From the NCBI GenBank assembly GCA_038065235.1, contig JBBTRK010000007.1, positions 1 to 57,314 of the forward strand: a stretch of DNA of 57,314 nt, written 5' to 3'. A program made the translations under genes and the position numbers. The stretch's first letter is position 1. Each line of letters starts with the position of its first letter. The notes under the pieces are model-generated. The model worked only from the letters and a program-made list of their open reading frames with translations. It was not told where the DNA came from and ran no database searches. Positions 1 to 57,314 of the stretch are shown one piece after another. The stretch comes from Patescibacteria group bacterium (GTDB lineage: Bacteria > Patescibacteriota > Patescibacteriia > PEXW01).

Positions 1-46
1 TGAAAGGACCGCCTGCAAGGCGGGGGTTTTGCTCCCAAAGAGGGAC

Positions 47-82
47 AATAAAAAAACAGAGCACAATTATGGTAGTGCTCTG
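47..82 (-). terminator. Rho-independent terminator of the 106..462 gene
   Basis: On the minus strand an 8-bp stem CAGAGCAC/GTGCTCTG (57..82) is followed by a T-run (A-run 47..56 on +). It lies 24 nt after the stop at 106. Confidence 0.7.
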
Positions 83-105
83 CAATGTTTTCTATCCTCC
101 CAATT

Positions 106-462
106 TTATTGGTGAGCAAGGTTAACGCCCATGCGCGCTGCCTTGCTTCCCAAAATTATCGTGAAGTCACCGTGTTTGTGGAGAAGATTCCCGAGATAAT
201 CTTCAAACTTGCCATGCACCGGTCGTTGGTCATCATCGACGAAGACCAGGTTACAGCACTGGCAGGCATGCAGTTTTTTCTCTCGGTCATCGTTATCAAC
301 AAGAACCGAGCCAATGAATACTTTACTCAGTCTGCAGCAATCGTTGCCGACGCATTCACGGATGTCTTTATGAACGCCGTCAGGGGCGGGTTCAGCTGTC
401 GCGCGTAGCGGACGTATCTGATCACAGACATCCCAGAAATTTTCTTTTGTTACAAGAATCAT
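106..462 (-). CDS. Small Cys-rich hypothetical protein (118 aa)
   Basis: ORF track 106..495. The internal ATG at 462 has GGAGGA 6 nt upstream (minus strand TGGAGGATTCCAATG) and a terminator follows the gene. Cys clusters present (CVGNDCC, HACQCC). No family recognised. Confidence 0.6.
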   Translation of the reverse strand: MILVTKENFWDVCDQIRPLRATAEPAPDGVHKDIRECVGNDCCRLSKVFIGSVLVDNDDREKKLHACQCCNLVFVDDDQRPVHGKFEDYLGNLLHKHGDFTIILGSKAARMGVNLAHQ

Positions 463-580
463 TGGAATCCTCCATGGAAATGATTTTTCGTACATTTTCT
501 GTTTTCTGTGTGGAGGATTTTGCTAAGGGCTGAAAGTCATAAGTCCCTTTCAATGGTTTGGGGTGTGAGGTTAGCGGTTT

Positions 581-619
581 ACCCAGCACCACTTTGGTAC
601 TGCCATAGTGGTGCTGGGT
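581..619. repeat. Hairpin repeat ACCCAGCACCACT / AGTGGTGCTGGGT (copy 1)
   Basis: 13-bp perfect stem with a 13-nt loop. The same arms recur at 46538..46578. Confidence 0.7.
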
Positions 620-761
620 TTACATCAATCACAAAGTTCTTTGCCCACGTACGGGAGAAGGTGACCGGTTGGTCAAACGCAAATTGGAAAAGAACGTCGA
701 AATGAGCGAATAGTCCATTCTAGGCTCCGTTGTCGGATCAGTCAAGACACGGTTTTTTCAT

Positions 762-852
762 TGTCATTCTGACCCCGAGTATGCCGAGGGGGAAGAATCT
801 TGCTGTATTTTGTCCTGGCAAGATCCTTCGGCCTGATGGCCTCAGGATGACA
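762..852. repeat. Imperfect 91-bp palindromic element with TGTCAT(T/C)CTGA termini
   Basis: TGTCATTCTGACC... at the left and ...GGCCTCAGGATGACA at the right, with a nested GAAGAATCTTGC / GGCAAGATCCTTC stem. Termini resemble the HP-A family. Sits just downstream of the recG stop. Confidence 0.6.
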
Positions 853-872
853 ATAGAAATAAAAGCATAGTT

Positions 873-2954
873 TTATTCCGGGTGCAGCTGGGCGCGCTTC
901 TGGGCGACCTCTTCAGCGAGGAGTGGGGCAGTGTGGAGCTGTGGGTCGGTCTGCAGGAGGGCTTCGGCAGCGCTCCGGGTCTCTTCCACGAGCTTCTGGT
1001 CAGATAGGCGGGCAACCTTGAAGGGCTGGAAACCGCTCTGGACTTGGCCCCAGAGCTCGCCCGGGCCACGCCGGTTGAGGTCTTCCTCGGCCAGGGCAAA
1101 GCCATCGGTGAGCGTGGTGAGGACATTGAGCCGGTCCAGCGTTTCTTGGTCTGTCGCCTTCGTGGTGAGGTAGCACACGCTGGCTTTGCTACTACGGCCT
1201 ATGCGGCCACGGAATTGGTGCAGCTGGGCCAGGCCGAAGCTCTCCGCACCTTCAATGAGCATGACCGTGGCGTTCGGCACGTCGATGCCAACCTCGACGA
1301 CGGCCGTTGCCACGAGCACGTCGATCGTCCCAGCCGTGAAGTCACTCATGGCTTGCTCTTTCTGCGCGCTCGAGAGCTTGCCGTGCACCAAGCCCACGCA
1401 GATACTTGCCAGCGGTCCGTTCTTGAGTCGTTCGTACTCTTCGGTGGCCGACTTCTTGCCCGTGGGGTCGGTTTCAATGCGCGGGCAGATGACAAAGGCT
1501 TGTTCACCCGCTTGCACGCGTTCTAAAATTATATGGTAGGCAGTGTCGCGGTTCCGGTCATCGAGTACGCGGGTGGTAATGGGTTTCCGTTCCGTGGGGA
1601 GGTGGGGAATGCGGGAGACGGACAAATCACCCCACACGGTGAGCGCGAGTGTGCGCGGGATCGGCGTGGCCGTCAGCGAGAGGAAGTGCGGGATGCTCTG
1701 CGTACCGGCCGAGCGGAGCACCTTGCGCTGCTCTACGCCGAAGCGGTGCTGCTCGTCCACCACCACGAGCGCGAGTTTGGAGAATTCGACCTTGCCGGTG
1801 ATGAGCGTGTGCGTGCCAATAACCAGGTCAACCTCGCCAGCCTTTAAGGTGTGCAGCATTGCAGGTTTGGTGATTGCTTTGTCTGATGTCGAAAACCGAC
1901 GACTGGCTTGGGTGAAGAGCCCGACGCGCGTGCCGAATGGTTTGAGTAGCTTGGTAATCTTCTCGAAGTGTTGCCGCGCCAAGACCTCGGTCGGTGCCAG
2001 GTACGCCGTTTGGCATCCCGCGGCCGCCACGTTGAGAATGGCAATAGCCGCCACGACAGTCTTGCCCGAGCCGACATCACCTTCCACAAGGCGGTTCATG
2101 GGGTGGGGCTTATCCATATCCTGCAAAATGTCCCAGGCCGAACGCTTCTGGCCAGGCGTGAGCGTGAAGGGCAAACGTTGGACAAAGGAAATGGTCTTCT
2201 CTTGGTTGAAAGGTATATGGACGCTGGGTGACTGCTCTAAGGCCGCGCGCTCTTGCTGCACTGCCAGGTGAACCACCAGGAGCTCTTCAAAGCCCAATCG
2301 GTGTCGGCCCAGGCTCACGTCGCCAAAGCTCTTGGGTTCGTGCACAAAGGCTATGGCTTGGCCGAGCGAGAGGAGCTTAGCGTGGCTTACTGTCGAAGCT
2401 GGCAGGCGATCAGGGAGCTGGCTCGCCAGAGGGAGAGCCTGGTGCATGAACATCCGCAGCTGCTTCTGCGTCAGACCGTCGGTGAGCGGGTAGATGGGGA
2501 TGATGCCAGCTGCGTGCAGGGGATTCTCGCGTTTCTCCCAGGTGGGATTTACTAAGGTTGTGCCGAAGTGGTTACTTTCCACTTTGCCTGCGAGCCACAG
2601 CACGTCCCCGGGGTGCAGCACTTTCGCAAGGAATGGTTGGTTGAACCACACGACCTTTATGCTGCCCGTGTCATCGGCGACAATTGCTTCCAACACCAAC
2701 ATGCCCCGACGGCGCGCGGCGCGACGGGAGCTAATGATCTGCAGCTTGCCGCGAATTGAGACGGTGCTGTTCCCGCGGACGTCAATGATGCGTTCCACGC
2801 GGGTGAGGTCTTCGTAGCGGTAGGGCAGGTGCCACAGCAGGTCTTGGATGGTTTCCAAACCTAGTCGCTTTAGTCGGGTGGCTGCTGTCGATCCTACGCC
2901 ACCGAGTACCGAAACAGGTGTAGCCAAAGTGAGCATGGGGTAAGTGTACACCAT
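873..2954 (-). CDS. recG: ATP-dependent DNA helicase RecG
   Basis: ORF 873..2990. N-terminal wedge region (LGGVGSTAATRLKRLGLETIQDLLWHLPYRYEDLT). SF2 motifs GDVGSGKT, DEQHRFG, SLTATPIPRT and QLHQFRGRIGR. Start set at the ATG at 2954, preceded by GAGAGG; 2936 is an alternative. Confidence 0.95.
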   Translation of the reverse strand: MVYTYPMLTLATPVSVLGGVGSTAATRLKRLGLETIQDLLWHLPYRYEDLTRVERIIDVRGNSTVSIRGKLQIISSRRAARRRGMLVLEAIVADDTGSIKVVWFNQPFLAKVLHPGDVLWLAGKVESNHFGTTLVNPTWEKRENPLHAAGIIPIYPLTDGLTQKQLRMFMHQALPLASQLPDRLPASTVSHAKLLSLGQAIAFVHEPKSFGDVSLGRHRLGFEELLVVHLAVQQERAALEQSPSVHIPFNQEKTISFVQRLPFTLTPGQKRSAWDILQDMDKPHPMNRLVEGDVGSGKTVVAAIAILNVAAAGCQTAYLAPTEVLARQHFEKITKLLKPFGTRVGLFTQASRRFSTSDKAITKPAMLHTLKAGEVDLVIGTHTLITGKVEFSKLALVVVDEQHRFGVEQRKVLRSAGTQSIPHFLSLTATPIPRTLALTVWGDLSVSRIPHLPTERKPITTRVLDDRNRDTAYHIILERVQAGEQAFVICPRIETDPTGKKSATEEYERLKNGPLASICVGLVHGKLSSAQKEQAMSDFTAGTIDVLVATAVVEVGIDVPNATVMLIEGAESFGLAQLHQFRGRIGRSSKASVCYLTTKATDQETLDRLNVLTTLTDGFALAEEDLNRRGPGELWGQVQSGFQPFKVARLSDQKLVEETRSAAEALLQTDPQLHTAPLLAEEVAQKRAQLHPE

Positions 2955-3033
2955 GAACCTCTCACTTCGTTCGGGTTCATGGCAGGCCATTCAAAAAAAT
3001 AGCCTACACGGAATGCGACGGTACGAAACGAGC

Positions 3034-3122
3034 TGGCGGTGGGAGGAGGATTCGAACCTCCGAGGGGTATTAGCCCTTCTGGTTTTCAAGACCAGCGCGA
3101 TAGACCACTCCGCCATCCCACC
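3034..3122 (-). tRNA. tRNA-Ser(UGA), type II with long variable arm
   Basis: Reverse complement folds as GGTGGGA/TCCCACC acceptor, CTGGT-CTTGAAA-ACCAG anticodon arm (anticodon TGA), GGAGG-TTCGAAT-CCTCC T arm and encoded CCA. Confidence 0.9.
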
Positions 3123-3168
3123 ATGAAGTTGTTGTTTTTCCGGCGGAGCCGGACCCGGCTTCGCCGGG

Positions 3169-3249
3169 CAAGACTGTCCCTTTCAACCACTCAGGCACGC
3201 CTCCGCAAAATTAACGAACCGCCGCGATCGACCACTCCGCCACCCCACC
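3169..3249 (-). pseudogene. Stack of tRNA 5'-half fragments upstream of tRNA-Ser(UGA)
   Basis: Minus strand 3249..3219 reads GGTGGGGTGGCGGAGTGGTCGATCGCG, matching 25 of the first 27 nt of the intact tRNA. 3206..3169 reads GGAGGCGTGCCTGAGTGGTTGAAAGGGACAGTCTTG, a second type II 5' half that breaks in the anticodon loop. A third CAGTCTTG junction lies near 3264..3271. No T arm is present. Confidence 0.55.
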
Positions 3250-3359
3250 ACCACGCTGCGGGACAAGACTGCCGCCATCGTCCGGGGCGCTCCTGATGAG
3301 TCATCCCTCATCGATAGTATCGTATTTATTGGGGTACTTCAACCTTCTCAAATAAAGCA

Positions 3360-3388
3360 TTGACTCAGGTGCAATAATCATATATAAT
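3360..3388 (+). promoter_or_regulatory. Sigma70-type promoter of the Fic / AEP-helicase pair
   Basis: TTGACT (3360..3365), 17-nt spacer, TATAAT (3383..3388), in an AT-rich stretch 37 nt upstream of the Fic ATG. Confidence 0.6.
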
Positions 3389-3424
3389 CTCATATAGTTA
3401 TAGTATTATCTAATCAATCTACGT

Positions 3425-4477
3425 ATGGATCGACGAGATCAACGAATAGCAAATATCCCCCAACGGTTCTGGTCGCTCATCAACCAGATTGACCACCTGC
3501 AAGGCCAGTGGATTGGCGGAGCGCGGCTCAATCCGCAAGCTTTAGGGAGACTGAAGCGTTCGACGTTGGTAACATCGAGCGGTGCTTCCACGCGCATTGA
3601 AGGCGCAAAACTTTCGGATAGTGACGTGGAGAAACTCATGCGCGGGTTGGCCATAACGAAGTTCGCTGACCGTGATAAGGAAGAGGTGCGGGGGTACTAC
3701 GAACTCCTGGAAAATGTTTTTAATTCCTGGAAACATATTCCCTTCACCGAGAGCACCATCAAGCACTTCCATAAAGAACTATTGAAATACGTCGGCAAGG
3801 ACGTCCGGCATCGCGGTGAGTACAAGAAAGGTGAAAACCGGGTTGAGATGTTTGATGCGCAGGGGAAATCCCTTGGGATCATGTTCGAAACGACGCCAGC
3901 GTATTTGACGCCGAAGCAGATGCAGGAATTGGTGAAATGGACGCAGGTAGCGTTGAAAGACAAGGAGCATCATCCACTCGTTGCCATTGCCAGCTTCATC
4001 GTGGAGTTTCTAGCCATCCACCCATTCCAAGATGGGAACGGTCGGCTGGCACGCATCCTAACTAATCTACTTCTACTCAAGAGTGGGTACGCGTACGTGC
4101 CATACGTATCCCATGAGAAACTTGTCGAAGACAATAAGGCAGAGTACTATTTGGCACTTCGAAAGAGTCAATCGACCTTTACATCGCCAAGGGAAAATAT
4201 TAATAGCTGGCTGGAATTTTTCCTAAATGTTTCGCTCAAGCAAGCTCGGCAGGCGATTGAGCTGTTGTCTCGTGAGAATATCGAGAAGCTTCTTTCACCA
4301 AAGCAGTTACTGGTGTGGAAACATCTTGAACAGGTACCGGAGTCGACACCCGGCGAGATTGTGAAAGCAACTGGCGTGGCTCGGCCAACCGTATCACAAG
4401 CTGTAGACGTACTGTTGCGGCTCAAGCAGGTTGAGCGAATTGGGCAAGGGAGAACGACGAGATATCGGAAAGTATAA
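3425..4477 (+). CDS. Fic family protein (class II, N-terminal inhibitory helix, C-terminal wHTH)
   Basis: Complete Fic motif HPFQDGNGRLAR. STRIEG matches the [ST]xxxE[GN] inhibitory motif. C-terminal wHTH-like segment (GEIVKATGVARPTVSQAVDVLLRLKQVERIGQGRTTRY). Confidence 0.9.
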   Translation: MDRRDQRIANIPQRFWSLINQIDHLQGQWIGGARLNPQALGRLKRSTLVTSSGASTRIEGAKLSDSDVEKLMRGLAITKFADRDKEEVRGYYELLENVFNSWKHIPFTESTIKHFHKELLKYVGKDVRHRGEYKKGENRVEMFDAQGKSLGIMFETTPAYLTPKQMQELVKWTQVALKDKEHHPLVAIASFIVEFLAIHPFQDGNGRLARILTNLLLLKSGYAYVPYVSHEKLVEDNKAEYYLALRKSQSTFTSPRENINSWLEFFLNVSLKQARQAIELLSRENIEKLLSPKQLLVWKHLEQVPESTPGEIVKATGVARPTVSQAVDVLLRLKQVERIGQGRTTRYRKV

Positions 4478-4487
4478 GTACACCCGC

Positions 4488-6692
4488 ATGATAGTTAATA
4501 TCAGCGAGGAACAGCTTCATCTCTATCAGTCACTTTTCCGCGGACGAACGGACGTATATGCGAGGCGTTGGGAAAAGAATGAACGCTCGGGCTATTCCCC
4601 GGCGTATCAATTCGACTGGAATACCTTCCTAGCGCACAAGACTCGTGGCGGAACGATGGCGACTTTCGAACAGAAAACGGCATTACCGCTTACACCTGAC
4701 GTGATCAAGAAGCACCTACTCGGCCAATGTATCGTCGGTATCTACCCGTTGCTCGAAAATAACACTTCATATTTTATCGCTGCTGACTTCGATGGCGAAC
4801 GGGCTCTTGAGGGCGCGAAGAAGCTAATTGAGACATGCGCCGAATTTAAACTTCCGGGATACCTTGAACGATCCCGTTCTGGTCAGGGCACGCATGTTTG
4901 GTTATTCTTTGAAGACGCCTATCTCGCAGTTCGAAGTCGAAGCATCATGCTCGAGTGTATTCGCAGAGCTCTACAATTTTTCGACTTTGATAAAGAGGTG
5001 GCTTTTGATCGGCTTTTCCCAAACCAGGATATGCAAAGCGGAAAAGGATTTGGTAACCTTATCGCTCTTCCATTGCAGGGCGTCTCTCTAGAACAAGGGA
5101 ACACACTTTTCCTAGATCCAGTAACCACAATACCGTATCCGGATCAATGGGCATTCCTCGCCAAAGTAAAACGTATTCCTTCAGCAACATTGGATGCATC
5201 TCTCACACAACTAACGAATAATGTTGTTAGCAAAACCTCAACCGGCACAACCTCGCCACGTGGTAAAATCACGCTCCGCCTCGATTCTGGAATTCATATC
5301 ATGAAATCAACCCTCGACAAAGAAACTGTGAACTTTCTCCGCGAGGAGCTCAACTTCCCGAATCTTGATTATTGGTTAAAGAAGCGACTTGGGAAAAGCG
5401 TGTATCAAACAGAAAAGTTTTTTCGGTTGATTGAAGAAGAAGACGAAGACGTTATCCTGCCACGAGGCTTTCTTTCAGAATTGACTGATCATTTTCGGAC
5501 ACGTGGTATCCCATTCGTCATACAAGACCAGCGACCGTCGTTACCGGAGCTAGAGTTTTCATCGGTGATAAAATTACGACCCACACAATCAGAAGTCATT
5601 GATCGGGTCATGGAGGTCGAACAAGGTGTTATTGTTGCTCCGGCCGGAAGCGGGAAAACCATCATGGGTCTTGAGCTCATCGCGCGCCGCAAACAACCAG
5701 CGCTGATTCTAACGCACCGCAAGCAGATCATGGATCAATGGATTGAGCGTGCTCAGACGTTCCTCGGCATCGCGAAAGCACATGTCGGTCGAATTGATGG
5801 CTTAAAGAAAACTATTGGTGAGAAAGTAACAGTCGCCATGATGCAGAGCCTGGTTCGACAGGATGATTTGAAAGATTTTCAGGATCGTTTTGGCACTATC
5901 ATTGTAGATGAATGTCATCATATCCCAGCCAAAACATTTCGGGAAGTTATTTCACATTTGGATGCGCGTTTCTGCTACGGCCTCACTGCTACACCGAAGC
6001 GCAAGCACAATGACGAAAAACTCATCTACCTTTTTATTGGCGGCATCATTGCGGAACTGACCGAGGAGCCTACTACTCCAGACAACACCAATAGTCACAA
6101 TAATCTGAAACCAGAAAGAATCGTGCATATCCATATAACGGCTCTCGAAATCCCTTTTTCTTTCACGACTGACGACTACCAACTTTTGGCCCGTATCGTT
6201 TCATTTGATCAATCCCGCAATCAGCTTATATTGGATGATATTCGTCATTTGGTGGCAGCTGGAAAGAAAACGTTGGTGCTAAGTGAAAGGAAAGAGCATC
6301 TCGAAGTATTGAACATGTATCTCAAAGGATCCTCGGAGACAATAATTGTTACCGGCGATGATTCTGTTGCATCCCGAAAGAATAAATTTGTACAGATCGT
6401 TTCCGGTCATTATCGGGTTATCTTCGCAACAGGGCAGCTCCTTGGAGAGGGACTGGATCTTCCAGATATTCAAGCTATCGTCCTCGCGTTTCCTCTGGCT
6501 TTTGAAGGAAAACTTACACAATACATCGGACGTATCCGTGGCGCTCAGAAGATAGTATATGATTATCACGATGCGAAAACCCCATTCCTTGATCATCAAT
6601 TCAAAAAACGTAAGAAATTTTACGAAAGAAGTGGATTTACGTTAGCAGGTTCTTACACCAGCAGCGCCCGCGCCAGACGCAAATCCTCATAG
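4488..6692 (+). CDS. Archaeo-eukaryotic primase (Prim-Pol) domain fused to an SF2 (DEAH-type) helicase
   Basis: AEP motifs AADFDG, SRSGQGTHVW and FDRLFPNQD, plus an N-terminal LFRGRTDVYARRWE signature. Helicase motifs APAGSGKT, DECHH, TATP and QYIGRIRG. ATG at 4488 is 10 nt after the Fic stop; the track ORF starts at a TTG at 4431. Confidence 0.85.
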   Translation: MIVNISEEQLHLYQSLFRGRTDVYARRWEKNERSGYSPAYQFDWNTFLAHKTRGGTMATFEQKTALPLTPDVIKKHLLGQCIVGIYPLLENNTSYFIAADFDGERALEGAKKLIETCAEFKLPGYLERSRSGQGTHVWLFFEDAYLAVRSRSIMLECIRRALQFFDFDKEVAFDRLFPNQDMQSGKGFGNLIALPLQGVSLEQGNTLFLDPVTTIPYPDQWAFLAKVKRIPSATLDASLTQLTNNVVSKTSTGTTSPRGKITLRLDSGIHIMKSTLDKETVNFLREELNFPNLDYWLKKRLGKSVYQTEKFFRLIEEEDEDVILPRGFLSELTDHFRTRGIPFVIQDQRPSLPELEFSSVIKLRPTQSEVIDRVMEVEQGVIVAPAGSGKTIMGLELIARRKQPALILTHRKQIMDQWIERAQTFLGIAKAHVGRIDGLKKTIGEKVTVAMMQSLVRQDDLKDFQDRFGTIIVDECHHIPAKTFREVISHLDARFCYGLTATPKRKHNDEKLIYLFIGGIIAELTEEPTTPDNTNSHNNLKPERIVHIHITALEIPFSFTTDDYQLLARIVSFDQSRNQLILDDIRHLVAAGKKTLVLSERKEHLEVLNMYLKGSSETIIVTGDDSVASRKNKFVQIVSGHYRVIFATGQLLGEGLDLPDIQAIVLAFPLAFEGKLTQYIGRIRGAQKIVYDYHDAKTPFLDHQFKKRKKFYERSGFTLAGSYTSSARARRKSS

Positions 6693-8365
6693 GAGTAGGC
6701 ACCGCCCAGTTCGTGAAAGACCGGCGACAGATGCTCATGGCCGAGTTTTTTAAACGTCGCATGTATTTTTGGCAGTGCGTTTTTCAAAGCTGGTGAAACG
6801 TGCGGGTCCAGCTCGGCACGGGTGAGACGCCCGTCAGCGTAGAGCCGAAGGATATGAGAAGTAATGGTGCCCTCGGTTAGCGAGCGGATTTTCGCAATGT
6901 CCGGGATGGATTTGCCGCTTTTCACAAGCTCGAGCGTTATTTGGTAGGTTGAACCGCGGGGTGGTTTTTCATGCTCGCTCATAGCAACACCGCCTTCTGG
7001 TTTTCCGCCACAGGCAATAATAAACTTATGGACACACTCGGTCTGCTCCGCCTTAGACATTGCCGCATGTGTAGTTTGTGCCTTTGCTGAGCGTTGTTTA
7101 AAATCCTGGTCCTGCGCAATAACCTCGGGATGGACTTGAAGCGAGCGCTCATTCCAGCCCAATAGGTGCAGCCCGGCGAGTGACCGAACCCGCGAGAGCG
7201 CAACGTAGCCCTGGCCATACTCGAACGCTTGCGAGAGATCCATCACCGCAGCGTCCAGCGTCATACCCTGGCTCTTGTGGATGGTTATTGCCCAGGCGAG
7301 TCGGATGGGAATTTGAGAAATCCGGGCGAGCACGCGAAGCCCGTCGGTAATTGTCCATTCCATCGGTTCCGTGTATACACGCCGACCGCGAAGCGTCTTC
7401 ACAATTGGCATACCCTCATCGGTAAAATTCTGTACTTCGCCCACTGTGCCATTTACAAAACTCCCATCGGGGTTATTCTTGGTGAACATGATGCGAGCAC
7501 CGACTTTCAGCGAGAGTGTTTCCGGCGAAAGGCAGCCGCGCTTTAATGTGGCTACCAATTTTTCTGATCCACGCGCAATCATACTGTATTGTTTCGCTTT
7601 GCCCGGAATTGACGCCAGTCGTTCTTCATTTATCCGGTCCACATCTGCATTGTGGCTGTATAGCCGAGGCAGATCACGCGGGGCACGTTCAGCATCAACG
7701 CGACGCGCCGTAAGCGACCCGTGGGTGTGGTCATCGGCTGTACCGGCGCGGACGAGTGCGAGTAGTTTTAGGAATTCGGCATCCTCCTGGCGGTGCTGTT
7801 CGGTGAGGTAGCAGACAACTAAATTGGCTGACTCCCATGCTCGTGAACGGAAGGCAAACGGCGCTAATATCTTAGCCGTTGTGTCTTCCTCTAAGTCGAG
7901 TTGCGCACCACCACTTTCCTCGCGTGTAACCACGGGCGGTAATTGAAAGAAGTCACCAACGAGGACAACCTGCAGTCCGCCAAAGGGTGTATCCTGCCGC
8001 CGCAATTTTCGACAAACGGTTTCCGCCATAGAGAGCGTCTGCGCCGAAAGCATAGACACTTCATCAATGATGAGTACACTCGTGTTCCGAACACGCCGTA
8101 CGACGCGTTCGTTATCGGCTAGCGCACTGAGGTCGTGCGATGAAATGGATTTCTTTATGCCGATCCCGCACCACGAATGGATCGTCATCCCGCCGATGTG
8201 GGTAGCCGCAATGCCGGTGGAGGCAGTAATCGCAGGTGTCACGCCGTGCTCGCGCAACCAGCGCACGTAACTGTTAACCGTGTAGGTTTTTCCGCTTCCA
8301 GGCTCACCGGTGAGGAAAACATTGGCGCCAGTTTGGAGAATATCCAGTGCAATCTGTTGTTTCAT
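6653..8365 (-). CDS. PIF1/RecD-like SF1 DNA helicase with C-terminal HTH domain
   Basis: Walker A GEPGSGKT, IIDEVSM, VLVGDFFQLPPV and TIHKSQGMT. C-terminal HTH-like region (IPDIAKIRSLTEGTITSHILRL). Its 3' end overlaps the convergent gene by 40 nt. Confidence 0.9.
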   Translation of the reverse strand: MKQQIALDILQTGANVFLTGEPGSGKTYTVNSYVRWLREHGVTPAITASTGIAATHIGGMTIHSWCGIGIKKSISSHDLSALADNERVVRRVRNTSVLIIDEVSMLSAQTLSMAETVCRKLRRQDTPFGGLQVVLVGDFFQLPPVVTREESGGAQLDLEEDTTAKILAPFAFRSRAWESANLVVCYLTEQHRQEDAEFLKLLALVRAGTADDHTHGSLTARRVDAERAPRDLPRLYSHNADVDRINEERLASIPGKAKQYSMIARGSEKLVATLKRGCLSPETLSLKVGARIMFTKNNPDGSFVNGTVGEVQNFTDEGMPIVKTLRGRRVYTEPMEWTITDGLRVLARISQIPIRLAWAITIHKSQGMTLDAAVMDLSQAFEYGQGYVALSRVRSLAGLHLLGWNERSLQVHPEVIAQDQDFKQRSAKAQTTHAAMSKAEQTECVHKFIIACGGKPEGGVAMSEHEKPPRGSTYQITLELVKSGKSIPDIAKIRSLTEGTITSHILRLYADGRLTRAELDPHVSPALKNALPKIHATFKKLGHEHLSPVFHELGGAYSYEDLRLARALLV

Positions 8366-8522
8366 GGTGACATACTATCACGTATGAAAAAACTTGCTAT
8401 GTTTCGGCTGCACACAGTAAATTTTCCACGTGAAACAGACCCAACGATGACTTAGGGCATGTGGGCCTGCCCGCCATGCCGAGCAAGGCGAGGCAGGCGG
8501 GTCACCCGATACTAAAACCTCT

Positions 8523-8602
8523 TGGCGGAGAGGGAGAGATTCGAACTCTCGATAGGGTTTTAACACCCTATAACAGGTTAGCAACCTGCCGCCTTTCACG
8601 GC
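8523..8602 (-). pseudogene. Truncated duplicate of tRNA-Ser(GCU), 3' ~80 nt without a 5' acceptor strand
   Basis: Shares a 46-nt identical core (anticodon and variable arms) with the intact gene at 8708..8801. It has a different T stem (GAGAG/CTCTC) and acceptor 3' strand (CCTCTCC). No complementary GGAGAGG lies upstream; the D loop is shortened and replaced by a CCGGCGAAGCCGG hairpin. Confidence 0.6.
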
Positions 8603-8627
8603 TTCGCCGGATCCCGCTCCGCGGGAC

Positions 8628-8688
8628 AGCCACCCACCGCCCTTTTGGGCGGGGCCCCGCCGTGTGCGTTCCACGGCGGTGGTCGGCC
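8628..8688. repeat. GC-rich structured repeat (copy 1)
   Basis: AGCCACCCACCGCC...GGCGGGGCCCCGC...GGTGGTCGGCC. The same three blocks occur in the same order at 9058..9105. Confidence 0.65.
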
Positions 8689-8707
8689 TGCTTTATCTAG
8701 CGGCCTG

Positions 8708-8801
8708 TGGCGGAGGGAGTGGGATTCGAACCCACGATAGGGTTTTAACACCCTATAACAGGTTAGCAACCTGCCGCCTTCAGCCACTCGGCCATCCCTC
8801 C
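8708..8801 (-). tRNA. tRNA-Ser(GCU), type II
   Basis: GGAGGGA/TCCCTCC acceptor, GCC-GAGTGGCTGAA-GGC D arm, anticodon loop TTGCTAA (GCT), long variable arm, GTGGG-TTCGAAT-CCCAC T arm and encoded CCA. Confidence 0.9.
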
Positions 8802-8802
8802 C

Positions 8803-9048
8803 TCACAGACCGCTAATTAATTTTTTAAAACTGTTACCACCCTTATATTTTTTTATTTCTCGCTCACGTTTCCAAGCACTGACTTTATCAGGTAATTCTT
8901 CAGTATGGACAACGGTCCACTTGCCACCATTTTTCGTTGAGATGTTTCGACCGCTGTTGTGACGTAGGAGTCGCTCTTGGAGGTCCTCTGTATACCCAAC
9001 GTAATATCGTTGCGTCGAGGAATTTTGGATAATATATACAGTAAACAT
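8803..9048 (-). CDS. GIY-YIG nuclease superfamily protein (YhbQ/UPF0213-like, 81 aa)
   Basis: MFTVYIIQNSSTQRYYVGYTEDLQERLLRHN carries the GIY/YVG core, followed by KREREIKK. ATG at 9048; the upstream part of the track ORF is translated repeat. The stop codon is 1 nt from the tRNA 5' end. Confidence 0.85.
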   Translation of the reverse strand: MFTVYIIQNSSTQRYYVGYTEDLQERLLRHNSGRNISTKNGGKWTVVHTEELPDKVSAWKREREIKKYKGGNSFKKLISGL

Positions 9049-9057
9049 AGCATTTTT

Positions 9058-9105
9058 AGCCACCCACCGCCGGTGGCGGGGCCCCGCTGCAAGCAGTGGT
9101 CGGCC
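9058..9105. repeat. GC-rich structured repeat (copy 2)
   Basis: AGCCACCCACCGCCGGTGGCGGGGCCCCGC...TGGTCGGCC, immediately upstream (minus sense) of the GIY-YIG start. Confidence 0.65.
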
Positions 9106-9157
9106 CACCGCTCCAGGGAATGCCGCAGAAACGTCAACGTGCTATACTTTCCCACGT

Positions 9158-9661
9158 ATGGATCAGAGTAGCAGCGAGCAAACAACCGCACAACCCCAAG
9201 TCCTCTTGAAGTGGATTTTCCCCTCGTTCCAGCGGCACGAGCGGGGTCTCACCTGGTATATTAGTGCCGGTGCCATTGCCATCGCCATCTTCGCGTACTC
9301 ACTTGTCCAGAAGAACTTTTTGTTCTCAATCATCATCATCCTTATTGCCATCGTTGTCGTGGCGAAAGATTTCCTAAGCCCGCACCAAGTGGAGTTCATC
9401 GTCGACGAAGATGGAGTGACCATAGGTGACCGAACCTACCGCTTCCGCGAATTCGCCATGTTCTGGTTGGCCTACGAACCGCCCCAGGTGAAAATGCTCT
9501 ATCTCGAGTTCAAGAGTGGTGTCCGTCCGTCGTACCCCATCCCGTTAGTCAATGAAAATCCACTTCGAATTCGTGCTGTCTTACAAAAGTACATTCGGGA
9601 GGACCTAGAGCGGGAAGCCGAAGACCTTACAGACCGTCTCGGGCGCATGTTTAAACTCTAG
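9158..9661 (+). CDS. Hypothetical membrane protein (two TM helices)
   Basis: Clean ATG ORF with hydrophobic segments (WYISAGAIAIAIFAYSLV, FLFSIIIILIAIVVVA). No family recognised. Confidence 0.7.
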   Translation: MDQSSSEQTTAQPQVLLKWIFPSFQRHERGLTWYISAGAIAIAIFAYSLVQKNFLFSIIIILIAIVVVAKDFLSPHQVEFIVDEDGVTIGDRTYRFREFAMFWLAYEPPQVKMLYLEFKSGVRPSYPIPLVNENPLRIRAVLQKYIREDLEREAEDLTDRLGRMFKL

Positions 9662-9706
9662 TTTGCTTGCCAACCGCGTGGCAGGTATGGTACGCATATT
9701 TGGTGC

Positions 9707-9783
9707 GCGCTCGTAGCTCAGCTGGATAGAGCGCAAGCTTGCGGAGCTTGAGGTCGCAGGTTCAACTCCTGCCGAGCGCACCA
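9707..9783 (+). tRNA. tRNA-Arg(GCG)
   Basis: 77 nt. GCGCTCG/CGAGCGC acceptor, GCTC-AGCTGGATA-GAGC D arm, CAAGC-TTGCGGA-GCTTG anticodon arm (GCG), GCAGG-TTCAACT-CCTGC T arm, ACCA end. Confidence 0.9.
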
Positions 9784-10001
9784 TGCACCACTCACGACGC
9801 ACCGTCCAATAGGCCGGTGCTGTTCGGGTGCATGGCGCGCCATCATTGTAGAAAGCTCTTGGTGCATGCCCTGTACCCGACGAGCGGAAGCGAGGAGTGG
9901 TTCAGGGCAGTTCATTTCGCGGTCATAATTCCGCGTGACGCGTTTTCGCGTATCCCACTCCATGCTCATTGTTGCGGAGAAAATGTGGTATAATATGATC
10001 T

Positions 10002-11879
10002 ATGGAATTTATATCATTTATCGGTGTAGTAATTATCTTGGTCGTGGTATCGAATCTTCGTGGTCGGGTACAAACACTGGAGAAATATGTAAAAAGTGGC
10101 GCACCCCAGCATATTCCCACACAAGGAAATCCAATTCATCCGAAACAGCTTGTGTCACAGCAACCAGTTTCACCTAGCCCACTGCATGAGTATATTACTC
10201 AGCGATTGCAGCAGGGTGCCAGTAGAGAAGATATTGCACATTCCCTCATGGCGAACGGTTGGCAAGGGGCCGATGTTGAAAGAGCGCTACATGCAGTACT
10301 TCCATCAGCGCAGTTCGGTAAACCCGTCGCCACGCACCCGCTGAGCGGGCCGACCCTTATTGATACGTTCGTCGCGTGGTTGAAAGAAGATTGGTTAATG
10401 AAGCTCGGTGCTCTCCTTTTACTCATCGGGTTCGGTTGGCTTGCATCCTATGCCTTTCTCAATAATTGGATTGGGCCAATGGGCCGCATAGCACTTGGAT
10501 TAGTTGCTGGTGCCCTCTTCATGGTGCTTGGATTTTGGAGAATTCGAAAATACCTTAGCCAGGGGAGCATCTTCCTTGTTCTCGGCTCGACAATAATTTT
10601 ACTCACCATATTCGCCGCTCGTGAAATTTACGATTTCTTCACTCCACTCACTGGTCTCTCAGTAATGTTTCTCAGCACTGCCTTTGTTGCACTTGCGAGC
10701 GTGAAGTACAACAGTCGAGCACTCGCTTTCGTGAGTCTGCTTCTCGCAGGGATTGCACCACTACTCACGAATACACCAACAACAAACTATGTTGGCTTAT
10801 TCGCATATTTGCTCATTGTCATTCTTGGCGCAATTTGGATTGTGGTTCTCACCGGCAAGCATGAACTGACACTGGCTGCGCTCTTACTGGTAACATTCTA
10901 TAGCTTTCCGCATTTCTTCTCTACGACGATCGCAGATAGAGGAATACTACTGTTCTTCGTATACGCATTCGTTGCGGTATTCTTCTTAACCAACACCATA
11001 GGTATTTTGAAGTCGAAAGATAAAGATATTTTTCCTGATCTCGTCACCGCTGCGTGCAATGGGCTCTTCCTACTCGTTTGGATAATGGTAGCCGCACAAG
11101 ACGAATGGAAAAGTATGATACTCGTGGCTTGGATTGTTGTCTTCGCGGTCGGAGCGTACCTCGTCTTTCGATCTACGCATAGGCGAGAACCGTTCTACAT
11201 TTACGTTTGTGTCTGTATTGCGCTGTTGGCTGCGGCAACATCAGCCGAGCTCCAAGGCGCCACGCTCACCATTGCGTACACTCTTGAGAGTGGAATTATT
11301 GCCCTGGTTGCATTTTCAGTATTTCGCGATACCAAGATTACCGAACGAATCAGCTTGCTTCTGGTTGGGCCGGTACTGTTATCTTTTGCTAGTTTTACTG
11401 CGCGCACGTGGTCGACAAGCGTATTGAATAGCGATTTCTTTGTGCTCCTCATTTTGTCGGTAACCTTCTTTGGGCTTGGCTTCGTTTTCTCACGCAGTGT
11501 TCTCAATACTGAAGAGCAGAAGCGCAAACAACTCTCCACGGTCTTGTACATTGTTGGTTCAATATATGCCTACGTGCTGCTCTGGCTGTCTCTCCATGCA
11601 GCACTGACGAATGACAATTCAGCAGTGATGGTTGCACTCGTAGTCTATATTATCATTGGCCTCGTGTGTTATTTCTCAGGCCTAACGAGGAACAGAAAAG
11701 TTCTTCGACTCTATGGGAGTGCGCTTATTGGTTTTGTGGTTGGCAGATTGCTGCTCGTTGATATATGGAAAATGGAGTTGGCAATTCGCATTGTCCTTTT
11801 CTTCCTCATTGGAGCCTTACTGGTGAGCACTGCATTTCTGGGAAAAAAAGAAAACGGTTCACGTAATAACACATTGTAG
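10002..11879 (+). CDS. Polytopic membrane protein, DUF2339-like
   Basis: 625 aa. N-terminal TM helix, then a soluble linker, then about 15 or more hydrophobic helices. Architecture recalled as DUF2339; not verified by search. Confidence 0.75.
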   Translation: MEFISFIGVVIILVVVSNLRGRVQTLEKYVKSGAPQHIPTQGNPIHPKQLVSQQPVSPSPLHEYITQRLQQGASREDIAHSLMANGWQGADVERALHAVLPSAQFGKPVATHPLSGPTLIDTFVAWLKEDWLMKLGALLLLIGFGWLASYAFLNNWIGPMGRIALGLVAGALFMVLGFWRIRKYLSQGSIFLVLGSTIILLTIFAAREIYDFFTPLTGLSVMFLSTAFVALASVKYNSRALAFVSLLLAGIAPLLTNTPTTNYVGLFAYLLIVILGAIWIVVLTGKHELTLAALLLVTFYSFPHFFSTTIADRGILLFFVYAFVAVFFLTNTIGILKSKDKDIFPDLVTAACNGLFLLVWIMVAAQDEWKSMILVAWIVVFAVGAYLVFRSTHRREPFYIYVCVCIALLAAATSAELQGATLTIAYTLESGIIALVAFSVFRDTKITERISLLLVGPVLLSFASFTARTWSTSVLNSDFFVLLILSVTFFGLGFVFSRSVLNTEEQKRKQLSTVLYIVGSIYAYVLLWLSLHAALTNDNSAVMVALVVYIIIGLVCYFSGLTRNRKVLRLYGSALIGFVVGRLLLVDIWKMELAIRIVLFFLIGALLVSTAFLGKKENGSRNNTL

Positions 11880-11883
11880 AATC

Positions 11884-13053
11884 ATGAAACTCAAGACCAT
11901 ATTTTTTGTACTTGTACTCTTTTGTGTCGTCTCAAGTGCAAGTGCACAAGAGTTGTCGCAAAGTACAATTTCTTCGGTTAAGAGCGCGTACCGTTTTCTG
12001 AAAGACGTTCGGAGTATTGCAGTCCGCGTGCCAACGGTTGTTGAGATTCCTATCGTTGACGAATTCATTGAACGTACAGATTTTGCTGTTCTCGATACGA
12101 CTGTCAATACCTTTGAACCACATTTTTTCAAGCAAGAAACGCTGGTAAACACCGTGTTGGTTGAAGTGAGTACGAATCCGATTAGTGCTAGTGCCAGCCG
12201 TCTGAATGACAATGATACTCAGACGTATGCCGATTTTTTGTTGCCCGACGATACACTCGGAGTTGCGCAAATTACCCTCTTAAGCAAAAATTCTATTACG
12301 TCATCTTCCCTCACAACACTGCTTGGTGACAATGTTGCGTTACCAAATTCTATCGAAATTCACGCTTTTGTTGAAGACCAAGACACTATCGTTGTTGCAA
12401 AACGTGGAATGGATCAACAAACCATTCGTTTTCCGCAAACGACATCACCGAGGTGGGTTATTACTTTGCGTTTCAGTCAGCCCCTACGCATTACCGAACT
12501 TCAATTACACCAAGATAACGCAACACTATCCAGCACTCGTACGCTCCGATTTCTGGCACAACCTGCTCACTCGTACCAAATATATTTTGACCCCGATAGA
12601 TCAGTAACCCCTCCAGTTGGGGAAGCGGGTAATTTAGTTTCTTCGAAAGACGTTCTCGTACAGCCAGCTATTACCTCAAAGAGTAACCCACAGTATCGTA
12701 TTGCGGACGTCGATAGTGATGGTATACCCGACATTCGTGATAACTGTGTCTCTGTTGCGAACGCTGATCAGCAAGATACTAATACCAACGGCAGAGGCGA
12801 TGTATGCGACGATTTTGATCAAGATGGGCTAATCAATTCGCAAGATAATTGCCCCAATAATCCAAATCAGTTACAGACAGATACTGACAGCGATGGTATA
12901 GGGGATGTGTGTGATAGCGAAGAAAGCAGAATAACAGAACGCAATACTTGGATCCCGTGGGTTGGGATAGTTTTTGCGGTGTTGGTCGTCATTATTCTCC
13001 TGGTGCTAACGGTAAAATCAACGCATGTATCAAAACAGGGAGATAATGAGTAG
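11884..13053 (+). CDS. Secreted, C-terminally anchored protein with thrombospondin type-3-like Ca-binding repeats
   Basis: Signal peptide (MKLKTIFFVLVLFCVVSSASA). Repeats DSDGIPDIRDNC, DTNTNGRGDVCDDFDQDG and DTDSDGIGDVCD. C-terminal TM helix. Starts 4 nt after the preceding gene. Confidence 0.8.
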   Translation: MKLKTIFFVLVLFCVVSSASAQELSQSTISSVKSAYRFLKDVRSIAVRVPTVVEIPIVDEFIERTDFAVLDTTVNTFEPHFFKQETLVNTVLVEVSTNPISASASRLNDNDTQTYADFLLPDDTLGVAQITLLSKNSITSSSLTTLLGDNVALPNSIEIHAFVEDQDTIVVAKRGMDQQTIRFPQTTSPRWVITLRFSQPLRITELQLHQDNATLSSTRTLRFLAQPAHSYQIYFDPDRSVTPPVGEAGNLVSSKDVLVQPAITSKSNPQYRIADVDSDGIPDIRDNCVSVANADQQDTNTNGRGDVCDDFDQDGLINSQDNCPNNPNQLQTDTDSDGIGDVCDSEESRITERNTWIPWVGIVFAVLVVIILLVLTVKSTHVSKQGDNE

Positions 13054-13191
13054 CTGTATACTTCTCCCATAAGATTGCAATTCATTTGTGGGGATATTTT
13101 ACCCACCCCGCGCCATGGTGGCTAGTTAATGTGTTTGCTACACGCACTAAACCGTAATACCATTGAGGTAACCCAGAATTGATTTTGGATT

Positions 13192-14193
13192 ATGAAGCTG
13201 CTTAATGGCATTGGCCTTGGTACATTTCCGTTCGCCAGCCCCTTCACTCCCGTAGATGGAAAGACAGCAGGGAGTATCCTCGATGCCTATCTGAACGGTG
13301 GCGGGCGGTACATTGATACCGCGCCCACGTACGGACTCGGTAAGGTGGAAGAGCAACTCGGCGAGCTACTCACGAAGTACCCACGCGATCGTTTCTTCAT
13401 TAACACCAGCTGCGGCCATGCCCGCGAAGGGGATACTTTAAGGTTATCTGGGAAATACAAAGATGTGATTCATGAATGTGACGAAAGTCTACGTCGGCTC
13501 AAGCTCGACTACGTAGATCTATACATCTCTCACGTACCTGACCCAGCGACCCCCTTTGCTGAGACAATACATGCTTTGAAGGATCTGAAACGGGTGGGGA
13601 AGGCAAAGCGCATTGGCGTGTCGAACGTCAGTCTGGAACAGCTTCAGGAGTACAACGCCAGTGGTGCAGTGGAGTTTGCGCAGAACCGATTCAGCCTCAT
13701 CAACCAGGACTTATCAGCAGAGTTCCAAGCGTACTGCCAAGCGCACAATATCGGTGTTGTTGCTTACCAGGTTCTCGACCGTGGTCTCCTCACCGAAGGC
13801 GTGTTGAAAAAAATAGAGATGAGGTCAGATGACCTCCGCCGCAGGAAGCCAGAATTTCGAGAGAACGTTGTACACGAGATAAGACAGTGGGTCGGAGCCT
13901 CCCTGCGACCCATTGCAGAGTCCGCAGGAGTCAGCATTACTACACTTGTTATCTGGTGGGCTTTGCAGCAACCTGCAATTGCGCTCTGTCAGTGCGGCGC
14001 AACGAGCCTCGAGCAGGTGCGGCACATACTAGCGGCATCCAATTTTACTGGCTCCCTAGAGCTCAAGACCACTATCGATAACGCCTACGCCACGCTCGAA
14101 TCGAAAATTCGCAATGAGCATAAGTCCAGCGTACGGGAGTTCACCGGTCTTGCCACCTACAATGTGTACGCTGGTAGTCCAACAGGGAAGTAA
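13192..14193 (+). CDS. Aldo/keto reductase family oxidoreductase
   Basis: GLGTFPF...YIDTAPTYG...YVDLYISHVPD...IGVSNVS pattern typical of aldo/keto reductases. Confidence 0.9.
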   Translation: MKLLNGIGLGTFPFASPFTPVDGKTAGSILDAYLNGGGRYIDTAPTYGLGKVEEQLGELLTKYPRDRFFINTSCGHAREGDTLRLSGKYKDVIHECDESLRRLKLDYVDLYISHVPDPATPFAETIHALKDLKRVGKAKRIGVSNVSLEQLQEYNASGAVEFAQNRFSLINQDLSAEFQAYCQAHNIGVVAYQVLDRGLLTEGVLKKIEMRSDDLRRRKPEFRENVVHEIRQWVGASLRPIAESAGVSITTLVIWWALQQPAIALCQCGATSLEQVRHILAASNFTGSLELKTTIDNAYATLESKIRNEHKSSVREFTGLATYNVYAGSPTGK

Positions 14194-14202
14194 AATCGAC
14201 TC

Positions 14203-14631
14203 ATGAAGAATACCGCTGAGTTGTGTCACGGTGTCCGGGCACTCATCATGAGAGGTGGTCGGGTACTGGTACTCCGTCGTGCAGTCGATGACCCGGATGA
14301 GCCAGGCAGTTGGGACCTCCTAGGTGGTGCGCTCCGACCAGGAGAATCGACGCAAGTCGGCATGATACGGGAAGTACGTGAGGAGACGGGCATTGCAGCA
14401 AACCAACTCAGTATCGACGTTGGCTTCCAGGTCATACACCCTGAATATAAAGGTAAGCACCTTACTATCGCCGTGTTTACCTGCGAGAGCAAAACCCAAC
14501 AGCTGCACCTGAGTAAGGAGCACGACAGCTACCAATGGATACTCCCCCGTGACCTACACAAACTCCCATTAGGAGTGATGCTCAGTGCACTCGCCACACA
14601 ATTTTCCAGTCTAGCCGGTAGACATTCCTAA
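14203..14631 (+). CDS. NUDIX hydrolase
   Basis: Nudix box GALRPGESTQVGMIREVREETGI fits Gx5Ex7REUxEExGU. Confidence 0.9.
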   Translation: MKNTAELCHGVRALIMRGGRVLVLRRAVDDPDEPGSWDLLGGALRPGESTQVGMIREVREETGIAANQLSIDVGFQVIHPEYKGKHLTIAVFTCESKTQQLHLSKEHDSYQWILPRDLHKLPLGVMLSALATQFSSLAGRHS

Positions 14632-14645
14632 CTAATTTCCATAAG

Positions 14646-15044
14646 ATGAGTCAAGGAATTAAACATGTTGAGATCGCAGTCTCAGATTTGCAAAAGTCTC
14701 TGAGCTTTTATGACGCACTCTTCGAAATTATTGGTTGGCAAAAGGCCAAGAACAACGGATTCGTTAGTGGCAATACGAAAGTGTATGTGAAGCAGTGGGA
14801 TTTTCCACGTGGCAATACCCTTGGGGTACGCCATCTTTGTTTCTGGGCTGATTCCCGAGCAGTGGTAGATAAAGTTGGTGTGTACGTACAGGGTGCGGGG
14901 GTGAAAATGATCCGCGGTCCGCTTCTTGTGGTCGAATATTCGCCTGATTACTACACCGTCGATTTCTTCGACCCGGATGGGTATATGTTGGAAGTAGCGC
15001 ATACACCAGCGCAAAGTGGGGACGAACAAACTTTTGAAACCTAA
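14646..15044 (+). CDS. VOC/glyoxalase-bleomycin resistance family protein
   Basis: IKHVEIAVSDLQKSLSFYDALF N-terminus and HLCFWA / DPDGYMLEV modules typical of VOC proteins. Confidence 0.85.
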   Translation: MSQGIKHVEIAVSDLQKSLSFYDALFEIIGWQKAKNNGFVSGNTKVYVKQWDFPRGNTLGVRHLCFWADSRAVVDKVGVYVQGAGVKMIRGPLLVVEYSPDYYTVDFFDPDGYMLEVAHTPAQSGDEQTFET

Positions 15045-15058
15045 GCTATACTGACGGC

Positions 15059-15688
15059 ATGATTGAAGCAATAGGCATCCTGCTCGTACTGTTCGTGCTC
15101 CCCGTCGCGCTCTGGTATTTCAAGGTCATTCCGTTTCGGTACCGATTCCACACCCTCGCGGTCGTTGGAGCCTGCATTGTAGCGATCGTTGTCATCAGGG
15201 GCTGGGGCAAGCACACACTTGGGCTTCAGTGGAACGTCCTTAGGGACTATGCCGTTCCGTATACGCTCTTTACGCTTTTCGCTGGGTTCGCACTGTATAT
15301 CTTTGCAAAACTCTTGAAACACACAGGTAGCGAGCGCTGGTGGCAAAAGAGCCACTTCCTCTACGGGTTTGTCCTGTTCAGTGCGCTGCAGGAGTTCGTG
15401 TTTCGCGGGTTCCTCATACCCGAACTGCAATCCATAATATCGGTTACGTGGCTCGTCATCCTTGTGAATGCCCTGCTCTTCACCTGGATGCACGTCATTT
15501 ACTCAGATGATAGCAAAGCGCTGCTTATGATTTTCTTCGGGGGCATTGGCTTTGCTGCTATGTACGTGTTTTTCCCGAGTCTCATTCTGGTTTCCATCTC
15601 GCACATGGTTCTGAACTTCATTGCTGTGTACTTTGGCTTTTTCACGCAGGAGCGGGTGCGTGCTCGTCGTTTCTCGAAACATTTGTAG
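15059..15688 (+). CDS. CPBP (CAAX) family intramembrane metalloprotease
   Basis: LQEFVFRGF, FTWMH and HMVLNF motifs within a polytopic membrane protein. Confidence 0.85.
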   Translation: MIEAIGILLVLFVLPVALWYFKVIPFRYRFHTLAVVGACIVAIVVIRGWGKHTLGLQWNVLRDYAVPYTLFTLFAGFALYIFAKLLKHTGSERWWQKSHFLYGFVLFSALQEFVFRGFLIPELQSIISVTWLVILVNALLFTWMHVIYSDDSKALLMIFFGGIGFAAMYVFFPSLILVSISHMVLNFIAVYFGFFTQERVRARRFSKHL

Positions 15689-15779
15689 GGATATCAAAGC
15701 GTGGGTTCGACGATTGACATTGTGCCAAAGGAGCTCTAGGCTCTGCCTACACAAACGGAACACAAACGAGAGGAATGCC

Positions 15780-16082
15780 ATGGGTAAAGTTTCAGAACGT
15801 TCACTGCGTCTTGCACACTTCGAGATCAGCTGGTGGCAAGCTCACCATCGAAAACAGAAAGACGTGCTGCTCAAAACAATGGCGCAGCTCTACGAATTGC
15901 AGTTTGGTATTAGCTACCAGCAAGCGCTCGCCGCAGTGCGGAAGCGAGTAGAGGCGGCAGGCTGGCACGATAGAGCTGAAGCTGCGGAAGACGCAGGGAA
16001 TCAGAAGAAAGCAGACCTTTACTGGGAAAAGGTCGAAGGTTGCTTGCAAGAGCACTTCCAGCTTCTTCAAGAAGTATGCTAG
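15780..16082 (+). CDS. Hypothetical protein (100 aa)
   Basis: ATG at 15780 preceded by GAGAGGA, with a strong terminator directly downstream. The 5' part of the track ORF overlaps the CPBP gene and was trimmed. Confidence 0.55.
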   Translation: MGKVSERSLRLAHFEISWWQAHHRKQKDVLLKTMAQLYELQFGISYQQALAAVRKRVEAAGWHDRAEAAEDAGNQKKADLYWEKVEGCLQEHFQLLQEVC

Positions 16083-16088
16083 GAAAGT

Positions 16089-16127
16089 ACAGGGACGATC
16101 AACAATCGTTCCTGTTTTTACTTTTTA
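16089..16127 (+). terminator. Rho-independent terminator
   Basis: 10-bp stem ACAGGGACGA/TCGTTCCTGT (one G-T pair), 7-nt loop, then TTTTTACTTTTT. Confidence 0.7.
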
Positions 16128-16138
16128 AGACGTTCTAA

Positions 16139-16825
16139 TTACCCACCCCGCGCCACTGTTACGCCAAAAATCGGCACGGCGGTGACTTTGCGTAACGCTT
16201 TGGCTGCTTCTACAAAAGTTGTGCCGGTGGTGGTTACGTCGTCAATGAGGATGATACGCTTTGCATCAACTTGGTCAGCGACGAATGCATCTTTTAAGTT
16301 TGTCCGGCGTTCGTCAGCGTCGCACTCCACTTGGGGTTTGGTGTTGCGAACGCGATGAAGTATTTGCATCAGTGGTACACTCGTTGCCTTGCTGAGTTTC
16401 TGTGCCAGGAGTTCACTCTGGTTGAAGCCCCGCTTCCGCTCGCGGCGGGTGTGCAGGGGGATAGCAACAATCACGTCACCAGGTTGGAGTAGTGGACGTA
16501 CCGATTCGGTTAGTAATTCTGCCAGTGGTTTTGCAGCATCGCGAATGCTGTTGTACTTCAGGTCATGGATGAGTTTTTGAATTACTGGCTGTTCATATTC
16601 AGCACACGTCACCGTTGACTGCAATGGGTTTGGTCCGGGTGTAATTTGAAGTTTACGTTCAACTGTTGCCCAGCATTCCGCGCACACCACCGCGCCAATT
16701 TTTTTGCAGTCCACGCAGCGGTGTGGAGCCAAGGCGTCTAGCAAAAAGCGGCCGATCACCGCAAGTTGCGGGATCCCGCCAACGGCGGTGACGCGGCGGG
16801 CGACGGTAAGGAAAGCAGAACTCAT
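16139..16825 (-). CDS. comFC: ComF family protein (ComFC-type phosphoribosyltransferase)
   Basis: N-terminal zinc finger CVDCKK...CAECW and PRTase motif IILIDDVTTTGTT. Starts 4 nt after the clpC stop. Confidence 0.9.
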   Translation of the reverse strand: MSSAFLTVARRVTAVGGIPQLAVIGRFLLDALAPHRCVDCKKIGAVVCAECWATVERKLQITPGPNPLQSTVTCAEYEQPVIQKLIHDLKYNSIRDAAKPLAELLTESVRPLLQPGDVIVAIPLHTRRERKRGFNQSELLAQKLSKATSVPLMQILHRVRNTKPQVECDADERRTNLKDAFVADQVDAKRIILIDDVTTTGTTFVEAAKALRKVTAVPIFGVTVARGG

Positions 16826-16829
16826 GTGC

Positions 16830-19325
16830 TTAGCGAATGGTAAATCCAGCTTTCACCGCGTTCACGGTGATGGTGGCGCCCCGTTTGAACTTTTTCTCCA
16901 GGATGGCGCGGGCCAGGGGATTCTCCACTTCATCCTGGATAATCTTCCGAATTGCCCTCGCCCCTTGCTCTGGCGAGAAGCCCAGCTCGGCAATGCGCTT
17001 GATAGCCGCAGGGGTTACCAACAGTTTGTAGCTCTGCGCGGCCGCAAGCGTCTGCAGCTCGGCAATTTGAATCTGCACTATGCGCTTCACATCTTTGGCG
17101 GTCAGCGGGCGGAAGACGATGACTTTATCAATACGGTTGAGGAATTCCGGGCGGAACTGGTCTTGGAGCTGGTTCGTCACTTCATGTTTGATATCCTCGA
17201 ACTTCTCATCCGCGGCTTTCTTGGCGTCGGTGGAGACTTGGTCAAAGCCGAGCTTGGCCGTCTGGTTGAGGCTCTCCAAGCCGACGTTGCTGGTGAATAT
17301 GATGATGGTGTTCTTGAAGTTCACCTGCTTGCCGCTGCCGTCGGTCAGGTGGCCGTCTTCCAGCACTTGCAGGAGCAGGTTGAACACGTCGGGGTGGGCT
17401 TTCTCTACCTCGTCGAAGAGTACTACCGAGTAGGGCTTGCGGCGCACGGGTTCGGTGAGCTTGTTGCCTTCTTTGTATCCCACGTAACCGGCGGGGGCGC
17501 CAATGAGCTTGGTGACGTTGAAGCTCTCGCCAAACTCGCTCATGTCGATGCGGATGAGCGCGTTCTCATCTTCAAAAATTTCTCGAGCCAGAACTTTGGC
17601 CATTTCGGTCTTGCCCACCCCCGACGGACCCATGAAAATGAAAGAGCCAATGGGCCGGTTATGATTGCGCAGCCCCACCCGGGAGCGGCGGATGGCATCG
17701 GCAATGGCGTGGGCGGCTTCATCCTGGCCCACGACGTGGGTTTTCAGCTGCGATTCCAGCTTCAGCAAGCGGTCGCGCTCGTCGCTTACCAGGTCGCGGA
17801 GGGGGACGTTGGTCATGCGGCTCACCACGTCGGCAATGTCTTTACGCGTAATGGTCGCTAGCTTCTTGCGGTTCACGGGCACCAAGCTCGCCAGCTGCTG
17901 GATTTTTTCTTGCACTTGCTCGGCCGCGGTCTTAAAGCTAAGTGCTTCCTCAAAGTGCTCGTTGAGTACAGCATTTTCTTTCTGTGTGTCCAAATCTTCC
18001 AGCTGTTTCTCCAGTGCGCGTTGCTTCTTCGCTTCGGTCGAGCTGCCTTGCTCTACCTTCCGCTTGGCGGCTGCTTCGTCGATGAGGTCTATGGCTTTAT
18101 CGGGCAGGAACTTATCTTGGATGTACCGTTCGGAGAGCTCAACCGCAGCCTGAATTGCTTCGTGGGTTATGGCGATGCGGTGGAACTTTTCGTAGTTCGG
18201 TCGCAAGCCTTCCAGAATCTGCTCGGTCTCTTGCAGGCTTGGCTCGGGAACCACAATGGGTTGAAAGCGGCGCTCCAGGGCGGCGTCCGACTCAATGTGC
18301 TTGCGGTATTCATCCAAGGTCGTGGCGCCAATCACGCGCAGCTCGCCGCGCGCCAAGGCTGGCTTCAAGATGTTCGCCGCATCCATGCTACCCGCGGCCG
18401 AGCCCGCGCCGATGATGGTGTGAATCTCGTCAATGAAGACAATGATGTTGGGATCGGCCGTGATCTCTTCAATAATCTGTTTCAGGCGGGATTCAAACTC
18501 ACCGCGGTACATAGTGCCGGCAACGATGAGCGAAAGATCCAGGCGAAGAATGCGCTTGCCTTGTAAGGCGTCAGGCACATTTCCCTCCACCACCTTCTTC
18601 GCCAAGCCTTCGACAATAGCGGTCTTGCCCACGCCGGGGTCGCCGAGGAGCACGGGGTTGTTCTTGGTGCGGCGCGAGAGAATGTGGATGAGTCGTTCAA
18701 TTTCCCCTTTGCGGCCAATGACCGGGTCAATGTTCGCCTGCAGCTTGGCGTTCGTCAAATCCGTGGCGAAGAAGTCCAAGGCCGGGGTTTTACTCTGCTT
18801 CTTCTTACTGCCCTTCTCCTTCTCGTCCTTCACGTCTTCGAAGAGTTCGGTTATGTCGGGGAGTTTCGTCGTGGAGCGAAGCACCAGCACCACTTGGCCG
18901 AGCATTTCGCTGGCATCAATGTTCTGGTCGTGCCACATCTTCTGCACGAACGGCGTCTGCAGCTTGAGCAAGCCGTAGAGCAAGTGCTCGGTGCCAATGT
19001 AGCGGTGGTGGTACTTGGCTGCAATCACGCCGCTCTTTTCCACTGCCGCTTTCCCTTCCAGCGAGAGGGTCGGCTTGGCGAGCGTCGTGCGTATGGTTAT
19101 GAGGTCGGCTTCGCTATCCCGCAGCTGGATGCTCTGGCGGACGGCGTCCAGGTTGAAGTTAACTTTCTGCAGGATTTCGTAGGCAATAGAGCCCTTCTGC
19201 ACGCCCAAAGCGTACAGCAAATGCTCCGGGCCAATTGCTTTGGCGCGGTTGCCGGCAGCGAAGTTAGTGGCCTTGGCGAGCACCTCGCGCAAGTGGGTGG
19301 TGAACTTGTTGAGGATTGGTTGCAT
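16830..19325 (-). CDS. clpC: ClpC-type AAA+ chaperone/unfoldase (two ATPase domains)
   Basis: Clp_N repeats. D1 has GDPGVGKT and IVFIDEIH; a short M-domain coiled coil follows; D2 has GPSGVGKT and [11 protein letters not shown]; a KLGF loop is present. ATG at 19325; the track ORF starts at a TTG at 19349. Confidence 0.93.
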
Positions 19326-19558
19326 AGGTTCTGCAAATACTACCACCAATAGTACACCTGGTCAACGTCGGTATTTCAGCACAAAAGTAAAAGACCACGA
19401 CGATTTAAGAAGTGGCCTTTCAAAAGAACAAAACGCTCTTTTATTTCTCTATGAGCCTTCAGTGCTACGCAGGCTCAAAACTTTTGATTTTTATTTTCAG
19501 GTACTTATGCAGTACCCTACATGTAGATACGTGAGATGAAACTCACTCCTACGCAATC

Positions 19559-19587
19559 AGTATAGCGCAAAAAAGTCGTTTTGTCAA
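19559..19587 (-). promoter_or_regulatory. Sigma70-type promoter of clpC-comFC
   Basis: Minus strand TTGACA (19587..19582), 17 nt, TATACT (19564..19559). This leaves a leader of roughly 230 nt before the clpC ATG. Confidence 0.6.
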
Positions 19588-19595
19588 CAAAAATT

Positions 19596-19659
19596 GTCAT
19601 CCTGAACTCGTTTCAGGATCTCTGGGCCCAGAGATGCCGGATGTGCTCTCCGGCATGAC
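19596..19659 (+). mobile_element. HP-A dual-hairpin element, ORF-less (MITE-like) copy
   Basis: GTCATCCTGAAC-TCG-TTTCAGGATC, linker, GATGCCGGA..TCCGGCATGAC. Same orientation and termini as the GIY-YIG-bearing copy at 44079..44437. Confidence 0.7.
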
Positions 19660-19666
19660 ACGGGAG

Positions 19667-20560
19667 TCACATCCCCCTTAATATTTTGATGCGCTCCTCA
19701 ATTGGCGGGTGGGTGGAGAACATTTTCCCAAAGCCTTTGCCATGTGCCGCCCCAAACGGGTTGGCAATATACAGCGGAGCCGTGGAGTTGTTGGCCGTTG
19801 CCATCTTGCCATCCTGGGCGGCAATTTTTTCTAAAGCGCGCGCCAGGCCTTCGGGGTAGCGGGTAAGCTGCGCCCCGCTAGCATCGGCCAAAAACTCCCG
19901 CTTGCGCGAGACAGCCAGCTGGATGAGCAAGGCGGCAATGGGCGCGAGTATGGACAAGATAATGCCGACGAGCATGAAGATACCTTGCGCGCCACCCTTG
20001 CCACCCCCCGAGCGGCGGCCGCCAAAGAAGTTGAAGCGAATAAACCAGTGCGCCAGCAGGCTGATGATACCGACGAGCACCGCGACCAGCGTCATGAAGC
20101 GTACGTCGTAATTCCCAACGTGGGAGAGCTCGTGGGCAATAACGCCTTCCAGTTCTTCGTTCTCCAGTTTCTCTAAGGCGCCAGTCGTCACGGCAATAGA
20201 CGCGTGCTGGGGGTCACGGCCCGTGGCGAACGCGTTAATTACCTCATCCTGCATGACGTACACCTTAGGGCTAGGCAGACCCGCCGTGATGGCTAAGTTT
20301 TCCACAATGCGCACCAGGTAGGGGTTCTGCTCCTTGGTCACTGCCACAGCGCCAGCAGTCCACAGGGCAACCTTGTCACCGCTAAAGTAGCCCACCAAGG
20401 TCATACCAACCGAGAAGGCGATTGCCAAGACGAGCACTCCTGGCCCAGCCGCGTAGGCTTTGGAGAAGACGTACCCAAGCGCGACGATGATGATTACGAA
20501 TGTAACGATGAGCAAAATGCTTCGGCGTTTGTTTGAGGAAATCTGGGTGTAGGTAGTCAT
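19667..20560 (-). CDS. htpX: Zinc metalloprotease HtpX (M48)
   Basis: HELSHVGNYD (HExxH) plus four TM segments and the C-terminal HPPIEERI motif. Confidence 0.92.
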   Translation of the reverse strand: MTTYTQISSNKRRSILLIVTFVIIIVALGYVFSKAYAAGPGVLVLAIAFSVGMTLVGYFSGDKVALWTAGAVAVTKEQNPYLVRIVENLAITAGLPSPKVYVMQDEVINAFATGRDPQHASIAVTTGALEKLENEELEGVIAHELSHVGNYDVRFMTLVAVLVGIISLLAHWFIRFNFFGGRRSGGGKGGAQGIFMLVGIILSILAPIAALLIQLAVSRKREFLADASGAQLTRYPEGLARALEKIAAQDGKMATANNSTAPLYIANPFGAAHGKGFGKMFSTHPPIEERIKILRGM

Positions 20561-20571
20561 AGGGATGGGGG

Positions 20572-20616
20572 GAACTAAGAACCAAGAACAGAAGAACTAA
20601 GAACTGGGAACGGGGG
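20572..20616. repeat. GAAC-rich flank of the four-helix-bundle cassette (left)
   Basis: GAACTAAGAACCAAGAACAGAAGAACTAAGAACTGGGAAC. Contains AGAACTAAGAAC, which recurs inverted at 20978..21019. Confidence 0.6.
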
Positions 20617-20620
20617 AAAT

Positions 20621-20977
20621 CTAACTTTTCATTGAATGTCGGAATCCGACGATTTGTTTAGCAATTTGTTCAGCTTCGCTTAATAGGTTTGCATGTTTAC
20701 TCGTCGATAAATATTTCTCATCGAGAGCAATATCAAGGCATGCGACGACTTCTTCAAGTGAACCCAATGCCATTGTCAGGAAGCGCGCAAAATCTTTATC
20801 CGAATGTCGATTTGAACCTTCTGCAACATTGAGGAGTATGGAATTTGCCGCTCGACGGATTTGGTCGGTGAGTGCAAAACGCTCATCTTTTGGAAAATCT
20901 GCACTCGTCTTGTAGACCAGTGAACGAAAAATTCGGGCGACTTTGTAGACTGGAAACTCTCGAAATCGAAACAGCAT
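20621..20977 (-). CDS. Four-helix-bundle protein (23S rRNA intervening-sequence protein family)
   Basis: FREFPVYKVARIF...DERFALTDQIRRAANSILLNVAEG...LGSLEEV pattern typical of the family. Confidence 0.85.
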   Translation of the reverse strand: MLFRFREFPVYKVARIFRSLVYKTSADFPKDERFALTDQIRRAANSILLNVAEGSNRHSDKDFARFLTMALGSLEEVVACLDIALDEKYLSTSKHANLLSEAEQIAKQIVGFRHSMKS

Positions 20978-21019
20978 TTCTGGTTCTCCGTTCTTAGTTC
21001 TGTGTTCTCCGTTCTTCCG
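20978..21019. repeat. GAAC-rich flank of the four-helix-bundle cassette (right, inverted)
   Basis: Reverse complement reads ...ACAGAACTAAGAACGGAGAACC. Abuts the lemA stop codon. Confidence 0.6.
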
Positions 21020-21583
21020 TTAAAACTTCACTGCCACCGGCTTGCTGGCCGCAGCTTTCTCGCTCTCCTCAAGCTGGAAGAACTCGCGCTTGGCAAAGTG
21101 GAACCAGTTGGCAATCATGTTCGTGGGCACGGTCTCGATCTTGGTATTCAAATCGCGGACGTTGCCGTTGTAGAAGCGGCGGCTGGCCTGGATCTTATTC
21201 TCGGTGTCACTGAGCTCATCCTGCAGCTTGGCGAAGTTCTCGTTGGCCTTCAGGTTTGGGTAGTTCTCCGAAACCGCAAACAAGCTCTTGAGTGTCTGGG
21301 AGAGCATGTTTTCGGCTTGGGCTTTATCGGCAATACCCGTAGCACCCATGGCTGCAGCGCGTGCCTGGGTGACGTTCTCTAGCACACCTTTCTCGTGCAG
21401 CGCGTAGCCCTTTACCGTCTCGATGAGGTTGGGGATGAGGTCGTAGCGGCGCTTCATCTGCACGTCAATGTCAGACCAGGCTTCTTCAGCTTGATTTTTT
21501 AGTTTGATGAGACCGTTGTAGCCAGTCCATAGCCACAGCAGGCCGATGATGATGAGGATGAGGAGGATCCAGAGGACTGCCAT
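21020..21583 (-). CDS. lemA: LemA family protein
   Basis: N-terminal TM helix followed by [32 protein letters not shown]...[12 protein letters not shown], typical of LemA. Confidence 0.92.
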
Positions 21584-21594
21584 ATGTATTGTGG

Positions 21595-22080
21595 TTAGCG
21601 GTAGATGAGAAGACTGACTTTTGATGCTTGTACTCGGGTGGTAGAGGTATCTTTAGTACGAATCACAACTGTTGCACCGGTCTTCAGGTCGCTCTTGCTG
21701 ATGACGACGCCGTCGCCTAAGCCTTGCTTGGGGACATTTCGGTAATCCAGCTTCCGCAGGCTGGTGGAATTGCTAATGATTGCCGTCACGGTTTTTGTGG
21801 TTTCGCCCGTGCCCGTACTTAGCTCTATGCTATCCCCGAGCACTTGCTTTACCGTACCCACGATTGAAGCTTCTTTGGCTGAATCTTGGGCTTGCCCTGT
21901 AGTGGTTTCGTTGGCTGTTACGTTGGTGTTTGTCGATTCAATATTTGTCTTTGTTACTCCACTGTGACCATACCAGTACCCTGCAAAGCCGAACAGCGCT
22001 AGCAGCACGAAGACGACAGCTGTGCCGAGGATGGCTTTCTGGCGGGGGGATTGCAGTATTGGGGTAGGGGTTGTGGGCAT
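21595..22080 (-). CDS. Hypothetical membrane-anchored protein
   Basis: ATG at 22080 followed by a TM helix ([22 protein letters not shown]). Lies 11 nt upstream of lemA. A TATACA box near 22130 makes the longer 22125 start unlikely. Confidence 0.6.
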
Positions 22081-22200
22081 AAGTTTTATCCTGCTTATTT
22101 TTGGTGCTAGCCAGGATTTTGCCAAAGTTGTATACTATTTACACTACACGTAGAGTATAGTCCAACGTGGCAGCCCTAGCAAACCTAGGTTAAACCCCTT

Positions 22201-23592
22201 ATGAAAAAAGCAAAAACGTCTCGCCAACCCCTTGCCCCCCGGTGGATTCCCCTAAGCGTGGTTGGGGCAATTTTGGTGTTTACGGGTTTTGCCGGGTACC
22301 AGGTGGTTTCTGCGGCTTTTACCAATCCAGGTTGTGACCCTACGGCTGTTAACGGCCCAGCTCAGTGCAACACCGCCGCGCCACTATTACTAAGCCCGAC
22401 CGATAAAAACACAGCGCAAATAGTTGAAACACCGCTGCAGATTGGGTTAACGGGATCTGGGAGTAAAGATTTACTGCTTTACGGTAATGTCACCCTCTCG
22501 GAATCAGGGAAAATGATTCAGACTGCCACGGGTTACACCGGCACGGCCATTGACTTATTTACGAGTGCTTCTACACCGGCACTGAAAGTTAACAATATCG
22601 GTATAGGTGCTGGTATTCAGGCAACGGCGATGAGCGGCAACGCCATTTACGCTTCAAGCGCAGGTAGTGGCAACGCCGCTTTATTAGAAGGTCCGGTGGT
22701 GTACAGGACTGGAGCTAATACTGCAACACTTAAAGTAGACTCTGACGGCAACCTTAACATTCAAACCTCGGTTACTACTAAAGGTTTGACCGTGAATAGT
22801 GCGCCAGTTGGAGGGAGCTCCAAAAGTGTAACTGACACTGCCACGGGTTCCCAAACAAAGTCTGTTGACCTTAAACCAAGCTTCGGTACCGGCAATGCGT
22901 ACACGCTCACAGGCGCACAAGTACTGTATTGGGATACAACGCAGACCGGCAACAATAAGGATTGGAAGCCTATGCCCGCCGCGAACGTGACGTACAATGA
23001 ATGTGTGAATGGCGTGTTTACTGCTGGGCTCACCCTGGTGAACCCAATAGCCAACGCCGTTAACTATCGGATATTTATTACCTACACCACAGCGACTGTG
23101 GGCTGCCCGGGTGCAGATACAACGCCGCCGGCCATTACTAACGTTGGCGGTGTAGGAGTAGCAGCAAATTGGTGGGTTGGGGGGGCAACAACAGCATCCC
23201 CGATAGCGCTTAAGGCAACTATAAATGACGCTGGCGGGGTGGATAATACAGTTAATTTTGTAAAGTTTAAACTTGATGGAGTGAATATTAATACTACAGC
23301 TCCGGCAAAAGCTGGTAACACGTATACCATCTCGCCGAATTGGACACCTGCCTTCGCAAATAATACAACCTCACCTCCCGTCGGCGCCACCAGCCCCCGA
23401 AACATCACAGTGTACGCTTGTGATATTTACAGCAACTGCGCTGAATCGACTTCCCTACCCCTGCAAGTGACGGTTAATCAAAATTACGAGCCTTGCCAGC
23501 TCACCCGATGCTTACAAGGCAGCGCAACACCATCGTGCGGTTGCGGAGATGGCATTTGCCGTGGAATAGATGCGCTTTGTCCCGCAGGATAA
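22201..23592 (+). CDS. Hypothetical secreted/anchored protein (463 aa)
   Basis: N-terminal TM/signal anchor, a Thr/Gly/Asn-rich beta-type sequence and a C-terminal Cys cluster (CQLTRCLQGSATPSCGCGDGICRGIDALC). Confidence 0.7.
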   Translation: MKKAKTSRQPLAPRWIPLSVVGAILVFTGFAGYQVVSAAFTNPGCDPTAVNGPAQCNTAAPLLLSPTDKNTAQIVETPLQIGLTGSGSKDLLLYGNVTLSESGKMIQTATGYTGTAIDLFTSASTPALKVNNIGIGAGIQATAMSGNAIYASSAGSGNAALLEGPVVYRTGANTATLKVDSDGNLNIQTSVTTKGLTVNSAPVGGSSKSVTDTATGSQTKSVDLKPSFGTGNAYTLTGAQVLYWDTTQTGNNKDWKPMPAANVTYNECVNGVFTAGLTLVNPIANAVNYRIFITYTTATVGCPGADTTPPAITNVGGVGVAANWWVGGATTASPIALKATINDAGGVDNTVNFVKFKLDGVNINTTAPAKAGNTYTISPNWTPAFANNTTSPPVGATSPRNITVYACDIYSNCAESTSLPLQVTVNQNYEPCQLTRCLQGSATPSCGCGDGICRGIDALCPAG

Positions 23593-23750
23593 ATTACGGT
23601 GTGTTTTTACTAGTATAGGAAAAGAGATACGATTCATCTTCGAACTTTGATCTCTGCACGGTAGCAAACCAGGTTGCTGACTGTGCTTCTGATATTTGTA
23701 CAGCAGTTGGGATTGGCAAAGGGTATTGCGCAGAGGCTTGTGATTGCATT

Positions 23751-23884
23751 TGTCAGGGCACTTGCTAGTTGGCGGAGCCAGGCGGGAGCAATCCCGTTGT
23801 ATTAAGAACCAACATATTAAACACGCTGACCTTGAAGTTCGGCGGGATTGCCGCACCCTCGCAAGGCTCGGGCTCGCAATGACA
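23751..23884 (-). repeat. HP-B palindromic element (inverted copy, left terminus degraded)
   Basis: GCAATCCCGTTGTATTAAGAACCAACATATTAAACA...GGCTCGCAATGACA matches the reverse complement of the 39765..39891 element almost base for base. Confidence 0.7.
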
Positions 23885-23889
23885 ATGGG

Positions 23890-24090
23890 GCAATCCCGTT
23901 TAACTTCGAGACCAGTTTTTTATATTGGTGCTTGATAAACGGGATTACCACCCCGCCTCGGTCTGCTGCCCTCGGCACCCCTCCTCAATCGAGGAGGGGA
24001 GTCGCATACAAAGAGGCTAATATATTGACTCTCCCCCTTAGCCAAGGGGGAGCAACAATAAATTTCTCTCCACCAACTCAGGGGGTAATT
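23890..24090 (+). repeat. 201-bp direct repeat A (HP-B core plus HP-C hairpin modules)
   Basis: Aligns with 25199..25400 with about 5 mismatches and 1 indel. Contains hairpins CCCCTCCTC..GAGGAGGGG and CTCCCCCTT..AAGGGGGAG. Confidence 0.85.
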
Positions 24091-24304
24091 GGATTCAAAT
24101 TACCACCCCGTCTCCACCTTTGCATGGTTATTATTATCCCCTCCTTTAAAAGGAGGGGTAGGGGTGGTCACTTTCCTTCCGCCGACGCAGAGGGTAGTTC
24201 TGGTAGTTATTTTGTGTACCCATACGTTTGATATTCACTGTTTTTCGGCGCGTTGACCCGTGGTACACTTACCATATATGGTTGGCACAAATGGCAAAAA
24301 AACA

Positions 24305-25138
24305 ATGACCCCAGTGCCCACGAAGATCGCGGTTTTTCGCGGAAAGGAAGTCCGAAAAACCATTCACCAAGATGAGTGGTGGTTTGTGGTGGAAGACGTT
24401 GTCACCGTCTTGACCGACTCCAGCGACCCCAAGCAGTACATCAACCGTATGCGTCAGCGGGATCCCGAGCTCGCCAAAGGGTGGGTACAATTTGTACATA
24501 CCCTTGCCATTGTCACCCCTGGCGGCTCTCAACAGATGAACTGTGCCAACACCGAAGGTATCTTCCGCATCATCCAGTCTGTCCCATCCCCGAAGGCCGA
24601 GCCGTTCAAGCGGTGGCTAGCGAAGGTTGGGTACGAGCGGATTCAGGAGATAGAAGATCCAGAAATCGCAACAAAGCGTACCCGCGCCCTGTACAAGGCC
24701 AAGGGTTACCCGGATGACTGGATTGAGAAACGCATGCGCGGCATTGCTATCCGCGAGGAGCTCACGGATGAGTGGCAGCAGCGTGGGGTGAAAGAAGATA
24801 CCGAGTACTCAATCCTCACTGCGGAAATATCAAAAGCCACCTTCGGCATGACCCCGACCGAGTACAAGGCATTCAAAGGTCTCAACCGGCAGAACCTGCG
24901 TGACCATATGAACGACCTAGAGCTTATTTTCTCCATGCTTGGCGAGGCGGCAACGACGGAGATCGCACGGCACAAAGATTCTCAAGGTTTCGACGAAAAT
25001 CGTGAGGCAGCCCGCAAGGGCGGTACCATTGCAGGTGGAGCCAGGAAAAAACTTGAGAAGGAATCCGGCAAACGTGTTTCCACCAAGCAGAACTACCTGA
25101 AGGATCCGAAAGCGAAGAAGCGGATCACGAATCGTTAG
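24305..25138 (+). CDS. Bro-N domain protein, DinD (DNA-damage-inducible protein D)-like
   Basis: The N-terminus (IAVFRGKEVRKTIHQDEWWFVVEDVVTVLTDS...NTEGIFRIIQSVPSPKAEPFKRWLA) fits a Bro-N fold. The C-terminal half is DinD-like. Start at 24305 chosen; 24278 and 24260 are alternatives. Confidence 0.75.
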   Translation: MTPVPTKIAVFRGKEVRKTIHQDEWWFVVEDVVTVLTDSSDPKQYINRMRQRDPELAKGWVQFVHTLAIVTPGGSQQMNCANTEGIFRIIQSVPSPKAEPFKRWLAKVGYERIQEIEDPEIATKRTRALYKAKGYPDDWIEKRMRGIAIREELTDEWQQRGVKEDTEYSILTAEISKATFGMTPTEYKAFKGLNRQNLRDHMNDLELIFSMLGEAATTEIARHKDSQGFDENREAARKGGTIAGGARKKLEKESGKRVSTKQNYLKDPKAKKRITNR

Positions 25139-25176
25139 TTTATTCCCGCTGAACCTCGAGACCAGCTCGTACGTAT

Positions 25177-25400
25177 TGTCATTGCGAGCAGCAGCGAAGC
25201 AATCCCGCTGAACTTCGAGACCAGTTTTTTATATTGGTGCTTGATAAACGGGATTACCACCCCGCCTCGGTCTGCTGCCCTCGGCACCCCTCCTCAATCG
25301 AGGAGGGGAGTCGCATACAAAGAGGCTAATATATTGACTCTCCCCCTTAGCCAAGGGGGAGCAACAAAAAATTTCTCTCAGCCAACTCAAGGGGGTAATT
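25177..25400 (+). repeat. HP-B left terminus (25177..25198) plus 202-bp direct repeat B (25199..25400)
   Basis: TGTCATTGCGAGCAGCAGCGAA followed by a near-identical copy of repeat A. Confidence 0.85.
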
Positions 25401-25456
25401 CTCCTGTTACATTAGACGCGGTTGATTTTTGGCAATAAATATAAGATAATTAGCTC

Positions 25457-26503
25457 ATGGCTAAAGAATTACGCCTGCCAGAATCGGATTTTCTCCTCTA
25501 CACCACGCCCGCAGGCGACGTGCGAGTGGACGTATTGTTTTCGGACGAATCAGTCTGGCTGACGCAAAAGCGTATGGCCGAGCTTTTTGAGACTACGCCG
25601 CAAAATATTACCATTCATTTGAAAAACCTCTACGCAGAGGGTGAAATAAGCGAAGCATCAACTTGTAAGGAATTTTTACAAGTTCAGAAAGAAGGTCCCA
25701 GGGAGATAGAGCGAAAAACCTTATTTTATAAACTCGAAGCCATCATTTCGGTTGGGTATCGAGTGAACTCTGAAAAGGCCGTTCGTTTTCGTCAATGGGC
25801 GACTAAAACCTTACGCGAATTTGTTATAAAAGGTTTTGTTTTGGATGATGAACGACTAAAAAATGGGGTGCATTTTGGAAAGGATTATTTTGATGATTTG
25901 TTGGAACGTATTCGTGAGATACGTATTAGTGAACGCAGGTTGTACCAAAAAATTGGAGATATTTACGAAACCGCTGCCGATTATGACGGCACAAGCGAAG
26001 CGACAAAAAAGTTTTTTGCTTTTGTGCAGAATAAATTGCACTTTGCGGTTACCGGAAAAACTGCCGCAGAAATTGTCCGCTATAGATCAGATAGTGGCAA
26101 AAAACACATGGGGCTTACTTCTTGGCGGCAAAGCCCTAAAGGCAAGATTATTAAGATTGATATTGGGGTAGCAAAAAATTACCTCAACGAAAAAGAATTA
26201 GGGAGCCTACGGCGAATAGTCTCCGCCTTTCTTGACCTTGCGGAAGATCGGGCAACCCGTGGCATAGTAACTACTATGTCACAATGGGCTGAATTTATTG
26301 ATAAGTATTTGAGCCTGGGTAGCTATAAAGTTTTACAAGGAGCAGGGGGTATTTCTCATGAAAAAGCAATTGCACATGCTGAAAAGGAATTTATAAAGTA
26401 CCGAATAATACAGGATCGTGCCTTTGTCTCCGACTTTGACCGTGAAACGCAGAAGTACCTCAAAGTTTCCAAGTCCGCTAAACCAAAGAGGCGAAAATTA
26501 TAA
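25457..26503 (+). CDS. rhuM: RhuM family virulence/defence-island protein
   Basis: Full-length resemblance to RhuM proteins as recalled (LLYTTPAGDVRVDVLFSDESVWLTQKRMAELF...VGYRVNSEKAVRFRQWATKTLREF...ISERRLYQKI). Confidence 0.8.
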   Translation: MAKELRLPESDFLLYTTPAGDVRVDVLFSDESVWLTQKRMAELFETTPQNITIHLKNLYAEGEISEASTCKEFLQVQKEGPREIERKTLFYKLEAIISVGYRVNSEKAVRFRQWATKTLREFVIKGFVLDDERLKNGVHFGKDYFDDLLERIREIRISERRLYQKIGDIYETAADYDGTSEATKKFFAFVQNKLHFAVTGKTAAEIVRYRSDSGKKHMGLTSWRQSPKGKIIKIDIGVAKNYLNEKELGSLRRIVSAFLDLAEDRATRGIVTTMSQWAEFIDKYLSLGSYKVLQGAGGISHEKAIAHAEKEFIKYRIIQDRAFVSDFDRETQKYLKVSKSAKPKRRKL

Positions 26504-26509
26504 TTTAGA

Positions 26510-26640
26510 TTTTCTCCACCAACTCAGGGGGTAATTAGTTTCAAATTACCACCCCGTCTCGGTCTGTTGACCTCGACTCCGGGGTGCTTCCGATGGGTCG
26601 CACCCGCCTTCGACCCCCTCCTCCGAGAGGAGGGGTGATT
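26510..26640 (+). repeat. Partial third copy of the repeat-A tail plus an HP-C-like hairpin
   Basis: TTTTCTCCACCAACTCAGGGGGTAATT..AAATTACCACCCCGTCTC matches 24063..24114. It is followed by the hairpin CCCCCTCCTCCGAGAGGAGGGG. Confidence 0.7.
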
Positions 26641-26642
26641 AA

Positions 26643-26671
26643 TTGACTTTTTGGGTTTTTGGTGGTACAAT
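26643..26671 (+). promoter_or_regulatory. Sigma70-type promoter heading the pilus supercluster
   Basis: TTGACT (26643..26648), 17 nt, TACAAT (26666..26671), with a TGg extended -10. Confidence 0.6.
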
Positions 26672-26696
26672 ATAGTTGCTTGTACGATACAAAAAA

Positions 26697-29600
26697 ATGA
26701 AAAGCCACGCGCCCAAACCCCTGCGAAGCACTTCGAAGGCCAGAGCCTGGTACGGCTTTGCGCTCGTGTTTGGGATTGGGATTTTGCTGTTACCTGGGCT
26801 TGCAAAGGCCGCGCTTACTAGCCCAGTGCCAGTGGTGACGGGGAGTGGGTATGGCAAAGCCGATAGCTTAGGGTTGCGGCAAGAGACAATCATTGGTGAA
26901 GATGGAAAAGCGTTTACCTATGGCCAATCCTGGAACCGCCGCATTGTGTACATGGAGCCGCCAGGGGGCAAGAAGCTGCTCGTTGCTGCGGTTGTCAATA
27001 CGAGCGATACCATCAGTGGCTGTAGCGGGACTAAGCCTAAGTGCAGGCTGGAGTTTCGAGTGAGTGAGAATAACGGGCTCACCTGGTCGCAGGCGCTTCT
27101 GGGGCCAAAGCTGTATCTCGAGATTGTAGGGCCGAAGTTCGACTACACCATTTACCCAGACCCGAATGGGAATGACTTGTGGGTTTCGTATACTGATTCG
27201 GTGTTGACGTCGACGTATAGTGTTTATGGGGTAGTTAATGAGCAAGATTTTACCAACAGTAAAATTCAGAAACTTACGTTAGATAGCACGACAAAACTTG
27301 CCTGGGCACTTGGTGCTTCCGAGCGGCCAAACTATACCTTGAGCAATACTGGTGTTACTTTCACGGATTATGTATCACCCACTGCAGTGGGTATTCAAGT
27401 CACCGGAAGTATATCCCGGGTTTGGGCGGCAATTTCAGCAGTAACTACTAATGCGGATCCATATGTTGTTACACGGGATGCTTTCTTAGTGTATAAAAAT
27501 ACTTCTACATTTGGGGATAATAATCCCTGGATACTCTCCTATTATTACAGTAGGAATAATTTGTTCGCTACTAATCCGCCCACGCCTGGTTATACTAAAT
27601 ATGCATCTGAGTTTGGTGCAAGCGCAAAGATTTCTTTTCTTCCACTTGGGGCCAATAAGCAGCCCCTAATTGTTATGAATATCGCGCGGAGAAATGTAGA
27701 TTGCAAAACACTTGAGGAAGGTTTTCTCCCTTTGGCTCAGGTACGTGGCCTTCGCTTTCTCGTACCTAGTAACGGTGATGGTGATTACTCAACTTGGAAT
27801 CCAATAATGGTATCTGCAAGTTACCCATTTTATTACAAATCGACTGTTAATGGCACCGATTGCCTGCCTTCTACTCCAGTTGATCCAGTGAGAGATCTTA
27901 TAACAACATCTGGTGGGGAATACCGTTTTGATTTTTCGGCCGCCGCGATGCCGGTTACCGGCAATGCAAACAAGGGTAGGGTAGTGTTGGCTTATGAAGG
28001 TGGGGTGGACACCAATGGGGGAGATCACACAGACGAAATACGTGTCGCAACTTGTGATGTGACTATCGATGGGTCGTTTGAAGCAGCGGATGTCAGTTGC
28101 CCAATTATTGACAAGCAAATTGCTACAGGATTTGGCAGTCCGTCTGTCGGTTTTTACGAAGGCGTGCCCTGGGTTGCATACTCGCATCATGTGAATACCA
28201 CCCAGAGCAAATTACATTTTTCAAAAGAAACCCTCTATAACACACCAAGCACGTGGGATTGGGCTGAGCAAGCTGGGGTGAGTTATGCCACTAATACAAT
28301 CATGCCGAGTGTTCCAGCGTATATACCGAGCGCGTCGGCGGTAACGACGAATTCTGGGTACATACCAACGATTTGGTCCGAAAAAAATGGTAAGCGTATT
28401 GCTTTTGCTGCAAACACTGGCGGTGCGCTCATCGGCACCAACCCGCCGTACACGTCCAATCCGATCTGGGGCTATGGCTGGTCGTCAAATTTTGGGTGGT
28501 TGAGTCTAAACTGCATAAACAAGCCGAACCAAGACTGCACGAATCTTTTCGGCACTGGTATTGGGACGACGCCGCATGGCGACGAGCTCCCAGTGGCGGG
28601 TGAGTTAGCTCAGCTGCAAAATGTTGCCGGCCTCTCGCCCACATCCGATAAAACTTTCCCAATTGGCGGCTACGCGTGGTCCAGCAACGCCGGCTTCTTG
28701 AGCCTGGAGCGGCGAGATAGTATTTGCTCTGCGGCCAACTGCCCATCACCAAATTCAAACCCAAACGGAAACCCGCCGGGGTTGGCCTACAACAACTACG
28801 CTCCGTCAGGTGCGGTTGACCCAAATGTCCCAATAGCCAAGTACGATACTGCGTCCCAGCACGTTTATGGCTGGGGCCGATTCCTGAATCTATGCAACTA
28901 CGACAGCCTGAACAAACGTTGCAAAGACAAAGACAACGGCTGGGTTAGGTTGCGGGGGTATTACAAGATCGAGGCGAATAACGCAGCGTTGGGTACAAAC
29001 TACAACGCTGGTACAACGACGCTAACTTTAGTAGTAAATGGCGGCAATGCTTTTTATAGTAGTGGTACTAATGCGGGTGTTGCTACTATTGGCGCGGAAA
29101 ATTTTACGTACACGCGTAGCGGAGATGTGCTCACCATTACGCCATCTTTACAGCAGAACTACGCAGCTGGCACGCTAGCCTACAATGTCACGGGGAATGA
29201 ATACGGCCTAGACGCCTTTTGGACCGGCGACCATTACGAACTAGCAGGCTGGGCCTGGAGCAACGACTATGGCTGGATCCGCTTCAACCCCCTTATCTTC
29301 GTTGGGTTCTCGTGGTTAGAGACGTTATTTGGAAATGTGTACAGCGGTGGCGATATTGCGGTGCCGAGCCCTAAGAATCTTTCGAAGGTGCGTCATAAAA
29401 CCTGTGGTGTGAATGGAAATGAAGATTGTTACGTGGGTACCTACCGCATAGAAGCTGGCGGCAGCATCGCAGGTTTCTCGTACGCCGGCACTGGTGATTT
29501 GGTTGATCCGGCGGACAGCGCGGGCGGGAGTATTCTAAAACCTGGTGTTTCTCCAACGACGCACACATGCGATCCATCTAATAATCCGACAAAAACGTAT

Positions 29601-30941
29601 GCGCCTGAGTATTGTGTTTTACAAGGTGACAATACAGTGCTAAACCCCTTACTCGAACGTTCGTGGGCTACACCGGCGGCTCCACCATTCGGTTTCCCCA
29701 CCGTGGGCAGCACCACCACGTCGTATCGCAACGCCTTGGGCAAGCTGGATGTCGGCGGGCTGACGAAAATTATTGGTACGGCAAAAGAATATACGGGAAA
29801 GATTAACAGCAGAACCTTCCTGACAAAGCCCAACCGCTTTGGGAACACCGTGTACAAAACGTCGTCAGCCACCTCGGTACCGACATGGACCATCAACGAG
29901 CTTTCCGGCTGGGTGAATCAAACTTGGGATTCGGAAGTCCCAGTATTCCCACTGAACGTGACGACTGCAGAAGCTGGTAGTCAAATAGCCCCGCTGCGAA
30001 GTCAGGTGGTACACGTGCAAGGGAACCTTACCGTGGATGGCAAGGAGGCCACTTATGTCAATAATGTTGGTGATTTTACCACCGGCACGGCTACGTTAAC
30101 TGTATCGGGTATCTCTTCACCTGAAACATTTCCAACCCAGGCTACAGTTGGAAGTAAAACCGTTGGGTGTGCAGGCTGTGCAATCGTTATTGATCAAGGG
30201 CAAGATACAGAAGAATATTTCTCCTACACGGAGTATAACATTAATACCAAGGTTTTCAGCGGTGTCCGTAGGCTGATAACTTGCGCTGGGACAACGATGT
30301 GTAAGACTCACACGGCGAATGTATCAAAAGTCCGTTGGGTGTGGCGGTTGCCGTACGGTGATAATGGCACAACCAACACCGCCCAGAGCACGACAATTGT
30401 AGTAGACGGGAACCTGGAAATTAATTATAATATAATCGCTGCTGATCGAACGAAAGATGCGGATATTTCCGCAACGACCCAGACGAACCCCGCCCCCGAT
30501 ACCATCCGTGACTTGCCGACAATTGCCTTCGTGGTTAAAGGGAACGTCATCATTGACCCGCAGGTGAACAAACTCACAGGTGCATTCATAGTGACGAGCC
30601 GGAATACGACACCAGATCCTGATAGCGTCGTCAGCGGCACGATTATGCCCAATCCCGATTCCAAATGCACCTCCCAGTATCTCGGTTGCGGCGGAGTATT
30701 CAAAACCGGGAATGACAATATCTCTTCTATCTGCACGTCGGCATCGCCAAAATGCCGCCCGCTGACGATTACCGGCTTGCTGTTTGCTCGCCGTTTCGCC
30801 TTTGAACGCATTGGCAGCCTGCAAAAGAACGATACCCCAGCCGAACGGGTGATTGCAGACGAGCGGCTGTTCCTAAACCCACCCCCGGGCCTGGCAGACG
30901 TGACCAAAGCCCTGCCGAACCCGACCCGAACGCTCCCCTAA
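26697..30941 (+). CDS. Giant secreted protein (1414 aa) with an Asp-box and G[WY]xWSxNxG[WF] repeats
   Basis: Signal anchor (AWYGFALVFGIGILLLPGLAKA). BNR/Asp-box SENNGLTW. Repeats GYGWSSNFGWLSLN, GGYAWSSNAGFLSLE and AGWAWSNDYGWIRFN. Ends 10 nt upstream of pilM. Confidence 0.85.
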   Translation: MKSHAPKPLRSTSKARAWYGFALVFGIGILLLPGLAKAALTSPVPVVTGSGYGKADSLGLRQETIIGEDGKAFTYGQSWNRRIVYMEPPGGKKLLVAAVVNTSDTISGCSGTKPKCRLEFRVSENNGLTWSQALLGPKLYLEIVGPKFDYTIYPDPNGNDLWVSYTDSVLTSTYSVYGVVNEQDFTNSKIQKLTLDSTTKLAWALGASERPNYTLSNTGVTFTDYVSPTAVGIQVTGSISRVWAAISAVTTNADPYVVTRDAFLVYKNTSTFGDNNPWILSYYYSRNNLFATNPPTPGYTKYASEFGASAKISFLPLGANKQPLIVMNIARRNVDCKTLEEGFLPLAQVRGLRFLVPSNGDGDYSTWNPIMVSASYPFYYKSTVNGTDCLPSTPVDPVRDLITTSGGEYRFDFSAAAMPVTGNANKGRVVLAYEGGVDTNGGDHTDEIRVATCDVTIDGSFEAADVSCPIIDKQIATGFGSPSVGFYEGVPWVAYSHHVNTTQSKLHFSKETLYNTPSTWDWAEQAGVSYATNTIMPSVPAYIPSASAVTTNSGYIPTIWSEKNGKRIAFAANTGGALIGTNPPYTSNPIWGYGWSSNFGWLSLNCINKPNQDCTNLFGTGIGTTPHGDELPVAGELAQLQNVAGLSPTSDKTFPIGGYAWSSNAGFLSLERRDSICSAANCPSPNSNPNGNPPGLAYNNYAPSGAVDPNVPIAKYDTASQHVYGWGRFLNLCNYDSLNKRCKDKDNGWVRLRGYYKIEANNAALGTNYNAGTTTLTLVVNGGNAFYSSGTNAGVATIGAENFTYTRSGDVLTITPSLQQNYAAGTLAYNVTGNEYGLDAFWTGDHYELAGWAWSNDYGWIRFNPLIFVGFSWLETLFGNVYSGGDIAVPSPKNLSKVRHKTCGVNGNEDCYVGTYRIEAGGSIAGFSYAGTGDLVDPADSAGGSILKPGVSPTTHTCDPSNNPTKTYAPEYCVLQGDNTVLNPLLERSWATPAAPPFGFPTVGSTTTSYRNALGKLDVGGLTKIIGTAKEYTGKINSRTFLTKPNRFGNTVYKTSSATSVPTWTINELSGWVNQTWDSEVPVFPLNVTTAEAGSQIAPLRSQVVHVQGNLTVDGKEATYVNNVGDFTTGTATLTVSGISSPETFPTQATVGSKTVGCAGCAIVIDQGQDTEEYFSYTEYNINTKVFSGVRRLITCAGTTMCKTHTANVSKVRWVWRLPYGDNGTTNTAQSTTIVVDGNLEINYNIIAADRTKDADISATTQTNPAPDTIRDLPTIAFVVKGNVIIDPQVNKLTGAFIVTSRNTTPDPDSVVSGTIMPNPDSKCTSQYLGCGGVFKTGNDNISSICTSASPKCRPLTITGLLFARRFAFERIGSLQKNDTPAERVIADERLFLNPPPGLADVTKALPNPTRTLP

Positions 30942-30951
30942 ATTCCTCCCC

Positions 30952-32061
30952 ATGGCCTTCTTTTCTTCCAAGCAGAGCTACGTCGGCATCGACATTGGTG
31001 GTTCATCCATCAAGGCCGTGGAATTGCGGTCAGATAATGGCCGGCCGACGTTGGTGACCTACGGTTTTGCCGAGAAGCGCAGCGACCTGTTGAAGAACAG
31101 CGTGGCCGAGGAAATGCGCGCAATTGTGGAGGCGATTAAGCAAATTGTGAAGTCGGCACGCATTACCACGCGGCTCGCCGTAACAGCCTTGCCGAGTTTC
31201 ACGGTGTTCAGTTCGATTATTTCCCTGCCGCAGATGTCGAAGAAAGATTTGATGTCCGCGGTTAAGTGGGAGGCCAAGAAATTTGTACCCATGCCGGTGG
31301 ATGAGATGATTTTAGACTGGGAAGTGCTGAAGGAAGATAGCCTGGCCGCCAAAGTCGCGGGGGCGAATGTGGCGAAGCCGGTTGACCCAAAGGCTGAGCC
31401 AGCCGCGCCGGCCAAAGACTTGAAAGTGCTGCTGACGGCGGCGCCGAAGAACCTGGTGCAGCGTTACATGGATATTTTCAAAGCCGCTGATTTGCAGCTA
31501 ATCGCCCTGGAAACCGAGGCTTTTTCTTTGGAGCGCTCGCTTATTGGCCATGATAAGGCGCCGATTATGATTGTGGATATTGGCGCCGTCGCCACAGATA
31601 TTGTGGTCTTCAGCGAGGGCATTCCCATGCTCACGCGGTCCATTGATGTGGGCGGCGATACCATAACCAAGACCATTGCCAGCACCTTGCGGGTGAGCAC
31701 CGAGCGGGCCGAGCAGTTTAAGCGCGACTTCTTCATCGCCACGCAGGGCACGCCAGACAGCAATATCCCGAAGGCAATTGAATTCGTGGTGAATTCAATT
31801 ACTAATGAAATTCGATACGTGCTGAATCTCTACCAGAACCAGGGTACAGGCCGCAGCATTGAGAAGCTCATCCTGGGCGGTGGCTCGGCGTTCCTGACGA
31901 ACCTGCCCGAGTATTTCACTAAACTCCTAAACATCCAGACCTACATCGGCGATCCCTGGGCCCGCGTCTCGTACCCCATTGAGCTCAAGCCGGTGTGGAA
32001 CGAGATTGGTCCGCGTTTCGGCGTGGCCGTTGGTCTGGGACTGCGCCAGCTGGGTAGCTAA
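30952..32061 (+). CDS. pilM: Type IV pilus assembly protein PilM (actin-like ATPase)
   Basis: YVGIDIGGSSIKAVEL N-terminus and later VDIGAVATDIVV, GGGSAF motifs. Confidence 0.9.
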   Translation: MAFFSSKQSYVGIDIGGSSIKAVELRSDNGRPTLVTYGFAEKRSDLLKNSVAEEMRAIVEAIKQIVKSARITTRLAVTALPSFTVFSSIISLPQMSKKDLMSAVKWEAKKFVPMPVDEMILDWEVLKEDSLAAKVAGANVAKPVDPKAEPAAPAKDLKVLLTAAPKNLVQRYMDIFKAADLQLIALETEAFSLERSLIGHDKAPIMIVDIGAVATDIVVFSEGIPMLTRSIDVGGDTITKTIASTLRVSTERAEQFKRDFFIATQGTPDSNIPKAIEFVVNSITNEIRYVLNLYQNQGTGRSIEKLILGGGSAFLTNLPEYFTKLLNIQTYIGDPWARVSYPIELKPVWNEIGPRFGVAVGLGLRQLGS

Positions 32062-32070
32062 TGCCATATC

Positions 32071-33342
32071 ATGGACTCCACCATTAACCTCCTGCCCGAG
32101 AAGGACAAACAGCTGAAACGGGATGGGCACCGTAAGCCGATGGCGGAAATGGTCGAAATGACCAAGCCGCAGGATCGGGTATTTCAGGAACGCGTGGTGC
32201 GCATGGAAGGCGTGCTGGCGTTCTTCAAGAACATATTCCGTCGGGCGCCAAAGCTCCCTCAGCCGAAGATCGCGGTTGTTATTCCACCTGCGCCGCCGAA
32301 GCCATTTGCAGCTGCTCCAAAATCAGCGGCACCAGTGACGAAGCTCGAGACTATGCAAGATCGGCTGCCAAAGATTCCACAGGCACCGAAACCTTCGGTG
32401 GCGCCGCCAACTGGAAGTTTTTTTTCAAACCTTTTCAGCAAGAAAGCGAAATCGTCATTACCCATTGGGAACCGCCCTGCTCTGGCTGTCCCCATGCTGT
32501 CCCCGACGCCAAAAATTATTCCACCCCCTGCGCCAGTTCGTCGTGCTGCATCGTGGGCGCCGCCGCCTCCACCCCCGGTAGTAGTGAAAGCAGCCGTGCC
32601 GCATGTATCATTGCCCCCCACACCCGCTCCTGCGAAAGCCCCACTTGGAGCTGCGGCATTCCCGCCCCCTCCTCCACGTGTGCCGGGTCTGCCTCCCCGT
32701 GTCGTCACCGAAGCCCAGCCTCTGCAGGGTGTCTCGATGAACGTCAATTTGGTTCCCGAGCAGTACCAACCCGAAGCGTCAGCGAAAGATCGAATTTTTG
32801 CGGGGTCATTTGTCGGCGGGGCGGTTCTGCTGGTTGCGTTAGCGACTTTGGGTCTGTTCTTCTACCAGCAGCGGTTGCAGAGCAAGGTGCAGGCTATTGA
32901 CGATGAGACAATCCAGGTTAACGGTGAAATATCTATTCGAGAGCGCGATGATTTAACTGACGCTTTGGTAATGCAGCAGCGCACCAGTGATGTGAAACGC
33001 GTGCTTGACCAGCACGTATATTGGGATGTTTTCTTTGAGAAGCTAGAGGGCGTGACGCTGCCAACGGTTGCGTACTCAACTATGTCCGTCGACGTTGCTG
33101 GCAGCGTGACGCTCGCGGCACAGGCGAAAACTTACAATGACGTTGGCGCCCAGCTCCTAACCTACCAGCGCGCCAAAGATTTTATTACCGACGTAACCAT
33201 TTCGGCCGCCACAAAAACAAGTGCCTCGTCTGGCTCGGCGCAAAACAACACCCCGCCGGGGCAGCCTGCTCAGGCACCGCAAAGTCTCGTGTCATTCTCG
33301 GTTTCCATGCGGGTCGATCCCGCCCTTTTCTACCGACGGTAG
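32071..33342 (+). CDS. pilN: PilN-like protein with a long Pro-rich linker
   Basis: N-terminal INLLPEK motif, about 220 aa of Pro/Ala-rich low complexity, a single TM helix (FVGGAVLLVALATLGLFFY) and a C-terminal periplasmic domain. Confidence 0.75.
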   Translation: MDSTINLLPEKDKQLKRDGHRKPMAEMVEMTKPQDRVFQERVVRMEGVLAFFKNIFRRAPKLPQPKIAVVIPPAPPKPFAAAPKSAAPVTKLETMQDRLPKIPQAPKPSVAPPTGSFFSNLFSKKAKSSLPIGNRPALAVPMLSPTPKIIPPPAPVRRAASWAPPPPPPVVVKAAVPHVSLPPTPAPAKAPLGAAAFPPPPPRVPGLPPRVVTEAQPLQGVSMNVNLVPEQYQPEASAKDRIFAGSFVGGAVLLVALATLGLFFYQQRLQSKVQAIDDETIQVNGEISIRERDDLTDALVMQQRTSDVKRVLDQHVYWDVFFEKLEGVTLPTVAYSTMSVDVAGSVTLAAQAKTYNDVGAQLLTYQRAKDFITDVTISAATKTSASSGSAQNNTPPGQPAQAPQSLVSFSVSMRVDPALFYRR

Positions 33343-33343
33343 T

Positions 33344-33940
33344 ATGCATTTTAAACTCTCTGCCAGCATCCGGTTCATTCAGCGCCACATCTTTGCCGTG
33401 GGGATTATTGTGGCCGGGCTTGTGATCCTGTTTGGGTACCTTTTCTTTGTTGCGCCGCGGCTGCGCAATGTGAAGAACCTTGGGGGGCTCAGCTACAACC
33501 AGAAGGTAAAAACCCTCGAGACCCAGAAGAAATACCGAGATGATCTGCAGACGCTGCATATTCGTCTGCAAGATATTTCTTACACCGACATTGCGCGGCT
33601 GAATAAAGTTATACCAAAAGGGAAAGATATTCCAGGTATCTTTCGGCAGATGCAGGCATTCGCCGTGGAAGCTAAGATGGAACTTCTGTCGGTAGCAGTT
33701 TCTGATGGGGCGGCTTTGCCCGCCGGCAGCGATGGGAAGGGCTCGGCGAACCTCCGAACCCTTACGGTTTCGGTGGTGCTCGGGGGCGCACTGGACTACC
33801 AGGGCCTAAAGGAGTTTTTAAATACGGTTTCTCGCCAAGCCCCCATACTAGACCTGACGGCCATTTCGAATTCCGCGGCGGGGTCGGCGACGCCTACAAC
33901 GTACAGTTTTTCATTCCGTAGCTACTACGTGACCCAGTAA
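33344..33940 (+). CDS. pilO: PilO-like pilus assembly protein
   Basis: ATG 1 nt after the pilN stop. TM helix, coiled-coil segment and globular C-terminus, in the position after pilN. Confidence 0.7.
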   Translation: MHFKLSASIRFIQRHIFAVGIIVAGLVILFGYLFFVAPRLRNVKNLGGLSYNQKVKTLETQKKYRDDLQTLHIRLQDISYTDIARLNKVIPKGKDIPGIFRQMQAFAVEAKMELLSVAVSDGAALPAGSDGKGSANLRTLTVSVVLGGALDYQGLKEFLNTVSRQAPILDLTAISNSAAGSATPTTYSFSFRSYYVTQ

Positions 33941-33946
33941 ACCCTC

Positions 33947-35152
33947 ATGCTCGTCCAACGGCAAACGCCAAAACGATTACGGAAACTCCTCATTGGGGGT
34001 GGGGTCATTCTCGTGCCTATCCTGGGGTACATTGCGTACCTTAATTTTTTCAGTTCACCCCCCGCGGCAGATATGGTTGGTACGGTCGTGCAGAAAATTG
34101 TGCCAGCCGACTTTGGGCAGAAATTTTTTCGTGACCCACGCTTCAATGCACTCGTACCGAAGCAGGGCACTGCGCTCATCACCCAGTCGGCCGTCACGGT
34201 TCCCAGCGATGTGCTGCCGGCACCCCAAGCCGTCCAGGTTTTTGACATGCAGACCGGTGGCACGGTGCTTTTCACCTGGAAGAAGCCCGAGGGGACAGGA
34301 ACAGCCACGGGTATACGCTTGAATCTTGTGACGGGTGAGAATCAAACTAACATCGTGACACTCCCTGCCACGGCTACGTCGTTTCAGTACCGGGGCGCAA
34401 CTGATGGTGCGCAGACGACCTACGAGCTTCACTACATTGCCCAGGTCGGGGTGGAGGATTCCCCGGCCGTGCAAGCTCGTCCTGGTGCAACGGGTGGGCC
34501 GCTCACAGTCGCCGCAGCCACCAACGATGGCGTTAAGCTTACCTGGACCAAGCCAACCAGAGAATTTGAAGCGGCCGAAGTGTACCGCTCGACGACCGTC
34601 GGCGACCTGGGGTTGCGCCTGGCTCGCCTCGGTGCCGAGGAAACGTCGTACGAAGATATTACCGGCCGACCGAATCTCTACTTCTACCTCATCCGGTGGG
34701 TAACCAGCAGCGTTGCCGGGCAGACTTGGCAAGGGCAGGTGGCCAGCTCGGATCGTGAGGCACCGGCACCACCCCAGGCTATTACTGCTGCATACGAGGA
34801 TAGCACCGTTGATCAGCCGTTTGTACGATTGACCTGGTCGCCCTCGCCCTCACCGGATGTAATTTCGTACGAAATTTTTCGGTCCACTAGTGCCATGAGC
34901 CTAGGGGCAAAAATTGGCGAGAAAGCGGTTGATGCTATTGCATCCATTGAAGCAATTGCGGCTAATCCCCAAATCGCTAAGGACTGTGCGAAGCAGTATT
35001 GTTTGGAAGACGCCAGCTTCGCGAAGGACAGTGCGGTGGTGAAGGGTATTCCATACTACTACACCGCGCTGGCAATCGATGGGGCAGGGAATCGGTCCTC
35101 GCTTCAAGATCTTGGGGTGTCGGGGCGGCCCAACCCTTTTATTCCCCTATGA
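33947..35152 (+). CDS. Membrane-anchored protein with three fibronectin-III-like repeats
   Basis: N-terminal TM helix. Three repeats of LxWxxP...Y.(I/V)(Y/F)RS type (LFTWKKPEG, LTWTKPTREFEAAEVYRST, LTWSPSPSPDVISYEIFRST). Overlaps the pilB start (ATGA). Confidence 0.7.
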   Translation: MLVQRQTPKRLRKLLIGGGVILVPILGYIAYLNFFSSPPAADMVGTVVQKIVPADFGQKFFRDPRFNALVPKQGTALITQSAVTVPSDVLPAPQAVQVFDMQTGGTVLFTWKKPEGTGTATGIRLNLVTGENQTNIVTLPATATSFQYRGATDGAQTTYELHYIAQVGVEDSPAVQARPGATGGPLTVAAATNDGVKLTWTKPTREFEAAEVYRSTTVGDLGLRLARLGAEETSYEDITGRPNLYFYLIRWVTSSVAGQTWQGQVASSDREAPAPPQAITAAYEDSTVDQPFVRLTWSPSPSPDVISYEIFRSTSAMSLGAKIGEKAVDAIASIEAIAANPQIAKDCAKQYCLEDASFAKDSAVVKGIPYYYTALAIDGAGNRSSLQDLGVSGRPNPFIPL

Positions 35153-36912
35153 CCGCAATGCTAAAACAGTCACCGCTCCGCGATATAGCGGCCGTGTTGC
35201 TGGAACGCAAGGTGATTACCCGAGACCAGTACGCGCTTGCCGAGAAAGAAGCGCAATCTAAACGCGTTCCCACAACCACAATCCTGGAGCAGCAAGGCTA
35301 CGTTCGGGATGAAGACCTAGCCAAAGCGCGGGCCGAAGTTTTTCAAATTCCGTACATTGACTTGCAAGGCAGGGTTATTTCTCCAGACCTGCTGAATATC
35401 ATTCCCCGTGATTTGGCGCGGAACTACCAGATGGTCGCTTTTGCCAAAGACGGCCCGGCCTTGAGCGTGGCGCTGGTTGACCCCACGAACTTTCGGGCGC
35501 TGGAGGCGGTAGAATTCCTGGCTCGCACCAGCAACTTCACCATTAGCTACTTCATTACGTCGGCCACGGCGCTTAGTAGCATTCTTAAGCAGTACGCCAG
35601 CCTCACCGCCGAGGTGCAGGAAGCGCTAGAATCAGCTGCTCCACGGGAGAAGCCGGTGAGCACCAGCTCGCTGGATGATATTAGCCTGGAGGACAAAGGT
35701 ATCGAGGAGGTCATTAAGACGGCGCCAGTCTCGAAGATGGTGGCGGTTATTCTGCGCCACGCCATTGAAGGTTCCGCCTCCGACATCCACATTGAGCCCA
35801 CAGCAGAAGGCTCACGCGTGCGCTACCGGGTCGATGGTATTTTGCACACCACCATTAAGCTTCCGCCTTACGTGCATGCCGCTATTGTAGCTCGCATTAA
35901 GGTTATATCGAACCTTAAACTGGATGAGACCCGCTTGCCGCAGGATGGCCGGTTTCACACGGAAGTTGACGGGAAGTCTATTGACCTCCGCGTCTCCACC
36001 CTGCCGCTGATGAACAACGAAAAGGTGGTTATGCGTATCCTCGACTCATCGGCGAAGAAGCTGAACCTAGATGACCTGGGGTTCATTGCCCGGGAGAAGG
36101 AAGTGCTGGTGAAGTCTTTGGAATCGACGCAAGGCATGGTCTTAAGCACTGGCCCAACTGGGTCTGGTAAATCGACGACGCTGTACACTCTCCTAGGTAT
36201 GATTAACGCCGAGGATATTAACATTGTCACCCTAGAAGACCCGGTGGAGTACCATATGGAAGGCGTGAACCAGAGCCAGGTGAACGCCGAGGTTGGTTTG
36301 AGTTTCGCCAATGGCCTCCGCTCTATCCTGCGCCAAGACCCCGATGTAATCATGGTTGGTGAAATCCGCGATACCGAGACGGCCGAGCTCGCCGTCAATG
36401 CCGCGCTCACCGGCCACTTGGTATTCTCTACACTCCACACCAATGATGCCTTTGGCGCAATCCCACGCTTAGAAGATATGAAAGTGGAACCCTTCCTCAT
36501 TTCCTCCTCGCTCTCTACTATCATTGCCCAGCGCTTGGTGCGCCGCATCTGCCAGTACTGCAAGGAGCCGCAAGATATCCCCGAGGCAACAGTTAAAGAG
36601 GTGCGAGCGATTCTAGAGAAAGCACCGCAAGAAGCTTTCCCTAAAGATTTCAGTCTTGATAAGCTCAATTTTTCTCACGGCAAGGGTTGCACCCGCTGTA
36701 ACAACTCGGGGTACAAAGGCCGGCTCGTCGTTGCCGAGGTTATAGAGGTCACCGAGAAGATGCAGGATATTATTACCTCCGGTTCAAAAATAGCGGATAT
36801 TAAAGCCGAAGCCAAACGTCAGGGCGTGCTCACGATGAAAGAAGATGGTTTTTTGAAAGCCGCCATTGGCATGACCACGATTGAAGAAGTGCTCCGCGCT
36901 ACTCAAGAGTAA
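35149..36912 (+). CDS. pilB: Type IV pilus assembly ATPase PilB (GspE family)
   Basis: N-terminal T2SSE_N-like domain, Walker A GPTGSGKST, TLEDPVEY, VIMVGEIRD, His box GHLVFSTLHT and tetracysteine CQYC...CTRC. Start at the ATG at 35149. Confidence 0.93.
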   Translation: MTAMLKQSPLRDIAAVLLERKVITRDQYALAEKEAQSKRVPTTTILEQQGYVRDEDLAKARAEVFQIPYIDLQGRVISPDLLNIIPRDLARNYQMVAFAKDGPALSVALVDPTNFRALEAVEFLARTSNFTISYFITSATALSSILKQYASLTAEVQEALESAAPREKPVSTSSLDDISLEDKGIEEVIKTAPVSKMVAVILRHAIEGSASDIHIEPTAEGSRVRYRVDGILHTTIKLPPYVHAAIVARIKVISNLKLDETRLPQDGRFHTEVDGKSIDLRVSTLPLMNNEKVVMRILDSSAKKLNLDDLGFIAREKEVLVKSLESTQGMVLSTGPTGSGKSTTLYTLLGMINAEDINIVTLEDPVEYHMEGVNQSQVNAEVGLSFANGLRSILRQDPDVIMVGEIRDTETAELAVNAALTGHLVFSTLHTNDAFGAIPRLEDMKVEPFLISSSLSTIIAQRLVRRICQYCKEPQDIPEATVKEVRAILEKAPQEAFPKDFSLDKLNFSHGKGCTRCNNSGYKGRLVVAEVIEVTEKMQDIITSGSKIADIKAEAKRQGVLTMKEDGFLKAAIGMTTIEEVLRATQE

Positions 36913-36933
36913 TTTATTCACTTACCTTACCGT

Positions 36934-37377
36934 ATGCCCGTACCCGCACCGAAGAAAGTGCTCACCCGTCCAACTGCTGACCGCCCGAAGAAGCCTGCCT
37001 CGCCGACGGCTAAGAAAACCATTCTCCTGGTGGAGGATGACACCTTCCTCGCGGGCATGTATGTGACCAAGCTAGAATTGGAAGGCTTCCGCGTGGTGCT
37101 GGCCAGTGACGGTGAGCAGGCTGTGATAATGGCCAAGAAGGAAATTCCCCAACTCATGCTGCTAGATATAGTCCTGCCGAAGAAGAGTGGTTTCGACGTG
37201 CTGAAAGAGGTGCAAGCAGACCCATCTACAAAAGGCATACCGGTTATTCTCCTCACCAACCTCGGCCAGAAAGAAGACGTGAAAAAAGGTATTCAGCTTG
37301 GTGCCACCGACTACCTCATCAAAGCGCATTTCATGCCCTCGGAAGTCGTTTCGAAAGTGAAGCGGCTGGTGAAGTAA
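36934..37377 (+). CDS. Stand-alone receiver (REC-only) response regulator
   Basis: ILLVEDD...LMLLDIVLPKKSGFDVL...PVILLTNLGQKEDVKKGIQLGATDYLIK, with a basic Pro-rich 28-aa N-terminal extension. Confidence 0.88.
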   Translation: MPVPAPKKVLTRPTADRPKKPASPTAKKTILLVEDDTFLAGMYVTKLELEGFRVVLASDGEQAVIMAKKEIPQLMLLDIVLPKKSGFDVLKEVQADPSTKGIPVILLTNLGQKEDVKKGIQLGATDYLIKAHFMPSEVVSKVKRLVK

Positions 37378-37385
37378 TTTTATGT

Positions 37386-37452
37386 GTCGTCCTGAACTTG
37401 TTTCAGGACCCCGTCTAAAATAAACGGGATGCCGAAACGAGTTCGGCATGAC
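37386..37452 (+). mobile_element. HP-A dual-hairpin element, ORF-less copy
   Basis: GTCGTCCTGAACTTGTTTCAGGAC, linker, GATGCCGAAACGAGTTCGGCATGAC. The right terminus contains the ATG annotated as the pilT-like start. Confidence 0.7.
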
Positions 37453-38545
37453 AGCATTGCAATCTTCTATGTTAACTTCCGAACAACAAGCTATCACTAG
37501 CATATTAATCCAGGCGACGCAGTATCGTGCTTCGGATGTGCATTTAATCCCCGGCAGCCCGCCGGTTTTTCGCGTTGACGGCAAGCTCACCACGGTGAAC
37601 CAAGAGGTCATTATGAGCGCCGACCTTTTGCGCACGTACGTTGAAACAATTCTTACCCCGGCGCAGCACGAGCGGTTGGAACGGGACCGCGACTTGCGGG
37701 TAACTATAACCCTAGAGAACAAACTGCGCTTCCGGCTGATTGTGCAGTACCAGAAGGGCAACCTCTCGCTCGATCTGCGCTACATTCCAGATACGATTCC
37801 GACGATTGCCGAGCTTGGCTTGTCACCTTATGTTGAGACATTCAGCCGCAGCAGCCACGGTTTTGTGCTCATCATTGGGCCGTACGGCTCTGGTCGCTCT
37901 ACCACGCTGGCTGCCATGGTGAATGCCATAAATCAGAAGCGGGCAGCGCACGTGGTTACCATTGAGCGCCCGATAGAGTACCTTTACGCCAGCGAAAAGA
38001 GTATTGTGGAGCAACGAGAAGTTGGAATCGATGTGGAGAGCGTGGCCCACGGCATTGCTATGGCAGACCGGGAAGACGTAGATGTGCTGGCAATTGGTGA
38101 ACTGGATGATGCCGAAGATATGCGAGCCTGTGTGAAGGCAATTCACAGCGGGCGGTTGGTTCTTTCAACTTTGACCGCCGACTCCTCGACCCAGGCCATT
38201 GAGTTACTCGTCAGTGCTTTCCCGGCCGATGAGCAGCCCTGGGCACGCAAGCACCTGGCCGATACGCTCGTGGGTATTCTTAATCAACGGTTGATTCCTC
38301 GCGTTGGGGGTGGCCGCATATTGGTGAGTGGCATTCTTACCCCATCCACTGGTCTTCGGGCACTCATTCGAGATGGCCAGTTCTTGCAGCTTTCTAACGC
38401 TATTCAGACGGCGCGGGAGGAAGGCACTTTTTCCCTAGACCGAACCCTAGCCGAGCTCGTTAGGAACGGGGATATTCAACTTGCCGATGCCGAAGCAGTG
38501 GCCGTGGATGCCACCATTCTTCGAACCGTCGCCACCCGAGCGTAA
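37448..38545 (+). CDS. pilT: PilT-like hexameric ATPase with degenerate catalytic motifs
   Basis: Collinear with PilT (ASDVHLIPGSPPVFRVDG...). However Walker A is GPYGSGRST (K to R), the Asp box is TIERPIEY, Walker B is LAIGELDD and the His box is GRLVLSTLTA (both His lost). An alternative start is Met8 (37469). Confidence 0.85.
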   Translation: MTALQSSMLTSEQQAITSILIQATQYRASDVHLIPGSPPVFRVDGKLTTVNQEVIMSADLLRTYVETILTPAQHERLERDRDLRVTITLENKLRFRLIVQYQKGNLSLDLRYIPDTIPTIAELGLSPYVETFSRSSHGFVLIIGPYGSGRSTTLAAMVNAINQKRAAHVVTIERPIEYLYASEKSIVEQREVGIDVESVAHGIAMADREDVDVLAIGELDDAEDMRACVKAIHSGRLVLSTLTADSSTQAIELLVSAFPADEQPWARKHLADTLVGILNQRLIPRVGGGRILVSGILTPSTGLRALIRDGQFLQLSNAIQTAREEGTFSLDRTLAELVRNGDIQLADAEAVAVDATILRTVATRA

Positions 38546-38548
38546 CCT

Positions 38549-39757
38549 ATGGCAATTTACGACTACCGCGCAAAGAATATTGGAGGTCAAACTGTGGAAG
38601 GTGCCGTCGTGGCACCGTCCGAGTCTGTTGCCTACGATACGCTGCGTGAAAAGCAACTAACCATTGTCACCCTGCGCGAGCGAGCGAAGAGCGCGAAGTT
38701 CTTCAGCACGGACATGTTCAGCCGGGTTTCGGTTAAAGAGCAGGTCATTTTTGCGCGGCAGCTCTCGGTGATGATTTCGGCCAACGTGCCTATTGTGCGG
38801 GCGCTGCGCATCTTGGTGCGGCAGACCAAGAATGTGCACTTCAAAATGATTCTCTCCGACATTCTGGACGAGGTAGACGGCGGCGCCAAGCTCTCGGCCG
38901 CCCTGGCACGTTACCCCAACGTGTTCAACACCTTCTTCGTATCCATGATCCGGTCTGGGGAAACCACAGGGAAGTTAGATGACGTGCTGGTTTACCTTGC
39001 CGATCAGCGCGAGAAAGACTATAACATCACCAGCCGCGTCCGGGGTGCGTTCATCTACCCGGCCGTGGTACTCTTCGCCGTCGTGGCGGTAGGCGTGGTC
39101 ATGGTGGTCTTCGTGCTGCCAAAGCTGCTAGAAATATTTACCGAAGGTGGAGCGACGCTGCCGCTCTCTACCCGAATACTCATTGGGGTTAGCAATTTTG
39201 TGCGTCACAAGTGGTACGTTGTCGTCTTAGCACTCGTGGCCGCAGTAGTTGGCTTTATCTACTGGCGAAAGTCCCCAAGTGGCCAGCGGGTACTGGATAT
39301 TGTGAAGATTCGCATTCCTATTGGCGGCAGGATATTTACCATGATCTACCTCACCCGTCTCTCTCGGTCCCTATCCACACTCCTCTCCTCGGGTGTGCCA
39401 ATTTCCCAGGCGTTGGCAATTACCTCCGAAATCGTCGGCAACCACGTGTATGCGGACATTCTGGACCAGACCATCCGCGAGGTTGAGGATGGTAACTCTG
39501 TCACCACGGTTTTCCTTAAGAGTAAGCAGGTGCCGCTAATGTTGGCCCAGATGATGAGCGTGGGCGAGCAGTCTGGCCGACTGGACCAGGTGCTGCTAAA
39601 GGTGGCGCAGTTCTACGAGAACGAGCTGGATGCCCTGGTGCGCAACCTCGTTGCCCTCATCGAGCCGGTCATTCTGCTGCTTATGGGCGTAGGCGTTGGC
39701 TTTATGGTGTCTTCAATTTTGCTGCCAATTTACAACGTCAGTAACGCGATTAATTAG
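38549..39757 (+). CDS. pilC: Type IV pilus platform protein PilC (GspF family)
   Basis: Two T2SSF repeats (FARQLSVMISANVPIVRAL; LTRLSRSLSTLLSSGVPISQAL) and three TM helices. Confidence 0.92.
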   Translation: MAIYDYRAKNIGGQTVEGAVVAPSESVAYDTLREKQLTIVTLRERAKSAKFFSTDMFSRVSVKEQVIFARQLSVMISANVPIVRALRILVRQTKNVHFKMILSDILDEVDGGAKLSAALARYPNVFNTFFVSMIRSGETTGKLDDVLVYLADQREKDYNITSRVRGAFIYPAVVLFAVVAVGVVMVVFVLPKLLEIFTEGGATLPLSTRILIGVSNFVRHKWYVVVLALVAAVVGFIYWRKSPSGQRVLDIVKIRIPIGGRIFTMIYLTRLSRSLSTLLSSGVPISQALAITSEIVGNHVYADILDQTIREVEDGNSVTTVFLKSKQVPLMLAQMMSVGEQSGRLDQVLLKVAQFYENELDALVRNLVALIEPVILLLMGVGVGFMVSSILLPIYNVSNAIN

Positions 39758-39764
39758 ACCTTAT

Positions 39765-39891
39765 TGTCATTGCGAGCCCCGAGTCCGGCGAGGGGCGCGG
39801 CAATCTCGCTGAACTTCGAGGTCAGCTTGTTTAATATGTTGGTTCTTGTTACAACGGGATTGCTTCGTCGCTGCTGCTCCTCGCAATGACA
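39765..39891 (+). repeat. HP-B palindromic element, complete 127-bp copy
   Basis: Termini TGTCATTGCGAG / CTCGCAATGACA, with inner arms GCAATCTCGCTGAAC / GTTACAACGGGATTGC. Begins 8 nt after the pilC stop. Confidence 0.8.
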
Positions 39892-39896
39892 GAAAA

Positions 39897-39967
39897 GGGG
39901 AGAGGGAGACGGTAATATATCCCTCTCCTCTGGTAGGAGAGGGTGGCCGAAGGCCGGGAGAGGAGGG
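39897..39967. repeat. HP-D hairpin module, ORF-less copy
   Basis: GGGGAGAGGGAG..CCCTCTCCTCTGGTAGGAGAGGGTGGCCGAAGGCCGGGAGAGGAGGG. Compare the DUF559 flank at 51737..51794. Confidence 0.65.
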
Positions 39968-40044
39968 AGTGCCCGCCCGACTGCTAACGCCTGAGCGTAG
40001 AGATGGCGGGGAATATACGAAATAATAATTGGGGTCTTTGTTTG

Positions 40045-40110
40045 CCTCCCCTCCTCGGTTTAGGAGGGGTGCCCTGAGTGAGCAGCAGCGAGTCGAAGGG
40101 CGGGGTGGTA
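40045..40110 (-). repeat. HP-C module (inverted) flanking the coiled-coil cassette
   Basis: Reverse complement reads TACCACCCCGCCCTTCGAC...GGGCACCCCTCCTAAACCGAGGAGGGGAGG. Confidence 0.7.
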
Positions 40111-40126
40111 ACCCTGTGCAATCCCT

Positions 40127-40155
40127 TTGACAAACGAATTTGCCCGCGTTACCAT
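40127..40155 (+). promoter_or_regulatory. Possible promoter of the coiled-coil ORF
   Basis: TTGACA, 17 nt, TACCAT. This would give a nearly leaderless mRNA. Confidence 0.4.
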
Positions 40156-40164
40156 GGTGTTCCT

Positions 40165-40512
40165 ATGCCGAAGGATATCCCCAGTCAGACCGACAAACGC
40201 CTTGACGTCTTGGAAACCAAGATGGATTCCTTGGTGACTAAAACCGAATTTCGAGGACTTGAAACCAAGGTAGATAACCTTGAAACCAAGGTAGATAACC
40301 TTGGAATTAGGGTTGGTGGTTTAGAAACCAAGGTTGATAACCTCGAAACCAAGGTAGATAATATGGTGACTCGGGATGAATTTAATACCACCATGGACGA
40401 AGTGCTCACTATCGTCCGCCGTCTCGATCAAGAGCGTGTCTTTACCATTGAGTGGGTACGCCGCATTGAAGCAGATGTTGAGCGGGTTAAGCACCATCTG
40501 CACCTGGTATAG
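40165..40512 (+). CDS. Small heptad-repeat coiled-coil protein (115 aa)
   Basis: ATG at 40165. Repeated LETKVDN heptads are encoded by 21-bp tandem DNA units. The upstream part of the track ORF is translated repeat. Confidence 0.65.
   Translation: MPKDIPSQTDKRLDVLETKMDSLVTKTEFRGLETKVDNLETKVDNLGIRVGGLETKVDNLETKVDNMVTRDEFNTTMDEVLTIVRRLDQERVFTIEWVRRIEADVERVKHHLHLV
40261..40365 (+). repeat. 21-bp tandem repeats inside the coiled-coil ORF
   Basis: GAAACCAAGGTAGATAACCTT occurs twice perfectly (40261..40302). Two diverged units follow at 40324..40365. Confidence 0.85.
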
Positions 40513-40527
40513 AGGTAGCCTGGGTCA

Positions 40528-40608
40528 TACCACCCCGCCCTTCGGGCACCCCTCCTCTCAGAGGAGGGGATATTGCTAAAACTCCTCCCCTTGAAAAGGG
40601 GAGGGGAG
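40528..40608 (+). repeat. HP-C module (forward) plus CTCCTCCCC..GGGGAGGGGAG hairpin
   Basis: TACCACCCCGCCCTTCGGGCACCCCTCCTCTCAGAGGAGGGGA, in inverted orientation relative to 40045..40110. Confidence 0.7.
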
Positions 40609-40664
40609 TTTCTGCACAGTATTCTTCCTCCACCCCCCCCAACCTTCCCCAACCCCCCAAAACG

Positions 40665-40673
40665 TGCTATACT
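40665..40673 (+). promoter_or_regulatory. Extended -10 box (TGCTATACT) upstream of pilin 1
   Basis: The same 9-mer recurs before pilin 2 at 41441..41449. It implies a leader of about 110 nt ending in the hairpin CTTCGC..GCGAAG next to the SD GGAGGTG. Confidence 0.5.
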
Positions 40674-40787
40674 CTTATCATCTTGTCGTGGCTTAGTGGG
40701 ACGTTCAGAATCGGTGGTTCAGTACTGATCACTGATCCCTCAATGGACGCACACTTCGCCGCATAAAAGCGAAGGGAGGTGACAGAC

Positions 40788-41399
40788 ATGACAAACCGAA
40801 AAGGTTTTACGCTCATCGAACTGTTGGTGGTTATCGCCATCATCGGTATCTTGTCTGCCGTCGGCCTCATTGCCCTCAATGGTGCACGTGAGAAAGCTCG
40901 CGACAGCCAACGCAAGAGCGACCTCGGCCAGATGCGTACGGGTTTGGCGTTGTATTACGATACGAACAACAACTATCCGAACTCGCTTTCAGACTTTGGC
41001 AATGGTCACGTGACTGGCGCTGCCATTGCAGCCTATGGATCCACAACCAATGCTGCGGGCACAGCAGTGGTTATTACCCAATCTGGTGTCCGCATTGACA
41101 ACAATGGCGGAGCCACAACAGGGTTAATGTATGATACGTTAGTTGCTAATCAGAAATACATTTCCAGGCTTGCACCTGCGCCAGCATCGGGTAACTATGG
41201 GTTTAGCCAGATATATGTGTATTTCTCGTGTGTAGGCGCTACTAGCGCTGTACAGACCGCCACAGCTACTGGCGAAGCGAATTATGTGATTGTTTCAGAA
41301 CTTGAACGTCCAGTACTTACATCGGCTCCGTGGTTAGTTGTAAACGCAATCAACGGTACCCAATTAGAAACAGTACCATCAGTCACACCATGTAACTAG
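40788..41399 (+). CDS. pilA: Type IV major pilin paralogue 1
   Basis: SD GGAGGTG. Leader MTNRKG, then [18 protein letters not shown] (class III signal). Cys pair (FSCVG...TPCN) at the C-terminus. Confidence 0.9.
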
Positions 41400-41418
41400 T
41401 ACTGAACAGCACAGCATA

Positions 41419-41442
41419 AAGAGCGCCAAGGGCGCTCTTTTG
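41419..41442 (+). terminator. Rho-independent terminator after pilin 1
   Basis: Stem AGAGCGCC/GGCGCTCT, loop AAG, then TTTTG. Confidence 0.65.
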
Positions 41443-41449
41443 CTATACT
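41441..41449 (+). promoter_or_regulatory. Extended -10 box (TGCTATACT) upstream of pilin 2
   Basis: Identical 9-mer to 40665..40673, 22 nt before the ATG at 41472. Confidence 0.5.
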
Positions 41450-41471
41450 GTAGGTACATCATAATTATTCT

Positions 41472-42032
41472 ATGCCAAGATACCTAGCTCAACGGAAGGG
41501 ATTTACACTAATCGAATTGTTGGTGGTTATTGCCATCATCGGTATCCTATCAGCAATTGGTTTAATCGCCCTTAACGGCACACGAGAGAAAGCCAGGGAC
41601 GTGACTCGTAAGAGTGACATTAAGCAGCTTTCAACCGGATTAGCTCTTTACTACGACTCAAAGGACAGCACCTATCCAGATTCCTCCTTAGCCGGTGTAG
41701 ATACCTGGAACACTGGAGCCACGCAGGAAGGTGAGCGGGCTGATGCAAGTGGCTGCCCAGCATGTATTCTGTTCACCGATCTAGTTGGGCAGTCGAACTT
41801 CATCGCCCATCTGCCGCCCACCCCTACCATTGGTTTGACGGACATTCAGCAGCAGTACTGGTACGTGTCGTGCGTTGGCAGCGGTGATCCCGCACAGACG
41901 AAAGCAACCGCCTACGCGTTGGTGACGGGCTTGGAACGACCTTCAAATCTTGCAATGTCGCTGTGGGTGTTCCGTTCTACCGAATCTTTTGCCCAGGAAG
42001 AACCTGGAAATCTGACTACGCCCTGTAACTAG
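41472..42032 (+). CDS. Type IV major pilin paralogue 2
   Basis: [10 protein letters not shown], then [33 protein letters not shown]. Cys pair (VSCVG...TPCN). Confidence 0.9.
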
Positions 42033-42038
42033 ACTAGT

Positions 42039-43619
42039 ATGATGACCTACCTCCGTTACTGGGCAGTGGTGGGGTTTTTGCTGTTGGGTGTGGCAATTAC
42101 GGCGGGTCTGCCGGACTTTAGTAATAAGTGGTCGCACGTGGTGGTTGGTTTTTTTGTTCTTCCGTTGGTGTGGTCTTTGCACTACGTGCGCAAGCAAAAA
42201 TGGACGTTCTATGACCCTGCAACGTGGGCAGGAGTGCTTCTTTTCGTCGCGCTCGCGGGCGCGCTAATGGCCGGGAATGCCTATGCCGGCATGCTGGGGT
42301 GGTTCGGACTCACCGTCGGCGTGGTGGTTTTCCTCGGTGTTCGGTCACTTACCGCCGAACACCAGCCAGTTTTCCACATTGGTTTGGTGAGCATTGGCGT
42401 GCTGTGGGTGGGTTGGTCGCTTTTGGCCACGAAGACTAGCTTAGCGTTGCCCTGGGTACCGGTGTTGGCAAAAGATCCGGTTACTTTGGTGGCACTTGCT
42501 ATTTTACCTTTGGCTGCGGGAATCATGATGTTCAAACGGCAAACGCTGTGGAAGAACGTACTGCTGGTTATTGGATGTGCGGTGCTCGTGGTGCCTTTCG
42601 CACTGCCAAGTTTTTACACCCGAGTGCGTCAAGATTGGCAAACGACGGCAGCACTCGCGCCAGCATACGTAAATATTGCCAAGTCACATTTTTTGCTGGG
42701 TGTTGGTAGCGGCAACAGTCAATATTTATATCCAAATGCCGCGACTAACCGGGCGCTTTTACCTGATCGGCCGCCCAGTAGCGTGTTGGATGTGGTAACT
42801 AGCTATGGGGTCATTAGCACACTGTTATTTGTAGCCCTACTAGTGACGTCACTATTTGGGCTGCGCCAGCAGTCACGTAAAACGCGGTATGTCTTGGTGC
42901 TGGCAATTGTCGTGACCCAGGCCTTGTGCTGGGTGGCGAACCTGTGGCAGTACCCAGCGCTCTGGTTGAGCTGGTGGGTGTTGCTGGGATTGTGTGCATC
43001 ACCCGTTACGACGAGCGAGGTGCAGGATGCGGGCACGCGCCGGTTTTTTCGGTACACTGTGCTCACCATCAGCGCGCTTATTGCTCTGCAGGCAATTGTT
43101 ATGGGACTAGGTTTGAATCGCTTTGCGGCCGCTGAACGCGCGGCTCTATCTGCCGATACAAAGAATGCAGCAAAGCTGTATGCGGTGTCGCTTCGTTTTG
43201 ATCCTGACCCAGAGCAGCGGCGGGCGTATGCGGAGTCGCTGTGGTTGAATACGTACCAGAACAAGAATCTTGCCGAAGCTGAACGTCAAGCGCGGCTGGC
43301 CTACCAGTGGAACCGTAATGACGCTTTCGCTCGGCAGATTGCCGCCCGGGTGGCATACTCCCAAAGCAATTATAATGACGCGGAACGGCTTTACCTCGAG
43401 ACGCTTGATCGCGACCCATATTTTTCGCTCGACGTTTATGTAGCCCTTGCCGATGTATACAAGAAGCAAGGGAAGACCACGGAGGAGCGTGACATAATTC
43501 AAGAAGGTCTAAAGCAATACCCAGACTCACCTACACTTAGCGATGTTGCGAACCCGGTATGCCTGACGCAACTGCAACAAATGCAGAAGCGATTCGATGC
43601 AATCCCTAAGCAGAAGTAG
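42039..43619 (+). CDS. Polytopic membrane protein, O-antigen-ligase-like, with C-terminal TPR repeats
   Basis: About 10 TM helices and a loop (HFLLGVGSGNSQYLYPN...VLDVVTSYGVIS) reminiscent of Wzy_C/WaaL/PglL-type enzymes. TPR-like C-terminus. Assignment is tentative. Confidence 0.5.
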   Translation: MMTYLRYWAVVGFLLLGVAITAGLPDFSNKWSHVVVGFFVLPLVWSLHYVRKQKWTFYDPATWAGVLLFVALAGALMAGNAYAGMLGWFGLTVGVVVFLGVRSLTAEHQPVFHIGLVSIGVLWVGWSLLATKTSLALPWVPVLAKDPVTLVALAILPLAAGIMMFKRQTLWKNVLLVIGCAVLVVPFALPSFYTRVRQDWQTTAALAPAYVNIAKSHFLLGVGSGNSQYLYPNAATNRALLPDRPPSSVLDVVTSYGVISTLLFVALLVTSLFGLRQQSRKTRYVLVLAIVVTQALCWVANLWQYPALWLSWWVLLGLCASPVTTSEVQDAGTRRFFRYTVLTISALIALQAIVMGLGLNRFAAAERAALSADTKNAAKLYAVSLRFDPDPEQRRAYAESLWLNTYQNKNLAEAERQARLAYQWNRNDAFARQIAARVAYSQSNYNDAERLYLETLDRDPYFSLDVYVALADVYKKQGKTTEERDIIQEGLKQYPDSPTLSDVANPVCLTQLQQMQKRFDAIPKQK

Positions 43620-43641
43620 ACTTTTCGTGTATACTCCAGAC

Positions 43642-44055
43642 ATGAAACAGAGGGGAGTTTCCATGATCAGTATCGTCGTTGCCAGCTTAGTCGCACTCGC
43701 TGTGCTGTTCTTCGGCGTGCGGCTCATTGGCCAAGAGCGAGCCAAGGCGCGGGATAGCCAGCGCGTGGCCGACATGGCCCGCCTGCAGGTTGGCTTTCTG
43801 TTGCTTTTCAACCGGACGTCGAGCTTTGCCCCTGCGGCTGTAAACGGCTGCGACGTGGTGAAGAAGCCTGTTCGAACGTGCAGCCTCAGCCAGGACCTGC
43901 CGAGTATTGCCACGTTCCGTGATCCACGCGGTGGTGATTACCTGGTGACAAAAGTCCCCGATGCGACGACCTACCAAATTTCTTTCACTCTGGAGCAGGG
44001 GACGACCGGGTTAGCCAAGGGCGCTCACGTGCTTACCCCCGAGGGGATTAGGTAA
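43642..44055 (+). CDS. Pilin-like protein with atypical leader
   Basis: MKQRGVSMISIVVASLVALAVLFF followed by AKARDSQRVADMARLQ (pilin alpha1 pattern). Glu5 is absent. TATACT at 43630..43635 suggests a leaderless transcript. Confidence 0.65.
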   Translation: MKQRGVSMISIVVASLVALAVLFFGVRLIGQERAKARDSQRVADMARLQVGFLLLFNRTSSFAPAAVNGCDVVKKPVRTCSLSQDLPSIATFRDPRGGDYLVTKVPDATTYQISFTLEQGTTGLAKGAHVLTPEGIR

Positions 44056-44078
44056 AAGCATGCAAGCATTTTTCTATT

Positions 44079-44437
44079 GTCATCCTGAACTAGTTTCAGG
44101 ATCGCGTTTATATATAGTGGCATGCCTAGAAGTTACTATGTCTACATTCTCATGAACGAAAAAAATACCACGAGTTATATTGGGGTAACAAATAACCTTG
44201 AACGTCGATTGTACGAACATCAACATCAGCTCGTACCTGGGTTTACTAAAAAGTACAATGTTCATAAGCTCGTTTATGTCGAAGAGACAAATAGCGCATA
44301 TTCAGCTATTGCACGAGAGAAGCAGTTGAAGAATTGGCATCGAGAATGGAAATTCAATCTTATAAAACAAGAAAATCCTACACTAACTGATATCTCCGCC
44401 TCTTGGTAACGGGATGCCGAAACAAGTTCGGCATGAC
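44079..44437 (+). mobile_element. HP-A element carrying a GIY-YIG ORF (putative autonomous copy)
   Basis: Left hairpin GTCATCCTGAACTAGTTTCAGGATC, AT-rich linker, 288-nt GIY-YIG ORF, right hairpin GATGCCGAAACAAGTTCGGCATGAC. Termini are inverted repeats (GTCATCCTGAAC versus GTCATGCCGAAC). Confidence 0.65.
44122..44409 (+). CDS. GIY-YIG nuclease superfamily protein (YhbQ/UPF0213-like, 95 aa)
   Basis: YYVYILMNEKNTTSYIGVTNNLERRLYEHQ...AIAREKQLKNW. Spot GC count 21/60 at 44161..44220 versus 36/60 in pilD at 44761..44820. Confidence 0.88.
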   Translation: MPRSYYVYILMNEKNTTSYIGVTNNLERRLYEHQHQLVPGFTKKYNVHKLVYVEETNSAYSAIAREKQLKNWHREWKFNLIKQENPTLTDISASW

Positions 44438-44490
44438 GAATTTGTATGAACGTTATATTTTCCAACCCATCCGTCATCCTGAATTCATCT

Positions 44491-44555
44491 GTCATCCCGA
44501 ACTTGTTTCGGGATCGCTTTGTTACAGTGAGATGCCGAAATAAATTCGGCATGAC
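44491..44555 (+). mobile_element. HP-A dual-hairpin element, ORF-less copy
   Basis: GTCATCCCGAACTTGTTTCGGGATC, linker, GATGCCGAAATAAATTCGGCATGAC. Preceded by a partial left end GTCATCCTGAATTCATCT (44473..44490). Confidence 0.7.
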
Positions 44556-44567
44556 AGAATAAGTACC

Positions 44568-45371
44568 ATGCCCCTAATCCTCCCCCTCTTCGCGTTTATC
44601 TTCGGCACTGCCATTGGCAGCTTCTTGAACGTGGTGGCAATTCGGCTGCCCAAACGGCGGAAGTTCTTGCAGCTGAATCAGCGCTCCAAGTGCCCGAACT
44701 GCCGGCACGTGCTGCATACGCCAGACCTTGTACCCATTGTGAGCTACCTCAGCCTTCGGGGGCGGTGCCGGTATTGCCGCAAACCCATTAGCCCGCAGTA
44801 CATGCTGCTGGAGCTCATCACCGGTGTCACGTTCGCCCTGCTGGTGTGGCAGTACGGTGTCAGTGGAACGACGTTTGTGGGTCTCATCGGCGCCAGCTTT
44901 CTCATTGCCCTGGGCACCATTGATGCGCGACTCAAAATTGTACCAGACAATTTAAGCCTGCCCGCAATCCTGGTCACTTTCTTGGCGCAGGTGTTGGTCA
45001 TTTCAGATTTTGGCGTCAACGGTTTCAATGCGGCAATGCTTCGTAGCCTTTGTGGCCTCGTCATTGGTGCCATCATTGGTGTGCTCTGGTTCTGGCTGCA
45101 ATGGGTTGTGTCTCGTGGCAAGTGGGTAGGCACCGGGGATATCCGCCTAGGCGCGCTGCTCGGTGTCTTCCTGGGTATGCCCCTAGCCCTCGTCGCCCTT
45201 TTCTTGGCCTACATTACGGGGAGCATTTGGGCGGTGGCACTCTTGGCCAGGCGCAAGGTCAAGTTTAGCAGCGCCATTCCCTTTGGTGCTTTCTTGGCTT
45301 TGGCCGGGGTCATTGCCTTCATTTTCGGGCCAGCCGTGGTATCCTGGTACCAGCAATTTATTGGCCTATGA
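44568..45371 (+). CDS. pilD: Prepilin peptidase (A24) PilD
   Basis: N-terminal zinc finger CPNCRH...CRYCRKPIS, catalytic-Asp-containing TM segments (GTIDARLKIVPD; GTGDIRLGALLG). Confidence 0.92.
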   Translation: MPLILPLFAFIFGTAIGSFLNVVAIRLPKRRKFLQLNQRSKCPNCRHVLHTPDLVPIVSYLSLRGRCRYCRKPISPQYMLLELITGVTFALLVWQYGVSGTTFVGLIGASFLIALGTIDARLKIVPDNLSLPAILVTFLAQVLVISDFGVNGFNAAMLRSLCGLVIGAIIGVLWFWLQWVVSRGKWVGTGDIRLGALLGVFLGMPLALVALFLAYITGSIWAVALLARRKVKFSSAIPFGAFLALAGVIAFIFGPAVVSWYQQFIGL

Positions 45372-46510
45372 GAATGAGAAAAGGGTATACACTTATTGAA
45401 ATTATCGTTGCGATTAGCATAATTATGCTCGTCCTGACTTTAGTTATGGCAAACTCCAGACGGGGCGGTAACGACAGCGTCCTCGCGCGGGAGACCAACT
45501 TGCTCATGTCCCGATTGCGGTACGCGCAAGAGCTCACGGCATCTGGGTCAATTTTGCGGTACCAGGGGGGTGCTTACAGCGGCGCGTCGTGCCTTACCAA
45601 TAATCAGTGTAATTTTAAGTGTACTTTAAGTAAAAATGTTGCTGACTCATGCGGCACTTATGACGGGCCTGATGACGGTACCGAACCGGATTTAATCAAT
45701 CCGGTTACAAGTTGCCAATGTTGTCCAGTGAGTGGTGTGGCTCCGGGCAACTGTGAGAATGGAAAAGAAACCCCGCAAGGGGGGTTTGCAGTTGGTTTTA
45801 GTTGCCGTAGTGACTACGGCGGTGTACAAGCGCAACTTGGAAGCGAAAGCTACTACCTCGTAGCTGATAGAATAAAGTGCGTGGGTAAAAGGTTAGATGA
45901 AAATGGTAATCAAATGTACGATAATGGAAATCCTATCATAGGTTCGTGTTGGCCCCCTGTTGATACGGCCTGGAATTACAACGCGTTTAATGAAGACTCC
46001 GATGGCATTATTTCTTTGTATTATTGGGGAGCCAAAGGTGATACCGTAAAAGAAAAATACACCGTCGATACCACTATCGAAATTAAAGACCTCCGGGTGA
46101 CGTATACCAGTGTTTTTCAAGCAGGTTCTATGCCTGCAGCACGAAACAGTTTTACGTGTACTGACTCGTCAGGAAATCCAACTAAATCACCTTGGGGAGG
46201 GCTTTACGTACCAGGTGTACCAGATAATGGCGCTACGAACTGGTATTATAAATCGATTGTCTCCGATTCATTTCCGATACAAGCAACGGTTCGTTTCATG
46301 CCGCCCGATGGCCGAATTATAGATGTCAATGACAATATTTACTCATACGCACCGAAGGCTGTTGGTGGTGCGGACATGGAGAATCCCGTGAAATCTGTGG
46401 AGATAATGCTGAAGCTCAAGAACCGCAGCACTGACTGCCGGGTAGTCACCGTCACCCGTGCCGGTCTTATCTCCCAACGTGTCGATGCCGACTGCGACTT
46501 TGCCACATAA
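45368..46510 (+). CDS. Minor pilin-like protein (Cys-rich), paralogue A
   Basis: MRMRKG, then YTLIEIIVAISIIMLVL. ATGA overlap with pilD. C-terminus STDCRVVTVTRAGLISQRVDADCDF is shared with the next gene. Confidence 0.85.
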   Translation: MRMRKGYTLIEIIVAISIIMLVLTLVMANSRRGGNDSVLARETNLLMSRLRYAQELTASGSILRYQGGAYSGASCLTNNQCNFKCTLSKNVADSCGTYDGPDDGTEPDLINPVTSCQCCPVSGVAPGNCENGKETPQGGFAVGFSCRSDYGGVQAQLGSESYYLVADRIKCVGKRLDENGNQMYDNGNPIIGSCWPPVDTAWNYNAFNEDSDGIISLYYWGAKGDTVKEKYTVDTTIEIKDLRVTYTSVFQAGSMPAARNSFTCTDSSGNPTKSPWGGLYVPGVPDNGATNWYYKSIVSDSFPIQATVRFMPPDGRIIDVNDNIYSYAPKAVGGADMENPVKSVEIMLKLKNRSTDCRVVTVTRAGLISQRVDADCDFAT

Positions 46511-47456
46511 AATACCATCGAAACAGAAACTGGGTTCACCCAGCACCACTTTTAGACTTACGAAAAGTGGTGCTGGGTTTACCCTTGTGGAGACGCTGGT
46601 GGCAGTGGGGGTGTTTGCCATCCTCATGGGGCTGGTAATTACCAACTACCGGCGGGGGAATGACGACAGCATTCTTTCGCGGGAGGCAGCGCTGCTGATG
46701 GCGCAGTTACGAGTGGCCCAGGAGCAAACCGCGGCCGGGCGGGTTACGCCTTATTGCCATCCTGGGAACTCTGATACACCGTGTGTCGGTTGTGCTGAAG
46801 AACAAACCTGCACCCAATCCTCCCCGTCGGGTGGGTATGGAGTATTTTTTAGTTGCAGTACTGACACCACAGGTGATAATCACTGGCCAGACCGGGACCA
46901 CTACTTTACGTTTGGTGACCGGGTGCAGTGCCAGAAAAATTGCTTCCCGTTTATTTATGACGACGCTGCACACTGGGATAGTAACGTGCCTGCGTTTAGG
47001 AAAATTGATGCCGCTAGTGATCACCTCTTTAGCAGTGGGGGTCTGAGCCCTGGGCCATATGGCGACACCATAGCCAGTCAAAATACTTTTGATTCGAAGG
47101 TAAAAATCATAGACTTGCAGCTTATTGAATCTGGGGTCAATGGCGGCAAGGCGACCTGCGTCTCACTATCACCTTGGATAGGAAAGCAACCATTACCAGG
47201 AGACGCTGTGCCAGCTGGGTACCCCCTGCAAGCCACTATTCATTTCCCTGCCCCAGATGGGCGGCAGGTTGTGATAAGTGATAATATAAGTACCAAGACC
47301 CCCACGTCGGTTATAGGGTTTACGGGTGACCAACCCTGGAAAGAAGCTAATATTATGCTCGCCCTGAAAGCCCGTCCCAGCACCGATTGCCGAGTCGTGC
47401 GGGTTACCAAAGACGGCATCATTAGCCAAAGCACCGATGCGGACTGCCAATTCTAA
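46485..47456 (+). CDS. Minor pilin-like protein (Cys-rich), paralogue B
   Basis: ...KSGAG, then FTLVETLVAVGVFAILMGLV. C-terminus STDCRVVRVTKDGIISQSTDADCQF. Start uncertain (ATG 46485, TTG 46500 or GTG 46458). Confidence 0.8.
   Translation: MPTATLPHKIPSKQKLGSPSTTFRLTKSGAGFTLVETLVAVGVFAILMGLVITNYRRGNDDSILSREAALLMAQLRVAQEQTAAGRVTPYCHPGNSDTPCVGCAEEQTCTQSSPSGGYGVFFSCSTDTTGDNHWPDRDHYFTFGDRVQCQKNCFPFIYDDAAHWDSNVPAFRKIDAASDHLFSSGGLSPGPYGDTIASQNTFDSKVKIIDLQLIESGVNGGKATCVSLSPWIGKQPLPGDAVPAGYPLQATIHFPAPDGRQVVISDNISTKTPTSVIGFTGDQPWKEANIMLALKARPSTDCRVVRVTKDGIISQSTDADCQF
46538..46578. repeat. Hairpin repeat ACCCAGCACCACTTTT / AAAAGTGGTGCTGGGT (copy 2) within the prepilin leader
   Basis: 16-bp perfect stem with a 9-nt loop. 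The right arm encodes KSGAG of the leader. Same arms as 581..619. Confidence 0.75.
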
Positions 47457-48549
47457 AAAACGTTCGGGAACCGTGCTGCTAGAGGCGGTAATTGCCATTG
47501 GCGTCATTCTGGTTGGCGTGGTGGGCTCTTTGGTTTTGTTGAACACCAGCATTACCCTGGGCCGGGCAAACCAGGACAAAATTGTGGCTCAGAATTTGGC
47601 GCGGGAAGGCGTGGAGCTGGCCTACAGCTTGCGCAATTCCGGCTCTCTGCGCCACGTGGATGACCCCGCGACAACGTGGGCGAGTTACATTACGAATGCC
47701 GCGCTAAAGAGTGGCAGCACCGAATTTTGTAATAAGTACGACCTTGGAGATATGGTAACGGACATCAGCACAGGGTTTCGAGTCTGCAAGCAGAGTAGTT
47801 CGACCCAGATACCTGATGACCAGTGCCCCAATGGCGGCACTGATAATGGTAGCAACGCTCAAGATGAATTAGAGTGTGACAAAATCGCTCTAGCAAACTA
47901 CCTGTACGAAGGCTGGGCAATGCCACCTGGGTGTGCTGGTAATGTTGGTGGTGCTGGCCACTTAAGTGCTGCTCCAGCCAATTGCGATTACGACAACCAG
48001 GGAGAGCTGACGCCGGACATCTCGGATTTGACCGCGCTCATTGATTTTTTGTTCTTGCAGTCATATCAATTTAACTACGGCTACCCGGCCGTCGCGGCAA
48101 CCGGTAGCACTGTTGATGGGAGTATTGTTTATTATAATCCGGGAAATAACTTTAACAGTACGTACGGACAGTATACTGGCTCGTCGCTATGGTGGGCAGA
48201 CGATAAGGCAAAGGTGAAGCAGAGTGTTGATGGAACATTTGTGCAGTATGTAACGGTTACCGATGCCACAAGCACAAAGTTCTACCGCGTGGTGAGCATG
48301 CAGCCAATTTGTCGGGGAAGTAAGAGCGATGTCGTGCAACCAGATGTTGTGGCGAGCCCAACCTCTGGTTTTAACTGTGTGGACTATGCAAAAACCGCCT
48401 CGCCAAATGGTTTGGCTTGGGCAGAAATTGATGCCGGTACTATGCAAATGGTCGGCGTGCTGGTAACCAGCGAGGTGCGGTGGCCCACCCCAGAGAGCCA
48501 AACCAAAGTGAAATACCAAGAATTCTTGTATGATTGGATTACCCTCTAG
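47437..48549 (+). CDS. Minor pilin-like protein (PilV-like leader)
   Basis: MRTANSKKRSG, then TVLLEAVIAIGVILVGVVGSLVLL. Overlaps the previous gene by 20 nt. Confidence 0.8.
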   Translation: MRTANSKKRSGTVLLEAVIAIGVILVGVVGSLVLLNTSITLGRANQDKIVAQNLAREGVELAYSLRNSGSLRHVDDPATTWASYITNAALKSGSTEFCNKYDLGDMVTDISTGFRVCKQSSSTQIPDDQCPNGGTDNGSNAQDELECDKIALANYLYEGWAMPPGCAGNVGGAGHLSAAPANCDYDNQGELTPDISDLTALIDFLFLQSYQFNYGYPAVAATGSTVDGSIVYYNPGNNFNSTYGQYTGSSLWWADDKAKVKQSVDGTFVQYVTVTDATSTKFYRVVSMQPICRGSKSDVVQPDVVASPTSGFNCVDYAKTASPNGLAWAEIDAGTMQMVGVLVTSEVRWPTPESQTKVKYQEFLYDWITL

Positions 48550-48550
48550 T

Positions 48551-49333
48551 ATGCAGCGTCGAGGATTTACACTTATCGAAGTCGTTGTTGCTGTCGCGGT
48601 TTTTACCATGACCGCGCTCATGGCCGTGAATCTTTTCTTGGTATTTATTCAGCAGCAGCGGCGCACGCTTAACCAGCAGGAGTTGCAGAACGATGCCCGA
48701 GCGGTGATTGAGCAGATTACCAAGGATGTGCGCGAGGGGAGCATAGACTACGCGTATTACTCGACAAATTTTGCCGGTGACCAAACTAAGCTCTTTTCAG
48801 CACTGGGGGGGACAAACAATGATTGTTTGGTCCTGCGAAATTCTCTGAATGAACAAATTCGTTACCAGTTGAATGGTACAATAATACAGCGGACGATGCC
48901 CGCAAGTACGGATACCGCCAAATCCTGTACTGACTTATCGCTGACCTGGGAGCCAATTTCGCCAACTAGCCTTAGCGTTGATAGCTTTTCGTTTTCCATC
49001 TCGCCCTCGGAAGATCCGTTTGCTGGGCAGTCGGCTCTGAAGTGTGACACTACTACAGCCGGCGAGCCAAATGATGACGCATGTCTGTCTCGGTGGGGTA
49101 CCACTTGCGCGGTGCCAAACTCATTACCTTCCACTTGTATCAACAAGCGAAATACTGCATGTTACTGCTTCCCCCAGAAGTTTGGGAATGTTGCCCCGCT
49201 TCACCCGCGGGTTACATTTAGCCTTAATCTTACCCGCACATCGAACAACCAAACGGTGAGCCAGGTTTTTCAGACCGCTGTTGCGAGCCGAATTTTTAAG
49301 AATATTGATAGTCTAAACACCTATGTCCCGTAG
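48551..49333 (+). CDS. Minor pilin-like protein
   Basis: MQRRG, then FTLIEVVVAVAVFTMTALMAV. ATG 1 nt after the previous stop. Confidence 0.85.
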   Translation: MQRRGFTLIEVVVAVAVFTMTALMAVNLFLVFIQQQRRTLNQQELQNDARAVIEQITKDVREGSIDYAYYSTNFAGDQTKLFSALGGTNNDCLVLRNSLNEQIRYQLNGTIIQRTMPASTDTAKSCTDLSLTWEPISPTSLSVDSFSFSISPSEDPFAGQSALKCDTTTAGEPNDDACLSRWGTTCAVPNSLPSTCINKRNTACYCFPQKFGNVAPLHPRVTFSLNLTRTSNNQTVSQVFQTAVASRIFKNIDSLNTYVP

Positions 49334-50597
49334 AAACCACAAACCGAAAAAGGGCATTACCCTAATACTCGCCATCATGATTATGTCGGCAGTGGTGGCC
49401 ATTGGCATTACCATGAGCACGGTGTTGATATTTCAGGTGCGCCTTAACCAGGTGACTAAAGAAGGGCACCAAGGGTACTACGCCACCGAGTCGGGCATGG
49501 AGCTGGGCTTGAATAAACTCAATACCCTAAAGTCTGGTCTTTTGAGTTCTGCTGTTACCGAGCTCACGTCAGCCACGCTACCAGACGGTGCCGATACCGA
49601 ATACACCTCGTACTTCAAACCCACCGGTGGGTTACTCAAGGCCAGTGCCCAGTCTAGCGGCGCCACCACCCACCCAATCGTGAAAGAGAACCAAAGTATT
49701 TTTATAGAGCTGTATAATGTCGACAGTTCACTTATCGTTCCGAACCCTTATAATACTCCTGAGCTTTGCGTTTTTGCAGAAGGAAGCGGCGATGAGGTTT
49801 TGGAAGTGAGTTGGGTTGGTTGGGATGCAACTCTCAATCTTTCCCGATCGCAAAAGATTTTTGTAAGCTCGAGCAAGTTCACTTCTATAGCTACACCTTG
49901 CATCAGTACTATTAGTGGGAGTAAGGGTTTTCCCGTGCCGCTCACGCAGTTCTATCCGCATTTTCCTGGTGCACCTTTCGCGGGTTTCCGCATTCGCATA
50001 ACCCCTTTGAATCTGACAGAGCCAGCTAATGGTGACGTGAAAAACCTGGCCGTGTATACGGCTCCTACGACAGCTTCGCAAATCCAGCTGAAGTCGGTTA
50101 GCACCTCCGCCGGGCAGAAGCAGGCATTGGTCGCGATTTTCCCGTGGTCATTGCCACTCTCTTCGCTCTTCGACTTTGTCATCTTTAGCGAGATGTCGCT
50201 TGAAAAAAAGGTGCCAATTACGATTGCGCAAGATCTGAAGCGGTTCGGACCGTACAGCACTATCACGGATTCCGGTGTATCTACACCGCAAACTCCTTTC
50301 ACAACCTCCCCTGCATGTAGCTCGGCACCATGTACCTACTACATACGCCTCATTGCCGCTAATTCAAGTGGCTGGCAGAATGAATCTACCATGAGTATCA
50401 GTACCACAGGGAACGGTAGTAACCCACCTGTAACTACACTGAATGCTGCGAGTTGTATTCTAAAAATTCCTTACGTTTTCTCACTTGCTTCCCCACCAGA
50501 TAAAGTGACGTTCACTAACCTTCCAGCGGCTTTGACCCAGTACGAATTCCTCACCCGCCCGGCGTTTAGCACGGCGGACGAAAACTACTGTCCGTAG
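49323..50597 (+). CDS. Minor pilin-like protein (PilX-like leader)
   Basis: MSRRNHKPKKG, then ITLILAIMIMSAVVAIGITMS. Overlaps the previous gene by 11 nt. Confidence 0.75.
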   Translation: MSRRNHKPKKGITLILAIMIMSAVVAIGITMSTVLIFQVRLNQVTKEGHQGYYATESGMELGLNKLNTLKSGLLSSAVTELTSATLPDGADTEYTSYFKPTGGLLKASAQSSGATTHPIVKENQSIFIELYNVDSSLIVPNPYNTPELCVFAEGSGDEVLEVSWVGWDATLNLSRSQKIFVSSSKFTSIATPCISTISGSKGFPVPLTQFYPHFPGAPFAGFRIRITPLNLTEPANGDVKNLAVYTAPTTASQIQLKSVSTSAGQKQALVAIFPWSLPLSSLFDFVIFSEMSLEKKVPITIAQDLKRFGPYSTITDSGVSTPQTPFTTSPACSSAPCTYYIRLIAANSSGWQNESTMSISTTGNGSNPPVTTLNAASCILKIPYVFSLASPPDKVTFTNLPAALTQYEFLTRPAFSTADENYCP

Positions 50598-50601
50598 TCA
50601 T

Positions 50602-50770
50602 TGTCATTGCGAGCCCGAGCCTTGCGAGGGTGCGGCAATCTCGTTGAACTTCGAGTCCAGCTTGAATTCATCTGTCATCCTGAACTTGGTTCAGGATCTC
50701 GTTAATATAAAGTGAGATGCCGAAACAAGTTCGGCATGACAAATATGTATATACACTCCTCGCAATGACA
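50602..50770 (+). repeat. HP-B element interrupted by an HP-A element
   Basis: Left part TGTCATTGCGAGCCCGAGCC...GAACTTCGAGTCCAGCTTG and right terminus CTCCTCGCAATGACA are separated by an insert that includes the HP-A copy at 50674..50740. Confidence 0.75.
50674..50740 (+). mobile_element. HP-A dual-hairpin element, ORF-less copy nested in HP-B
   Basis: GTCATCCTGAACTTGGTTCAGGATC, TCGTTAATATAAAGTGA, GATGCCGAAACAAGTTCGGCATGAC. Confidence 0.75.
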
Positions 50771-50782
50771 CTGGGGATGGGT

Positions 50783-51691
50783 TTACCGCGGCAAGTTCAC
50801 CCGTGATTGTTTGATTTCTGCGCTAATCTCCGTCCCCATCACGGTCACTTTTAGCCAGTGGAAGTTCTCTTTCACCAGACCGCCGAAGGCTGACTGGATG
50901 GGTTGGCCACCCCCGCCCGAAATGGTCACTGGCACGGTTTGGGTAGCCCGGTTTGTGGCGTCGGTTTGCGTGACCATGGTGAAATCCATGGCAGTGTGGA
51001 TGTGACCGGTGAAGATGTGCTGAACTGGGAACTTCGCCAGGATAGCGAGGAAGCGCTCATTCGTTCCCCGAGACGCTCGGGTTTCGTCATCGCCGAAGAA
51101 GTCTGCCAAGGGGTAGGCGAAGGGGCGATGATAGGCGAGGATGGTGAGTGAGTCAGCAAGTCGGCGAGTCTGCCAGTCAGCTAAATCGCGCTCCAGCCAC
51201 GCCAACTCATCAGCCGGGAAACCAATTTTTCGGTCGGCATTATCCAGGAGGACGAGGTGGAGGTTCTGGATATCGATGCTGCGGGGGAGCGCGCCAAAGG
51301 TAGCTTGGAATGCTTTGCGGTTGCTATCGTCTTTGATGTCGTGGTTGCCGGGGACGGCGTAGACGGGAATAGTGAGGCCGAGCTCGGTATGGAGGGCTTG
51401 GAGGGCTGCCAGTTCGGTGGCCCCACCACGGTTCGTCGTATCGCCAACGTGCAGAAGGAACTGCACATTTCGATCCGCTGCAATTTGCTTGATGAGGTCA
51501 CGGTAGTCGGGGTTGTCACCTTCGTTATCACCCACGACGGCAAAGGTCACCGTTTGCTCACGGCGCACCGTTGAACCGGGGATGAGCGTTGCGACTGTTT
51601 GATTCGGTGCGCCAACGTGCTGGTACCACAGCACCAGGCCGGCGAGGCCGCCGGTCAACGCCAGCACGACGATGAGGTATACTTTACGCAT
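50783..51691 (-). CDS. Membrane-anchored metallophosphoesterase
   Basis: Motifs FAVVGDNEGD, HVGDTTNRG, VPGNHD, LAYHRP and TGHIHT. ATG at 51691 followed by a TM helix. Confidence 0.88.
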   Translation of the reverse strand: MRKVYLIVVLALTGGLAGLVLWYQHVGAPNQTVATLIPGSTVRREQTVTFAVVGDNEGDNPDYRDLIKQIAADRNVQFLLHVGDTTNRGGATELAALQALHTELGLTIPVYAVPGNHDIKDDSNRKAFQATFGALPRSIDIQNLHLVLLDNADRKIGFPADELAWLERDLADWQTRRLADSLTILAYHRPFAYPLADFFGDDETRASRGTNERFLAILAKFPVQHIFTGHIHTAMDFTMVTQTDATNRATQTVPVTISGGGGQPIQSAFGGLVKENFHWLKVTVMGTEISAEIKQSRVNLPR

Positions 51692-51736
51692 GGTTTCTGT
51701 AGCATACCTTGGGTGGTACATATTTAGAACAGGCAC

Positions 51737-51794
51737 CTCCCTCTCCTCTGGCAGGAGAGGGTGCCCCGAGTACGTCGAGGGGCGGGAGAGGAGG
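51737..51794. repeat. HP-D hairpin module (left flank of DUF559 gene)
   Basis: CTCCCTCTCCTCTGGCAGGAGAGGGTGCCCCGAG..GAGGGGCGGGAGAGGAGG. Confidence 0.65.
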
Positions 51795-51805
51795 AAAAAC
51801 GCTCA

Positions 51806-52195
51806 ATGCGTAATTCTTTAACTTCAGTCGCCCGATCATTACGGAAGAGGGAAACACCTTCTGAAAATCGTTTATGGCAGCAGCTCCGAGCAAAGCGGTG
51901 TCTTGGATTTAAGTTTTATCGTCAGTATCCTATTGATCATTACGTTGCTGACCTCTGTTGTCCGCAAAGAAGGTTAATAATTGAAGTTGATGGAGGCGGA
52001 CATGATGAACCAAAACAACACACGAAAGATCACATTAGAGATGCATATATGGAGAGTATCGGTTTTCGAACCCTACGATTTTGGAGTAACAATGTTGAAA
52101 ATAACTTGCAAGGAGTAATGGAAGAAATTCAACGAGCCTTACTAGCCCCTCTCCCTCGTTCCCTCTCCCGCAAAGGGGAGAGGGAGGAGGAATAA
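51806..52195 (+). CDS. DUF559 (Vsr/endonuclease-like) domain protein
   Basis: ENRLWQQLRAKRCLGFKFYRQYPIDHYVADLCCPQRRLIIEVDGGGHD...RDAYMESIGFRTLRFWSNNV. The C-terminal ~20 aa (PLPRSLSRKGEREEE) are read-through into a hairpin repeat. Confidence 0.85.
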   Translation: MRNSLTSVARSLRKRETPSENRLWQQLRAKRCLGFKFYRQYPIDHYVADLCCPQRRLIIEVDGGGHDEPKQHTKDHIRDAYMESIGFRTLRFWSNNVENNLQGVMEEIQRALLAPLPRSLSRKGEREEE

Positions 52196-52225
52196 ACCAG
52201 TGCCCTTCTCCCATGAATGGGGTAA

Positions 52226-54247
<2,022 letters not shown>

Positions 54248-54251
54248 CCCT

Positions 54252-54536
54252 ATGCACCTCTCTGATGAAGACATCGCGCACTTAGGGAAGCTCGCCCGTT
54301 TGGACCTCACTCCAGGCCAGCGACACACGTTCGCCGAGCAACTTTCGGATGTGCTCGATTATCTAGACCAAATAAACCAGGGAGATGCGGGTCAGGTTGC
54401 TGCGCACTTGCCACGGCGTTCCGTGACACCATTAGATTTGCGTGCAGACACCACATCACCATCAGCGAGTGCCGATCTCACTGCGCAAGCACCGCACCGT
54501 GAGGGCAGACTCGTTGCCTCACCACCTACTATTTAG
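54252..54536 (+). CDS. gatC: Asp/Glu-tRNA amidotransferase subunit C
   Basis: IAHLGKLARLDLTPGQ...LSDVLDYLDQI pattern. Lies directly upstream of gatA. Confidence 0.85.
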   Translation: MHLSDEDIAHLGKLARLDLTPGQRHTFAEQLSDVLDYLDQINQGDAGQVAAHLPRRSVTPLDLRADTTSPSASADLTAQAPHREGRLVASPPTI

Positions 54537-54537
54537 T

Positions 54538-56001
54538 ATGGACGTGAAGCACCTATCAATCGTCGAGCTCCACGCGGCATACAGCAAGCGGGAGTTGAGC
54601 GTGGAAGCAGTGACCAGCGCCTACCTAGACAGCATTACGAAACGTGATGGGTCTCTGCACGCGTACCTCACCGTGCTGGGTGAAGCGGCGATGTCTCAGG
54701 CCGACGTGCTGGATGAGCGGCTCCGAAAAGGGGAGAAGCCAACAGGCCTCTTCGGCGTTCCCATCGCTATTAAAGACAATATGTGTTTGGCTGGGACGCG
54801 CACCACTGCCGCGTCGAAAATCCTTGATTCCTACATTGCCCCCTACACCGCCACTGCCGTGCAAAAAGTGACAGACAGCGGCGCGGTTATCTTGGGCAAG
54901 ACCAACCTGGATGAATTTGCCATGGGCTCCTCAACCGAAAATTCCGCTTACCAGCAAACCGCAAACCCGTGGGACACGACGCGTGTTCCCGGCGGCTCGT
55001 CGGGTGGTTCGGCCGTGGCGGTGGCCAGCCAGCAAGCGCTTGTCTCCCTTGGGTCAGATACGGGCGGCTCTATCCGGCAACCCGCTAGTTTGTGCGGCGT
55101 GGTTGGGTTGAAGCCAACCTATGGTCGGGTCTCACGACATGGGCTTATTGCGCTTTCCTCGTCACTCGACCAGATTGGGCCTTTTGCCCGAAATGTTTCA
55201 GACGCGTTCAGCGTATATCAGGCAATCGTTGGCCGTGATGCATACGACGCAACGACTCTGGAGGAAGCAGCGGTAAACCATACGGTGCTTGCAAAGGGTA
55301 TTTCTGGTTTGCGCATTGGCTATTTAGAAGAAGCCATGCTCGAGGGCATGGACGAAGAGGTCATAGCCCGAGTCAAGGAAGCCTTAGCGTTCATGGAGAA
55401 AGCCGGGGCAAAAATTGTACCCCTGACCATCCCCTCGGCGAAGCTCTCCCTGGCGTTGTACTACGTCATTGTTACCAGCGAAGTGTCTTCGAACCTCGCC
55501 CGCTACGACGGGCTTCGGTATGGCGTGGCTCAGTCACCCGTCGGGCCGACATTTGAGAAGTTCACCACCGCAAACCGCAGCCACGGCCTCGGCCAGGAAG
55601 CGCAGCGGCGAAGCATTCTGGGCACGTACACGCTCTCCAAAGGGTACGCTGAAAAGTACTACAACCGGTCGCACGAGCTCATGGACGTGGTGGCACAGGA
55701 CTTCGCCGCAGCGTTCCGTAACGTGGACGTAATTTTTGGTCCCACGACCCCGACCGTGGCGTTCAAGCTGGGGGAGAAGTTCAACGATCCGCTCACCATG
55801 TACCTCTCGGACATATTCACCGTCCCGGCGAACATCGCCAACTTACCTGCAATTTCCATCCCGATTGGCTTTGCCCACAAGCTGCCGGTCGGTGGCCAGT
55901 TCATTGGCCCGCGGTTTGGGGAAGGCGCCATCTTCCAGGCCGCAGCTGGCTACGAAGCCGAGAGCGGGTATATGAACCTTTTAGCCGAGGGATTGGCGTA
56001 A
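54538..56001 (+). CDS. gatA: Asp/Glu-tRNA amidotransferase subunit A
   Basis: Amidase signature GGSSGGSAVAVA...GSDTGGSIRQPA, with KDN...T upstream. ATG 1 nt after the gatC stop. Confidence 0.93.
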   Translation: MDVKHLSIVELHAAYSKRELSVEAVTSAYLDSITKRDGSLHAYLTVLGEAAMSQADVLDERLRKGEKPTGLFGVPIAIKDNMCLAGTRTTAASKILDSYIAPYTATAVQKVTDSGAVILGKTNLDEFAMGSSTENSAYQQTANPWDTTRVPGGSSGGSAVAVASQQALVSLGSDTGGSIRQPASLCGVVGLKPTYGRVSRHGLIALSSSLDQIGPFARNVSDAFSVYQAIVGRDAYDATTLEEAAVNHTVLAKGISGLRIGYLEEAMLEGMDEEVIARVKEALAFMEKAGAKIVPLTIPSAKLSLALYYVIVTSEVSSNLARYDGLRYGVAQSPVGPTFEKFTTANRSHGLGQEAQRRSILGTYTLSKGYAEKYYNRSHELMDVVAQDFAAAFRNVDVIFGPTTPTVAFKLGEKFNDPLTMYLSDIFTVPANIANLPAISIPIGFAHKLPVGGQFIGPRFGEGAIFQAAAGYEAESGYMNLLAEGLA

Positions 56002-56036
56002 TTGCATGAGGGAAAAACCCATGGTAGGGTAAACCT

Positions 56037-56417
56037 ATGGCAACCCCGAAACCCATTGTCGCGCTCATCGAAGACGATCCGCTGATCGCCGAGATGTACA
56101 CGACTAAGTTCACTAAAGAAGGCTACGACATTAGGCACGCCGCGGATGGGGCTGAGGGTTTAGCAATGGTTAAGAAGCAGAAGCCAGATATCATCCTGCT
56201 CGACATCATCATGCCAAAAATGGACGGTTTTCAAGTACTCACCGAGCTTCGGAAAGATGCGAGCTTCAAGAATACGCCAGTCATCATGCTCACTAATCTT
56301 GGCCAGGAAGAAGACGTGAAAAAAGGCCGTGAGCTCGGGGCAACCGACTATTTCATCAAGACCAACTTCACCCCCGCGGCAATCGTGGACAAGGTGAAAG
56401 GTATTCTCAAAGGGTAA
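56037..56417 (+). CDS. Stand-alone receiver (REC-only) response regulator, paralogue of 36934..37377
   Basis: VALIEDD...IILLDIIMPKMDGFQVL...PVIMLTNLGQEEDVKKGRELGATDYFIK. Confidence 0.88.
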   Translation: MATPKPIVALIEDDPLIAEMYTTKFTKEGYDIRHAADGAEGLAMVKKQKPDIILLDIIMPKMDGFQVLTELRKDASFKNTPVIMLTNLGQEEDVKKGRELGATDYFIKTNFTPAAIVDKVKGILKG

Positions 56418-56428
56418 TCCATTTCTCT

Positions 56429-57025
56429 ATGGCAACTCCACACCCACGTGAAGAGCGGACGCTCGTTCTGGTCAAGCCAGACGGCGTGAAGCGTGGCCTT
56501 ATTGGCGACACAATCCATCGCTTTGAGCAGCGGGGTTTGAAGGTCATTGCCCTGAAGATGATTTGGGCGACACGCGAAGAGATGGATAACCACTACCCCA
56601 AGGATGTTGCCTGGACAAGCCGGGTGGGGGAAAAGACGGCGAAGACCTACGAGAAATACGGCTACGATCTTGAAGGCGAGTTAGGAACGACTGACCTTCT
56701 GAAGATTGGCACAATGGTGCGCGGTTGGCTGCTGGATTTTATGATCTCTGGCCCGGTGGTGAAAATGGTCGTGCAGGGTGTTCACGCCGTGGATATGGTG
56801 CGGAAGATTGCTGGTATGACCATGCCCTACATGGCAGATATGGGTACCATTCGCGGCGACTACTCGGTGGATTCCGCAGCTGCGGCGAACAAGGAGAAGC
56901 GCTCGGTGCACAACATCATCCACGCTTCCGAGACGCCAGCAGAAGCCAAGCACGAAATTGCAAACTGGTTTACCGAAGACGAGATTCACGCCTACAAGCG
57001 CATGGAGGAAGATCTGCAGTTCTAA
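56429..57025 (+). CDS. ndk: Nucleoside diphosphate kinase (long form with insertions)
   Basis: ERTLVLVKPDGVKRGLIG...GTIRGDY...NIIHASE (catalytic His). About 45 extra residues compared with 140-150-aa NDKs. Confidence 0.88.
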   Translation: MATPHPREERTLVLVKPDGVKRGLIGDTIHRFEQRGLKVIALKMIWATREEMDNHYPKDVAWTSRVGEKTAKTYEKYGYDLEGELGTTDLLKIGTMVRGWLLDFMISGPVVKMVVQGVHAVDMVRKIAGMTMPYMADMGTIRGDYSVDSAAAANKEKRSVHNIIHASETPAEAKHEIANWFTEDEIHAYKRMEEDLQF

Positions 57026-57032
57026 GCTAGGA

Positions 57033-57063
57033 ATAAAAAAAGAGTGTGATTATGTCACACTCT
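57033..57063. terminator. Hairpin terminator between convergent ndk and a small minus-strand ORF
   Basis: Stem AGAGTGTGA/TCACACTCT with loop TTATG. An A-run on + (T-run on minus) flanks it, so it fits the minus-strand transcript better. It may act in both directions. Confidence 0.6.
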
Positions 57064-57087
57064 TCATGTAGTCATTTGGCGGTACGC

Positions 57088-57195
57088 TTAGCTGCTAAAC
57101 GGCGACCGGCCGCAATTTTTACAAATAAATTTTAGGATGAATACTCGTGAGCCACAGAATGGGCATCGCGTAAAAAATGATCGTAATGCTCGCAT
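57088..57195 (-). CDS. Small zinc-ribbon protein (35 aa), not in the ORF track
   Basis: Minus strand AAAGGAG, 7 nt, ATG. Translation MRALRSFFTRCPFCGSRVFILKFICKNCGRSPFSS has CxxC...CxxC. A promoter lies upstream and a terminator downstream. Confidence 0.45.
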   Translation of the reverse strand: MRALRSFFTRCPFCGSRVFILKFICKNCGRSPFSS

Positions 57196-57227
57196 AACCA
57201 AACTCCTTTCTGTTTTTGTGATTGGTA

Positions 57228-57256
57228 AATCTAGCAGCTTGCGTCAATTTTGTCAA
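57228..57256 (-). promoter_or_regulatory. Possible promoter of the zinc-ribbon ORF
   Basis: Minus strand TTGACA (57256..57251), 17 nt, TAGATT (57233..57228). Confidence 0.4.
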
Positions 57257-57314
57257 GCCGTCCTCTTAGATAATAATAAAGGTTACCAAGAACCTCACGG
57301 ATAGATAATAAATG

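Follow-up and report, generated by a model that had tools for sequence, protein, structure and literature searches.

The locus examined here, at about 3275-6692 of a 57,314-nucleotide stretch from a Patescibacteria group bacterium (the whole stretch analysed, hereafter the window), carries a Fic gene closely followed by a gene for a polymerase-helicase fusion. It raises the question of whether the two genes encode the effector and the sensor of a single defence system, as the initial annotation proposed, or are two conflict genes that travel together.

The layout given in that annotation, with two ORFs separated by 10 nt (from the Fic stop codon to the ATG of ORF2), a tRNA-Ser(UGA) gene and a convergent PIF1 gene, was found again in all its parts (Table 1). 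The tRNA gene is the left neighbour of the islet and its 5' end faces the cassette. At the other side, the final 11 residues or so of ORF2 are read-through into the antisense of PIF1. The ORF list places the start of ORF2 at TTG 4431, which is an over-extension because the relatives begin with MIV.ISEEQL; the true start is the ATG. The neighbours of the islet in the window are recG, tRNAs, PIF1, GIY-YIG, one ORF with no Pfam match and DUF2339.

Table 1. Coordinates of the features of the locus, numbered from the first nucleotide of the window.
Feature	Position	Strand	Size, identity or source
tRNA-Ser(UGA)	3034..3122	-	ARAGORN; Rfam tRNA 62 bits
tRNA-Ser(UGA) 5'-part copy	3218..3250		33 nt, 88%; repeat search, family D2
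Diverged remnant of Fic cassette left arm (GTCCGGGGCGCTCC ... CGATAGTATCGTATTTATTGGGG ... TCAACC)	3275..3359	+	alignment A4, motif positions
Promoter: TTGACT 3360-3365, 17-nt spacer, TATAAT 3383-3388	3360..3400 (block)	+	
ORF1 (Fic)	3425-4477	+	350 aa
ORF2 (polymerase-helicase)	4488 (ATG)-6692	+	734 aa
ORF2/PIF1 3'-end overlap, convergent	6653..6692		40 nt
PIF1 + HTH_40 gene	6653-8365	-	convergent to ORF2

The GC content is 50.0% in the Fic gene and 45.9% in ORF2, as compared to 60.2% in recG, 54.4% in PIF1 and 52.1% in the window, and that of the islet lies below that of its flanks. The spot counts on which the islet had been called AT-rich (23, 27, 38 and 37 of 60) are exact. The islet ranks fifth lowest among 181 windows of 3.3 kb, but the GC content of the region 10002-13053 is as low, and therefore the AT-richness is real but modest. 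The "stack" of tRNA fragments said to adjoin the islet was reduced to the one 33-nt copy at 3218-3250, which is the scar of a rearrangement at the tRNA gene, whereas the rest of 3123-3217 resembles tRNA by eye only.

As a class II Fic protein, probably of the SoFic type, ORF1 is a predicted AMPylase. The class II assignment made from the sequence was upheld by the Pfam and PADLOC searches: ORF1 matches Pfam Fic with an E value of 2e-18 and the PADLOC SoFic model with 6.8e-46 over nearly the full length of the protein (residues 45-347). With the NCBIfam SoFic equivalog it scores only 56.7 bits, where the cut-off is 550; it matches PDB 8uqu (1.7e-33), and the sequence match to the solved SoFic chains is just 4e-7. 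The catalytic loop HPFQDGNGRLAR (residues 199-210, nt 4019-4054) fits HxFx(D/E)GNGRxxR, and the inhibitory-helix motif STRIEG (residues 55-60, with S55, E59 and G60; nt 3587-3604) precedes the Fic core within a single polypeptide. This [ST]xxxE[GN] motif is present in 74 of the 74 Fic relatives checked. At the C-terminus, DIP2311-like_C (26.8 bits) and MarR_2 (26.2 bits) both score below the Pfam cut-off of 27, and the PADLOC alignment extends into this winged-helix-like region. The Fic gene had been regarded as part of an undescribed system; its type is already known, since SoFic is a stand-alone, single-gene anti-phage defence toxin (PMC12249575).

ORF2 is a full-length member of the IEE family, in which an AEP polymerase is fused to an XPB-like SF2 helicase, and it is predicted to be catalytically intact. 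The AEP-helicase fusion, as well as the TOTE AEP domain that the initial annotation had named, was borne out by Pfam: residues 8-236 match AEP-TOTE (PF22548, E=1e-75), and the helicase, at about residues 361-685, matches ResIII and Helicase_C. The family is not an uncharacterised one: what the annotation missed is the homology with IEE of E. coli O157, a polymerase-helicase whose end-joining has been characterised and which also matches PF22548, ResIII and Helicase_C. The BLASTP alignment (31% identity, 751 aa, E=6e-118) is colinear, pairing ORF2 residues 6-719 with IEE 47-777, and the IEE catalytic residues D142, D144, H178, D216, K451 and R735 align with D100, D102, H136, D174, K390 and R682. 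All the Fic, AEP and helicase motifs quoted beforehand were located; in ORF2, these are the N-terminal motif LFRGRTDVYARRWE (16-29), the AEP motifs AADFDG (DxD, 98-103), SGQGTHVW (sxH, 131-138) and FDRLFPNQD (motif C, 173-181), and the helicase motifs APAGSGKT (Walker A, 384-391), DECHH (474-478), TATP (500-503) and QYIGRIRG (Arg finger, 678-685). IEE is described as an error-prone polymerase with an end-joining activity that requires both domains (PMC9943667).

The pair has its own promoter, as had been noted: TTGACT-17-TATAAT is the sole 11/12 match in 2900-8900, where the remaining matches are at 9/12, the chance level. Neither a terminator-like site nor a second promoter was found between Fic and ORF2. 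The promoter lies inside a conserved region, and together with the CTCATATAG block that follows it is almost invariant across 14 related loci (alignment A3), containing pairs and solo Fic genes alike. The near-invariant block at 3375-3400, TAATCATATATAATCTCATATAGTTA, is likely a putative operator for the DNA-binding domain of Fic.

That the cassette was horizontally acquired at a tRNA gene, as already suggested, is supported by comparison with its relatives. In various genomes the pairs adjoin tRNA-Trp, Gln, Ser, Arg, His or Gly; in six relatives (L008, L034, L071, L084, L101 and L103) direct repeats of 17-85 nt, with the tRNA 3' end or trailer among the repeated sequence, flank the cassette at tRNA genes, and the left arm is kept across genomes in alignment A4, which compares the window with L134, L135, L001, L136 and L139. 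At the left-arm position the relatives have a tRNA-3'-like fragment and GGGTCGC. In the window no flanking direct repeat and no empty site were found; the native right arm, which in relatives consists of the direct repeat and the tRNA, has been deleted at this locus. An integrase or recombinase inside the cassette was seen neither in the window nor between the repeats of the inspected relatives. Recombinases occur in some loci, solely outside the cassette arms, such as the serine-recombinase-like gene upstream of Fic in L134. A resolvase-type recombinase gene is found upstream in L147.

Repeat-bounded cassettes with no internal recombinase might suggest that ORF2 itself is the engine of mobility and uses end joining to put the cassette into tRNA trailers or take it out, since IEE promotes the excision of IS elements and can join 3' overhangs that have at least 4 bp in common (PMC9943667). 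We hold this explanation to be highly improbable. Cassettes with Fic alone show these arms too, and direct repeats bracket them although no helicase is present; repeats of 27-85 nt are not microhomologies; and the tRNA-3'-like fragment of the left arm is in keeping with site-specific integration of the ordinary kind, with a recombinase acting in trans.

Somewhat more room, though still very little, is left for the explanation that the locus is the remnant of a replication module from a plasmid or an integrative element, with the AEP-helicase as replicase and Fic as addiction toxin. Some plasmids are indeed replicated by AEP-helicase fusions (PMC11724360), full-length homologues of ORF2 are found on 114 plasmids, the E. 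coli homologue lies beside an integrase, AlpA, DUF3987/YfjI and a Gp2/Rep-like gene, with no Fic, and the recombinase-type genes of L134 and L147 point in the same direction. However, the plasmids carrying the helicase have their own replicons, neither in the window nor in the relatives bounded by repeats does the cassette contain a gene for an integrase, Rep, partition or transfer, and the helicase of ORF2 is of the XPB-like SF2 type and not of the replicative hexameric type. The end-joining activity of purified IEE also argues against a replicase. A location by integrase or replication genes, which the initial annotation had named as evidence against its own reading, is seen in E. coli but is not the main context in the clade of the window.

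The same annotation had made its reading depend on the Fic/AEP-helicase adjacency recurring in other genomes, and it does recur. When the genes directly upstream of the helicase were tallied by Pfam family in 108 loci, Fic was found in 18 and AbiEii in 13, with each other family in five or fewer; in a further four loci Fic is upstream with one small ORF in between. Twenty of the 25 Fic neighbours of the helicase are upstream and co-oriented, 16 of them directly (median gap about 20 nt) and four behind a small ORF. In the Fic-anchored set, the helicase lies directly 3' of Fic in 12 of 73 close homologues, which are all the helicase-containing loci of that set, and it is the sole recurrent neighbour. 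These pairs are all confined to a single Fic subclade, in which 13 of 29 are paired. The Fic-then-helicase order spans five helicase clades, mostly in Patescibacteria (ultra-small CPR bacteria), and the helicases closest to ORF2 likewise have Fic 7-11 nt upstream. Four Fic architectures occupy the slot: a 350-aa SoFic-like form, a 310-aa HTH-Fic, a 391-aa Fic_N-Fic and one of about 500 aa. The sampled loci are mutually related and therefore these counts are not independent events; the clearly independent Fic associations number about four. Clustering of the downstream neighbours of the helicase gave no large unexplained cluster. No description of a pairing between Fic and an IEE-like helicase was found in the literature.

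This recurrence could still be functionally meaningless, if two abundant accessory genes gather at the same tRNA-linked hot spots. SoFic, AbiE and R-M are reported to be the most abundant defence families of groundwater prokaryotes (PMC12259885), and SoFic and AbiE are exactly the top neighbours of the helicase, so that the signal could partly be a base rate. The solo Fic cassettes with equal arms and repeats, and the highly varied contexts of the helicase on plasmids, agree with such chance proximity. The geometry speaks against it: the upstream co-oriented slot, typical of Fic, is taken in only 1 of 12 cases by HsdR, 1 of 6 by integrase and 1 of 6 by AAA_14, and a comparably fixed arrangement is not seen for neighbours of the type I restriction or integrase kind; moreover, the helicase is directly downstream in 12 out of 12 helicase-containing Fic-anchored loci. 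In SoFic-like pairs, the identity to the window drops jointly, from 85% to 67% for Fic and from 76% to 45% for the helicase, which is consistent with long joint inheritance, although over all pairs the Pearson r is only 0.36. We consider the two genes unlikely to be unrelated neighbours.

In the sensor-effector proposal, recognition of foreign nucleic acid by the AEP-helicase would release or activate Fic, so that a host target is AMPylated and the infection aborted. The tight and ordered operon geometry, repeated in about 20 loci over the five clades and four architectures, is in its favour, as is the fact that no partner other than the helicase recurs in this Fic clade. Pfam has named the family of the AEP domain after a conflict system, and the swappable upstream toxins recall the effector modularity of known defence systems. 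On the other hand, the partner is absent in 61 of the 73 close Fic homologues (about 84%) and Fic is absent in about 80% of the helicases; the Fic proteins nearest to ORF1 (79-86% identity) are solo; and solo and paired Fic proteins keep identical inhibitory and catalytic motifs. SoFic protects alone (PMC12249575) and E. coli IEE acts without any Fic. Elsewhere, the slot is filled by other self-contained toxins (AbiEi/AbiEii, HipA, HigBA, NYN), of which AbiEi/AbiEii and HigBA each consist of a toxin with its antitoxin and act on unrelated targets. Each gene also occurs alone, and an obligate two-part system appears rather unlikely to us.

The explanation that we consider somewhat more probable than not is that the locus is a compact, horizontally mobile operon of two conflict genes, each able to work by itself, which often travel together. 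On the sequence evidence, Fic and the IEE-like helicase are known conflict genes that would move and be transcribed as a pair, with a functional coupling that is only proposed. Fic may be a toxin of abortive infection or addiction that inhibits itself and, judging from its relatives, represses its own promoter via the winged helix-turn-helix domain, and the polymerase-helicase would be expressed from this putatively strong Fic promoter. By analogy with IEE, which performs microhomology-mediated end joining in vitro (PMC9943667), the latter may act on DNA ends or on intermediates of mobile DNA. With a toxin repressing the shared promoter and a helicase under its control, the coupling would consist of co-transcription and co-inheritance, that is, toxin-gated expression and stabilisation of the cassette, and not of an obligate sensor-effector circuit.

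Among known systems, TOTE conflict systems (TPR, OB, TBP, Effector), from Aravind et al. (2022) as cited in PMC12458937, gave their name to the Pfam AEP domain of ORF2. Neither TPR-OB (CSD) nor TBP-domain neighbours were seen in the window or among the 25 more frequent of the 80 families upstream of the 108 helicases, so that the locus does not count as a TOTE system of the canonical kind. The CRISPR-associated primase-polymerases (CAPP; PDB 7NQD and 7NQF) have an AEP domain related to that of ORF2 (PDB match 2e-7; PADLOC 'PrimPol, CAS-associated' 6.7e-60), which in ORF2 is instead joined with an SF2 helicase. Over 1-12 kb, the ORFs, the repeats and the matches to RNA families included neither a CRISPR array nor cas genes. 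The likeness to the eukaryotic polymerase theta, in which a helicase and a polymerase joined in one protein work together in microhomology-mediated end joining (PMC9943667; PMC11724360), passes through IEE and is an analogy only: its polymerase has a family A fold and not an AEP, the domain order is opposite, and ORF2 is not a member of that family.

The AbiEi/AbiEii, HigBA and HipBA operons share with our locus a self-contained and probably autoregulated toxin module that immediately precedes a helicase of this family, but in class II Fic the toxin and its inhibitor are in one polypeptide, with no separate antitoxin gene. SoFic of Shewanella and E. coli has the catalytic loop and the N-terminal inhibitory motif in common with ORF1, which differs in lacking a downstream AS1-like small antitoxin ORF (PMC12249575), its place being taken by the helicase. 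IEE of E. coli O157:H7 (ECs_1305/Z1568) has the same two-domain architecture as ORF2 over the full length, sharing DxD, SxxxQGxH, the motif C Asp, the Walker A Lys, DExH and the Arg finger. The N-terminus of ORF2 is about 50 residues shorter, and ORF2 stands behind Fic in a Patescibacteria-like genome, whereas in the SpLE1 island IEE is preceded by AlpA, DUF3987 and a Rep-like gene.

The Fic gene (ORF1) and the polymerase-helicase gene (ORF2) follow one another on the forward strand of the window (see table), and no terminator-like site was found between them. A longer version of ORF2, starting at TTG 4431, is an ORF-listing artefact; the relatives begin with MIV.ISEEQL. All the motifs quoted for the two proteins in the initial annotation were found at definite positions, and its GC spot counts were exact. 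The promoter that it had assigned to the pair is the only 11/12 match in the 2900-8900 region, in which six further matches, each of 9/12, correspond approximately to chance expectation, and the convergent neighbour that it had described as PIF1 proved to be a PIF1 plus HTH_40 gene, the end of which overlaps that of ORF2. As for the supposed stack of tRNA fragments beside tRNA-Ser(UGA), one copy of the 5' part of this tRNA was confirmed and no more.

The GC content of the whole genes is 50.0% for Fic and 45.9% for ORF2, with 60.2% for recG, 54.4% for PIF1 and 52.1% for the window. The islet formed by the two genes (about 3275-6692) ranks among the 5 lowest of 181 intervals of 3.3 kb each, and the 10-13 kb region is equally low. 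The latter includes a second stretch of 44-47% GC, where a DUF2339 membrane protein is encoded along with a 389-aa ORF, and low GC in the window is thus not confined to the islet. We also observed a 17-nt inverted repeat (88%) with one arm in the promoter/operator block and the other in ORF2, at the codons for KIVYDYH; this is probably due to chance, because conserved coding sequence constrains the second arm.

Other observations concern the surroundings of the islet. A tRNA-Ser(GCU) is followed, 98 nt past its 3' end, by a degenerate second copy in tandem (92% identity over 73 nt). This copy needs a lowered ARAGORN threshold, gives a sub-threshold Rfam match and may be a scar left when DNA was inserted or excised there earlier; the cassette of one relative (L034) sits at a tRNA-Ser(GCU). 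The small GIY-YIG gene adjoining this tRNA has a homologue next to the tRNA-Ser genes of locus L139, and similar small genes are found near the tRNAs of L001 and L005. The PIF1 plus HTH_40 gene also neighbours an AEP-helicase in two other Patescibacteria loci. Counting the window, three geometries are seen (upstream co-oriented, downstream co-oriented and, in the window, convergent), and this neighbourhood could reflect chance, synteny or a link.

Coordinates of the features in the window and in the loci of relatives (L numbers)
Feature	Position	Strand	Remark
ORF1 (Fic)	3425-4477	+	350 aa
ORF2 (helicase)	4488-6692	+	734 aa; ATG ten bases past Fic stop
Promoter TTGACT-17-TATAAT	3360-3388	+
tRNA-Ser(UGA)	3034-3122	-	adjoins islet
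Copy of tRNA-Ser(UGA) 5' part	3218-3250		33 nt, 88%
PIF1 plus HTH_40 gene	6653-8365		convergent with ORF2; 40-nt overlap
Inverted repeat	3374-3390 / 6550-6566
Second low-GC stretch	10002-13053
tRNA-Ser(GCU), tandem copies	8524-8610; 8708-8802	-
GIY-YIG gene	8803-9108	-
PIF1 plus HTH_40 in relatives	L037:121-1881; L049:1070-2794
HigB + HTH partner, upstream slot	L217:4129-7268		26-nt gap; Acinetobacter baumannii plasmid NZ_CP038501.1
Cys-rich ORF	L001:7750-8004; L005:7723-8004; L109:7722-7979; L003:1886-2167
GGGTCGC-(N)TCCGATAA-N~10, then tRNA 3' end	L001:10180-10205; L002:6340-6375; L034:5364-5421		also in left arms (alignment A4)
Repeats around solo SoFic-type genes	L139:1599-1698 / 3061-3219; L195:4789-4867 / 6221-6299		also L211, L215, L191

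The assignment of ORF1 to the class II Fic proteins held. The protein matches Pfam Fic (2e-18), its catalytic loop is intact, it carries the inhibitory motif S55xxxE59G60, and the PADLOC SoFic model (6.8e-46) covers nearly its whole length (residues 45-347). Its best solved relative is the Fido-domain protein 8uqu (1.7e-33), and its C-terminus gave only sub-threshold matches to winged-helix families in Pfam. Judged by its architecture and by the PADLOC model, ORF1 is a predicted SoFic-type Fic; it lies, however, far under the NCBI SoFic equivalog cut-off, and the AS1-like ORF is absent downstream of it. Published work describes the class II Fic proteins of SoFic type as abortive-infection toxins that defend as single proteins (PMC12249575), and SoFIC is reported to be among the most abundant defence families of groundwater prokaryotes (PMC12259885).

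ORF2 was confirmed as a fusion of an AEP domain and an SF2 helicase. Residues 8-236 match PF22548, the 'TOTE conflict system AEP domain' (1e-75) that the initial annotation had named, and are followed by ResIII/DEAD/Helicase_C; the nearest kin of the helicase is XPB/Rad25, and the AEP domain is a distant relative of CRISPR-associated primase-polymerases. The key point missed at that stage is the homology of ORF2 with IEE, the IS-excision enhancer of E. coli O157. The two proteins align end to end with 31% identity over 751 columns (E=6e-118), E. coli IEE itself matches PF22548, and all the residues named as catalytic for IEE are kept, so that architecture and catalytic residues place ORF2 in the IEE family as a predicted member. 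IEE is a Mn-dependent error-prone polymerase whose end-joining of 3' overhangs requires both domains (PMC9943667), and it has been reported from over 30% of E. coli assemblies, its E. coli context being downstream of AlpA, DUF3987/YfjI and a Gp2/Rep-like gene. The ORF2 family is large: of the 8000 candidate clusters that were scored, 7980 reached E<=1e-10, at least 588 loci were obtained from 600 candidates (one-genome-per-species representatives), and 114 plasmids carry it. A phage origin was ruled out, since none of 50,697 phage records holds a full-length homologue and IMG/VR yielded no more than 5 loci.

The adjacency of a Fic gene and an AEP-helicase recurs in other genomes. We collected 131 loci from the helicase side, 108 of which were usable for a Pfam scan of the immediate upstream gene. 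This was Fic in 18 loci and AbiEii in 13, followed by AAA_14/DUF4143 (5), Schlafen-AlbA_2 (5), HipA (3) and resolvase/recombinase (3); TPR, TBP or OB were not among the families listed. With an HMM built on the Fic neighbours, a Fic gene was found within three genes of the helicase in 25 loci, upstream and co-oriented in 20 of them (16 directly, 4 with one small ORF between), and the direct gaps measured 3-88 nt (median about 20), with one of 274. As an internal control, the same position was occupied by HsdR in 1/12 cases, by tyrosine integrase in 1/6 and by AAA_14 in 1/6; typical island neighbours of the helicase do not have the fixed geometry of Fic. Four Fic architectures fill the upstream slot (350-aa SoFic-like, 310-aa HTH-Fic, 391-aa Fic_N-Fic and one of about 500 aa), and five average-linkage groups of helicases have Fic partners, including 6 of the 7 members of the window's own group. 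In public assemblies, the two closest helicases (76% identity) both have Fic 7-11 nt upstream.

Seen from the Fic side (80 loci with 62-86% identical Fic, 73 of them with enough downstream sequence), a helicase follows Fic in 12 of 73 loci and is directly downstream in all 12, and any other neighbour family occurs in at most three loci. A mirror-tree test on all Fic types gave a weak correlation (r=0.36), as similar helicases are paired with Fic proteins of different families. A Cys-rich ORF of 84-93 aa without Pfam match, absent from the window, sits between Fic and helicase in some relatives and adjoins a helicase without Fic in L003, L030 and L039; its product may assist the helicase or act as an anti-toxin similar to AS1.

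The initial annotation had interpreted the pair as a sensor (helicase) and an effector (Fic). An obligate system of this kind now appears unlikely, since the partner is absent from 84% of the close Fic homologues and from about 80% of the helicases, and since in other lineages the same upstream slot holds complete unrelated toxin modules, i.e. AbiEi/AbiEii, HipA, HigB with an HTH partner or, in Aeromonas, a NYN protein. Moreover, the Fic relatives nearest to the window (79-86% identity) are solo, and the inhibitory and catalytic motifs are identical in paired and solo proteins. In the Fic tree the pairs are confined to a single subclade, in which they make up 13 of 29 leaves, and there have been at least 5 gains or losses. 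The upstream toxins have no obvious common target, and therefore a dedicated biochemical circuit linking them to the helicase seems unlikely. What they have in common is that they are self-contained, probably autoregulated toxin operons; on the more likely reading, their promoters would carry the expression of the helicase gene and they would stabilise it.

More broadly, and as a doubtful proposal, IEE-family enzymes might be the constant half of a modular two-part class of conflict systems across several phyla, in which a self-contained NTP-using toxin directly upstream (SoFic-type Fic, AbiEi/AbiEii, HipA or HigBA) would gate, or be triggered by, the DNA-end-processing enzyme, the Fic version being a mobile cassette that spreads between Patescibacteria tRNA loci. 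If true, IEE would also have a native function besides IS excision. Two other neighbours were noted: in Pantoea, a resolvase occupies the upstream slot of an IEE-family gene in a Tn3-like context, and in Bacteroidota and Ignavibacteriales relatives (L063, L065, L069, L112) a co-oriented Schlafen-AlbA_2 / HATPase_c_4 gene lies 15-17 nt past the helicase stop, which makes it the second partner of this family in a tight operonic arrangement.

The promoter and a TAATCATATATAATCTCATATAG block are almost unchanged in 14 loci, both paired and solo, and for this reason the promoter belongs to Fic; the TAATCATATATAATCTCATATAG block is plausibly an operator for the Fic DNA-binding domain. Upstream of the promoter, relatives from different genomes have a common left arm (alignment A4) that contains GAGTCGC-CTCCGATAA, a tRNA-3'-like fragment (TGGCGGAG...ATTCGAACC) and GGGTCGC, and of which the window retains a diverged remnant only. 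Past the helicase stop, a GGGTCGC-TCCGATAA unit and a real tRNA 3' end are found in three relatives. This unit is found at cassette borders in different genomes, beside different tRNAs, and is a candidate recombination site. The right arm is missing in the window, where ORF2 exceeds its relatives by 11 residues and runs on into the sequence antisense to the conserved C-terminus of PIF1; the right end of this cassette is a deletion.

Horizontal acquisition at a tRNA gene, as initially proposed, is supported by the relatives. Paired cassettes adjoin tRNA-Trp, Gln, Ser, Arg, His or Gly, depending on the genome; in L001 and L109 they are enclosed by two diverged copies of one tRNA, and in six loci they are bracketed by direct repeats of 17-85 nt. 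No recombinase was found between the repeats, and in some loci recombinases are present only outside the arms. In the window itself we found no flanking direct repeat. Nor did we find an empty site, with an uninterrupted tRNA-Ser/PIF1 junction, in relatives: those nearest by PIF1 (76-77% identity) have no further neighbour in common with the window. Arms and repeats are consistent with ordinary site-specific integration at tRNA 3' ends, the recombinase acting in trans or having been lost. Several solo Fic genes are likewise bracketed by repeats, and the evidence points against a need of the helicase for mobility, because solo cassettes carry the same arms. In Patescibacteria, solo SoFic-type genes that have direct repeats of 28-79 nt on either side, together with the paired cassette's left arm, resemble mobile cassettes of a single gene without recombinase; some of these repeats, which are hairpins similar to terminators, also occur at other places in the locus.

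The chief value of the locus is as a handle on the native role of the IEE family, relatives of which follow toxin genes, SoFic and AbiE among them, in a fixed geometry, the Fic version being a discrete cassette at the tRNA genes of ultra-small bacteria. A two-gene construct offers a test of whether the family acts against mobile elements or phages and whether it is gated by toxin operons. In addition, the analysis draws attention to the SoFic-type genes of Patescibacteria as mobile cassettes of one gene each, which have conserved arms and lack an own recombinase.

A literature search, which did not extend to the primary TOTE review, found no description of a Fic/IEE or Fic/AEP-helicase pair. 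TOTE systems are defined by TPR, OB, TBP and Effector (as cited in PMC12458937); the locus lacks two of these defining neighbours, and canonical TOTE membership was ruled out, as there is no TPR, OB or TBP gene among the neighbours annotated. With respect to known systems, the locus is a recurrent, mobile, predicted co-transcribed pairing of two already known conflict genes.

Follow-up and report, generated by a model that had tools for sequence, protein, structure and literature searches.

The window analysed here, a 57,314-nt stretch of a Patescibacteria contig, carries a small GIY-YIG nuclease gene enclosed between two hairpins, and the same class of hairpins recurs elsewhere in the window as pairs without a gene. 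We consider it highly probable that the gene and its hairpins form an Ssn/SRM module, in which the hairpins are the cognate Ssn-related motifs, and that the module has been inherited vertically after insertion. The finding is real, but the element belongs to a known kind: it is a new example of an Ssn single-stranded DNA (ssDNA) nuclease with its target repeats. Because the Ssn/SRM system was rediscovered here independently, no new principle of biology is involved. What is added is the presence of the system in Patescibacteria, together with a CCTGAAC-type hairpin outside the published search pattern.

Background on the Ssn/SRM system

The Ssn family (CDD cd10448) was defined by Chenal et al. 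(Nat Commun 2025; PMC11893778) as single-domain GIY-YIG nucleases of about 94 aa, whose genes are flanked by "Ssn-related motif" (SRM/NTS) hairpins that are also dispersed in the genome. Binding by these enzymes requires the hairpin to be single-stranded, and they cut one strand just upstream of it; a GTC immediately 5′ of the palindrome is needed for cleavage and a C immediately 3′ for binding (PMC11893778). Cleavage of ssDNA was characterised for the Neisseria, N. elongata, N. wadsworthii and Wolbachia enzymes, none of which cleaved double-stranded DNA (dsDNA), the residues mutated in SsnA were Y6, Y17 and E64, and SsnA cleavage was found to limit recombination in N. meningitidis (PMC11893778). 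The NTS/SRM-ssnA-NTS/SRM architecture, its resemblance to insertion sequences (IS) and the analogy to REP/RAYT were already published there, together with an SRM search pattern, HGTCWYN(0-2)YYVSBRHN(0-5)WNVSBRGN(0-2)RNCYNB, which is a heuristic from 29 genomes (PMC11893778). The preliminary description of the window had named no precedent for a hairpin-ended GIY-YIG element with non-autonomous copies; novelty of this kind is not supported. Our literature searches for GIY-YIG with repeats or MITE, for COG2827 and for the type-1 hairpin sequence found no description, and Ssn papers later than PMC11893778 were not found.

Hairpin repeats in the window

Flexible patterns for the left and the right hairpin each gave four exact matches in the window, compared with 0.00 in 100 dinucleotide shuffles, and the fifth left hairpin (37386) and the fifth right hairpin (19634) were variants of the patterns. 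This confirmed the five same-orientation copies noted before (Table 1), so that 10 type-1 hairpins and one partial copy were present per 57 kb against 0 expected. Folding showed an 8-bp stem, ATCCTGAA/TTCAGGAT, closed by a 5-nt loop. The hairpins had at first been quoted with a 3-nt gap, and these literal patterns found no match because the spacing was misquoted, the quoted arms being 2 nt apart. The left hairpin at 37386 showed a compensatory change from A-T to G-C (GTCGTCC...GGACC), and the right hairpin of the 19596 copy has a stem and loop of its own, GATGCCGGATGTGCTCTCCGGCATGAC.

Table 1 Features of the hairpin repeats and the cassette in the window
Feature	Position	Strand	Evidence and remarks
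Hairpin pair without ORF	19596-19659	+	Flexible patterns, folding; between ClpB-like and M48 peptidase genes
Hairpin pair without ORF	37386-37452	+	Patterns, folding; between response-regulator and T2SSE (pilus ATPase) genes
Type-2 SRM-like doublet	39766-39890	+	GTCATTGCGAG...GCAATC, spacer of about 70 nt, GATTGC...CTCGCAATGAC
Hairpin pair enclosing the GIY-YIG ORF (cassette)	44079-44437	+	Flexible patterns
Left SRM-type hairpin of cassette	44079-44103	+	GTC, 8-bp palindrome with loop CTAGT, C
Inner flank/leader, 18 nt	44104-44121	+	AT-rich, GCGTTTATATATAGTGGC; from left hairpin to start codon
ssnA-like gene, 95-aa single-domain GIY-YIG nuclease	44122-44409, stop codon included	+	PF01541
Right SRM-type hairpin of cassette	44413-44437	-	Minus-strand reading GTCATGCCGAACTTGTTTCGGCATC
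Partial left arm	44473-44490	+	GTCATCCTGAA, then TTCATCT; just 5′ of the 44491 copy; left-hairpin remnant, intact there in the relative L213
Hairpin pair without ORF	44491-44555	+	Patterns, folding; left stem CCCGAA/TTCGGG, 16-nt spacer; prepilin peptidase gene immediately downstream
Type-2 SRM-like doublet	50603-50769	+	50674 type-1 doublet in spacer; right arm truncated
Hairpin pair without ORF	50674-50740	+	Patterns; end of pilus cluster; nested within type-2 doublet

All of the 10 type-1 hairpins carry GTC-palindrome-C on the appropriate strand, and the two hairpins of every doublet read from opposite strands, the left one from the + strand and the right one from the - strand. The repeat ends in TGTCAT...ATGACA, and the outermost 12 nt, which had been called inverted repeats, were indeed identical at 10 of 12 positions. 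Spacers of the short copies measured 13-18 nt (n=4), so the range of 12-18 nt given before holds broadly, with a slightly higher lower limit. The spacer of the 19596 doublet is itself palindromic, TCTGGGCCCAGAG, and that of the 50674 copy is identical to the cassette leader at 13 of 18 positions. As ssDNA, the short copies folded strongly (-17 to -22 kcal/mol, z -4 to -7.3). The 44491 and 50674 doublets have a common 11-nt 5′ extension, TGAATTCATCT, and each of them is nested in another hairpin element. Every copy lies in intergenic DNA and has the orientation of most of the genes that flank it.

The short copies had been derived from the long form by loss of everything between two ATGCC pentamers. 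We could not uphold this origin, since the start region of the relatives reads GTGCC, not ATGCC, and the right hairpin itself begins with the second ATGCC. Each hairpin unit carries an inner flank xCGTT, which explains the shared "leader", and a short copy is therefore two inverted units abutting.

The two type-2 doublets differ from these hairpins in sequence. Their ends share the GTC-palindrome-C layout, so they may tentatively be taken as a second target family, and flanking hairpins of the GTCATTGC type were seen at Ssn homologues elsewhere (e.g. L136).

The encoded protein and its family

The 288-nt ORF between the cassette hairpins had been read as a GIY-YIG gene, and Pfam analysis agreed, with a match to PF01541 over residues 5-79 (E 1e-17). 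The related family T5orf172 matched more weakly (E 8e-5) over the same stretch, so no additional domain is indicated. No NCBIfam model scored above its cut-off; the group I intron endonuclease model reached 22.6 bits against a cut-off of 56. The protein has more than 7963 homologues. Aligned with the N. gonorrhoeae SsnA orthologue (94 aa), it shows 48% identity without gaps over 85 aa (E 2e-28), and its Y8, Y19 and E66 align with the gonococcal Y6, Y17 and E64; residues at these positions vary little or not at all among the aligned homologues. On sequence grounds, we place the window protein in the Ssn family. The label "YhbQ-like" used before does not fit, because the UPF0213 match is weak compared with the identity to the gonococcal orthologue. 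A solved-structure search with the family profile found no Ssn structure and returned distant UPF0213 proteins only (BH0048, E 2e-5; EF2693, E 1e-4). The window also encodes another GIY-YIG paralogue (8806-9049, minus strand), which is 31% identical and belongs to a different, UPF0213/YhbQ-type subfamily. Paralogues without the termini had been named as evidence against the association of gene and hairpins; this paralogue does lack hairpin termini of the cassette type, but it is of that different subfamily.

Several observations count against the reading as an Ssn/SRM module, among them the following two. The gonococcal gene has canonical NTS repeats all around it, but the nearest ones are not in a simple inward-facing arrangement, unlike those of the window cassette. 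The ORF is AT-richer than its neighbours, as had been noted from spot counts, with a GC content of 37.5% (GC3 37%) versus 54-58% (GC3 59-70%) in neighbouring genes, and this low GC persists despite residence since before the divergence of three species.

Hairpins around homologues in other phyla

We analysed 80 homologous loci from many bacterial phyla. A GTC-palindrome-C hairpin was found upstream of the gene at 50 loci, downstream at 55 and on both sides at 43, compared with about 4.7% expected. The inward-facing orientation was preferred both upstream (49 vs 18) and downstream (50 vs 15), and the median gap between hairpin and gene was 35 nt upstream and 26 nt downstream. Covariation supported the stem, with pair 5-21 being paired in 93% of 76 distinct hairpins versus 49% when shuffled. 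Predicted termini of homologues turned out to be translated hairpins (DAETSSA, RPELVSGS); in the relative L214 and in many homologues the ORF runs into the right hairpin, giving a C-terminal ...DAETSSA. Hairpin bracketing is thus a general property of this GIY-YIG protein family, and the earlier proposal that the ORF sits within a repeat family that also exists without it was borne out.

Near-identical CCTGAAC-type hairpins occurred in Bacteroidota, Sphingomonadales, Spirochaetota, Melainabacteria, Elusimicrobiota and CPR. A canonical NTS core lay within 400 nt of 12 of the 80 homologues, and these were 53-61% identical to the window protein. The published SRM pattern matched 16 of the 80 upstream flanks and 11 of the 80 downstream flanks. 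It had 0 matches in the window, which means that the window hairpin is a variant not captured by this search; the pattern is a search heuristic and not a definition of the repeats. Because the missed CCTGAAC-type hairpin is widespread, target repeats are probably more numerous than the published counts indicate. We also asked about a relation between hairpin type and identity to the window protein, and found none (19 vs 61 loci, mean 58.6% vs 57.7%, p = 0.15).

These data bear on the explanation that the hairpins are ordinary regulatory elements, such as intrinsic terminators, mRNA stabilisers or a small RNA, to which the GIY-YIG gene is only incidentally adjacent. Such elements would be stable hairpins in intergenic DNA, co-oriented with most flanking genes, as the window copies are. 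However, the same hairpin class stands on both sides of homologous nuclease genes in more than half of the 80 loci, relatives without the gene have no such hairpins, and T-tracts are missing after most hairpins. The terminator reading in particular was rejected, as terminator-like matches were no commoner than in shuffles (2 vs 1.5). Rfam, run at gathering thresholds on the whole window and with E up to 10 on 43900-44700, yielded nothing but tRNAs and chance matches, none of them for the hairpins. The cross-phylum association of hairpin and nuclease effectively refutes the regulatory explanation, which we regard as extremely improbable.

Filled and empty sites in relatives

In two related Patescibacteria, L213 and L214, the cassette lies at the identical position of the type IV pilus cluster with hairpins on both sides. 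SsnA of the window is 86-91% identical to the proteins of these relatives, compared with 81-93% for conserved neighbours, and the codon differences in ssnA were 42 synonymous vs 13 non-synonymous in one relative and 31 vs 9 in the second. The left hairpin is identical at 24-25 of 25 positions and the right at 27 of 27 (including GG); third codon positions of the gene adjoining the left hairpin are 48-62% identical, and the 18-nt leader is poorly conserved. The cassette protein and its hairpins are under purifying selection, and the conservation of the hairpins could partly be due to gene conversion among repeats, not to selection for binding alone. A search for empty sites had been suggested as a check, and it was productive: two more distant relatives, L215 and L217, have an empty intergenic site of 29-35 nt at this place, which indicates that the cassette inserted once. 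The same-spot cassette, the purifying selection and the empty sites in distant relatives together show that it was acquired by insertion and was then kept under selection as a stable resident.

The doublets without ORF were less uniform. At the place equivalent to 44491 a doublet is present in both L213 and L214, where the left hairpin indels differ. The 37386 doublet has a counterpart at its site in both L214 and L222, whereas it was absent or decayed in L213 and absent in L215 and L217. Conservation of the short repeats at orthologous positions had been proposed as an argument against a mobile element; it was found for the cassette and its adjacent doublet, and not for the other doublets, which vary between relatives. 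Among the relatives, type-1 hairpins were absent from five loci without the gene and were confined to ssnA-positive relatives, except for one doublet in L222, whose locus ends short of the ssnA position. We infer that the hyp-pilD site received the hairpin-gene-hairpin cassette in an ancestor that the window organism shares with the two sequenced relatives, and that vertical inheritance followed, with both protein and hairpins under purifying selection; the doublets without ORF would have been gained, lost and rearranged faster than the cassette.

Possible mobility of the cassette

In the preliminary description the 359-bp unit was a candidate autonomous element. In full, this would mean a currently active autonomous transposable element mobilised by its GIY-YIG protein, with the 65-bp doublets as MITE-like internal-deletion derivatives mobilised in trans, and we consider it unlikely. 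The terminal inverted hairpins, the inner flank common to the long and the ORF-less copies, the foreign-looking GC of the ORF, the near-identity of the hairpin across phyla, the single insertion implied by the empty site and the variable presence of doublets among relatives would all suit such an element. The extension and nesting shared by the 44491 and 50674 doublets also resemble the insertion of a unit cut a few nt upstream of GTCAT, where Ssn enzymes cut, and the same IS-like hypothesis was raised by the Ssn authors; strand transfer by SsnA, however, was not shown there (PMC11893778). Current autonomy is not supported by the ORF-bearing copy itself, which is single in 57 kb, is fixed at one locus in three species, has diverged like its neighbours and is under strong purifying selection. 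Recently duplicated cassettes were not found among the 80 loci, where no pair exceeded 80% nucleotide identity and two copies within one MAG were merely 73% identical over 139 nt, and the family had no matches in 50,697 phage records. The junction that was to generate the short derivatives is not conserved, as described above. To our knowledge, no strand-transfer activity is known for GIY-YIG domains. Target-site duplications, proposed as a further check, were not seen either, as no direct repeats surround any of the five copies. Since ssDNA transposons produce no such duplications, their lack does not settle the matter.

A wider hypothesis is that hairpin-ssnA-hairpin cassettes in general are mobile elements, that the ssDNA-specific GIY-YIG nuclease cuts cassettes and doublets out a few nt outside the hairpins, and that copies in CPR lodge preferentially in type IV pilus/competence loci. 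We hold this to be doubtful. If the hypothesis were true, it would define a class of ssDNA transposons unrelated to HUH enzymes, and spread of the repeat by the nuclease's own action is a question worth testing. Local hints of such mobility are the empty sites in distant relatives, the shared 11-nt extension with nesting, and the Ssn genes in pilus clusters of L198 and L170.

GIY-YIG enzymes include classic homing endonucleases, and the order of events could have been the reverse, with the doublet as recognition or homing site and a free-standing GIY-YIG homing gene copied into one doublet by break repair, so that the long form arose from the short one. The ORF does lie exactly between two complete hairpin units, and other small nuclease genes are found in relatives at intergenic sites of the same pilus cluster: L216 and L218 have a DUF559-like gene, L217 and L218 a further GIY-YIG gene. 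We nevertheless judge homing very improbable: the protein consists of nothing but a catalytic domain (95 aa) and lacks the DNA-binding domains that homing enzymes have, only one of the five window doublets is occupied and that one is stably inherited, and the characterised Ssn members cut no dsDNA (PMC11893778).

Proposed mode of action and pilus context

For the favoured Ssn/SRM module, homology with the characterised enzymes predicts that the window protein would bind the hairpin only in ssDNA, would bind only the strand reading GTC-palindrome-C, and would nick a few nucleotides 5′ of the hairpin. As the two hairpins of a doublet can be read on opposite strands, whichever strand is single-stranded would be cut once, just outside the doublet. 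The most likely substrate would be incoming or otherwise exposed ssDNA, for example during type IV pilus/competence uptake, and its cleavage would limit recombination in the way shown for N. meningitidis.

The ssnA-like gene occupies the hyp-pilD intergenic site of a type IV pilus gene cluster. Ssn genes inside pilus clusters were found in two further CPR lineages, L198 and L170, and among the 80 loci two had Ssn genes beside pilus genes, both of them in CPR. The link between Ssn and the pilus/competence cluster is suggestive, covering three lineages and not statistically firm. A nuclease gene inside a cluster for a DNA-uptake pilus fits the proposed policing of incoming ssDNA.

Comparison with known systems

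UPF0213/YhbQ-type proteins (PDB 1zg2, 1ywl) are likewise bare GIY-YIG domains of about 100 aa, but their relationship to the window family is distant (profile E 2e-5 and 1e-4). GIY-YIG homing endonucleases (I-TevI and free-standing genes) share the fold, the small selfish-looking gene and the foreign base composition. They have additional DNA-binding domains and cleave dsDNA at alleles that lack the intron, whereas the window protein is a bare domain whose characterised relatives cut ssDNA only.

IS200/IS605 elements (TnpA, "peel and paste") resemble the window cassette in their sub-terminal hairpins, which are recognised as ssDNA with cleavage a short distance away, and in the absence of target-site duplications. 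In contrast to the cassette, their ends are not inverted repeats and lie on one strand, their catalytic domain is HUH, and transposition has been demonstrated for IS200/IS605 only. The REP/RAYT system ("REPtron"; Nunvar 2010, Ton-Hoang 2012) consists of REP-associated tyrosine transposases with REP/BIME repeats (PMC11893778). It also has a single-copy, vertically inherited nuclease-type gene between inverted short palindromic repeats, a repeat that is scattered intergenically and often paired, and a hairpin recognised in ssDNA. The likeness is architectural only, since the window enzyme is GIY-YIG and RAYT is a Y1/HUH transposase, and a covalent intermediate or strand transfer is not known for a GIY-YIG nuclease.

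The Ssn/SRM system of N. meningitidis SsnA differs from the window in several respects. The window host is a groundwater organism of the Patescibacteria (CPR), and its gene lies within a type IV pilus cluster. Its stem is CCTGAA/GCCGAA and not the TCCCGCG of Neisseria, and is therefore missed by the published SRM pattern; the window has a clean inward-facing pair with one gene, whereas the Neisseria gene stands among dense NTS arrays. Both systems have a single-domain GIY-YIG protein of 94-95 aa with the same catalytic residues at the same spacing, a gene flanked on both sides by inverted GTC-palindrome-C hairpins, ORF-less hairpin copies and pairs dispersed in intergenic DNA, and co-occurrence of gene and repeats across related genomes.

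Structure of the hairpin units

Pattern scanning of the window confirmed the five copies in one orientation that had been noticed at first reading. Flexible patterns for the left and right hairpins gave four exact sites each, against none in 100 shuffles, and together with two variant hairpins these made up five type-1 units, namely the gene-bearing cassette and four ORF-less doublets. The hairpin strings quoted in the preliminary description, with a 3-nt gap, had no match in the window, and the actual fold was an 8-bp stem with a 5-nt loop. Reverse-complemented, the right hairpin read as a left-type hairpin whose stem differed (ATGCCGAA vs ATCCTGAA), so each unit was a pair of inverted hairpins, with the ends TGTCAT...ATGACA. 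Compensatory stem changes were found in two copies (GTCGTCC...GGACC at 37386 and CCCGAA/TTCGGG at 44491), and all 10 type-1 hairpins of the window retained the GTC preceding and the C following the palindrome. The short units folded strongly as ssDNA (z -4 to -7.3). Plain regulatory hairpins are a very improbable explanation, because terminator-like matches were no more frequent than in shuffles and no Rfam family matched.

Positions of the hairpin units, nuclease genes and other repeat families in the window
Feature	Position	Strand	Basis or remark
Left hairpin TGTCATCCTGAACTAGTTTCAGGATC	start of 44079-44437	+	direct read of window sequence
AT-rich leader, 18 nt	between left hairpin and ORF of cassette		direct read of window sequence
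GIY-YIG ORF, 288 nt	44122-44409	+	direct read; PF01541
ssnA-like gene (the same ORF)	within type IV pilus cluster, between 152-aa ORF and prepilin peptidase gene
Right hairpin GATGCCGAAACAAGTTCGGCATGAC	begins three bases past ORF end, within 44079-44437		direct read
Five type-1 units	19596-19659, 37386-37452, 44079-44437, 44491-44555, 50674-50740	same orientation	pattern scan plus variants
Type-2 family	39766-39890, 50603-50769, about 23750-23883 (minus), 25178-25204		GTC-palindrome-C ends
Third hairpin family	23978-23999, 25287-25308, 26615-26637, 40048-40070, 40549-40569, 24140-24159
Second GIY-YIG gene	8806-9049	minus	81 aa; PF01541 E 1e-14; other subfamily

The nuclease gene and the published Ssn system

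The product of the cassette ORF was a GIY-YIG domain protein (PF01541, E 1e-17), and the AT-richness seen at first reading was borne out by a GC content of 37.5% vs 54-58% for neighbouring genes. A literature search by sequence led to Chenal et al. (Nat Commun 2025;16:2388; PMC11893778), so the hairpin-ended GIY-YIG element, for which no description was known at first reading, was already published in 2025. The Ssn family described there comprises GIY-YIG proteins with a single domain and a length of about 94 aa (CDD cd10448); hairpin repeats flank the ssn genes and are named NTS in Neisseria (CGTCATTCCCGCGMAVGCGGGAATCYRG) and, more generally, Ssn-related motifs (SRM). A degenerate SRM pattern, a heuristic derived from 29 genomes, placed a repeat near 71% of homologues and on both sides of 42%, and some genomes had hundreds of copies. 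Purified SsnA of N. meningitidis, N. elongata, N. wadsworthii and Wolbachia bound the hairpin solely in ssDNA, on just one of the two strands, and cut a few nucleotides upstream of it; cleavage was governed by GTC, the three bases preceding the palindrome, and the C following it was the most important base for binding. Deletion of ssnA gave about five-fold more transformation with NTS-bearing DNA (PMC11893778).

The window protein was 48% identical, without gaps over 85 residues (E 2e-28), to the orthologue taken from two N. gonorrhoeae chromosomes, which had 94 aa (Y6, Y17 and E64 by direct count) and canonical NTS repeats all around. Y8, Y19 and E66 of the window protein aligned with the three positions that Chenal et al. 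mutated (PMC11893778). More than 7963 homologues were found at E < 1e-5. The family profile matched solved UPF0213/YhbQ-type proteins weakly (E 2e-5 and 1e-4), so "YhbQ-like", the name used initially, is not the best label.

The second GIY-YIG gene of the window was 31% identical to the ssnA-like protein and had no flanking GTCAT hairpins. It abuts tRNA-Ser (8708-8802), and 73 nt from the 3' part of this tRNA recur at 8523-8595 (92% identical to 8708-8780), a copy that neither ARAGORN nor Rfam called as a tRNA. Partial tRNA duplicates of this kind are left by integrating elements.

Association of hairpins and nuclease genes across phyla

The association between hairpin and nuclease gene was general across the family. 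The exact left-hairpin pattern occurred in at least 120 species genomes; Patescibacteria, Bacteroidota, Sphingomonadales, Treponema, Melainabacteria, Elusimicrobiota and Ignavibacteria were among the matches listed, and in many of the loci listed a right hairpin lay within about 100 nt downstream. In 80 homologous loci from many bacterial phyla, the 200 nt to each side were then examined for a GTC-palindrome hairpin, with 7 perfect pairs as the minimum. It was present upstream on the coding strand in 50 of the 80, downstream on the opposite strand in 55 and on both sides in 43, where background density gave an expectation of about 4.7%. The hairpins were mainly inward-facing (49 vs 18 upstream, 50 vs 15 downstream), with median gaps of 35 nt upstream and 26 nt downstream. 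Stems varied by genome (CCTGAAC, TCCCGCG, TCTGAGC, TTCGACC, TGCCCGG and others) and the GTCAT/ATGAC flanks persisted. The free stem pair 5-21 was paired in 93% of 76 distinct type-1 hairpins vs 49% of shuffled ones, as C-G, G-C or T-A. In an alignment of 27 homologues, several predicted C-termini ended in DAETSSA or similar, which is translated GATGCTGAAACAAGTTCAGCATGA, and some N-terminal extensions (RPELVSGS or MLNLFQHL) were a left hairpin translated.

The published SRM pattern had no match in the window, and among the 80 loci it picked out a hairpin upstream in only 16 and downstream in only 11; the CCTGAAC-type stem escapes it. Twelve of the 80 homologues, 53-61% identical to the window protein, had a canonical NTS core no more than 400 nt away. 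In other phyla, type-1 doublets also stood in tandem arrays reminiscent of BIME-like clusters (L023, an Ignavibacterium MAG, 1489-1677, period ~82 nt; L112, period 163 nt; L058; L025).

The cassette in related species

The pilus cluster around the gene also contains response regulator, T2SSE, T2SSF and pilin-like genes, and the cassette and its adjacent doublet were found at the same place in two related species (L213 and L214). SsnA of the window was 86% and 91% identical to theirs, comparable to the conserved neighbours (response regulator, T2SSE, T2SSF, hyp and PilD, 78-93%). Third codon positions were just 48-62% identical, synonymous vs non-synonymous codon differences were 42 to 13 and 31 to 9, and the left hairpin (24/25) and the right hairpin including GG (27/27) were nearly unchanged in diverged intergenic DNA. 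These comparisons indicate purifying selection on both the protein and the hairpins, and vertical inheritance of the cassette in all three organisms.

Empty sites were found in more distant relatives (T2SSF 76-87% identical), where the flanking genes were separated by 35 nt (L215) or 29 nt (L217) without hairpins. In L216 (15111-15579) and L218 (15538-16174) the site held an unrelated small endonuclease-like ORF, which by eye resembled DUF559/Vsr-type endonucleases and was flanked by GC-rich CCCCTC...GAGGGG hairpins different from type-1. Small nuclease genes may have a hot spot in this hyp-pilD intergenic site. None of the five relatives without ssnA had type-1 hairpins, and the two ssnA-bearing relatives had three to six per 20 kb. 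The doublet between response regulator and T2SSE was present in the window, L214 and L222 (a locus ending before the ssnA position) and absent or decayed in L213, and the left-hairpin indel of the doublet beside the cassette differed in each of the three species. Overall, the cassette arrived by a single insertion and was then kept, and turnover is faster in the ORF-less doublets. Among Saccharibacteria, an ssn homologue lay between T2SSE and T2SSF in L198 (1669-4570) and adjoined T2SSE in L170 (1333-3115), a suggestive but not significant echo of the window's arrangement.

Other repeats in the window

The type-2 family, with the layout GTCATTGCGAG...GCAATC, a ~70-nt spacer and GATTGC...CTCGCAATGAC, looks like a second SRM-type doublet family from its sequence; no second ssn gene to go with it was visible in the window. 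At 46532-46584, an inverted repeat (GGGTTCACCCAGCACCACTTTT, 9 nt, AAAAGTGGTGCTGGGTTTACCC) is built from DNA encoding a pilin N-terminus, and like sequences in L217 (~17800-18090) and L218 (~20180-20640) flank a second-subfamily GIY-YIG gene at another pilin-like gene of the pilus cluster. Direct repeats of 196 nt (23890-24085 and 25199-25394, 97% identical) bracket a Bro-N domain gene (24260-25135), which is followed by a RhuM-family gene (25457-26500) and a shorter related repeat (26510-26580); the arrangement resembles a small island that is variable or mobile. The third hairpin family (CCCCTCCTC-N4-GAGGAGGGG and variants) was intergenic and recurrent, with similar hairpins in L216 and L220. 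At least five tandem 21-nt repeats (GAAACCAAGGTAGATAACCTT-like, 40229-40375) lie inside ORF 40078-40512, which encodes a 144-aa coiled-coil-type protein in the pilus cluster.

Deletion model and mobility

The short copies had been proposed to arise by internal deletion between two ATGCC pentamers. The first ATGCC consists of the start codon followed by CC, and in both L213 and L214 it reads GTGCC; the second is formed by the opening five bases of the right hairpin. The leader of the long copy matched the spacer of the 50674 copy at 13/18 positions, a likeness that the short inner flank of each hairpin unit (left, xCGTT; right, the complementary AACGx) would explain more simply, so ATGCC is not evidence for deletion. 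Because each unit carries this flank and the short-copy spacers are imperfect palindromes themselves, a short copy is two abutting inverted hairpin units, and the long copy the same pair enclosing a gene. That a homing endonuclease gene had invaded a doublet to give the long form seems improbable.

An active transposon with MITE-like derivatives is unlikely, and there are hints of mobility: the empty sites, the variable doublets, and nested doublets with a shared extension. The 44491 and 50674 doublets have a common 11-nt 5' extension TGAATTCATCT. The former breaks up an older left hairpin, whose remnant left arm lies at 44473 (span 44473-44555) and which L213 retains intact, and the latter is nested in the spacer of type-2 doublet 50603-50769, whose right arm is truncated. 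Extension and nesting would be consistent with cleavage of the unit a few nucleotides 5' of GTCAT, the position at which Ssn enzymes cut (PMC11893778). Chenal et al. noted that NTS-ssnA-NTS resembles an insertion sequence, drew the comparison with REP/RAYT and proposed domestication; transposition was not demonstrated (PMC11893778). Target-site duplications were not seen at the five copies, and neither near-identical cassettes in other contexts (80 loci compared) nor phage-borne copies (50,697 phage records searched) were found.

Proposed function and relation to known systems

The feature is real, was correctly observed and is biologically meaningful, and it is probably an Ssn/SRM module. The nuclease would recognise the hairpin in its folded form, on whichever strand reads GTC-palindrome-C, and place a nick just 5' of it. 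Since a doublet offers one readable hairpin per strand, either strand would be cut once, just outside the doublet. The substrate would probably be ssDNA entering via the pilus/competence apparatus or exposed in replication, a role proposed by extrapolation from N. meningitidis. The module belongs to the kind described in 2025 (PMC11893778) rather than to a new kind, and adds to it a CPR host, a hairpin variant that the published search pattern misses although several phyla share it, a comparison of filled and empty sites among relatives, and a gene position inside a DNA-uptake pilus cluster.
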